The notes under the pieces: model-generated
Databases searched by the model: none
What the model saw: the letters and a program-made list of their open reading frames with translations, nothing else
Told to the model about the DNA's origin: nothing
Shown: piece after piece, positions 1 through 64,000 of the stretch
How the letters are laid out: each line of letters starts with the position of its first letter
Numbering within the stretch: the stretch's first letter is position 1
Source of the DNA: Amoebidium appalachense
Taxonomy: Eukaryota > Protista > Ichthyosporea
Length of the DNA stretch: 64,000 nucleotides
Direction of reading: 5' to 3'
Assembly (NCBI GenBank): GCA_963693365.1
Contig: CAVNZM010000007.1
Span: forward strand, 8,429,962-8,493,961
Program-made: the position numbers and the translations under genes

Positions 1-69
1 CACACGGTTTTTCCCCATTCCCATATTTCCCATCCCACCACCCCCTCTCCATGCATGAGCAAAGGTTGT

Positions 70-115
<46 letters not shown>

Positions 116-184
116 CACACACACGGTTTTCCCCCATTCCCATCTTTCCCATCCTCCCACCCCCTCTCCATGCATGAGCAAAGA
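1..184. repeat. Local direct duplication (~65 bp) separated by (CA)n
   Basis: cacacggttttt…ccatgcatgagcaaag occurs at 1-64 and again at ~120-184. Confidence 0.8.
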
Positions 185-217
185 TTGTGGAGCTCGGTTT
201 GTTTTTAGGCTACGCTT

Positions 218-254
<37 letters not shown>

Positions 255-293
255 ATCTCTCTCTTCATTCTCTCTCTCTTTCTGTCTCTCTTC

Positions 294-387
<94 letters not shown>

Positions 388-658
388 CCCCCCCCCCCCC
401 CCCCCCTCTCTCTCTCTCTCTCCCCCTCCCCCTCTCCCTCTCCCCCTCCCTCTCCCTCTCCCTCCCTCCCTCCCTCCCTCCCACCCACCCACCCACCCTC
501 CCCCCCCCCCCCCCCTCTCTCTCCCCCCCCCTCTCTCTCTCTCCCTCCCTCCCTCCCTCCCTCCCTCCGTTCCTCCCTCCCTCCCTCCCTCCCTCCCTCC
601 TTCCCTACCCCCCTCCCTCCCTACCCCCCTCCCTCTCTCCCCCCACCTTCCCCCCCTC

Positions 659-945
659 TCTATCTATCTATCACACAGAAACTCCCCCCCCCCCCCCCCC
701 CCCCCCCCCCCGTTTCACTCAGCACCGTCTGCTCTCACGTGCACACACGGTCTCTCTCTTTCCCTCTTATTCTCCCTTCTCTTACCCGTTCCCTCTCCCC
801 CCCCCCCCCCCCCCCCTCTCTATCTGTCTATCACACACACACTCCCCCCCCCCCCCCCCCCCCCCCCCCGTTTCACTCAGCACCGTCTGCTCTCACATGC
901 ACACACGGCCCCTTTCTTTCCCTCTTATTCTCCCTTCTCTTACTC
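659..945. repeat. Local tandem duplication (~160 bp) containing a C-run
   Basis: tctatcacaca…actc(C)n gtttcactcagcaccgtctgctctcac…tccctcttattctcccttctctta occurs twice (~659-785 and ~818-945). Confidence 0.8.
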
Positions 946-1245
946 CCTTCCCTCCCCCCCTCGGCTGCCCCCTCCCCCCCCCCCCCCCCTCCCCTCCCCT
1001 CCGTCCTCTCCCCCCCTCCTTCCTTCCTCCCCTCCGTTCTCTCTCTCGCTCCCCCCCATCGGGGGAGACCCCCCCCCCCCCCCCCCCTCCTTCTTTCTCT
1101 TCACACTCAACATGGCATACACGCGCATGCACACACATTCAAACACACACACACACACACACTCTCTCTCTCCCTCTTCTCTCTCCACTCTCCCTCTCTC
1201 ACTCCCTCCCTCCCCCTCTCTCTCTCCTCTCTCTCTCTATCTCTC

Positions 1246-1286
<41 letters not shown>

Positions 1287-1488
1287 TTCACTCCCCTCAC
1301 TCCCTCTATCTCTTCTTACTCACTCACCATCCTCTCTCCCATGCACATGCGGTCTCTCTTAACCGCTTTCCTACTTTTCTTCCCTGGGACTTCATTCTTT
1401 TCAGCTGGTGTGGTATGTTAGCTAGGGAATTATCGACTTAGGTATCGACGGGGGGGCCTAGAAGCCCCGTCAAATGAGTTCCTCATTT

Positions 1489-1630
1489 TGCACACTGCAC
1501 AGGTTGCTGATGTTGCATACCTGAATGTTTGCTTTTCCTGTGTCCTTCACCGTGTTTCTCATCGTGTTCTTGTACTTCGTACCATGTTCCGCTTTTTAAC
1601 CCCCCTTTTTTCGTACTTTATGACGCATTC

Positions 1631-1632
<2 letters not shown>
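1489..1632 (+). mobile_element. Truncated copy of the poly(C)-anchored 452-bp family, with a second 3' end stacked on it
   Basis: gctgatgttgcatacctgaatgtttgc…gtacttcgtaccatgttccgc matches the monomer 3' part. It is followed by tcgtactttatgacgcattcaa and a C-run (1633-1662). Confidence 0.8.
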
Positions 1633-1664
<32 letters not shown>

Positions 1665-1878
1665 CCCCCCCAGAATCAAACCTACACCTTCTGAACATCC
1701 CAACACAATTCACATCACAACACTCTTCTTGGCCACATTTTTTTTGGCCCTGCAATCTCGTGAGCGATTCTTCCCTGCTGTGCCCTCACGGTGGCCTCAA
1801 GTCTGTGTCACCAGGTTTTGGGTTGTCCTAGAATGCAATCCTTCTCGTTAGTGTTCTGATCCTGTTTACTCAGTTAGC

Positions 1879-1923
<45 letters not shown>

Positions 1924-1949
1924 CCCTCCTCCTCCCATGTTCAAATGCA

Positions 1950-2009
1950 GCCGTGTCTGAGTTGGGTTTCGTCGACAAGGTGATTGGGTGTATGTGTGTG
2001 CGGCGCGCG

Positions 2010-2057
<48 letters not shown>

Positions 2058-2152
2058 CCCCTTTTAACTCCCTCCGCGCGCGCGTGTGTGCGTGTGCGTG
2101 TGTCACGGTGTATGTGTGTGTGTTCCCCTTTTATCTCCCGGCACGCGCGAGT

Positions 2153-2206
<54 letters not shown>

Positions 2207-3263
2207 CCCCTTTTATCTCCCGATCGCGATTCCCCCCCCCCCCTGTGTGTGTTGTGTGTATGTGTGTGTGTGTTTCCCTTTTATCTCCCGATCCCCCCCC
2301 CCCCCCCCCCCCCCCCCCCCACCACCACCACCACCACCACCACCAACCACCAAAAAAAAAAAAAAAAAAAAGATTAAAGAAAACACAGGCACACATACCG
2401 CAAAATTCTGGTTTATTGAAGGTACTTTATAGAAAGTCTAGTCCCCGGTTCTGTGTCTATTGACACAAAAACCCCCATTTACAAAGAAATCTGAGCTATT
2501 CCTCCTCCGTCGTGGCAGTGGTACTGCCATGTGTGTACATATGCCCCGTGATGTAGTGCATGCACGTGTGTGCGCGAACACACCGGGCACACACCACGAT
2601 TACCACTCACGTGCACCATTATGACATGTGTACCTACACTCAACCACCCACGTACACGCACACACACACACACACTCGTGACACACACGCGCGCGCACAC
2701 ACAGAAAATAACCCTACAGACCTAGGCCTGCACGTGCACGTGTACACAGTCTAATTAACTGGAAAAGCAAAAAACGGTTGGCTTTGTGTGGCAAAGGCTT
2801 TGCCACAGTGCACCTCCCCACCGCCTCCCACGGTGCTTCTTACACACTTGTATGTGCACCAGTCTTTACACAACACTGCCCACTGAGACGTCAGGCCCCG
2901 AGCAGATGGGTAACCATGGCCACTATAACCCCCTCCCCCCCCTCCTCCTAGGCCTTTCCCACCCCACCGCCCCCATATATACGAGGCATACTCTTTATGT
3001 GTGATGAGTTGCAATTGTCCGTCGTGAATGTGTACTTCCTACCGTAGGCTGTTACTCTTTCTATACACCACCCCCTCTCTCCCAACCTACACACATACAC
3101 AAACAACCACACTCACCCACCATGGTATTTTCCACACATATTTGCACACGTTACCGCTTACTCTTACTTCTTGGTCATGCTTGTGAATTTCGGTTTTTGG
3201 ACACAGACGGCATTATGACGTATAAAGAAGACAGTGGCTACATGAAGCTGTCCTTTTCGTAGC
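1950..3263 (+). CDS. Possible 3' end of an unidentified spliced gene (small exons); product unknown
   Basis: AG/GT-bounded unique islands among microsatellites: ~1951-1979 (VSELGFVDK), ~2863-2909 (LYTTLPTETSGPEQM) and a terminal ~3208-3263 (DGIMTYKEDSGYMKLSFS*). The last two join in phase; the upstream joins are unresolved. Confidence 0.25.
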
Positions 3264-3512
3264 TCAAATCAGTACTTGTGCATTCCTCGACGTGATTGTA
3301 TGAACATAATTATACATGCATGCACTGCGGTTGGAATAATTCACTAACTCAATAACCACACGCGCCCACGCATTCACAGGTACGTACACACCTGTGTTAC
3401 ACGGACACTTGCACAAACGTGCAAAAGCGTGCCCGTCGCGCGCACACACACGGACGTTTGTGTGCACACATGCGCATGCACACATCTGCACATAAACACA
3501 CACACGAACACA

Positions 3513-3576
<64 letters not shown>

Positions 3577-5707
3577 AACACACGTACACAGCTGAACGTG
3601 TGTCTGTGTGTGTGCTGTGTATGTGTTGACGTCACACTGCATGCGCGCGTGTGTGTGAGAGGGTACCGACGTCGAGCTTTTGAGAGGACGTGTGGACGCG
3701 AAGGGCCCCACTGTTTGAGTGCTAACGAATAAATATCACCCATCTTTCAAGCATCACACTTGTACATATGCCCTTGGCAACCCAATAGGTTTCGGGCAGA
3801 ACTCCGAGGAATAGCCTGGTTAGAGGGTGAATGTGTTTTGTGTGCGTGTGTGTGGGTGTGTTTTCTCTCTGAAGCCGCTTTGCACAAACAGAGTTAGCCT
3901 CATGCTCCTGGGCTGATCGGCCGGTCGCGCTCTCCATTCTTGAATAGCATCACCTGTTCCCTTGTTTTTATTATTTGTTTTAAAAGATAACCTCGAAGTG
4001 TGAATGCGCAAGACCGCTGTGTTTCGAGGGGACAAAAAAAAAAAAAAAGATCCTTTGGCAACGGCAGGCCGTTCGCCGGCTTCGCGTTGCGCAAAAGTTG
4101 GCGCATGTCGCTTCGTGACACATAGCAAATTGCAGCGGAATATTTGGTCGCATTTGATTGGTGTATGCATATCATATGTGTCAATTAGTACGAGATAGGT
4201 CGACGGATCTTTCAAGTTGCAACCACAGCTTGAGCCGCAAGTTGAGCGTCACTGCGTCAGTGCGAGGCCTGAACCACATAAATACATTGTAGACGGCACG
4301 CGTCGCGGCTCATATATCGTATAACTATATGAAGATAGATAGCAACTCAACGGAACGTCACACTTAGTACGTACAGGTAACACATACTGCTAGGTGATTG
4401 ATGATGTGCTTGCCACTGCTTTTTTGTCTACTAACGGCTACACAAGTTTGCTATTGGCATGAGCCTGGAAGTTGCGACAAAAATGAATAGCAGATCTAAA
4501 AAGGTCAAAGCATGGTTTTCACGGTACATGAACCGAATAGGCTCACCATGAACAGCTTTTAAAGCTGTCTAATATAAAACTCAAAGGCTGTTGTTTTGCA
4601 AACGAAACTGGACCCCGTGGAGACTATTCTCATTTATAATTCAACGGTTGGTGTTGTGGATCCGTGTTCTGCACTGTACAGGTGACTGGTCTAGTCTAAA
4701 AAAAGCCCGCATTGTCTATGGCACAAGTAAGGGTATCTGATGTAAGACTATCGGTACACTCTATATTGGGCATAGTCTAGGCTAATAGTAGCACGGAGCA
4801 TAGTCTCCAAGGCTATGTACCCACTGGCTTGCAAGCCTTGCACTACTACGCTGGTTGGGTCTATGAATTCCTGTTGGACATTCGGAACGCTTGGTTATCT
4901 CGTAGATCCAGTAGGAATGCTGTATTTTCTTGTTGGGCAATAGGAACGCTCTCCTAAGTTGGGCAATAGCAACGCTTCCTTAATTCGCATTAAATTATTA
5001 AGGCGACTTGAAACCAATCATATGCTTTACATTTAAATTTGTTTGCGCAATCAGACACTTTGTCCAGTGATTGTCGCCTGCGGCAACATACAAGGAATGC
5101 CAAGCCGGCAGCAGGGAGAGTCACTCAAATTGACTACACGGAGCATGCGTGATAATATCAGGGGTTTACACACTTTTTATTGCGTGGACACTGCCGGAGG
5201 CCCAGCCACATTCGACGGCCTACTGCGTTTTCCAGCGCAGCCAATCAAATGCAGCCAGTGACATATGTACATGCTAGGCAACAATGAGCGCCATCGTAGT
5301 ATATGACACCCCCTCAGCGCCTTTTACCGTATGTGCTTTTTTGTAACGATTACTTCCAGAAGCAACATTTCTTCATGCATATGCATGCATTTGTGTAAAA
5401 CACATGTGTAAGTACATACTACTGTTGCAGTGCTTAAAAAAAATAGCTAGTATAGGTCGCCTTTGTTACACCATACCAATGGCGTTCTCGTAACCCAGAG
5501 TTCGCATTTCGACCCAGGATAAATTTGCGGGGGCTTTTTTAATAAAATTTTTATCATTCAAAAAGGCCAATGGACCAATGGTCTTGGTGTTACACGGTTG
5601 GCTTTTTTTTATATGGCTTCAGCCAATCATAAATTCAGGCTTACTTTTTGCTTTTGCCAAAGAATTCTGCTAGCCACTCTCAGGAGTGCTGTCTTCCCTG
5701 CGGTCTT

Positions 5708-5749
<42 letters not shown>

Positions 5750-6091
5750 GTTGCCGCAGGTCCCGTGGCCATGGCGTAGTAGTGCCCGGCCACTTACGTA
5801 GGGCTACCTTTCGTAAAGGCATTTCGAGTCGTAAGCCAGTGGGTACATATCCTTGGAGACTAGAATTCTGCTGTCACCACCTCACCGCATTGCCTCACCA
5901 GTCGGTATAATACGTACCAGCGGCACTGGCTGTGGTCCAGCACACCGTGGCACCGACCCGTCACGTGCACTCAGATGCCATTATATAGCGTCCTATCAGT
6001 AGACTAAGTGAGTGGTAGTTATCAATGAAGAAGGTGACGTGGGATGTGTGTGTGTGTGTGTGACAGTGTGTGTGTGTGTGTGTTTACACTA

Positions 6092-6122
<31 letters not shown>

Positions 6123-6320
6123 GTGTGTGCGTGTGTGTCACGTGTGTGGCGTGTGTGTGCGTGCACGCGTACGGTGTGTGTGCGTGTGTGGTGGTATTGT
6201 GTATGTGTGTGTGCACGGTGTATGTGTGTGTGTATGTACGTGTGTGTGTGTGTGTGTGTGATAGGAGGCATAGATGCACCTAGTTCTACACGGGGGGTAA
6301 CGGGCCCGGGGGAACGTGAT

Positions 6321-6431
6321 TATACGACTAAGCAACCGGGCATTATGCAGTGCACATACGCGTCCACAATAAAAAAGTTCTTGGGAAATGTACGAAGTTG
6401 CTGCAGTGCTGCTGCTATGCATATCCCCGCC

Positions 6432-6478
<47 letters not shown>

Positions 6479-6702
6479 ACCTCCCCTCCCTCTTCCCCCT
6501 GCCCGCCTCCCTTTCCCTGCCCGCCCTCCCGGCCTCCCCTGAGGGCCTCCCTCCCCCTCCGCACCCCCTCCCCTCCCCACCCCTCGGCTGCCCGCTTCTC
6601 CTCGAACCCCACTCACGCTACCCCACCACGTCCCCTATCACCACCCCTCCGCCGGTTCGAAAGCACACAGCACCCATACGGCCACCACATAAAAAAGGCC
6701 TT

Positions 6703-6735
<33 letters not shown>

Positions 6736-6807
6736 AGGAATTTGTGTCATCTGTGTGTCACGGTGTGAGTGTACGGTGTGCCAATGTGTGTGTGTGTGTG
6801 TGTGTGT

Positions 6808-6899
<92 letters not shown>

Positions 6900-7642
6900 C
6901 AGTGTGTGTGTGTGTGTGCGTGTGGCGGGGGTGATGGGGGAAGGGTAGGGACGGTCTCGTTGCGTCCAAACCTCCAATGCACGTCTCAGAAGGCTTCGAC
7001 TGGCCGACTGTGATCACCGACCGACGGTGACCACATCTGACCCTTCGGCCCTCCTCAACCCTCCCCTCCCCCCCCCCCCCCCCCCCCCCCGTTGCCCTCC
7101 CTTTCCACCCCCCCGCCCTCCCCCCCCGCCCCATCCCCCCCGATCGAGGAGCAGAGAGATCCCTTTCTGCCCAGCGTATAGACCGAGAATAGGACTCAAA
7201 TTTGCTGCCGGGAAGGAAAGAGATGCAATACTATGCCATGAAGGAAAGGCCTTAGGAATGGTAACCGTTGGCTAAACCTACGGTAGTGGCTATATTGCTC
7301 AAGACTAGCTTGAGTTCACACACCAGGACTCAGGTGGGGATTGTGTTGTTACCGATGGCTGAGGTTGAGGCCCCCAGAGGGTCAGATGGGAGGAGGGCGT
7401 AACCTGACTTACAATGTTGTACGCCTCTTTGAAACTGCCCCAGTACCTGAACAGCACCTGCATTTTCTGTTCTTTTCACAATCTTTTGATGAGTCCTCAC
7501 ACTGCAGCTGCCGAATTTATTGTGAGGCTGCACTTGTCACAGCACTCCCGGAAGCTGGCTAACCGGTGCGCAGGGGGGAGGGGGGGGGGGGGGGGGGAAG
7601 GGGGGGGGAAGCTTTGGGGGGCTAGGGAAGGGAGGCGGGCGA

Positions 7643-7675
<33 letters not shown>

Positions 7676-7879
7676 CGGCTTCGGAGGGCTGGGGGAGGGG
7701 TAGGAGCAGGGGGGGGGTGGGGGGTGTTGAATTTTCGCAGAGACATCAATTGCGTATGATGGGCCCGGGGTAAAGTTAACCTATTATCGTTCCGATGGCT
7801 ACCGGGACCGACAGGGGGATTCAAGCAACATGAAGCGAAAACAGGGGAAAGGGGGGAAAGGGGGTGAGTGGGTGTGTGT

Positions 7880-7930
<51 letters not shown>

Positions 7931-8029
7931 GGGGGGGGGGGGGGGGGAGGGGGGGGAGAGGAGGGGAGAAGTCTTTGCCAAAGGACTGTGACGCACTGCG
8001 GCCTATGTGTGTGTGTGCACGTGTCCGGG

Positions 8030-8066
<37 letters not shown>

Positions 8067-8336
8067 ATGTATGTGTGTGTCCGCGTCAGTGTCCGTGTTC
8101 GTGTGCGTACAGCATGGTGCGCATGCGAGCGATTTTAAAACTTAAGTCAGCCACAGGCCAGGATTAAGGACGTGCACGCGGCATGGCAGCTGCTTTAAAC
8201 AGAGTGTCTTGCCCGCCCACGCAACGTATATAATATCCCCCCCCCCCCACACACACACAAAAAAAAATTTAGTATTTGAAACGGAGTTCAGCACACACAT
8301 ACACACACGCGCACACGCGTGTGCGCGCGCGCACAG

Positions 8337-8385
<49 letters not shown>

Positions 8386-8576
8386 ACACATACACGCACA
8401 CACATCTCGCACCCCAATCCTCTTGCTCCGCCCCTCCACACCCCACCACCACCAACGGCGTTGAATCACAAAATTTTGGGAAAAAAAAAAGAAAACGAAA
8501 AATAAAAAAAAATCCCTACTGGAGCCCGTCCCGAAAAGACCAACCGGGGGGTGGGGTGGGTGGGGGGAGAGGGGGA

Positions 8577-8619
<43 letters not shown>

Positions 8620-9095
8620 GGGGGGGAGGGGGGGGGGGGGGGGGGGGGGGGGAGGGGGTGTTGTGAAGAAACCGAGCTCTACAGCCCAGGAACCTTATGA
8701 TACTATATCCGATTCTTCACGGTCGATTTTAATCAGTGCACGTCCCAGGGCTTCTGCATTTTCTTGTTGCCTTCACTCATCATAGCCACAGGCAGAAGGC
8801 AAGTTGGCAGCCCCGGAATCATCTCCACCCCCTCCCTCCTCCCCCTCCCCCACCTGCCCCCACCCCCCTCACACGTTCCCCCCTCCCTCCCCCCACCTCC
8901 CCCCCACCCCCCCCACACCTCCCCCCCCTCCCCAAATGTTACCCTTAATTCAATGAGCTGGTCAGGCTGACCAGGTCATGGAATTGCACATTCCAACCCC
9001 CCCAAGCCTGCAGGGAGTTTTGTTGTGTTTTTGGCGTTTGTTCCTGTGCAGGACCTGCGGATTTGAGAGATATCGTATGGGCGGGGGGCCGCGGA

Positions 9096-9161
<66 letters not shown>

Positions 9162-9267
9162 GGGGGGGAGGGGGGGGGGGGAGGGGAGAGAGGAGGGGGC
9201 GGGGAGGGAAGGAGGGGGAGGCCGGGAGGCGGGCAGGGAAAGGGAGGCGGGCGGGGGGAAGAGGGAG

Positions 9268-9303
<36 letters not shown>

Positions 9304-9417
9304 GCGGGATATGCATAGCAGCACCACTGGGCCACTGCAGCAACTTCGTACATTTCCCAAACTTTTTTATTGTGGACGCGTATGTGCACTGCATAATGCC
9401 TGCTGCTTAGTCGTATA
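6321..9417. mobile_element. Non-autonomous or degenerate DNA transposon with ~220-bp terminal inverted repeats (Tc1/mariner-pogo-like TA ends)
   Basis: 6321-~6540 (tatacgactaagca…cattatgcagtgcacatacgcgtccacaataaaaaagtt…) is the reverse complement of ~9213-9417. Both ends finish in TA. No intact transposase ORF inside. Confidence 0.8.
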
Positions 9418-9820
9418 TTCACTGACCAGAGAGTGGGCCTATAAATGTGCATGGCCATGTGCAACAACATATTGCACATGCATGCAGTATGTGTGAAAAT
9501 GATTAAACTCGAAAATGTGTTCGGCATTGTGGAAAGTGCAGAAAATGAATACCCTTGAAGGGTTTTGTTTATTAGTTGTAATCATTTCAACTTAGTTTCG
9601 GTTTTTTCAGGTGGTTTTGCCGCTTTTGGTGTTTTGCTTTACCAATAGTTTTTTTTTGGGGTTGGTTTGGATGAGCACAAACACTAGGCACATGTTCAAT
9701 GTTCACATGTATTCACACACACACACTGACTCATACCCACAACACACATATACACACGCGCGCACACGCACAAGCAGAGTGGCACATGCACGTGCGTGGG
9801 CAGGCATACACGCGCGCGCG

Positions 9821-9886
<66 letters not shown>

Positions 9887-10174
9887 GTGTACACACACAC
9901 ACACACACACACAAACACAAACTTCACACAAACAGGCAGATATGTACACATACATGCACAAAAAAGGTGCATATTTGCACGTGCGGCACCTTTCAAAAGT
10001 CTAACACGCATTCAAACCCACACTCCTTTCTCAGACTTAGTGTGGCACACAGACACGCACTAGGATTCGTTTCGTCTTGAAGGGAACCAAGCAAACTCTC
10101 ACATTTGCTTTGCAGAAACTTGAGTTGAAAGGAAATCACCTCCTGCTGGTTGTATTTTTGTTGAAGTTGTGGAG

Positions 10175-10215
<41 letters not shown>

Positions 10216-10402
10216 AGTCCCCCCCTCCCCCCCCCCTCCCCCCCCTTGCCTTGCCCCGCCCCGCCCCGCTTCACCCCGCCCGCCTGCCCGCCTGCCCGCC
10301 CGCCCGCCCGGTCCTCCCTTCCATCCAGTTTCTATTTTCCTTCAGCCCCGGTAGCCACTACTATCTTACTAGGCTCAAAGTGTTAAGATTTCCTAGAATC
10401 CC

Positions 10403-10444
<42 letters not shown>

Positions 10445-11441
10445 CTACAGTTTTATTTTGTTTGTAAATGTGCACATTTTTTTTCTTGTTTTTTTTTTCT
10501 TCTTTTTTTTTTTTGAAGGGGGGGGGGGGGGGGGGGGGGGGTGTCCTGAAAACTCCGGGAATGATTTTGTCGTGTATCCATCGCAAAAGATATCCGAAAA
10601 TTTCAATCGAGCCAATGTGACTCAATGGATGACGACTGAAAGAGTCATTGAAGCCTATCCCATAGCACGTAGATTTATGCATTCAATGTTGGTGTGTTAA
10701 AATCATCGCTTTTTACTATATGAAGAAAAGAAAATACAGACAAAGAGATCAGAAGCTAAGACGAGAGAAGATGAGCATAAGCCTCTGATATAGCACATCG
10801 ATTGATCATACTATGCATTCTAGTACTGGTGTTGGCATTGCTTTGTATGTGTATGAAGCAACCATTCAGACAAAGAGACAAAAAAGAGCAAAACCGTAAG
10901 CTAACCAGGCATAGCTCGCATATAGTCATGAATCCTTGTGACGCAATGACATAATTAACCGTTTTTAAATGCTACGGATGACTGGTCCAAAGTCAGTTCT
11001 ATAATAGCCGACATCAACATGATGAAAAAACTTGCAGGCTGAAATAGTATGTCAAAACTATTGACATGATATATACACAATAAAAACTTTGTTGAACAGG
11101 ACACATAGTCTTCTCGAATATACATCATACGGTAGTAATGAGTTCCGAACCTCACTGAATGGACGTGCCACGTGCCACACACAACTTTCTAATTTAAAAG
11201 GCATTTGAGCCCCTTAAAGGCAAGTTCTCATCGTGGGCCAAGGGCTGTCTCAAAATGATTCAGTATAAAATGACAGTGCCAGAGTCAGGTTCAAATTCAA
11301 CCCCCCCCCCCCCCCCCCCCCCCCCCTTCATACTGCCCCCCTTTCCCCCCTGTTTTTCAATGATTCAACGGAACTGAAATATACCAAGTTTTAAGTTGAC
11401 CACCAATAATATCTTAGTACTCTAACAACACGCTCGTACCC

Positions 11442-12563
11442 TCAAGAGTCCGGGATGAACTTGCACAGTGGCATGCTAGGCAGTAAGCCCTGTGTCTGCA
11501 TTACCCCCCCACCTGTGCATGCACACACACTCTCAGCCGCATTCTTAGGCTCAAGTAGCTCCTTGCTGCACCTTTTGCTGCTTGACAGAGCAGGGTAGTC
11601 CGCAGATGTTGTAGGGGCAACATGGAGGGGAAGGTGCAGAGAAGACCTTCTTCTACCGCTGAACACTTTAGGGGTTTCCGCACTCGTCGTTTTGACTGGG
11701 ACGTGCTGTTCACTGGCACTGTTGCGCGAGTTTCGCCGTGATACAGGCGCCTCCCTTGCGTTTTCAAACGGGGAGCGTGATCTCGAACGGCCGCGCTGCC
11801 CACCGCTGCTACGTCTCGATATGGCAGAAAGTGTGTGTTCTGTCGAGCTCGAGCAAGGCCCGCGGTGGGGTGACTGGATTTTTCTTGTCGCCGTGGGTGT
11901 TGTTTTGTCTGCATGTGGTTGACCCGGTGTGTCGAGCTTGCCAAGCGGGAGGGCAGTTGTAGGAGGTGTGCCTGTTTTGCTTGACTCTGGGGCTACTTTC
12001 GGACTCCCATTTACAGTGACGGGCACGTTGTCATTGTGTGATGCTGGTCGCCTCCCCTCATATCTGCATTCGCGATGGTGAGCCGACATGCCCCTGCTCG
12101 ACTCCATTTTGTGTGCAAAAGACCGACACGTAGTGTTGTCATGGTTGAGCTTCGGAGATCTATCTCGGAAACGGGCATACACATGCTCTCCCCGACGATC
12201 ATCATTGTTATCCCGTCTGCCCCTTCCTTGCCAACGGTTCTCATAGTACAGATGCTCGCCCATGCGCGAGTCGGGGGTTGGACGCCAGCTCAGGCTTCTT
12301 GAATCACGTTCGTGGTAGTAAGGGCATTCACGTTTCAAACAACCGCCTGGAGTGTCAAAGTAACGGCGCACAGTGCGGGTCTCGGGGTGAAAAAATACCC
12401 AAGGGGGTGGGTGGGCAAACTGGCAGGCATGTGTGCCACAGCGCTGTCTCTGTAGGTACTCTGGGCATACAGACTTGTATTTTTTGTCGAATTTACTGGT
12501 GTCGTAAAAGTCCCTTTGACGCATGGGTGAACGATGCCTGTGTGGCTGCCTGGGCGGAATCAT
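11442..12563 (-). CDS. Tandem CCCH zinc-finger protein (muscleblind-like arrangement) with a long disordered R/S-rich tail
   Basis: Long non-repetitive ORF. Finger 1 is CPEYLQRQRCGTHACQFAH (C-x8-C-x4-C-x3-H), followed by PPPWV and a degenerate finger 2, RRYFDTPGGCLKRECPYYH. First ATG at 12563; an upstream exon via the acceptor at ~12632 is possible. Confidence 0.7.
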   Translation of the reverse strand: MIPPRQPHRHRSPMRQRDFYDTSKFDKKYKSVCPEYLQRQRCGTHACQFAHPPPWVFFHPETRTVRRYFDTPGGCLKRECPYYHERDSRSLSWRPTPDSRMGEHLYYENRWQGRGRRDNNDDRRGEHVYARFRDRSPKLNHDNTTCRSFAHKMESSRGMSAHHRECRYEGRRPASHNDNVPVTVNGSPKVAPESSKTGTPPTTALPLGKLDTPGQPHADKTTPTATRKIQSPHRGPCSSSTEHTLSAISRRSSGGQRGRSRSRSPFENAREAPVSRRNSRNSASEQHVPVKTTSAETPKVFSGRRRSSLHLPLHVAPTTSADYPALSSSKRCSKELLEPKNAAESVCACTGGGVMQTQGLLPSMPLCKFIPDS

Positions 12564-13331
12564 GACGGCAGCTAGATGTGGCACGGGGGAAAAAGGTTTT
12601 GTTGTAGTTGTGTGAATGCGTGAAAGTCCAGCTGCAGAAATCAAATTTAGACAAGAACGTTAGAATTCCTTTTCGAAACAAAGAAGCTTGAAATCAGGGA
12701 AACAGGAGACCTCAATATATAGAGAAAAGGCGAAGTCAAGACTTGGTCGAGCTGATCTCTTGACTAGTGCTAGGCTGGAGTACAGTGTGTACATGTATAG
12801 TTAGATGTACATACTTTGTTGTAGATGGAAACAGGTGGAGGATCCAGAAAGGCAACAAGCACGGCTAGGCAAGAACATCTACATGGATAACGTATGCATC
12901 AAATGTCTGTAGAAAGTCTTAGGAACCCTCGCGTACTCAACCGAAAGCCTTCAGCATCTCGCGAACTTAGGCTAGATCTATCGTGGTTGCTAGCTACAAT
13001 TCATGTTTCACATTGATCTCAGCCTGAGGGAGTGGAAAACTTAAGCAAGAATACCAACATAAAGGAAAACCAAGAAGGAAGCCTCTCATGTATGTATATC
13101 CTGTATAACTACCCTGCTCCCTCCTACCTAAAAGAGAATTTACAGCATGCATGGAAAAAACGGAGAGGGGAGAGGGAGCTCCTGAGCCTCGGATCCGCGA
13201 GCGAAGTGCTGAAGTTCGTGTGAATCGTGTCCGTGAAAAAGCATCAAGCGAACAGTTACGTAAGCGATTTTAAATGCTGGAATTTTTGTTATCCATTTAT
13301 ATTTGTTAAACAGGTTTTATTTCTAAACGTG

Positions 13332-13371
13332 ATTGGTCGTAGGAGAGATTAAAAAAGAGCAGGCTGATTGG
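13332..13371. promoter_or_regulatory. Paired CCAAT boxes in the divergent promoter of the CCCH and SR-like genes
   Basis: GATTGGT (ATTGG at 13332) and GATTGGC (ATTGG at 13367), 35 bp apart, ~180-220 bp upstream of the SR-gene ATG. Confidence 0.5.
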
Positions 13372-13551
13372 CTCACAGGCATGTGCAGACTCGCACGAAA
13401 AACAAAAACACAAACCGTCACAGTTTCACGTTTTATGAGTTCAAGCTTTTTTTGGGTTCTGAAGTTAGTTGGTCGTAGGAACAAGAGAAAGAAGGCTAGG
13501 CGAATTTTTTTGTCATCAAAACAACTCAGCACGCAAGAGGCAGCAGCGGAA

Positions 13552-16529
13552 ATGGACGGTATGTGTGTTCGGTCATGTTAAAATCTTGTCAAGACCCCCC
13601 CTCCCCCCACACTGCCTTGACCTTAGACATGTTTTAGTTGATTAGTTAGACTCCTTCAGCTCTCTTTCTGTGAGTGCCCATATAAGCTATGGGCTTTGAA
13701 GCATTTAAAAAGCATTTAGTAGTGAAAGGAATTATGAGGCTCAAAAAAGCAAACGGAGTATCGTTTTTGGTAAGTTGTTTGACTGCGGGGAAGGGGTGGT
13801 GGGGCTGCTTGGTCGTTTGTGCTCGACATAACCATACCGTTACAACAGGTGTTTGCATACATGTTTGAGCCGAGTTTGGCGTTTTGGGGCCTGGCGGACT
13901 TTGAGAGACGAAGCACGAGCATAGAGGATGAAGGAGAGGAGGGGTATCTTAGTCGCTTTTCGAACGCCAAGCATCATGTTGAGACCTGGGCTGTTGAGTG
14001 AAAGAGCAAGAGTGCGGAGTGGTGGGGAGGTGTGGAGCCAAACGAAAAGAGAGAGAATGTGGAGAGGAATAGAGTGGGCAACTGCAGCTTTTACAATAAA
14101 GAGTGTTAGCAATGCCTTTACACCAGATGTTTGTTTCATTGTGTCAAGGCAGTTGAGGGGTGGTCTATCTTCTGTCTTGTAAGACAGGTGCTGCTCCTCA
14201 GCCTGCTTAGCCGCCTCCCCCCCCCCCCCTCCCCCCTCCCCTCCCCGTCTCACAGAAAAAAAGTAAAAAGAAAGATGAAGAAAGTAAAAGGAAAGGAATG
14301 GTAAAAAAAAGAAAAAGGAAAAAAGAAGGGAATGGAAAAGTCCATAAATAAAAAGGGGTAAGAGAGATTGAATATCCGAATTCTACTGCTGGTTAGAAGT
14401 TGGACATGCACACGAAGCTAGCGTATAGAAGGGTTTGAGAGAAAGGGAGCCTGATCGGGCTGCAGTTTTGGGTGTGTTTGTTTTGTTCGTGTCTGCGTTC
14501 ATCCTTGCATATCAGTGCACAACCAGGGGAGTGTGCTGCTACGAAACATCTGCTAGCTTGACATCACCGCTCTAATAGTTCTTAGTGTGGAATGCTTGAG
14601 ACTGTTACTGCTTTTAGCACTCAGGATGTGCATTTTGGAGTGTGTGTGTTTCTTTTAAGTTCTTTTCGGTGCCTGCAAAGGCATGTGCTCGAGAGAAGAC
14701 AGCCACGATGCTAGCCAAAGGCCAGACTGGCAGCCAGCAAGCATTGCTTATGTGTAGTAATGGTGATGCTTTTTGTGAAGTTGCACGGGTTGAACACTGA
14801 CACCCAGTTGCACCCCTACCATATTTGCCTCAACATATCGAGTAGACTATCGGCGCTACGGCAACGGTGAGCAATCCCCCCCTTTCCCCCCGAAAAAAGA
14901 AAAAGAACTATATTCAAACACAAACAAGCAAACGCCATTAAGGTATCTGCTCTTACCTTGTGCCATATTCGTATGGGTGTGTAGGGCGTTTCATTGGTGC
15001 GTTAGATGATTCCTCTCTCCTTTCCTTGTGCCTCTTTGATTATACACTCCGGTAACTCCCCCCCCCCCCCCCCCCCCCTCCCCCGGCCCAGGGAAAAAAA
15101 GGAAACCGCCCACCCACCCCCTCAAACATGCCTATATGCAGGCACATGCACGTTGGAGACAGCAATCCCTGTTCCAGAGCTCCTCGATTTGCCAGTATCC
15201 GCCCGAGTGTTTTTTTGGCATGTGTGGTGAACATCATGCAGAGCACTTCTTTCTTGGCAATTGAAAATGCTGGGCTTTGTGGGGAGGCTCCCGTATGCAA
15301 CAGCAAACCTTCAGAAGGAAAAAAGTGCTATAGCTGATTTCCCCCTCGTTTTTAGCTCCCCATAGTATATTTATTTACCCATTTTTAAGCCGATTTCTTA
15401 CGTTTCGTGCCCACAGATCGGGACGACCGTTATCGCGACAGCGGTCGGGATAGATTCCGTGACGACAGGGGAAGCTATCGCGACGATCGGGGGGGGTTAC
15501 CGCGACGATCGGGGGGGCTATCGCGACGATAGGGGGGGATACCGTGGAGACAGTTACCGTGATGGCGGGTACCGTGGATTCGGTGGCGGTGGGTCACGCT
15601 CAGGGTATGTGTGCTTGTGTGTCTCTCCCCCTCCCCCCCCCCCCCTCCTCTCTCCCCCCCTCACCCCCAACACACACACACACACACACACATGGAATTA
15701 TACTTGGGGTGCACGTGTTCATCGTCTGGATTGCTCCCCCCCCCCTCCCCCCCCCCCCCCCCGGTGGGTCCCCCCTGAGGATGGGCTCTGCTTATTATAC
15801 ATACTCTTTATGTATGGCTTGCATTCTGCATCGTGTTATCCGTTTGTTCTTGTGTACTTCGTACTTTATGACGCATTCAAATCCCCCCCTCCTCCCCCCC
15901 CCCCCCCCCCCCTCCCCCCTATCCTCCCCTTCTTCTACACCCGTGGCTTTCCTTGTGCTTTCTTGGTTGTGTGTGCGTGTGTATCACGAGGTGTACATGC
16001 GTGTGTTGGGTTTGGTAGTTGCGGTCATTGTGGCTCACCTCCTCGATCTCCTCTCTCTCTCTCTTTCCCTCTCTCTCTCTGTCTCCCTCTCTCTCTCTCC
16101 CTCTCTCTCTCCCTCTCTTCTCCCTCTCCCTCATTCCTCCCTCCCCCATTCTCTTTTTCTGGGTGTGCGGAAAGACTCGTTTGTGTGTGTGTGTGGGAGG
16201 GAGGGGGGTGGATGCTTTCTCTCTCTCTGTGCCCTGACTATGGAATGCATGCAGGTACGGTGGTGTCTCTTCGGCCCCGCCACGCCGTCGGTAAATCCCC
16301 CCCCCCCCCCCCCCCCCCCCCCCGGGGCGTTTCCCTACCCTTAGTGGTTCGTATTGAGGTGAATGTGTTGAAATCTGGGTACTGTGGATGAGTTGCACAA
16401 TGGGTTTGTGTGGTCCTTTGTGAATGTGTACATCGTATTTTGTAACACATTCTAAAGTTGCCCTCCCTCTGCCGCTTCACCCTTGCTACAGAAAGCGAAA
16501 ACAAGACCCTGTTGACAGGGGATACCCCC

Positions 16530-16560
<31 letters not shown>

Positions 16561-16667
16561 AAAAAAAAAAAAAAAGATACAATAAATTAAAATAAAAAAG
16601 AAAAGTGCTAGCAGTATGTTACCCGTTATGAATGTGTACTTCGCTCTCTATGACACGTTCTAACTAC

Positions 16668-16704
<37 letters not shown>

Positions 16705-17612
16705 ACCATCTTTGAGGATGGGCTCTGCGTATGATCTATACTCAGCGTGCTTTGCATTGTCTTGTCCACCACGCATGTGACTACGTAACCCCCCCCCCCC
16801 TTTCCCATTCTCTCGTCCCACACACACACCACTTTCATGTGCTCCGCTCACTCATATCCCCCCTGTTCCTTTCCATTTGCAGTGGTGACCGGTTCCACAA
16901 CGAAGATGCAAAGGAGAAGTCGTCGACTCTCTTTGTTGGCGGCATCCCCTACAGCTTCCGTGAGAGCGACATGGAGCAGCTTTTTGAGAAGTTCGGACGT
17001 GTGGAAAAGACGGTGATTGGGGTGGATAGGAGGACTGGACGCCCCAAAGGGTATGTTTTGAAGAGGGTTTTGCACGTGTGTGTATGTGTGTGTGTGTGTT
17101 TGGTGGGGGGAGGGGGACGGGGGGGGGGGGGGGGGGCTGGTGTGGGTGGGTGTGTGTGTTTGGGGGGGGGGGGGGGGGGGGTGTATATGTGTGTTTGTGT
17201 GTTTGTGATAAATTGTTTGGAAGGGCAAGGACCCCGTTTCCTGCGTGTTTTGATGGTTGTGTCTAGGGTGGGTGGTTTGTGCTTGCTAAACCCGTTGAGC
17301 ATGTCTCCCTTTCCCTCTCCGCTCCCAATTTCGAGCTCGAGCCCGTTGTTGACACTCCGCACACGTACACACACAGAAATACACTCCACGTGTACTCGCA
17401 CGCTTGCGTACACGTGCACGTACACACACGTACACACACGTACACGTACACATACAGGTTTGGGTTTGTGACGTTTGAAGATCGTCGGGATGCCGAGGAT
17501 GCCTATGACCGCATGCAGAACTACGAGCTGGAGGGCCGCCGTCTGCGTCTGGACTTTGACGTTGGTCTCGAGCAGAAACAGCGCATGATCAGCAAATGGT
17601 GAATACTATCCC

Positions 17613-17655
<43 letters not shown>

Positions 17656-18314
17656 CACACACACCCTTGCCGCCGCCACCACACAACACAACAAACATAT
17701 TTACTCAATTTGTTGTCTTTAAGGCGCTGAACCATCCCCCCCCCCCCACCACCACCACCACCACCACCACCACCACCACCACCCACCCACCCACCCACCC
17801 AAAAAAAGGCATCTTCTCCGTGGGCACCAACACCACCACCCAAATACTCTCTTCCCAACCTGCCCCCCCCTCCCCCCCCCCCCCCCCCAGTCTTCTTTCA
17901 GAGGTGTCCTTTCAGGACAGACCACTGTGTGGAGACCGCTTTACTTCCATGCAACCGGGCATGGTTGCTCTGTGTCGTGCATCTGTAAGCACATAAACAT
18001 TTTTCGCTGCACTGCATTAGTTTGCACACACATATTCACCGTTTTGCTCACCTTGCTTGCATAAGCAACCCTGCTCGTCTTTGATCAAGACGGGTTGACC
18101 CTCCCGAGTTCAGTTGATGCTGCTGTCTGAGTTGGAGAGTCATATATACGCGGGCTAAGGGGTCGAAACTCAGGCGCAATTGATGACTTGGGCCCTCCCT
18201 GAGGATGGGCTCTGCTTGTGACGCATACTGTGCGCATGGCTATGTTGCATACTTGAACGTTTGCCTTTGCATGTGTCCTTCGTGTATGCGTACTTCGTAC
18301 CGTGTTCCGCATTC

Positions 18315-18356
<42 letters not shown>

Positions 18357-18903
18357 ATCCCCTATATCTCTCAAAAAAAAAAAAAAAAAAACAGGTAAGA
18401 AAAGAAAAGAAAAAGCCCTTACACTACACACTCTCACACTTACTCATCCTCGGTCTCAGAGATGTGAACCCACCCCACACACACTCACTGCATAACACCC
18501 CGGCCTTTACCATGTCCACCTTGCCTTCTTCATTTCTTCTGCTACGCCCACACACACATTTGTCTTCGGTATATTTTTCGCCATGCATGTAAGCCCCACA
18601 CATTCTTTAATGCACACACTGACACACACTGACGTGATCTTTTGCTTTCACAGGGAGGGCCGTCGTCTTGAAAGTCAGGGCAAGCGCAAGTCACGTTCGC
18701 GCACTCGCTCACGCTCCCCCCGCCGCTCTCGTTCCCGGACCCGTTCCCGTTCCCGCTCTCCCCGCAACTCACGTTCTCGCAGCCGATCACGCTCTCCCGC
18801 ACGTGGCGGTTCTCGGTCGCCCTCCCCTAGACGTTCCAGATCTGCATCTAGGGGGGCATCTCGGTCCCCTCCTCCTCGGCCTAGATCCGTCAGCCCGGCT
18901 TGA
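13552..18903 (+). CDS. SR-like splicing factor: N-terminal RDDRGGY repeats, one RRM, C-terminal RS domain (~269 aa)
   Basis: Exons 13552-13558, 14846-14866, 15417-15604, 16255-16290, 16883-17050, 17458-17598, 18654-18903; all GT-AG and phase-consistent except one extra G in a G-run in exon 3. RNP2 LFVGGI, RNP1 KGFGFVTF, EDRRDAEDA motif, RSRS tail. Confidence 0.9.
15763..15881 (+). mobile_element. Short (~120 bp, subfamily A) copy of the poly(C)-anchored family
   Basis: ccctgaggatgggctctgcttattatacatactctttatgtatggcttgcattctgcatcgtg…gacgcattcaaa, flanked by C-runs; in SR-gene intron 3. Confidence 0.85.
16713..16788 (+). mobile_element. Degenerate short copy of the poly(C)-anchored family
   Basis: tgaggatgggctctgc… ending at a C-run; in SR-gene intron 4. 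Confidence 0.55.
17889..18315 (+). mobile_element. Near full-length monomer of the poly(C)-anchored 452-bp family
   Basis: Colinear with the reverse complement of the 22423-22874 unit (gtcttctttcagaggtgtcctttcaggac…gttccgcattca), with a small internal deletion. C-runs on both sides; in SR-gene intron 6. Confidence 0.9.
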
Positions 18904-18992
18904 TGAAGGTGCGTGGGTGGCAGACCGGGTGTTTGTGTGGGTGCGTGGGTGTGGGGGTGGTGGGGGAGAGGGGGGAGGGGGGAGGGGGGGGA

Positions 18993-19023
<31 letters not shown>

Positions 19024-19484
19024 AGGGCAAAGAGTGGGTGTGGAGGTGGGATGAAGCACAGGGTGGGTGGTATGATGTGTTTGGTGGTGACGGCGTGTGG
19101 GTGACTGTGTGTGTTTTATGTGGCGGTGTGAGCAGGGTGTGTGCATTTTTATAAATGGATAGGGACGGAACTACTGATGTTAGGTGACCGTGCGTGCTGT
19201 GTTCAGATGTGTGAGGTGGTCACGGTGTCGTCATGTGTGTGTGTGTGGTGTGTGTGTGTGTGTGCTCGTCTGTGTGTACGTGTATGCTGTTCATGTATAT
19301 TGTTGTACCAACAAAAAGTATTCACAGGCTGATCCAATCTCCCTGCAGGCCTGTGTCCTGGGGTGGGTGCTGTTATCCGGGCATTTGATCAAGATGTGCG
19401 GAGGCAACAAAGACGAGGGATTGGTGGATTGAGGGACGGCAATATGGATGGCAACAAACGGGTGGCGCTCCGTGATCTATGCTC

Positions 19485-19518
<34 letters not shown>

Positions 19519-20388
19519 GTTAACCATTGTACGTGATGCTATGTTTCTTCCTAACCTACACCGAATCTTTTGACTAATAATTATGATAATACGATAGGGA
19601 GCACATTTAGAACAATTTAGGGCTGTGCTTGACGGGTATAAAGTTTTCCCCCCTCTCGGCATCCGGGACTCGAAAGCTTAAAGGCGTGCTTATCGGTGCT
19701 CGTCATGCATAATTCAGGCGGGATTTTGTAGAACCAGTTTTCTTGGCAAGCGCGGTGTAGAATGGCTGGGCTAGGCTGTTGCAGGTTGGTTGGGATTAAA
19801 CGTCGGTGAATGCTCCCCCTTTTGCCTGATTTTTTACCTGGCAGTAAAGCAGTGAATAGAGTGCCGTGGATATTATATCTGGCCTTGGTTCATGTGAGGA
19901 ATCGACAAGCAAATACGATCATGTCTGTGACCTGTTTGGTATCTGGGGCTTCCTGATACATGCCGGCTTGCAGGCTTCTTCTGCCAAGTGTAATAAAGTG
20001 ACCATGTAATAAAATTCAAGCTTTGGGACAAACACACAGAGTACCTGGTACAAATTTAATTAAATCTCGGTGTACCGAGCAGCCACAGGGAAGATGGTAC
20101 TCCGATAAAACACATTCATGCACATGCACACCGTACGTAGTTGTACACGTAAAATAGAGGAAACCCTTACATTGATAGGTCACACAATGTGTGATGTGGT
20201 GCGTAATAGCGATCAGGCAAACTTCGAACATGTTGCTTATAAAGTGTGCGCGCAGTTTGTGTTCTACGTCATGAGATATACAGAACCGTGCACATCGATC
20301 ATGGGTGAACATAAAAGCCTGGCTATCTGGCGTGCACGAGGGGAAAGGTTGGGCGTGTGGGCGTGTGCGTGTGTGTGTACGGTCACAA

Positions 20389-20419
<31 letters not shown>

Positions 20420-20870
20420 TACTATCCAGAATTAACAATTTTTCGGATCCAGGGAGGGCACCCAGGCACACAACACGTAGCCCACACATTTATTCAACTA
20501 CTTTGGGTCTCCATCCACACGCCTACTCATATGATACACGACTGTACAACAGTACACGTGTGGAGGTGGGGTACTTCGAACAACGAAATGATATGGTCGA
20601 CCTTCTGAAAGTATACGTGCACTAAAGCACAAAGGGGAAACATAAAACGAAACACAACTACAGAACGAAACACAACTACAGACTAAACTAGGCTAACCCA
20701 GTCATGTCTTAGACAACACTACCCAACACACCATCCGCCCTCCCTTCACGTGGCTCTGCCCCACAAACGAGCCACAGATACCACACCACCACCCAAGCAC
20801 GTGATTTTAAATCACACAGGGTCCAATCCAAACACACAGCTAAATATTACATGGAGCGTGAAGGAAACTC

Positions 20871-21377
20871 CTACTCGCTGCGCCCACGGCCGCGCCCACG
20901 GTAGCCACCGCGGCTGGGGGGTGCACCGCCGGCAAAGCGATCCTGATAAACGCAGGTAGTTAGGCTCATGCTGGCATCTCGGCACATAAGAAAGGTGTGA
21001 ACACAGCTAAACCGAACCACTAAAAAAACCAACCAAACAAACAAAAACAAGTCAATACCCATAAAAAAAGGTGTCCACTAATTTGATACAGCCTTAAGGC
21101 CCATCAAACCATTGTAAGCGAATCAAGAAACGGCATCTCCTTGTCGGCGCCCATCCACTGAAGCTACATCGTAGTGTGATAGAGCCAAACCCCTACTATT
21201 GGTTGCAAACCAGGGCCATTGACATACCAATCCCATGTTCATGCATATATGCTGCATGTACAGGTGAAAAGAGGTATAACTTACACCTACAAAGGGCTTC
21301 AGTACCAGACTCTCTGGCTCTCTCCCTCCTTTGCCCCCTCCCTCTCTCTGTGTGTATGTGTGTTGGGGAGAACGGGA

Positions 21378-21413
<36 letters not shown>

Positions 21414-22039
21414 ACACACCAGGTGCACGTCCATCAGACGGCCACGGAACTCTGAGTTGTTCAGCTTGTCTGCAGAGGAGGGAGGGGAAATGTTAGCACG
21501 ATTTGCACATACTATAAACCAACGTGCACGCACCAACAAAATGAAGATTTCAACCAACCAGCTACCGTTTGCTTCCACTTGAAAACTGTTAACACTTCCC
21601 GACGCAATGGAGTTTTGTCAAGCACCAAGCACAGCTGTAAGGTCCACACACAACACGTGTGTAGAAGCTCTGCACCACAATCTTCCAATGAAGGAATGCA
21701 TCGACACGGTATCAAGAATAAAGATAACCGATCAAACCTTTCAAATCCACACCTAACCCATGGTAAGGGGATTTCACCGACCCTATGAGGATCGAGAAAC
21801 GAAAGGGTGAAGGGGGGGGGGGGGGGGGGGGGGGGGGGATCATACTGATGGCATCCTGGGCCTCTGCAGCCGAGCCCAGCAGCACGGTGCCGGCACCACG
21901 AGAGTAGCCCTCACTGTTGCCCAGAATCTCCGTGCGCACAACATTGAACCCTGCATGGAAATCATAAATACCATACGAAAAAAAAAAAAAAAGAAGAAGA
22001 AGGAGAAGAAGAAGAAGAAAAGAAAGAAGAAAGAAGAAA

Positions 22040-22071
<32 letters not shown>

Positions 22072-23799
22072 ATATGAATGTGGAACACGGACGGTACGAA
22101 GTAACAAAACACGATTAGAAGCATGGTGCAGGACATATGCAAAGGCAAACATTCAAGCATGAAACATCACCAATGTGCACAGTATGTGTCATAAGCTGAG
22201 CCCATTTTCAGGGAGGGCCCAAGTCATCAATTGACTCTGAGTTTCGGCCCCTGAGCCCACGTATATACGACTCTCCAACTCAGACAGCAGCATCAACTAA
22301 ACTTGGGAGGGCCAGCCCGTCTTGATCAAAGACAAGCAGGGTTGCTTACGCAAGCAAGGTGAGCAAAACGGTGAAGATGTGTAAAGGGGAGGGGGGAAGG
22401 GGGGGGGGGGGGGGGGGGGGGGTTTGAATGCGGAACACAGTACAAAGTACGCATACACGATGAGAAGCATGGTGCAGGACACATGCAAAGGCAAACATTC
22501 AAGTATGCAACATCAGCCATGCGCACAGTATGCGTCATAAGCAGAGCCCATCCTCAGGGAGGGCCCAAGTCATCAATTGCGTCTGAGTTTCGACCCCTTA
22601 GCCCGCGTATATACGACGCTCCAACTCAAACAGCAGCATCAACTGAACTTGGGTGGGTCAACCCGTCTTGATCAAAGACGAGCAGGGTTGCTTATGCAAG
22701 CAAGGTGAGCAGAACGGTGAAGATGTGTGTGCAAACTAATGCAGTGCAGCGAAAAACGCGTATGTGCTTACAGATGCACGACACAGAGCAACCATGCCCG
22801 GTTGCATGGAAGTAAAGATGTCTCCACACAGTGGTCTGTCCTGAAAGGACACCTCTGAAAGAAGACAGGGGGGGTTTGAATGCGGAACACAGTACAAAGT
22901 ACGCATACACGATGAGAAGCATGGTGCAGGACACATGCAAAGGCAAACATTCAAGTATGCAACATCAGCCATGCGCACAGTATGCGTCATAAGCAGAGCC
23001 CATCCTCAGGGAGGGCCCAAGTCATCAATTGCGTCTGAGTTTCGACCCCTTAGCCCGCGTATATACGACGCTCCAACTCAAACAGCAGCATCAACTGAAC
23101 TTGGGTGGGTCAACCCGTCTTGATCAAAGACGAGCAGGGTTGCTTATGCAAGCAAGGTGAGCAGAACGGTGAAGATGTGTGTGCAAACTAATGCAGTGCA
23201 GCGAAAAACGCGTATGTGCTTACAGATGCACGACACAGAGCAACCATGCCCGGTTGCATGGAAGTAAAGATGTCTCCACACAGTGGTCTGTCCTGAAAGG
23301 ACACCTCTGAAAGAAGACAGGGGGGGTTTGAATGCGGAACACAGTACAAAGTACGCATACACGATGAGAAGCATGGTGCAGGACACATGCAAAGGCAAAC
23401 ATTCAAGTATGCAACATCAGCCATGCGCACAGTATGCGTCATAAGCAGAGCCCATCCTCAGGGAGGGGGGGGGGGGGGGGCACGAGCAAGAACTGAGTGA
23501 CAAACAAGGCAACACTCACAGCGCCACGTACCTACCGATGTACCAATCCACAAACACAAGCGTGATTCCGGGAGGGAAAAAAAAAACAAAAAAAAAAAAA
23601 AAAAAAAAACACCACCCACGCAAGATCATCCCCCCCCCCCCCCCCCCCACCCCCCCCACACACACACACACACTCACCACCACCTACCCACCCAACAAAT
23701 CCCTACCCACACCACCCCAACCCACCCACCCACAGCCCAATAAGTTCCAGAAAACGAAGGAAAGGGCAGGGGTTATGCACATGGGGTGTGGATTTGCTG

Positions 23800-23835
<36 letters not shown>

Positions 23836-23893
23836 ATCTTTCTCTCTATATCTTTTCTCAATCTCTCCCTCTCTCTCCTTTTTCTTTCTTTTT

Positions 23894-23925
<32 letters not shown>

Positions 23926-24399
23926 TGAATGCGTCAAAAAGTACGAAGTACACAAGAACAAACGGATAACACGATGCAGAATGCAAGCCATACATAAAGA
24001 GTATGCATAATAAGCAGGAGGGGGGGGGGGGGGGGGGGGAGGGGGGAAGGGGGAAGGGGGGCAAAGACGCACCATGCTCCCGGAAGTGGTCCTTCAGGTC
24101 CTGCCAAGAAACACTGTAGTTGAGCTGCAGAGGGCATGCGTCAGTTTACTAACAGATCCCCCCCCCCCCCCCCCCCCCCCCCAAAAAAAAACAACAAAAC
24201 ACACACACACACACAAAAAAAAAAAAAAGAAAAAAAAAAAGGGGAAAAAAATAAAAAGAAAGAAAGAAAGAAAGAAAGAAAAAAGCGCGTCCACAGGCAC
24301 CCGCCCACACCCACCCCTTGTTTTGGTGGACAGCAATCAACAAATCAACAACGTACAAAATACACACACGCACATACACCTTTCGTGCGAGTAAACCCC

Positions 24400-24430
<31 letters not shown>

Positions 24431-24607
24431 AAACACAGACACCCACACCCTTTCAATCAAGGGTCGACATGTATGTGCGTGCACATCATGTTTCAACATG
24501 AAGTTTGAGGTAGCTAGGTATGAGAGTGGGTTAAGAATAGGGTGTGACAGGAGGAGGTGCGGGGGCAAGGTGATTACCCACAAGCATACATGTGAGAGAG
24601 AGAGAGA

Positions 24608-24642
<35 letters not shown>

Positions 24643-27176
24643 AAGAAAGAGAGAGAAAGAGAGTGTGTGTATGTGTGAGGACATAACGCTTACGTTGCCA
24701 ACATAGAGCAGGCACTGGGGGTCGGCATCGCTGCGGGGGTTGGGTGCAAAGCCACCACGGCCACCGGCATAGCCGCCACGGCCACCGCGACCACCACGGC
24801 CACCCCGGAAGCCGCCGCTGCTGGCTCCACGGCTGCTGCCGGTCTGGTAGTTGCCCTTCTCGGCCTCACGGTCCTGCAGGAAAAAAAGATCAGTCGGTGC
24901 AGGGGGGTTTCATGTGTGTGTGTGTGCGTGTGTGGTGTTTGGTTCTAAGAGTTACAGTCCCCCCCCCCCCTTCTCCTCCCACACACTCACCTCCAACACA
25001 AAGCAGGTATGAAACATAGTACGGTACAACATGTGCCTGCAGCAACACGAACACTGCCAGTGTAAGTGTGAGCAAGCGAGCAAGAAAGAATAAAAGTACC
25101 TCGCGCAAGAAGATCTTGCGGCCCATCAGGTCCTGGTCCTGCAGGGTCTCCTTTGCATTCTTGGCATCGGTCTCCGTCTCAAACTCAACAATGCTGCAGC
25201 AGGCAACAGTGTGAGCATGATAACGGTAACTGCTCACTACCTTCAAGAAAACCATGTTGCCCTGAACACACCTCCAGAGCCATTTTCTATCATTTGTTCA
25301 AGAATAGAAGCAAATGTTTGAACACGGGCCATGCTTCCATTAACGAGACATCACCGCCAGCCTTCTCAGCCCTGCCCCCCCCCCCCCCCCCATCACCACC
25401 AAAAAAAAAAAAAAAAAAAAAAAAAATACTATCATGCCCACTCTTAGTGCATACAGATGCTAAAACCACCTGTGCAAGTACTGGAAGTACTCAGCTAAAA
25501 GGGCCACATACCCAGAGCCCTTGGAGCGGCCATCGGGATATTCAAACACCTCACAGTACTTGATCTTGCCGGCTGCACATAAAAAAAAAACAGCCAACAG
25601 TCAGCACCTACACATCAGATGGTGTGCTTGTTGAATGTGGCTATGTCTCAACCTGCAGGCACACATATCTCCACTTGCGGATTTCTACATGTTCAACCCT
25701 CATCCAAACACACATGCACACAAAACACCAACAGCACCACAAGCGCACTTGACCCTGCACAGAGAAAAGAGCACACACAGACAACAGAAAACCCTTTTTC
25801 CAGTGCCGCACAAACATTTAACTCATTCAGGACATTCCAGCAGCAAACCATGACAAGCTGCCCCCCAACACAGAATCGAGGATCAGAAACTGTGATCAGA
25901 GTATAGGGAGAAAAAAACAACACGAGTACTGATTTCTGGCAGCTTTACAACGACAGGCAGATCATGCAGTTACTTTATGTGCAAAGGAATAGTGTCCTCA
26001 CCTTTCTGCATGAACTCCTCCAGATCCTGTAGAGGGGGGAAGGGGGGAGAGGGGGGGGGGGGGGGGGGGGGGGGGGGAATGGTCAGTTCCAAAAAAATTT
26101 GCCAAAAAAAGCCATCAGGACAGGAAAAAAAGGGGGGGGGGGGGGGGGGAGGGGGGACTAGGCTAGCAGCTCGAAACCTCGATGCTCCTTCTCCCAGCTC
26201 AAACACTGACACGCGCACAGATTCCTTCTCTCTGTCTCCCCCACCCCTCTCTCTCTCTCTGTCCCCCCTCCCCCCCCCCCCCCCCCCCTTACACCCACAT
26301 CCCCATCATCATCGTACCCCAGTACTGAACAACGGCACCTTGAAGCCCATCAGCATAGTTCTCATGCCTATCTAAACACTACGTGCGCGAGCCACAAAAC
26401 ATACAAACATACAAAGAAACAAACAGATACTTGCCTGGGTTCGCACGCTGTAGGCAAGGTTGCCAACGAACACACGGCAGGCAGCCTGCGGCTTGGGGGC
26501 AGCAGCCTCTTCCGTCTCTGAAAAATTACAAACGAAAGTAAGTAAACCTCCCCCCCACTCCCCCCTACTCGCAAGTACTTTACCAAAAAGACACAGAACA
26601 CAATTATAGAGAAGAATGCATGCAAGCTCATATTAGCTCTAGGCTTGGCCAAATCTCTTAAATGTAGGAAGTGGCAAATTGGAAAAAAAAACCCCCCCAA
26701 AAGCCCTCTTTTCAGTGACCTATTATGCATAGAAGATTCGCTTTTGTGATCAAGTATACAGAGCACAGAAACAGGCGATATTTCCAGATGGATCAGTGCT
26801 GAGGTGTGTATAGACTACTTAAATGGTGTGCCCAAGCAAAAAGGACTGGCTGCTAGGAGCCGGTGACCAGGGTGGGGGAAACTTAAGCATGCATGGCTTA
26901 CACAGGTTAGAAGTATTTAGTCACAAGGAGAGCACAGTGCAGTGCTCTAATCTAATATACAAGCACCACAATTAAACATACAAACGCTACACGAAGGGAA
27001 GGGGGTGGGGGGAGGGGAGACGGGGGAAAGAAAAAAAGAGGGGAGAAGAAGGAAATACACAAGCAACAGTGAGGGCGGAGAAGGCACAGGCACTCACTGG
27101 TCTCAGCACCCTCCGCAGGGGTAGGAGTGGACTCCTCCTGAGTCTTCTCCACCGTCTCCTCCTTCACGTCCGCCAT
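20871..27176 (-). CDS. Two-RRM, RGG-containing RNA/ssDNA-binding protein, Gbp2/Hrb1/hnRNP M-like (266 aa)
   Basis: Exons 27176-27098, 26517-26435, 26026-26002, 25572-25512, 25193-25100, 24873-24694, 24124-24073, 21950-21846, 21469-21420, 20942-20871 (801 nt, in frame). Motifs: RVFVGNL…GRSKGSGIVEF…LMGRKIFLREDRE; LYVGNLNYSVSWQDLKDHF; RGG linker and tail. Confidence 0.9.
22071..22385 (-). mobile_element. Diverged, truncated copy of the 452-bp family
   Basis: Matches the 3' ~70% of the monomer with multiple substitutions; bounded by G-runs on the + strand. Confidence 0.85.
22423..23465 (-). mobile_element. Head-to-tail array of 2.3 units of the 452-bp element
   Basis: tttgaatgcggaac recurs at 22423, 22875 and 23327 (period 452). 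Units are joined by a G7 linker. The ORF track gives identical translations 452 bp apart. In intron 7 of the Gbp2-like gene. Confidence 0.95.
23924..24016 (-). mobile_element. Short subfamily-A copy of the poly(C)-anchored family
   Basis: Reverse complement nearly identical to ~15789-15881; flanked by G-runs. Confidence 0.85.
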
Positions 27177-27307
27177 TTTTCCTCCTTTTTTAACACCCCA
27201 CCGCTGCAAACACCCTGTGTTAGCACAGCACACGAAACCAGATCCACCTACACCATTTGAAGGTAGAATGTTTCAAAAAGCGCAACATTCATAAGAATAG
27301 GAAACAG

Positions 27308-27367
27308 AGAAAATTCAAAAGACAATAGAAAGAAGGAAAATTCAAAAGACAATAGGAAGAAGGAAAG
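27308..27367. repeat. ~27-bp tandem duplication
   Basis: gaaaattcaaaagacaatag(a/g)aagaag occurs twice. Confidence 0.8.
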
Positions 27368-28278
27368 GTGTAACCAAAAACGCTACAGGCAGCCCACACA
27401 TCTACTAGTCAACAAATATGGGGTAGCCCCAGCCAAAACTTGTGCCCAGAGTTCTTTAGAGCAAACAAACTGGTTGAAACCTCGCCTCTTACAATTTAAG
27501 TATGACCATAGCATGGGAGCAGAGCGTTATGTTGAAAGCACAAAAAAAAAAAAAAACCCCCCAGTAAAGGTATTTCCAAACCGGCAGAGTGACCTAGATC
27601 TAAGGATGTGGAAACCAGTAAAGACAGCCACGAAGGCTGAAAAAAATCTCAGACAAACAGCAACACTAAAATGCCCACGCAAAATACCCACACAAAACAC
27701 CAACAAAAAAAAATCTTCAGAACCCAGAGCATCTACCTAATTTTGTAAAGCCTTGAGTAGCAACCAAGAAAGTGCAGTCCCGCGTGAACCCCCCACACCC
27801 ACCCCAGCCAAATGGCATACAAAACGCACCAAAACTCTTTAGCAATTAACTTTCTGGCACGCTCTCACTCTTTTTTCCTTTTCGTTCTCACTCCAGAAAA
27901 AGAGGGAGAGAGAGCAGGGGGGAAAGCGCACACCTTCAAACGAAGTCCTCCGCCTAACGAGTGATGACACTGACGCAGTCGAGTTGGGGGTGCGGAAGAT
28001 CATTGCCCACCGCCAGCGCGTGTGAGAACGATCGGAGATCGCAAGATCTGGCCGGGACACGTGTGTGCCAGGACCGAAGTCGAATGGATCCGGAAAACAA
28101 AAGATCTTGCGCCTTTTATGAGGTTTATAATGCAAGAAGAAAGAAATATTGGCAATATTTGGCACATTTATGTGATTCCCTTGCTTCTGACGAGAATTTC
28201 ATAACAGGCAGTTATTATAAAGAGTCAGTTGATAAAGCCTTCCGACCATGAGATGATCTTTGTTGCATGCACCGCCCA

Positions 28279-28351
28279 CCAATTGAATGCCACATGGGAG
28301 TAGGGTGCCAATCAGAATGGGTTGTAACATCGTTGCTGAATCTTACCCAAT
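28279..28351. promoter_or_regulatory. Triple CCAAT box cluster upstream of the Gbp2-like gene
   Basis: CCAAT at 28279, 28308 and 28347 (spacings 29 and 39 bp). A probable 5'-UTR intron (~27933-27204) lies between this cluster and the ATG. Confidence 0.55.
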
Positions 28352-28408
28352 CACCAACCTTTTTTGCTTTAACGCACTCCTTTTTGGGAAAGCGCGGTTT
28401 CCCTAGCC

Positions 28409-29368
28409 CAGGGTTCGAAGGACGGTGGAGCCCATTAACGGAAATCGAAATCCCGTTTCGGAAAACCTCTTCGAAAATCGGAATGCTCCGTCGGAGCAGG
28501 CCCACCAAAAATCGTAATCGTCGTGGATAAGTAAACTAGGGCATGCTTATCTGTGCCTATATTGCATCAAAATGTAATTATAATGCATACTTAAAAACCC
28601 CTGTGTGGTTATTAGAGGCCTTCCTGGTGTTGGCAGTTGAAGCTTTGAAGGAATAAGAGGGAAATATGAAGTGCATTAATGCACAATATATATATATATA
28701 TACATTTTGTCTACGTATATACGTACGACCGGTCACGTCCTCTTACACGTATGTGCGGCAGTGCCAGTGTATATGAGGATATATACTATGTATGCATATG
28801 TATCTAGTTCCTGTGTGTGTCACTGTGTCCGTGGCCTTATTTTTTCCCAGTGCACGCATTTTCTTTTATTTGATGAACATGATCGATCATGAATCATGTT
28901 ACTAGTAGAGTTATTAGTTTACGATAAATTTGTGCCTTCCCCGATTCGGATTGGGTCCCTGAACCAGCCAATTTGAGCTGTTCAAATGACCAATCAAACC
29001 GCGTTCTGCAACCTATATATACATGTGCAGGCCTATGCATTGTATGTTCATGCGGCCATGGCCATGCATGGCTATGATGCATATGTGGTGTCACGGCTGT
29101 GTGTGTGTGATTGTGTGTGTGTGTGTCTGTGTGCGTGTGTGTGTGTGTGCGTGCGCGCGTGGGTGTGTGCATAAATGTGTTTGGTGTGACAACATGTACA
29201 TGTGCTAGCTATATATATATGGGCTGGCGCTGTAGTCAGGGTCTGCCATTGAACATTCTACAGGGACAGGGAGACACGTACGTACGTGTGCAGCTTGTGT
29301 GGGTGGTGTATGCCCCGTGTATGATGAGACCTGCGAAGTCATGAGAAGCTTCCCCCCCCCCCCGGGGG

Positions 29369-29410
<42 letters not shown>

Positions 29411-29529
29411 ATATGGGGGGGGGGCCGGGGGGGCCGGGGGGCTCTCGGGCGTTCCAATTCGGCCGGGACGATTTTCGGAACTGTTTTCAAATATCGGAAA
29501 TTCTGATTTTTTCGTAACTTCGAACCCTG
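28409..29529. mobile_element. hAT-type non-autonomous DNA transposon (1121 bp)
   Basis: Perfect 12-bp TIRs CAGGGTTCGAAG/CTTCGAACCCTG and an 8-bp TSD CCCTAGCC (28401-28408 and 29530-29537). Subterminal CGAAA/TTTCG-rich motifs. Confidence 0.92.
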
Positions 29530-30488
29530 CCCTAGCCCATCAACGTCGGCCATAAGTGCGGAAGTGAAGAAAGGGCTTGCAGTGCTTTTCTGTACGTGTG
29601 TGCATGTCTTCAAAAGTTTTGTGTGTGTGTGTGTGCAAAGGTGGCATAATCCTGTACGTTTTGTGCATGGCGCGCTCAACGATGCGTGCACTTGTGTCTA
29701 CGTGCGTGCCCAGTACATTACCTACTTAGATAGCGTATACAAAGCATCACGCGTGTGTGTCTTTCTTCTTGTGCGTACGTGTTTCTGCATACTTCCTGCG
29801 TGCATCCTGGTGTTTGTGTTGCAGCCCATATGACAGTGACATAGGTGGTTATGCACAACTCACTCTTGTACAAAATTCGCAATCACCGTACGCTTATGAT
29901 ATGTCACTTGTCCGACCCTATGGACATGAAACAGGATCTTCAACTATGACATTGCGTAGATGCATCACTGCAACTTTGGTACGGTGCAGGTACGGCAGCC
30001 GGTGCAAGTTTAGGGCCCCTCACTTTGAAAGGTGCGCCGATGAGGAGGAGAAGGAGGAAGAGAAGGGCATTCGGGGTGGGGAGAAGGGAAGGCGGCGGGG
30101 CCGGGGGGAGGGGGGGGGGGGGGGAGGGGGGGAGGGGGTGAAAAGTGACCTGTGGGTTCTTACTGGCCCTGGGGCAAAAGGAGTTGGTGATCGTAGTTAA
30201 TCTTGGACTCCGAGGGGGAAGCAGCGAAGGGGGGGGGGGGAGGGGGAGGGGGGGCGCTCGAAGGAAGGGGGAGGGGGGAGGGGTTGTGGCCAGGAAAAAA
30301 GCAGATATGCAGACCGACAGACCTTGAGGCACAGAGAAGGGGCGCATGACATGTGAAATGAGCCTTAGATGAAAGTGACTTTGAGGTGCAACAGCGATAG
30401 TGTATGTGCGGGGAGGGGGGTGATGTGGGAGGGTGGGGAGAGGGGAGACGGAAAGAGAGTTTGAGATGATAGAGGGAGAGAGAGATAC

Positions 30489-30584
<96 letters not shown>

Positions 30585-31950
30585 ACTGCGTGTGTGTATG
30601 TGAGAGTGTGAAAAGGGGAAAGAGGGAGAGGGGAAGGGACCCGAGAAATGTGTGAAAGGCTTTGTTTATTTTTTATTTTCACTTTTTTTTTGAGGGGGGG
30701 GGGGGGGGGAGGGAGGGGGGGGGGGGGAGGGAGGGAGAGGGAGGGAAGGTGAGGGATCGCGAGCCATAGAGAACATGTTTCAGTAGAATTCGGAAAATTG
30801 CACAAGGTGGAAACGTTGACTTTCGGGTGGCCCGTTTATTTACTTTGTGTCCCATCTCTGTATTCATAACCGTCATGATGATGATACAATAGGATATGTG
30901 TAACCAATGCACTGTTTCTATGTCTAGGCGATTGCATGGGTGCATCAAGTTGGGAAAAGTTTGCTTGTATTTTGCAAACGGTCAAGCACAGCTATTACCA
31001 GGCCTATCCGCGAAGGTTGTAAGATAAATTCGTTTTGACGCACTTCTGGGCAATAAATTTGGATGTGTGCACACACAGTCAGTCTGCGGCTGGTGCTTTG
31101 TGAGACTTAGGCCCCAAGCCGCTAGCATGAAGCTTTGGTGCTTCAGGCCCTGTGTAAGGGAAACATTAAAGTAAGTTTTGGAGACTTACAGATAACCCGG
31201 GTCCATGTCCTGTGCTACTGTAATATTTGGCGCAAGAGGTAAGTGCAGAAAGCTGTTCTTGGTCGCCCCATTTACCAGTTTTGCAGTGAGATTGCTGTTT
31301 CTAGCTCTGTGCCTCTCGAGTTGTTCAGGCAGTGGTTCATGCTTGTTCACAGGAAGCATGGCACATGTGATCACGGTTTGTCTTTATATATGATGAATGG
31401 GTCAAAACCCTATAGTATTTTATGCCGTAACTGTTGCCACGGTAATGGAATTGCTGATCACACTTATACTGGCCTTCCGGGAAAAAGACAGGCCGTTGTA
31501 GATAGACATGTGATAAGTAAGTTTAGTTGTTATTGTTGCAACAGCATAGCAAGGTGCTCAAACTTAGTTTGCTTGGCTGGAGCGTAGAGAAGGCATGGGA
31601 ATTCACGTGCACCATAATTACCACCCATCTGCATTGCATATTTTTACAGCCACAAGGCTTCTTTTCACTGGAATATTAATACTTGATTTCGCTGGCTACA
31701 GTATCACTGATGTCGTTTCATGGCAGAATTGTACTGCTACCGTTGCATGGCACCTTCATGTACAACCATATTGGTTGCTAGGTTTTCTAACCCTCGCTAC
31801 TCTCACTTTTCTTGTATACTTACTTGACAGCTACAACGATATCGTACTAAACAGCTATGTGTTGTTGCCTCAGATGATACTTGCAATACGGAAGATCTTA
31901 GAACCCGACACATCACACCAAGAACTGCCCATGATATATGACAGGCGCAC

Positions 31951-32154
31951 TCACTCGTCGTGGCACTGGCCCTGGTGTACCACCTTGACGTTTGCTCCAC
32001 TTGCACAGGTGCGCTGTTTCATTACACACTCGTTGGAGTAGGTTTGGCCGTCAGATGCACAGACAGGCTCCCAGACCATGGGGCAGACGATGTCGCAGTC
32101 TCTTGCTGTTGCTGCCGTGGCAAGAGCAGCGGCGAAGGCAAGGATAAATTTCAT
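31951..32154 (-). CDS. Secreted single-domain Kazal-type serine protease inhibitor (67 aa)
   Basis: Signal peptide MKFILAFAAALATAATA and a six-Cys Kazal pattern CDIVCPMVWEPVCASDGQTYSNECVMKQRTC…VVHQGQC. Predicted P1 = Met. Intronless. Confidence 0.92.
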   Translation of the reverse strand: MKFILAFAAALATAATARDCDIVCPMVWEPVCASDGQTYSNECVMKQRTCASGANVKVVHQGQCHDE

Positions 32155-32796
32155 TTTGACTCCGTGATATTCAGTCAAAGAATAGGTGGTGGCTATGTCA
32201 AGTTTTGGAGGGAATAATCTGATTTTGATGTTCTGGTCGGAACCTCTTGGTGGCAACTGGCCTTCAAAAGAGAACGGGCCTTGCTTGAAAAGAAAAAAAA
32301 AGGATCCACCGCAATCACGAGGCGGAAGATGATTGGAGCAGCACGCACCACTGGTGCGTCTCAAAACCCCCTAGCTGTTAAATTTGATATTACTTGGCGG
32401 GGCGGAAAGACTGGATTATCTACGTCGTGAGCGCTCGCTTTGATACACAGTTATGACCAAATATCAAAAAGTGTTTTTAGACTCTTTATCGAAATATAAA
32501 TAATGAAGAAACAATGTAAAAACGATATTTAACACGTTCTTTAACGAAACCTACATTATCTATTTTACCAAAGTGCACAACCAGGTGGGTGTTCATAGGA
32601 TCCGGAAAACCTAGTTTAGGAGCCTTCTCTGTATACGTCATCGCGGCGGCCCGGCGGTCCCAGCCAGTACGTTGAGAGTACTGTGGGCTGTCGTCAACCT
32701 AGGGCTGGCAGTTTGGTCGTCCTTCTCCGGGACCATTTAGGCCACGAGTAAAGAACCTTTTTTTTGACCCGCATGGAAACGAACAACCCCCCCCCC

Positions 32797-33003
<207 letters not shown>

Positions 33004-34375
33004 CACGCACACACACAAACATACACACCGTGGATTCTTCCCCAACCTGTAACAACACCTGATCGACCGTGATTCGAAGAACTGTGGTGTAGAAGAAGAC
33101 CTAAAGCCCAAACACAATAATTCTTCTCGGATCTAAAGGAGAATTACCTGGGAAGAATTTTTCTGTTTGCAGACTCTTTCTGCTTTTTCTAAAATTTTCT
33201 TCCAAAAGCGGAATAACTCTGCTGTTTAGTGCTTCGTCTGATTGATTCTGTTTTTCGCAGTTTAATTGGGCTCGAAGCAAGTTGATTCTGCTGATGTGGC
33301 AGAGCGCTAGTTTGGAGCAGGGGAGGGTGGTTTGGGGACTTTAGAAGGGGGCAGTAGGGTGGAGAGGGCGGCGGAGGGGAGGGGAGGGGGAGGGGATGGG
33401 AGCTCGAAGGAGGGGGTGGGGGGGGGGGGGGGGGGGGGGGGAGGGGGGGGGGGGGGGGAGGGGGAGGGGAAAGGGGGGGGGGGGGGGGGGGGGGAAGGGG
33501 GGGCAGTTTGGGACAACGGAGAGGAGGGGGTGGGGAAAGGGGTGGGGGAGGGCGGGGCTTGCGGGAAAGGTGGAGGTGGGGAAAGCCGGTTGTGACAGGG
33601 GGAGCAGGTGATAGCCTAAGGGGCCCGTGAATTTCAGGGGATCGCAAGGATGGGGTAGAGAGGATGACCCTTGCATGAGGACATGAGGGTGTGAAGAAAC
33701 CTTTGCGGTTTTTACTGAGGGGTGTGGTTAAGGGGGTGTGAGATGAAACGGAAATTCAGGGGAGGAAGGTGCGAAAAAATAAAGCAAGTTACAGGCAACA
33801 AGTAGTTGAGGGAAGGGGAGCAGGGATGGTAGGGGATGACGTGGTTGTGGGCGTGTGTGTGTCTGTGTGTGTCTACGTGTGACGGGCGAAAGTGGGAAAG
33901 GGGTGGAAGGGGGGAGGAGGGGGGGGGGGGGGGGGGGCTGTTTGTGTGTTTGTGTGGTCTTTCGATAGTTCCGAGGAATTTGGCAAGGACCGGCAAGTTG
34001 TGTTGGGTCCTTTAGCTCTCAGCCCGTGTGGTGTGTGAAAGGAAACCGTAAACGGGAAACAATTCCATGCATTGTATTTAATACTACAATTAGGGAAAAC
34101 TGAATGTCCATCAAGGTTTTTTTCCCTTCTGCTTTCTTATGCTTTCCTCTCCCCCCTCCCCTCTCCCCCCCCTCCCACCTTTTCTTCAGAGTTTAATAGC
34201 GGTGTGTAAGAGAAGATGTGTGCCGAGAAAAAAGCATGACCACAAATAGAGGGGGTGTGTTTTATCATAGTGACAATCATAGTAGGTTGGCAGTTTTTTG
34301 GGACACACACACACACACTCACTCACTCACTCACACACGTATCATGTACATAACCACGGAGAGAGTGGAGAGAAA

Positions 34376-34408
<33 letters not shown>

Positions 34409-34750
34409 GAAAAAGGGTGAGGGGTGGGGGATCCGGAGGGAGGGGGGCGGGGGGGCAGAAAGAGATAGGGGAGGGGAAGGGGGGTGGGGGGGGGGAGGGT
34501 CGCAGGTACCGTACGCACACTTTTGAAATGCACACACACACACGTGAGCACACACACGTGCGCACACGCGCGGTCACACCGTGACACAGTCACACACATG
34601 CACCGGTGATGCACACACACATATACACACGAACACGATAACTAGAATTGCACACACTTCACACACACGAGCACACACACGCGCGCGCACACACACACGC
34701 ACGCACACACACACTGGCAAACACACAATGAGAGAGACTCACCGAAAGTG

Positions 34751-34808
<58 letters not shown>

Positions 34809-34905
34809 ACACACGTAGGTATGGCCCACACCGTCACACACACAAACACACGTACACGAATACATGCAGAAATTGCACATACCATAATCGCACGCGCACA
34901 CACAT

Positions 34906-35025
<120 letters not shown>

Positions 35026-35713
35026 TCGCACACACACGCACGCCCGCGCGCACACACCGCAAACACGCACACTTGCACACACGCACAAAAACACAAACAC
35101 CGCAGCAATTTAGGCGGCGTGCTGGTACCATGCAAAACTGCCAGTAACCCTCCGGCGCTAATAGGGCCTGGGGTTCGGGTTAAGGTTGTGCAAGAACTGA
35201 CCATGGGGGCCTGGAGGGCCATTTTCCTGTGATCACTCTTGTGGTTTTGATGAGTACATGGTGTACAGGTTGAAGTGCCACAACGCTAAGAATATTTCAC
35301 ATAGGTGACCCCGTAGTGAACGTAGGTGACCCCCCGCACGGGGCGGGCCGCCACGGCTGGGGGGGGAGGGGAAGGGGGGGGGGGGGGGGAGGATCTCGGA
35401 GGCAAGGGGAAGGGGGGCGGGAGAGGGAGGGAAGGGTGGCAGGTGACGGTAGGGGGGGGGGGGGGGGGGGGGTGGGGAGGTGGGGGGGGGGGGGGAGAGG
35501 GGCGGGGGTCGCGGAGTGAGATAAGATAGAGGGAAAGGGGGGGGGGGGGGGGGGGGGGAGGGGAGAGAGAGAGAGAGAGAGAGGGAGAGGAGGAGAGAGG
35601 GACGGGGAAAGAGAGATTCTAGAGAGGGGGCTGGAGGGAGAGAGAACCAGAGATTGAGGGAGCTCGAGGAGAGAAAGGGGTTTTGGGGGGGGAAGAGAGG
35701 GAGAGAGAGAAGG

Positions 35714-35756
<43 letters not shown>

Positions 35757-35943
35757 ATGAGAGAGGATGAGAGAGAGAGAGAGAATGAGAAACAGAGAAA
35801 TGAGAGAGGGAGAGAGAGAGGCCGTGTGTGGGGGGAGGGGGGGGGGGGTGGGAGGAGGGAGAAGGGGCTTTGGTGAGAGAGGAGGGGTGGCCACTGGGAC
35901 GGGAGGGGCCCTCCGGGGATGGTGGGGAGGGGAAAGCCGGGGG

Positions 35944-35988
<45 letters not shown>

Positions 35989-36745
35989 CTGCGAGAACAC
36001 AACCCTGATGTCCTATCATGATGATGCATATGATTATATGGGGGAAGTTGGGGGGTTGGAAGGGGCGGGGGGGGGGGGGGGGGGGGGGGGGGATCAACTG
36101 TGTGCCACTTACTGTTGGTGAAAGTTGGTGAGTGTATGGTGACTTCTGTGCAATCTGTTGAAATTCCAGATTGTAAACAACACGACCAATCATATGGCAA
36201 TATCTAGATTCGCCAATCAGGTTTTAGTGTTTTAGTAGATTGCCAGATCGGGCAGGGGTTGGCATCTGATCGGGAATGAAACTTCCAGAGGAATGATCTA
36301 GTAGTTATTACAAACTGCAGTGCAAACTAGGCTGATAACCAAAGCCAAACATAAGTCCAAGACGTGATTTCCCCCTCCCCCCCCCCCCCATAATATGCGA
36401 ACATACTACACTTCTGCTAGATTTCTGCGAGAGTTTTACCTGATTGAACATTTTGTTTGCAGCATCTGACGTGGAAGCTGCTAGATCTATGGGTTTTTGG
36501 GAAAATTCCTGGGTTCAATGATCATAGTGCAATAGTGTGCACAGTGCGCCCTTCACCTCTGTGTGCCTAATAGCTATGTGTGTCTAGACACGTTTATTTA
36601 TAGTGATTGTGGTCAAGAGCTGAACGTAAAACCTATAATTATTTATTTTTTGTTTTATTCTTTATAAGCAGTTAGCATGCTGTGTTGCTTTAAACAGTTA
36701 GCCGGGCTGAGTAACAAGAAAAAAGCTGCAAATGGCCACGGGAGC

Positions 36746-37155
36746 CAGGGTTGGGCTGGGGCTCGCCAGCTTAACCGTATCGCCCTTTGGCCAATCGTAA
36801 CGGACAATTTCTTAATCGTAACGGGTGGGTTCTTGGGGAGCTGCAAGCCCAGCCTAAAACGCCCCTCCAGTCGCAAAACTCAAAATACGTGTTTTTACAA
36901 ATTGAGTACCGCAAGATTACAAGCCCTGGAAACTTATCGGGGCTCGATATTGCACATGCTGTGGATATGTTCTTGGGGGGGAATATGCTGTTCTTGAATA
37001 GAAATATTGAAAAAATAGGGAAAATTACATATTCAAGCGTTTATAATGCTACACACCTGATACGAAAGCTGTTACGACGGTACCCTGACCTTATTCGTAT
37101 CGGGGTCTCTCGTTAATCGTAATTACGACGATTTTTTTTCGGAATCCCTACCCTG
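36746..37155. mobile_element. hAT-type MITE (410 bp)
   Basis: TIRs CAGGGTTGGG/CCCTACCCTG (1 mismatch) and an 8-bp TSD ACGGGAGC (36738-36745 and 37156-37163). Subterminal AATCGTAA repeats. Confidence 0.9.
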
Positions 37156-37172
37156 ACGGGAGCCGCCCAGCG

Positions 37173-37207
37173 ATTGGTCAAACTAGAATACCAGCAACAG
37201 TTATAAA
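37173..37207 (+). promoter_or_regulatory. CCAAT box plus TATA box of the histidine phosphatase gene
   Basis: ATTGG at 37173 and TATAAA at 37202, ~260 bp upstream of the ATG. Confidence 0.5.
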
Positions 37208-37465
37208 AAAGCAAGCCGAATTCTTTCCTTATCACTTCACAAGTCTCACGTCGACTGAGCAACTTCAAGGGACCCACTATCGGAAGGAGACATCTTGCAC
37301 AAGAATTCGTGTTACTATCTATTGATCGCTCGTTAACCCTTTTATATCTTAAATCTACCTTCTATAATAGTCAGCAGCGTTATATATATATACTTGATTG
37401 CAAAACGTAATTTACGTGTGCCCTGCATCTTTTGCAATTGTGCGCGTACCTACTGAACCTTGAAG

Positions 37466-38578
37466 ATGCTGCCTCAATCACTTGTGTCCTGGGTCATATT
37501 CTGTCTGGCTGCCCTCACAGTCGTTTCAACGGTGAGCTCAGCCCCCACCGCAACACAAACGCCTCCTCTCAATGTGACCATACAAGTCTACCGCCACGGG
37601 CGTGCTTGCTACAGCAGCAACATCGAACCTTGTATGAACCAGACAGCCCTGAAAACAAACCCCCTGTGCTATCAAAACCCAACCAACACACGTGACTCCA
37701 TCCTCACAGACTACGGTGTTAAGGCATCCAAAAACACGGCCAAGTGGCTGAAACGCGCTTGGGAAAAAGGGTTCACCAAACGTCCTGATGTTGTCTTTAC
37801 CTCTCCCCTGCTGCGCGCAACGGAGACCGGCTTCTACACTTTCCCCCAGCTCACCATCTATCAGGCTCCATACCTCGCCGAGTGCGATTACGGTGCAAGA
37901 ACCAACGACACGATCCGTCGCCTGCCAGGTGACCCTTCGGGGACACCCATTACTCCCGCAGAGCAGCTTGAAGCTCTAAGAATAGTTACGGACGATGAGG
38001 AGGACCTTGCACGCATCAACTATTCTTATGTTCAGCAGTGGGGTGACGTCAACTGTAGTGTGCCGGATTTCATCACCACGGGCGAGCCACGGTGTGTTGC
38101 TGGAACGTGGAAGACCTTTCTCGACTGGTTGGCAAATGTGCTCGTGCAAAACCCTCCGACCCCGGAGCTGGCGCAGAAGGTGTTGAACGGTGAAGATATT
38201 ACTGTTGCGGTGGTGACGCATGGAAACTACATTGGAGAGATGGTGTTTGAGAGAGACTACGAGGATTGGGACGGGGCTCTTAACAACCAAGGGTACCAGA
38301 TGGTTCACCTGCTCGATGTAGAGAAGAAAACTTTGACTCGGGCAGACGGCAAAGCGGGACCTTGGCCTGCCGCGTTTGGCGCTCCCGGGGCAACGAAGAT
38401 ATGTCAGGAGAGTAAGGGTGGGTTCCTGGTAATGAATGATGACTATGATGGTGTGATGGATTTTATCGGCCGATGCGTAAAGAGAGAGCCGGAGCTGTAC
38501 AGTAAAGAATTTGTAAATGCATGCTTTGGAAACTGGGCTGGCATGGTGGATGACCGCGATGATTACTGGAAGAACTGA
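37466..38578 (+). CDS. Secreted histidine phosphatase (phosphoglycerate mutase-like, branch 1), 370 aa
   Basis: Hydrophobic signal peptide; catalytic motifs VYRHG, LTDYG, VFTSPLLRATET, YLAE, VVTHG. Intronless; several NxT/S sequons. Confidence 0.9.
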   Translation: MLPQSLVSWVIFCLAALTVVSTVSSAPTATQTPPLNVTIQVYRHGRACYSSNIEPCMNQTALKTNPLCYQNPTNTRDSILTDYGVKASKNTAKWLKRAWEKGFTKRPDVVFTSPLLRATETGFYTFPQLTIYQAPYLAECDYGARTNDTIRRLPGDPSGTPITPAEQLEALRIVTDDEEDLARINYSYVQQWGDVNCSVPDFITTGEPRCVAGTWKTFLDWLANVLVQNPPTPELAQKVLNGEDITVAVVTHGNYIGEMVFERDYEDWDGALNNQGYQMVHLLDVEKKTLTRADGKAGPWPAAFGAPGATKICQESKGGFLVMNDDYDGVMDFIGRCVKREPELYSKEFVNACFGNWAGMVDDRDDYWKN

Positions 38579-39369
38579 GCGTATGTGCTGGTGGCAGGGT
38601 GTGTGTGTGTGTTGGGGGGGAGGGGAGGGAGGGGAGGGGGGGGGGGGGGGGGGGAGCTATGATGGTGTACTGTACGCTAGAAATCAAGGAAGATGGGTAC
38701 AGTGTGCTCAGTTAACATCTGAGCATATTCTGAAGAGAGGACACCTAGATTGGACTGAAGTGCGGCCCCTTTTATTATGGTTGAGATAGTGGGGTCCTTT
38801 CCCCCCCCCCCCTAAACTCCCCCAAAAAAGAAATTAAAAATAAAACGAAGGGTCTGTTGCCAACAGTCGTAATAGCTAGATTCAGCAACAATTTTTCGCT
38901 TTTTATGTGTCCGTGCAACACAATGTCATCCCGACTCTGTGCAAAATAGACAAGGGATCTCTTCCGGCTTGTGCCTGCTTTGTTATGAGTGTGAAAGGCA
39001 CTGATTGGCAACGTTTTTTTAATAATTTATGGGAGCCCGGCGCAAATATGCCAAGGAAACATTCAATTTCAGCACAAACCCACCATGGATTTGGAAGATC
39101 TGGCAGAGCCTGACGTATGAGTTTCACGTGTAAATATGCACACAGTCAACACGCACACAGTCACAAACAAACTTGGCGGACACGCTGTTTTTCAACGGTG
39201 CTCGGGGAACGCACACACAGGCGGCCTTGGTCACGTGCTAGCTTCAGGCTCTTCCCCACGCCCGCACTGTCTTATGCACGTGCGCACGCACGTGTACACG
39301 CACACACACATGCACACCCGCACGCCGGAACGCACACGCGCGTGCACAGACGCACCCGTACGCACGCAT

Positions 39370-39414
<45 letters not shown>

Positions 39415-39600
39415 AAGCCATACATGCACACGAGGGGCAGTGCTCCCACCGTTTCCCAAAATATAAACCGTATATACCATCCCAGTAAGTGCATCATAAG
39501 ATGTAGGCAAAACGTAATTATTGCCATCATCACGATGTTCACAGTATTGTCGCCAGAAATTAACAATGCACTGTAGAGGGGAAGAAGGCCGGTTTATTTT

Positions 39601-39751
39601 GTGCCACATCGTGCCTGTGGGTTATCCTTTACGGGAAATCTGATCATATAAGCCTAAACAAGTACTTAAGTAGGATTGTGTTTAAGACTGTTCAACGAAC
39701 ACCACACACAATGGTATTCATACACGTTCATGTATTTCACTATCTTTACCT

Positions 39752-39795
<44 letters not shown>

Positions 39796-40120
39796 CGCCC
39801 GCCCCACGCATGCACCTACCCAATGCACACAACACCCCCCATTCGGGCTAGTGTGAACACACATACACAGACACACGATAGCTAACAAAACCACAATTCT
39901 GCCAAAAATCCCAAAACAATCCAGAACTAAATCATAATCCTTCACAGATGATCTCACACGGATACAGTTTCGTGCCACATCGTGCCTGTGGGTTATTCTA
40001 CGGGGAATCTGATAATATAAACCTAAACAAGTACTTAAGTAGGATTGTGTTTAAGACTGTCGAACGAACACCACACACAATGGTATTCATACACGTTCAT
40101 GTATTTCACTATCTTTACCA

Positions 40121-40168
<48 letters not shown>

Positions 40169-40346
40169 CGCCCGCCCCACGCATGCACCTACCCAATGCA
40201 CATAACACCCCTCATTCGGGCTAGTGTGAACACACACACACACAGACACACGATAGCTAACAAAACCACAATTCTGCCAAAAATCCCAAAACAATCCAGA
40301 ACTAAATCATAATCCTTCACAGATGATCTCACACGGATACAGTTTC
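39601..40346. repeat. Tandem duplication of a ~371-375-bp unit downstream of the transporter stop codon
   Basis: gtgccacatcgtgcctgtgggttat…cacacggatacagtttc at 39601-39971 and 39972-40346. Few differences; each unit has a central C-run. Confidence 0.93.
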
Positions 40347-40451
40347 GCTCATACCACACCCACACCGACACCTACGTGAAAATACAAGTTTCTAATCCAT
40401 TATGATACATGAAAAATGTAATTGATACCATACTTTCCAATCAACACGCTA

Positions 40452-41037
40452 TCATGCCTCAGGCTTGAAAGTATCATACGCCACCATAACCATAGTACAC
40501 ACACCAAAAGCAGCCACCACCCACATACAAGCACGAACAGCCATATCAAACCTCTCCAACTTAGGTCCAAGTCTCAACCAACACAACGCCGGAAGCAATG
40601 TTGAGATAGCAATCCCTGCCACGCCTCCAACAAACGCAAACACTTTACCCAAATCCGTAAGGTTATCCGCAACCACAAACCCAATCACCAACAAAACGAG
40701 AGTGACAATAGAGTGCACAATGTTGCGCGCACGTGCGTTATCCGGCATTGTCAAAACATACTCGGGGTATCTCAGTTGGATAAGGGACAGAATGGCGACA
40801 CGGGGCATGTAGAGGCTGTATGCTATGTTAAGAATGATGTTGAGGGAAAGGAGCACACGGAGAACCACAGCAACAGGCTCCGAGCGTGCGTAGCTGTCTA
40901 GAATGTTGGCCTGCACATAAAACCAATAACGTGTTAGTCCTTGCCATCCATCCAGCCCCAGCAGCCCCTCCCCTCCCCCCCCCCCCTCCCCCCTTTTCTC
41001 CCCCCCCCCCCCTTCCCCCCCTTCTCCCCTCCCCCCT

Positions 41038-41071
<34 letters not shown>

Positions 41072-41206
41072 ACAAAAAAAACCAAAAAAAGAAAAACAAA
41101 CCAAAAAAACCGGGGAAAAAAAAACAAAAAACACCACCACCCTCACCACAGCCCCCACAAAATACTGACACGAGCCCATGCACGATTGTACTCGTGTCTC
41201 TGCCCA

Positions 41207-41237
<31 letters not shown>

Positions 41238-42246
41238 TTGTATTCGATCACATCCATAGATATGCAAGACACCCATTTGACCAAGTTCAACTAACCAACC
41301 CCCCCCCCCCCCCCCCCAACTCAAACCAGATACTAAAGACACACTTCAACACACAACAAGAGTACAGACTCACACCCCCTGCATGCATGCACACACGCAC
41401 ACACACACGCACACACGCACACACGCACAAACACACCCACACACCGCCCACCCACCCACGACACGAGGCGCAAGCACGAACATACAAATCACTTCAACAT
41501 TCACACGTACCTCCGTAGCATCTCCAAAGACCAGCCAAGCCGCCACAGACATCACGGCCATTATAGCCATAGGCACATAGCACGACAGGCCGGCAACCAC
41601 CCCATACCGCTTCATCGTGTTTCTTTCCAGCGTGGTGGATATGTGATATGCCAGATCGTGACATGCGTATAAGTACGCCATGCCCCCCATACCCTCCAAC
41701 ATCCCCTTGGGCCGAAACACGTCGAGTGAACCGGCGGGTTTTGGGTGGTCCGGTCCGAGCATGTGCATGGCTGCGTGGATGCACACACCAAACACAATGG
41801 TGATTGCTATGCAAACGCTGATTGTGGAAATAATATTGAACGAATCCATGTGTTTTTTGAACGCCAGAGGAGAGAGGACAATGATCGAGACGAGAAGGAT
41901 GTACGTGCGCTCGAATATGGCGTGCTGGCCAAATAGAAATACGAGAATGTCGGGGAGCATGCCTGTGGGGACATCCGAATTAGTTAGAGCAGAGAGATGT
42001 TTTGTTTGTGATTATGGGAGGAAGAGAGGTTACAAAGGGGAGGGAGGGAGGGAGGAGGGCGAGGAGGGGCGAGTGGGGGGGCAGGGGGAGGGCGGGGAGG
42101 GAGGGAGGGAGGGGGGAGGTGTGCACATATGGGGGGAAATATGGGATCACCCGAAAGCTCAATAGGTAGTGGGTGTGCCTGTATGAAACACAAGGGGGGA
42201 AGTGCTGCTGTGGTGATGGTGGTTGGGGGTGGGATGGGGGGGGGAT

Positions 42247-42280
<34 letters not shown>

Positions 42281-42779
42281 GGAGGGAGAGAGAGAGAGTG
42301 AGGGAGAAAGAGAGAGAGAGCTAGATAGAACGAGGGGTAGGAGGGGGAGGGGGGGGTCGTGTGCATACAAGTGCACACCTGCGTGTGCACGGAGAAAGTG
42401 TTTGGTGTAAATGATGGTGTGTAAGCTAATGAGAAGTCACGCACGGGGTGCCCCGGTGGGGGGGGGGGGGGGGAGGGGGGGGGGGGGGGGGGGGGGGTCA
42501 AGCACAGACATTCTGAAATGTGGGTGTGTGCGTTCATGTGTGTGTGCACGCATGTGTGTGCGTGTGTGTGTGTGTGTGTGTGAGGCGGGGAAGGAGAGGG
42601 AGGGGGCGGGTGAGCACAGCCTTTGGTTGTTGTTGGGTGTGTGGTTGCCTTTGGTTGTTGTTGGGTGTGTGGTTGCGGGAAGCAGAGTACGAAAGCGGTA
42701 TGGGAATAGACGAAAACATCACAAGAGACAGTTTCGAGTCTCCACCTCCATGCCCCCTCCTCCTCTCTCTCTGCCCTGC

Positions 42780-42835
<56 letters not shown>

Positions 42836-42999
42836 CTCTCTCTCTATGTCAACTAGAAAGTTCTCTACCCACCACTCCCCACAAATATCTCTTTCCTCCC
42901 TCCCTCCCTCTCTCTCACTCTCTCTCACTCTCTCTCTCTCTGTGTGTGTCTGGATCTCTATTCCCTGACAGCCCCCCTTCCCCCCCCCCCAAAAAAAAA

Positions 43000-43030
<31 letters not shown>

Positions 43031-43463
43031 CACACATGCACAATCACCAACCCCACGCAAACACGGGACACCTACCAGCCAGCATCATCAAACCACCGAT
43101 GAACGTAGCGCCATAGTTGAACACAAATATGGCCGCAGCAGCAATCAGGTACCCGGGCATACCAAACGCCAGATAGCATGTCTCACAGAAACTGTTCAGA
43201 CTCCGCTCAAGTGTCAACCGGTGAAGAACCATGAGCATGGCGTGACCCAGAGCAGCAAGGAAAAACAACATGAAAAGACCCATCGGAAGGCCCGAAATAA
43301 CAACGTAGTAGGGAATGGTAACAATGGATGCTGTAGCTATGTCGTTAACCAGATTGAAGAACCCGAAGAAGAGGGACATTTGGTAGGGGTGGATGGGGCC
43401 TTCCTCTTCAGAGTCGGTGTCTTTGGAGGTAAGGAGGTCCTCTCCTGACACGTTCTGTGTGTG

Positions 43464-43504
<41 letters not shown>

Positions 43505-43917
43505 TGTGTGTGTGAGAGGGGGGGACGTGCTTGTGTTTGCGCGGGTGTGTGGGTAGGTGTGTGCGCATGTGTGTGCGTGTGCTTGCCTGTATGTGCTTGT
43601 ATGCTTGTATGTGTGTTGAGTGTGTGCATGTGTATTGTGTGAGTGTGTGCATGCGTGCAAAATAGTGAACGAGTCAATAAGTGCGCGCGGGTATGCATGT
43701 GCGCTTGGGTGAGTGGGTACGGGGGTAGCATGCGTCACAGTGCATGAATTATACATTTCTGACGGACAACACAAGGGGGGAGGGGGGGGTTTTGAATGCG
43801 TCAAAAAGTACGAAGTACACAAGAACAAACGGATAACACGATGCAGAATGCAAGCCATACATAAAGAGTATGCATAATAAGCAGAGCCCATCCTCAGGGG
43901 GGGGCCCACGTCATCCA

Positions 43918-43957
<40 letters not shown>

Positions 43958-44963
43958 GGGGGGGAGGAGGAGGGGAAACAAGGCAACCACTTCATCCACC
44001 TTCTTCAACAAGAAATCCCCTCAGTCCCCATTTGGAACAAAAAATCCCCCCCCACCCCCCCCCCCCCCATTATTTCCCGCATCCATGTGCAATCAGTCCC
44101 ACCACATTACTCTCCCTTCGCCACAGCCGCAATGACACCACAACATGCACACCCCCCCCTTCCCCCCCCCCCCCCACACACACCTCTCGTCCGCTCCCCC
44201 CCCCCCCCCCCCCCCCCCCCCCAAACACACATACAACAAAAAATAGAACAAAACACAATTTCTCTCCCATTTCTCTGACACCGCTTTGAAATCATCCCTT
44301 CCCCGTTTACACCCTACCGATAACCAATCTTGGTACACGACACACACGATGCCCCTGGCCATGCACACAGTGAATCACTACACACACCTTATCACTGATT
44401 GCACCGTAGCCCAACATGTCTGATGCACTGGTGCGCCGCGGTCTGGCTTTGCTGTTGCTGCGTGAGCGGCTCCTGAAATGCGGAGGGAAAAAATATCAGT
44501 ACACGAAGATGCAAGATGTGATTCACTCTGTTAATATCTAATGGAAATGAAAATGTGATCAGTCAATAAAAAAGTAGTTAGTGAAATGGTGAGCTTATGC
44601 TCTTTACTGCAAAGATGGTGATGAACTAATCCTAGTCAGCAACAACGTAATCAATTCATACTGATCAACTCAAAAAAAGTGTTTATAAAACTAAAAAAAA
44701 GTAAGAATAATGATGAAATAAGTAGTAGATGAATTTAGATAGAGTAACACCGTGCTCTTGGGACTCGCGCCACACACATCCACAAACCCACACATGGACA
44801 CACACACATCCACACACACAGACGGATCCTCAATCATGTGCAATGCACACAGGATCACTGCACAGGCCTAATATAAATGCATTTGGAGGGATAGAGGCGG
44901 TGGGTCATAACACAATTCACAGTACAAATCACAATGATAAACACCAAGGAGGAAAGGGGCCCA

Positions 44964-45002
<39 letters not shown>

Positions 45003-46053
45003 GTTAGAATAGGTTACAGAGTACACGTCACTGACAGCACAACACAAGGCAGATTCTGCAGGAGGGGCAATACACGGAGTGCAATCTTACTTTCTTTATT
45101 TCTTTCTTTCTTTGTCTATCTTTATTTCTTTTCTTTTCTTTTTCTTTCTTTCTTTCTTTCTTTCTTTTTTTTTTTTTTTTTTTTTTTTTTGGGGGGGGGG
45201 GGGGGGGGAGGGAGGAGAAGAGTCCACCTACCGCCTGACTTTGCCAGCTGAAGAAGAAGAGATGTGGCGACTGCGGGCGCCCTCGCCCCCCTCGTGGCTT
45301 GACCGGCGGGAAAACGTGCCTGTCCCCTCGTCCCCTGATGTGTCATCTGCAATCCAGCCCAGTGCCGCCTGTGTGCCCATTCCCTGTAAGTGCCATTACA
45401 CACACGCACTGCCTTGCTTATTGCCTCAAGAACCCCCCCCCCCCCCCCCCCCCCCCCCCGTTTCTCTCCGCCTGATCCCACCCCACACACCCACCACCTA
45501 CCCCATCCGGGATAAGAATCCTTTTGTGACAACTCTAATGCATTCCTCATCTCTCATTCCCTCTCCTTTTTGAGTCAGTGGCACCCCGGGGAGAAGGGGA
45601 GGGGGAGGGGGGGGGGGGGGGGGTTTATCGCATAATTCTACCAGCAAATGTTTACAAAATAACAGCGCCAGATGGTAAGTGCAGATGGCAACTTCAATTC
45701 GCACAGTATTGTAGCTAACTTTTTTCTCACAGGCCTCAACCAAGTGCCGTGTGGTCGCCCATACTGCATTTGGTAACGGACCTTTGAATAGCCTTTTAAA
45801 ATCCCCTCCACCCTCCCCCCCCCCCCCCCCCCCCCCCCCCCTCCCCCCCACACACTCGTCCTTTCCCCTTCCCTTCCTTCCCATGCCCATCTTTTCACCT
45901 CTCCCTTGCCACCAGACAACCACAAAGAAGACTGTCCGACACATGGATTCAGTCTTACTCCCCCCACTCCCCCCTCCCCCCCACACGTTTTCCCTTAAGT
46001 ATATTTCTGCCACGACTTCATCAGCCAACTAAGTACTGTACACCTCATGGCAA

Positions 46054-46086
<33 letters not shown>

Positions 46087-47663
46087 GAAAAAGGGGGGTT
46101 TCACAAAGTCCAACTTACGTGAAACTCTGGTTCGTGCACCATTTCCTCTAGTCGCTCTATAGCGCTCCTCCTCCGATGATCTGGTGGGGTTGAAAAAGTG
46201 TAAGTAAGAAGAACACCAAACTTAAGACTCTTGAATAGCGCTCTTTGAAATACTAATATTCTACCCACAAGGATCTCAGAGACTTCCCTCACAGAAGCCC
46301 ACGTCCAGGAGGGTTAGGAATGCCTGCAAAGGCGCCTAGTATTCAACCAGGCTGCAATACCCTGTCCTAGAGTAAATTGTTTGATAATTTTCAGCTACGT
46401 TTCAACCCTTACCAGTGCTAAAACTGCGTTTTGGTGGGCTGGATATCATTACCGGATTTTGATCACGGGCGTGAATACTGCAACCGAGATTCTAATACGG
46501 CAGGGTGTGCTCATACGCAAACGTGAGAATGCAGTGGTGTGTCAGAAGCTGGCAACATGTACACAATACACGAGCCCGTGAAGTGGTGCTTGCACGCAGG
46601 TGTCCACCACTGTGTATAAATGCACGAGAGTGCATGTATAGACTCACTGAGAAAGCGCCTGTCTGAATGTGTATGCGTTGAGCCCCCTATTACGTAGTTG
46701 TGTAAGTGAGTGTTTTGTGTGCAAACTGTACACACACACATGGATGTGTGTCGGAGCTGGCGTGTGTGTTCTATTAGGCTTCAAAGTGTGTAGATCCTGC
46801 CCGTGCGTGTTTCGCGTGGGAGGTATGCACACATGTGTATGTGCGCGCGCGCGCGCGGCGCGCTCGTGCGCGTGTGTGCGCGTGTGTGTGTGTGTACCCC
46901 TGTGTGCATACACCCATTCAGAAGGTTCAAGTGCACAAATTAGCAAAGCGTGTGTGTGTTACACCTTACACATTATAACACAACCTGTGCTACGATTATC
47001 CACGACTATGTATCGCAGGTCCAGCCTTGATGGCTTAGAAGATCTTACACACCACCGTATATTCTGATAACCATGAAAAACAGGACGTGCTAACAAGTGC
47101 TTCAAGGGAAAGGGAAGAGGGATTTAGCTACAATAGCACAAGGAACACGTACCCAAATCGTTCAGGTGATCTCCATAGTGTTTATGTGTGTCTCTGTACG
47201 AGCTTGCAAGATGCCCGTGTCCAGCGTCGTGTGAATGGCTTACGAGGTTTCCTTGTTCCGTTTCTTCGTCTGGCTTATCGATCGTCACTCGTGGCGGTGT
47301 TTCTTCGTCCTCTTCATCATCATGCAAAACACCTGTTTCTTCTGCTGTGGATATTAGCGCATCCACTAAGCCCCCCTCCTCCATGTGTGTGTGTGACTCC
47401 ATAGCGAGAGCCAGAATAAGAAGTTCTCGTTGTTCGTTTACTGGAGGCATTGCTTCAAGAAGCAGCTCCGGGTGGTCATGTTCAGTCCCATCCATTTCCA
47501 ACTCGTCTGATTGCGAACTGCCTTCTGCTGCGCTCTGCTCGTTTGAGCGTTGGGCATAAGACCGAATCTCTGTGTGTGCGTCGAAAGAAACATGCCCTGT
47601 TTGCTCGGAACCGAGGGGTGACTCAGGGGCGCGCGCCCCGTTCTGACCCCTTGGCGTGCTCAT
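40452..47663 (-). CDS. AAAP/SLC38-like (Aa_trans) amino-acid transporter with a long cytosolic N-terminus
   Basis: Exons 47663-47153, 46180-46119, 45383-45232, 44472-44388, 43454-43076, 41962-41511, 40910-40452; all GT-AG and phase-consistent. Motifs FNLVNDIATASIVTIPY, YLYACH, ANILDSY, VGGVAG…LLP; multiple hydrophobic segments. Confidence 0.88.
43790..43915 (-). mobile_element. Subfamily-A copy of the poly(C)-anchored family
   Basis: Reverse complement reads gatgacgtgggccc…ctgaggatgggctctgcttattatgcatactc…gacgcattcaaaa followed by a C-run; in transporter intron 4. Confidence 0.88.
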
Positions 47664-48489
47664 TTTTGTAATTGTCTAATCTTTATGGTGGGTACACCCA
47701 GTTTGGAGCAACGACTCTATTGTGTGCTCCTGTGTGAAAAAACCTGCTAGGTCATCTGAGGGAGGTGTCCTGCAACTTTAGTGAAGCTATCGCTAGTGCC
47801 TGACCAAGCATGCTGCCATGCTTGCAGCACTTAAACACCACGCCGTGTGTTTCGTTTTTGCCGTCAAAAACAAACATCCAGGACACCGTGTGTACTGCGA
47901 TCCAACCGTTTAAAGCGAAAAAAACATGAACTGTGCGAGGGTGCTATTTTTCACAGATACGTGGGCAAAACTGAGTTGGTTGAAGGGCGTGATGCTGTTG
48001 TCTGATGTACCATAGTGGATCTCTGGCCTGAAGAATTGGGGGTCTTACAATGCCGTGAAATTCATGATTAGAAAAAAAGACAAATGGCTGCTAGTTTTTT
48101 TTTATATGTAAAACGTAAATTATATTCAATTTTTATAATATTTATATAGAATTAAGGAATTTTTTGGCTCTATAAACTGCTATATTAGGTTGATAGTATA
48201 CTATAGAGCATATGATAATATACTGTGTTAGCTGAAAGTTGATGAGCGCCACCGCTGAAAGTGTAGGTTGAGTTGGAGAAATCCAAACATTCAAAAAGCG
48301 CCGGATCATTGGTCTATAAAAATAATAAACGTAGTAAGCGTGAAGACGATGGCGTCACGGAAGCTCAACTGAAGTTCACTGAAAAAGAAAGCAGGGTGCA
48401 AATAGCCGTCAAATAAAAAAGGAAAAATTCATATATCAGCATTATGGTACTGTATAAGTACTTTTTCTCGATACAATTCAGAATTTTTT

Positions 48490-48825
48490 ATGCTGACAAC
48501 CGACTTGCACTTCGCAGCGTCTTCGCTGAGCAGGTGAGCACAGTTTGTATTCATGCAGGAATCTGAAGCGGAATTTCCGGCCGCGGCTGAGCCGATTACT
48601 CAATCAGGCTTTCCAGGCTGTTACAAGCGCAGAGGCTCGGAGTTTTGGCTTTATGTTTCTCATATAAGCTGCCTGTAGGTTTTTTTCCCCCCCCAAGCGA
48701 CTGTATATTTCAGGGTTGATAGTCCCTCAACGTAGGGTGGATATATTGACCGCGAGTGGTTGGAGCTGAAGAGCAACAGAGAGGACAGAGAACTGCTGAA
48801 GTGGTGTGACCCGAATACTTCTGAG
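48490..48825 (+). other. Probable 5'-UTR exons of EXOC2
   Basis: AG|GTGAGC donors at ~48533 and ~48825, an acceptor TTTCAG at ~48713, and a downstream acceptor CCAACAG (50849) just before the EXOC2 ATG. No long ORF. Confidence 0.4.
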
Positions 48826-49705
48826 GTGAGCTATAAGTAACTTCTCCCTCACAGTTCGAGGGGAGAGAAGGAAATGAAGGGGTTATGGAGCTAGATGGTG
48901 AGGGAAGGCAATGACGCGTGTCGTTTTTTAATTAGAACGGCCCCGATGTCACACCTGTGGGCACCCATCCGGAGAAAAGTAAGGAGATTGGGAGGGTGAA
49001 TCAGCTAGCAGCAAGCGTGCTGCTTTGAGAGCTGCTTTTATAAGCAAAGGATACGGCGATGGGTTGCATTAGAGACAAGAAATTGACTGGTAAAGGCAAC
49101 CGAAACTTATAGGATACAAGATAGGGGCCAGAAAGAGGAATAGTCAGCACGATGAGCCCGTTTTAGAAAAGTACCGGGGGACTAGGATGGGGGAGAAGGG
49201 AGAGGGGATAAAGAACTACAAGAGCAGGCACAGAAGGGAAAGCGAAAAGCAATAGGGGAGGGAATTTTGATGAAGGCCAGATTCTTTTTTTTGAAACCAG
49301 CGCTGGAAAACAAATGTGTACGTGAGGGAGGTGTGTGTGTGTGGGGGGGGAGGGACGGAGGAAACCGGAAAGGTGGGTGGATGGGTGGGTGGGTGGGTGG
49401 GTGGGGAAGGGGGGGGGGGGGGGGGAGGGGGGGGAAGGGGGGGGAGGGGAGGGGAAGGGGGCCAAGAGGATTGAGAGGTTGAAGGTGGAGCGCAAGGGTG
49501 CAGTTAGAATACGGTTGGTCTCACCAGAGTTGAAAAGTGGCACTGTTAGCCTGTTGACTAGGGAGGGTTAGAAAGGCTGAACACCGTCTGCTTTAGCGTG
49601 TATGTGCGCAACGCAGGCATCTGTTGGTAGTGATGGTGGCATTCCCAAAAAAGAACGGGGAGAATGCCGAGGGCAGAAAGGGGGGGGGGGAGGGTGGTTT
49701 GTGTC

Positions 49706-49727
<22 letters not shown>

Positions 49728-49795
<68 letters not shown>
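49728..49795. repeat. (AT)n microsatellite in a compound (CT)n-(AT)n-(GT)n block
   Basis: Directly visible in the sequence. Confidence 0.9.
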
Positions 49796-49797
<2 letters not shown>

Positions 49798-49942
49798 GTG
49801 TGTGTGTGTGCGTAGGAGGGGGAGGGGCGAGGAAGAGGGAGGGAGGGAGGGAGGGAGGGAGGGAGGGATGGAGGGAGGGAGGGAGAGAGAGAGAGACCCT
49901 GAGGGAGGGAGGGAGGGAGGAAGGGTGCGGGAGAGAGCGAGG

Positions 49943-49975
<33 letters not shown>

Positions 49976-50866
49976 TGAAGGGGGGGTGGGAGGGGGTGTG
50001 GAAGAGGGAGGGAGGGACGGAGGGAGAAAAGGTTGGGGGGGAGAGGGAGGGGGGGGTGGTTGGGGGGAGGGTGGGCGGTGGGGGGGGGAGGGGGAGAGAG
50101 AGAGAGCGAAAGAGGAAGGGAAAGGGTGGGGAAGGGGAGCGAGGGAGCGAGGGCAAGAGTGTGGCTGGATGGGAGGGAGGGAGAAGAGAGATAGCTAGTG
50201 GCAGCACCATGAGTTTTAGTGCCCAATATCTCCCAAGAAATAATGGAGACAGTGGTTGCTGGACGGGAAGACACAAAACATGAAGAAGAGGAAGCAAGGC
50301 GTTCTTTCCACTCCCGGGAGAATGGGGGGGAGGGGGGGGGGGGGGGAGGGGGGGGAGAAAGGAGAGGGGAGGGGGGAGGTTGGGTATGCGGCCGGGGGGG
50401 TTGGTATTGCACGAATACATAAAGAAGCAGATATGGAGGAAGCACAAGAGAGGCGACACCCTGCATGGCTGAATGAAGGGAAAGGGTAAAGGCAGGGGCT
50501 GGGGGGAGGAAAAGGCAGACGAGAGGGGATGTGAGGAGGGGAAAAATGCAATCAGGGAAATGCAATGGAAGGTTGCTTGACATAAAATTCTATTGTGCGA
50601 TTAAAGAGAAAGAGAGGTAGTAAATGAAAGAGAGGGAATGAACATACAAGATCTGCATGTAGGCAAAATAAAAAAGAATTTAAACACGGGGAAAAAACAT
50701 TTTGGGGATTTCTCTCCTTCATGGATTCGTGGTTACCTTCTGCTTCCCATCAAACCATTTGACTAGGCCCTGCAAGAACAAAAAATAGAACGAATAAATG
50801 CCCGTTTTGGCCGTAAGGTATTAGTTGTTAAAGTGTTTTCTGCCAACAGGGGGAGAGGCACCAGGA

Positions 50867-64000
<13,134 letters not shown>

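Follow-up and report, generated by a model that had tools for sequence, protein, structure and literature searches.

The last intron of an RRM gene (Tra2-like by its family nickname) is interrupted at 17889..18315 by a non-coding sequence wedged between two runs of C. What this sequence is, how it came to lie within poly(C) and whether its RNA might have an activity of its own are the questions raised by this locus. They are addressed here within the 64-kb stretch of DNA that contains it (64,000 nucleotides, hereafter the window). The sequence belongs to a dispersed family that is probably a non-autonomous (C)n-targeting retroelement working like the Penelope-like elements (PLEs) of the Naiad and Chlamys type. 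Its young copies carry a rearranged hammerhead-like motif. The published sources cited below are represented by excerpts, and what is said of them applies to the excerpted text.

A dispersed family with a 445-bp repeat unit

The first-pass annotation had counted at least 11 loci for this element. All 11 were recovered with BLAST and nhmmer, and an iterated profile applied to the homopolymer-masked 64-kb window returned 24 matches at E≤1, equivalent to about 20 loci. Six of the 24 are weak (E above 0.001); in the reversed-window control, two weak matches appeared in round one and none in the last two rounds. The 452-bp length originally ascribed to the element stands as the period of a tandem array (22416-23467, 2.3 copies), the repeat unit itself being resolved as 445 bp plus a C7 spacer. 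Both whole units of the array are identical (452/452). As proposed, the unit contains no ORF of note (the longest starting with ATG has 84 codons) and neither TIR nor poly(A) tail; AATAAA is likewise absent.

The description of the copies as a single family had to be abandoned, at least two subfamilies being present. Subfamily A comprises the copies at 17889, 22071 and 1436 and the tandem, the three best being 89-100% identical to the tandem unit. Subfamily B is found at 15765, 23924, 43791 and 1610; its members at 23924 and 43791 match at 94/94 positions though 20 kb apart. Older copies are 62-84% identical to the subfamily A monomer. The median copy length in the window is 100 bp. The copies and their immediate surroundings are:

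17889..18315 (+): full-length subfamily A copy with a 17-bp deletion near the 3′ end, 96% identical to the tandem monomer; last intron of the Tra2-like RRM gene, sense
17863..17888 (+): upstream C-run with one T, putative left part of the target
18316..18356 (+): C41 run following the copy, either target or tail or both
22423..23465 (-): partial tandem, a 5′-truncated unit (from position 307) followed by two identical full units
23320-23326 and 22868-22874 (-): C7 spacers of the tandem, with a complete SGC motif in each full unit
22071..22385 (-): older 5′-truncated A copy (89%), core decayed to CUGAAAA, its C-run common with the tandem
15763..15881 (+): short subfamily B copy with C-runs on both sides
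23924..24019 (-): short subfamily B copy, the 94/94 match to 43791
43790..43918 (-): short subfamily B copy in an intron of the amino-acid transporter gene, sense
1436..1632 (+): decayed A copy, a short C/T run, the last 23 bp of a B copy, then C30
1921..1990 (+): fragment of a second long subfamily (block S region), 3′ part lost; from alignment, not an HMM match
2970..3063 (+): old copy, from the profile
16342..16455 (+): old copy, from the profile
16609..16788 (+): two old short copies with C34 between them
56498..56608 (+): old copy within an intron of Sec5, flanked by C-runs
57615..57831 (+): old longer copy, its three blocks all decayed, in which C and T tracts have expanded
60755..60858 (+): old copy, its 3′ end no longer intact
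61672..61816 (+): two old 3′ fragments, the second weak (E 0.003)
62800..62841 (+): weak block C fragment (E 0.004)
43727..43774 (-): 3′ fragment, weakly matched (E 0.002)
45003..45055 (-): weak 3′ fragment (E 0.07) adjoining a C-run

The annotation had named a snoRNA, a TIR transposon and a Helitron as identities that would contradict its reading. None of them emerged: there is no Rfam match, no TIR and no CTRR 3′ end with an A|T target. Rfam gave nothing at E≤10 on the tandem (931 bp), and elsewhere only low-complexity matches of miRNA type, none reaching the gathering score. A C/D-box snoRNA, an HDV-like ribozyme and a 5S-derived SINE, considered on account of short motifs, were dropped, each lacking Rfam support and having the wrong spacing or order. 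The element has no tRNA match, and a tRNA-derived SINE was discarded because the 5′ end shows no tRNA-like head bearing A and B boxes. Exact element motifs are absent from the viral contigs and metagenome contigs scanned.

Fixed 3′ ends, truncated 5′ ends and the C-run target

Eleven of the 14 copies aligned to the monomer reach positions 441-445, in agreement with the fixed 3′ end seen initially; good copies end in CA, CAAA or TAA before the C-run. At the other end, the proposed variability holds with respect to truncation but not to even raggedness, as 8 of the 14 copies start at monomer positions 287-308. This cluster coincides with a C-rich hairpin. The full set of starts in these 14 copies, approximate for the decayed ones, is about 1, 137, 231, 287, 291, 298, 299, 300, 302, 307, 308, 344, 347 and 391.

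Junctions with poly(C) were scored at 20 loci as a run of six or more C within 8 nt of the end, the ends being set by eye. The enrichment claimed for the 3′ end is present, but the 5′ end is equally enriched (13/20 each, against a background of 4.5% of positions; G-run control, 0/20). The presence of C-runs at both ends indicates that the element splits, or inserts into, a C-run, rather than only carrying a C tail. In contigs of public sequencing runs, compared with the C-runs skipped, none of the 15 joints listed of 52 bridges an insertion site as an empty site would.

The window is rich in such runs. Homopolymers of at least 10 include 82 C-runs and 71 G-runs (about 3.5 kb, or 5%) versus 17 A-runs and 14 T-runs, with the proviso that homopolymer lengths in the assembly may be unreliable. 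The idea that the family seeds these tracts did not survive: only 18 of the 153 C/G runs of that length are in contact with a copy that was detected, and the family therefore does not explain the homopolymers of this genome. Several C-runs of at least 10 are preceded by AA with no copy detected upstream (1881, 11301, 24396, 32787, 41299, 45433 and 63713 on the + strand; 53394 and 45623 on the - strand). These orphan runs could be the ends of other (C)n-targeting families, or chance. Two two-copy tandem duplications, at 39597-40347 (369 bp, 95%) and 625-960 (158 bp, 89%), have a C-run inside each unit and are unrelated to the element by BLAST.

Host genes and sense-only orientation

Predicted gene models, built from exons read by eye and Pfam, delineate four intron-rich genes in the window. 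Sec5 and the Tra2-like RRM gene lie on the + strand, an amino-acid transporter gene and another RRM gene on the - strand. All 17 intragenic matches in the window are intronic and in sense to the host gene, a regularity overlooked in the first-pass annotation. C-rich tracts themselves are 64% sense (67/105). With a gene-by-gene correction for the tracts, the bias has P values of 0.0007 for all matches, 0.007 for the 13 strong ones and 0.013 when neighbouring matches are merged to 11.

Our preferred explanation is that insertion itself is biased through a link with transcription, since sense copies with a cutting RNA are those that selection should remove. Splice-signal asymmetry was considered as a cause; donor-like motifs occur on both strands and did not decide the matter. 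The orientation is opposite to the antisense bias reported for human intronic elements (excerpts of PMC3517506 and PMC5717806), and may be informative about the way in which the nickase of a PLE encounters DNA under transcription.

Other features of the copies and their surroundings were noted in passing. The head of the 17889 monomer (17890..17901, +) is a putative splice-acceptor-like sequence (pyrimidines followed by CAG). Older copies at 1977, 16356 and 57637 (+) contain AAG/GAG-GTGA(A/T)T, about 190-200 nt from the 3′ end in those that retain this end. This donor-like motif is identical to the donor of two host introns, and subfamily A lacks it at that place; in published (C)n Chlamys elements, AGGT(A/G)AG, likewise donor-like, occurs at a distance of 190-300 nt from the end (PMC8557442, as excerpted).

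Two intronless ORFs also lie in the window. One, at 37466-38578 (+) within an intron-rich region, encodes 370 amino acids with a hydrophobic N-terminus; it has a weak histidine-phosphatase match (E 2e-4) and no homologue was found for it. The other, at 31954-32160 (-), is small and encodes a hydrophobic leader followed by a Kazal domain (E 2e-14). At the start of Sec5 (50870-52010, +), an IPT/TIG domain is split over two exons, the first two Sec5 exons matching adjoining stretches of the N-terminal domain in solved Sec5 structures (weakly, E 0.03 and 0.007). Sec5 with an N-terminal IPT domain is presumably an animal-like layout, which hints at a relative of animals. Protein homology searches pointed to no particular host, their one match, at 25%, being named hypothetical protein, and exact look-ups of two proteins came back empty.

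A hammerhead-like motif in S-G-C order

A second feature had escaped the first-pass annotation: young copies contain the letters of a rearranged hammerhead, CUGAGGA, GAAA and a GUU site. In the young units these stand in non-circular S-G-C order, with CUGAGGA 34 nt downstream of GAAA. In the 17889 copy the parts are:

18097..18101 (+): predicted extra strand GACCC, pairing with GGGUC just 5′ of GAAA as a stand-in for stem II
18127..18137 (+): block S, with a stem III strand, the GUU triplet and the stem I strand GGAG
between 18133 and 18134 (+): predicted cut in block S
18160..18173 (+): block G, with the stem II arm GGGUC, GAAA (18165-18168) and the stem III arm
18190..18212 (+): block C, with a stem I strand and the core CUGAGGA (18199-18205) within what is predicted to be a I-II interaction helix of 5-6 bp; the start of most short copies

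A descriptor search allowing any block order, run on both strands of the 64 kb with thresholds set after the motif had been seen, gave only three matches, one in the 17889 copy and one in each whole unit of the tandem; their order is S-G-C throughout. The helices consist of a stem III of 9 bp from A15.1-U16.1, a stem I of 4 bp and a I-II helix of 6 bp. When the monomer was shuffled with dinucleotide composition preserved, 4 of 5000 sequences passed loose thresholds and 0 of 5000 passed strict ones. The unit contains no canonical hammerhead of types I-III, inasmuch as only the SGC order passes the descriptor and Rfam reports none.

Blocks C and G form no direct stem II (0 pairs), and the motif is therefore filed as SGC-like, not as a member of type SGC. 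The arm before GAAA is instead predicted to pair with the upstream GACCC (5 bp), which would give the usual G-C pair at 11.1. An A-U to G-C double change is found in the GACCC/GGGUC helix of the 22071 copy, whose hammerhead core is decayed; with three sequences and one double change, 167 of 500 shuffles score as high in covariation. A competing nested fold that hides the core strands fits equally well (159/500 shuffles). Additional double changes are suggested between subfamilies, as read from separate contig ends, and loose contig ends together with alignment identify the blocks as the parts kept between subfamilies. The folding z of the whole monomer is only -1.5. The predicted cut, at monomer position 245/246, is marked neither by a cluster of 5′ ends among the 14 copies nor by a step in contig depth.

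Modelled in this way, the motif may work as in a carrier of a type-SGC hammerhead, though it falls short on direct stem II. We lean narrowly toward self-cleavage at the predicted site; RNA circles of the unit would be a rather more doubtful outcome.

The family in public sequencing runs

Words of the element are present in 20 of the 24 public runs listed. Two of these, X1 and X3, show zero differences to the unique DNA of the window and may be where it comes from, and a third, X7, has 6 differences in 483 letters in one contig. The summed contig depth on the element in X1 is 0.65-2.5 million, versus about 24-43 on unique contigs. Summed contig depth is no copy number; assuming 31-letter words, we infer a floor of roughly 600 heads and 2,500 3′ parts in X1. 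From the 3′ part to the head, contig depth drops 3.9-fold in X1 and 15-fold in X7, a gradient due in part to other subfamilies that share only the 3′ part, with its blocks. Loose contig ends reveal a second long subfamily in which the blocks at 22661-22705 and 22527-22574 are conserved but the sequence separating them is not; its members appear to include the B copies and the 1921-1990 fragment. Tail plus run is joined to a 5′-truncated copy in 4 among the 15 joints listed of 40.

No run containing element words is recorded as RNA; X19 and X20, from one sample, are RNA by guess. Contigs of these two runs cover 29 of 29 bins, which, without a silent control stretch, is not used as evidence of expression, and no spliced joint, expected if an intron crossed the unit boundary as in Naiad/Chlamys elements, occurs among the 15 joints listed of 40. 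One X19 contig spans the boundary between two units and extends more than 31 letters into either of them; being RNA by guess, it may also derive from DNA.

Two further contigs stand apart. In X20, a 514-nt contig (depth 213) falls on 22470-22529 and has in common with the element only about the last 110 nt of the latter; its other 405 nt are unmatched. This contig may belong to a different family, or else to the autonomous partner, as its 3′ end. X15, in which little else matches the window, contributes a single 405-nt contig (depth 14) that departs from 17899-18279 at 10 letters, either a low-copy relative or carried-over DNA.

Proposed mechanism and alternative explanations

Among 476 stop-to-stop ORFs of 70 amino acids or more in the window, 159 are complex, and Pfam searches with 150 of these 159 found neither RT nor GIY-YIG, and likewise no transposase or Rep-helicase. 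The original proposal of a non-autonomous PLE- or SINE-like family is supported on the PLE side: the element is PLE-like in its 5′ truncation, its partial tandem and its C-run target.

The mechanism we propose takes as its starting point the anatomy, the target, the truncation gradient, the tandem and the motif described above. RT and a GIY-YIG nickase would be supplied by an unseen PLE of the Naiad/Chlamys clade, whose existence we infer. As in TPRT and in PLE biology, the nickase would open a C/G run on its G strand and so release a G-rich 3′ end. This end would pair with the C7 that follows …CAUUCAAA in the RNA and prime reverse transcription; priming on C7 would fix the 3′ end. Synthesis would mostly break off at 100-160 nt, in many cases where block C has its C-rich hairpin, and the product would be joined to the left part of the run. 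Longer products would cross the C7 spacer into the next unit, which would lead to exact monomers with C on both sides or to tandems of n units plus a fraction, the units being identical. Tandem or read-through transcripts would be cleaved at GUU by the hammerhead-like fold, giving pieces one unit long that might then form circles like those of retrozymes. A circular or tandem template would explain both the identical units and the identical spacer. Cutting of a linear RNA at GUU would concentrate 5′ ends at position 246; as there is no such peak, the template, if the ribozyme cuts, is more likely a circle.

In its boldest version, the scheme has a four-strand, non-circularly permuted hammerhead cutting tandems into circularizing 452-nt units, and an RT that copies the circle from C7 onto nicked poly(G), in telomerase-like manner, only where the G-run is the transcribed template, so that all copies are sense. 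We regard this combination as unlikely. Such an active retrozyme, if real, would unite a ribozyme of Naiad type with a target of Chlamys type in one element, in a probable unicellular relative of animals.

The strongest competitor has the same PLE-derived passenger carry a fold that does not cut, either a structure for RT binding or packaging or a dead relic, with tandems arising by read-through from a tandem master. We consider it a real possibility, if not the probable one. It accommodates the lack of a direct stem II, the equally well kept nested alternative that sequesters the core strands, the absence of a 5′-end peak at the cut site and the tolerance of sense copies by introns. The junction-crossing X19 contig fits tandem RNA and does not bear on cutting. 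Against a non-cutting fold, all core letters and GUU are in register with three helices, the blocks are kept between subfamilies, and the tails of two Naiads, in the excerpted supplement discussed below, can be read with the same wiring.

Derivation from a microsatellite-targeting non-LTR LINE (Tx1-, RLE- or RTE-type) preferring (C)n, as a SINE-like element or by internal deletion, is distinctly improbable. Microsatellite-specific LINEs exist, all TPRT gives copies truncated at 5′ and fixed at 3′, and two motifs of the unit loosely resemble Pol III A and B boxes. But these box-like motifs lie mid-unit, where a T5 run would halt Pol III before the whole unit was transcribed, there is no tRNA or Rfam match, and both the truncated-then-full tandems and the A(A)-Cn end match Chlamys as far as the excerpts describe it. 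Least credible is a rolling-circle DNA element (Helitron/Helentron- or Replitron-like) or a satellite dispersed by C-run recombination: rolling-circle replication and unequal exchange also produce one fixed end and identical head-to-tail units, such as the 100% identical units of the tandem, yet neither end has a CTRR terminus of the kind that Helitrons have, a TIR or a terminal repeat, the target is C|C in place of the A|T or T|T of Helitrons, orientation is strict to both run and gene, and an RNA-type motif is present.

Comparison with known systems

The preferred reading, a PLE-dependent passenger, finds its closest counterparts in Chlamys. What the first-pass annotation says of the PLE literature is correct: (C)n targeting and head-to-tail Chlamys are described in PMC8557442 and (C)n intronic insertions in PMC9977147 (both as excerpted). 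Craig et al. 2021 report 5′ truncation, tandems of truncated-then-full units, (C)n targets for many Chlamys and head-to-tail non-autonomous Chlamys such as MRC1 (PMC8557442). Insertions of Chlamys-9/N4 have a median of 128 bp, are all intronic and lie in (C)n (PMC9977147). The Chlamydomonas reinhardtii elements (MRC1, and Chlamys-N4_cRei with Chlamys-9_cRei) thus resemble the present one in their (C)n target without visible TSD, their short 5′-truncated intronic insertions, their multicopy head-to-tail units (PMC8557442, PMC9977147 and PMC9940879), their A(A)-Cn 3′ end and their lack of a canonical hammerhead. In the excerpted supplement of PMC8557442, 12 of 13 (C)n Chlamys consensuses end in A-C4..6 and 8 of 13 in AA-C4..6, record identity being taken from file order. 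The element differs from Chlamys in its SGC-order hammerhead-like motif and in a host whose Sec5 has an N-terminal IPT domain of animal type. Its sense-only bias finds no mention for Chlamys in the excerpted parts of PMC8557442, PMC9977147 and PMC9940879.

Since (C)n-targeting non-autonomous PLEs are already known from Chlamydomonas, the novelty lies in the RNA motif. Canonical hammerheads are absent from Naiads and most Chlamys (PMC8557442, as excerpted), and SGC hammerheads are reported from environmental RNA only; here an SGC-like core is genomic. Our literature search found no description of a poly(C) element of this kind or of an SGC hammerhead in a Penelope-like element. The supplements of PMC10085705 and bioRxiv 10.64898/2026.07.22.740005, which extend beyond the excerpts, may bear on whether such wiring is already described. 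The young, very abundant 452-bp unit offers a short, clean substrate for the question of a rewired ribozyme in the PLE clade.

Five motifs of the element were looked for in published Naiad/Chlamys consensuses and none occurs at a matching place. The letters around GAAA have three matches in the excerpted supplement of PMC8557442, two of which fall in Naiad tails. The two octopus tails, Naiad_Obim and Naiad_Ovul by file order, can be read by eye in S-G-C order, with an upstream GACACC strand (6 pairs) for the arm before GAAA, a stem III of 5 pairs, a stem I of 6 pairs and CUGAUGA followed by U; that of Naiad_Ovul is labelled HHR_half_core (PMC8557442 File S1). In the third match, a Chlamys tail, a local hairpin precedes GAAA and the passage contains no core. 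The term CCCTGATGA has four matches in the excerpted supplement, with nothing comparable in the passages. As far as these excerpts go, the Naiad tails share with the element a stem II arm supplied by an extra strand, a G-C pair before GAAA, U after the core and the letters GTCGAAAC. They differ in the linker between stem I and the stem II arm (1-2 nt, vs about 21 nt here), and the Naiads themselves are autonomous, animal and (TA)n-targeting.

Hammerheads of type SGC (HRIMA-1 and variants) have in common with the element the S-G-C order, intact CUGANGA and GAAA, A15.1-U16.1, both stem I and stem III and a I-II helix in which the flanks of block C are joined (Eckert et al. 2023, PMC10085705, as excerpted). 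In these hammerheads blocks C and G pair directly as stem II, and all four stems are needed in SGC-3; in the element this stem has 0 pairs and a fourth strand would be needed. According to the same excerpts, type-SGC hammerheads were found in metatranscriptomes and none in the genomes of known organisms, whereas the element, with its predicted motif, is genomic and high-copy.

Non-LTR retrozymes, proposed to be non-autonomous PLE derivatives, resemble the element in being non-coding tandem units with one hammerhead per unit (bioRxiv 10.64898/2026.07.22.740005, as excerpted). Their hammerheads are of type I (CGS) and they are reported to be excluded from introns. The element, in which the descriptor detects no type I hammerhead, has an SGC-like core, targets C-runs and resides in introns in sense.
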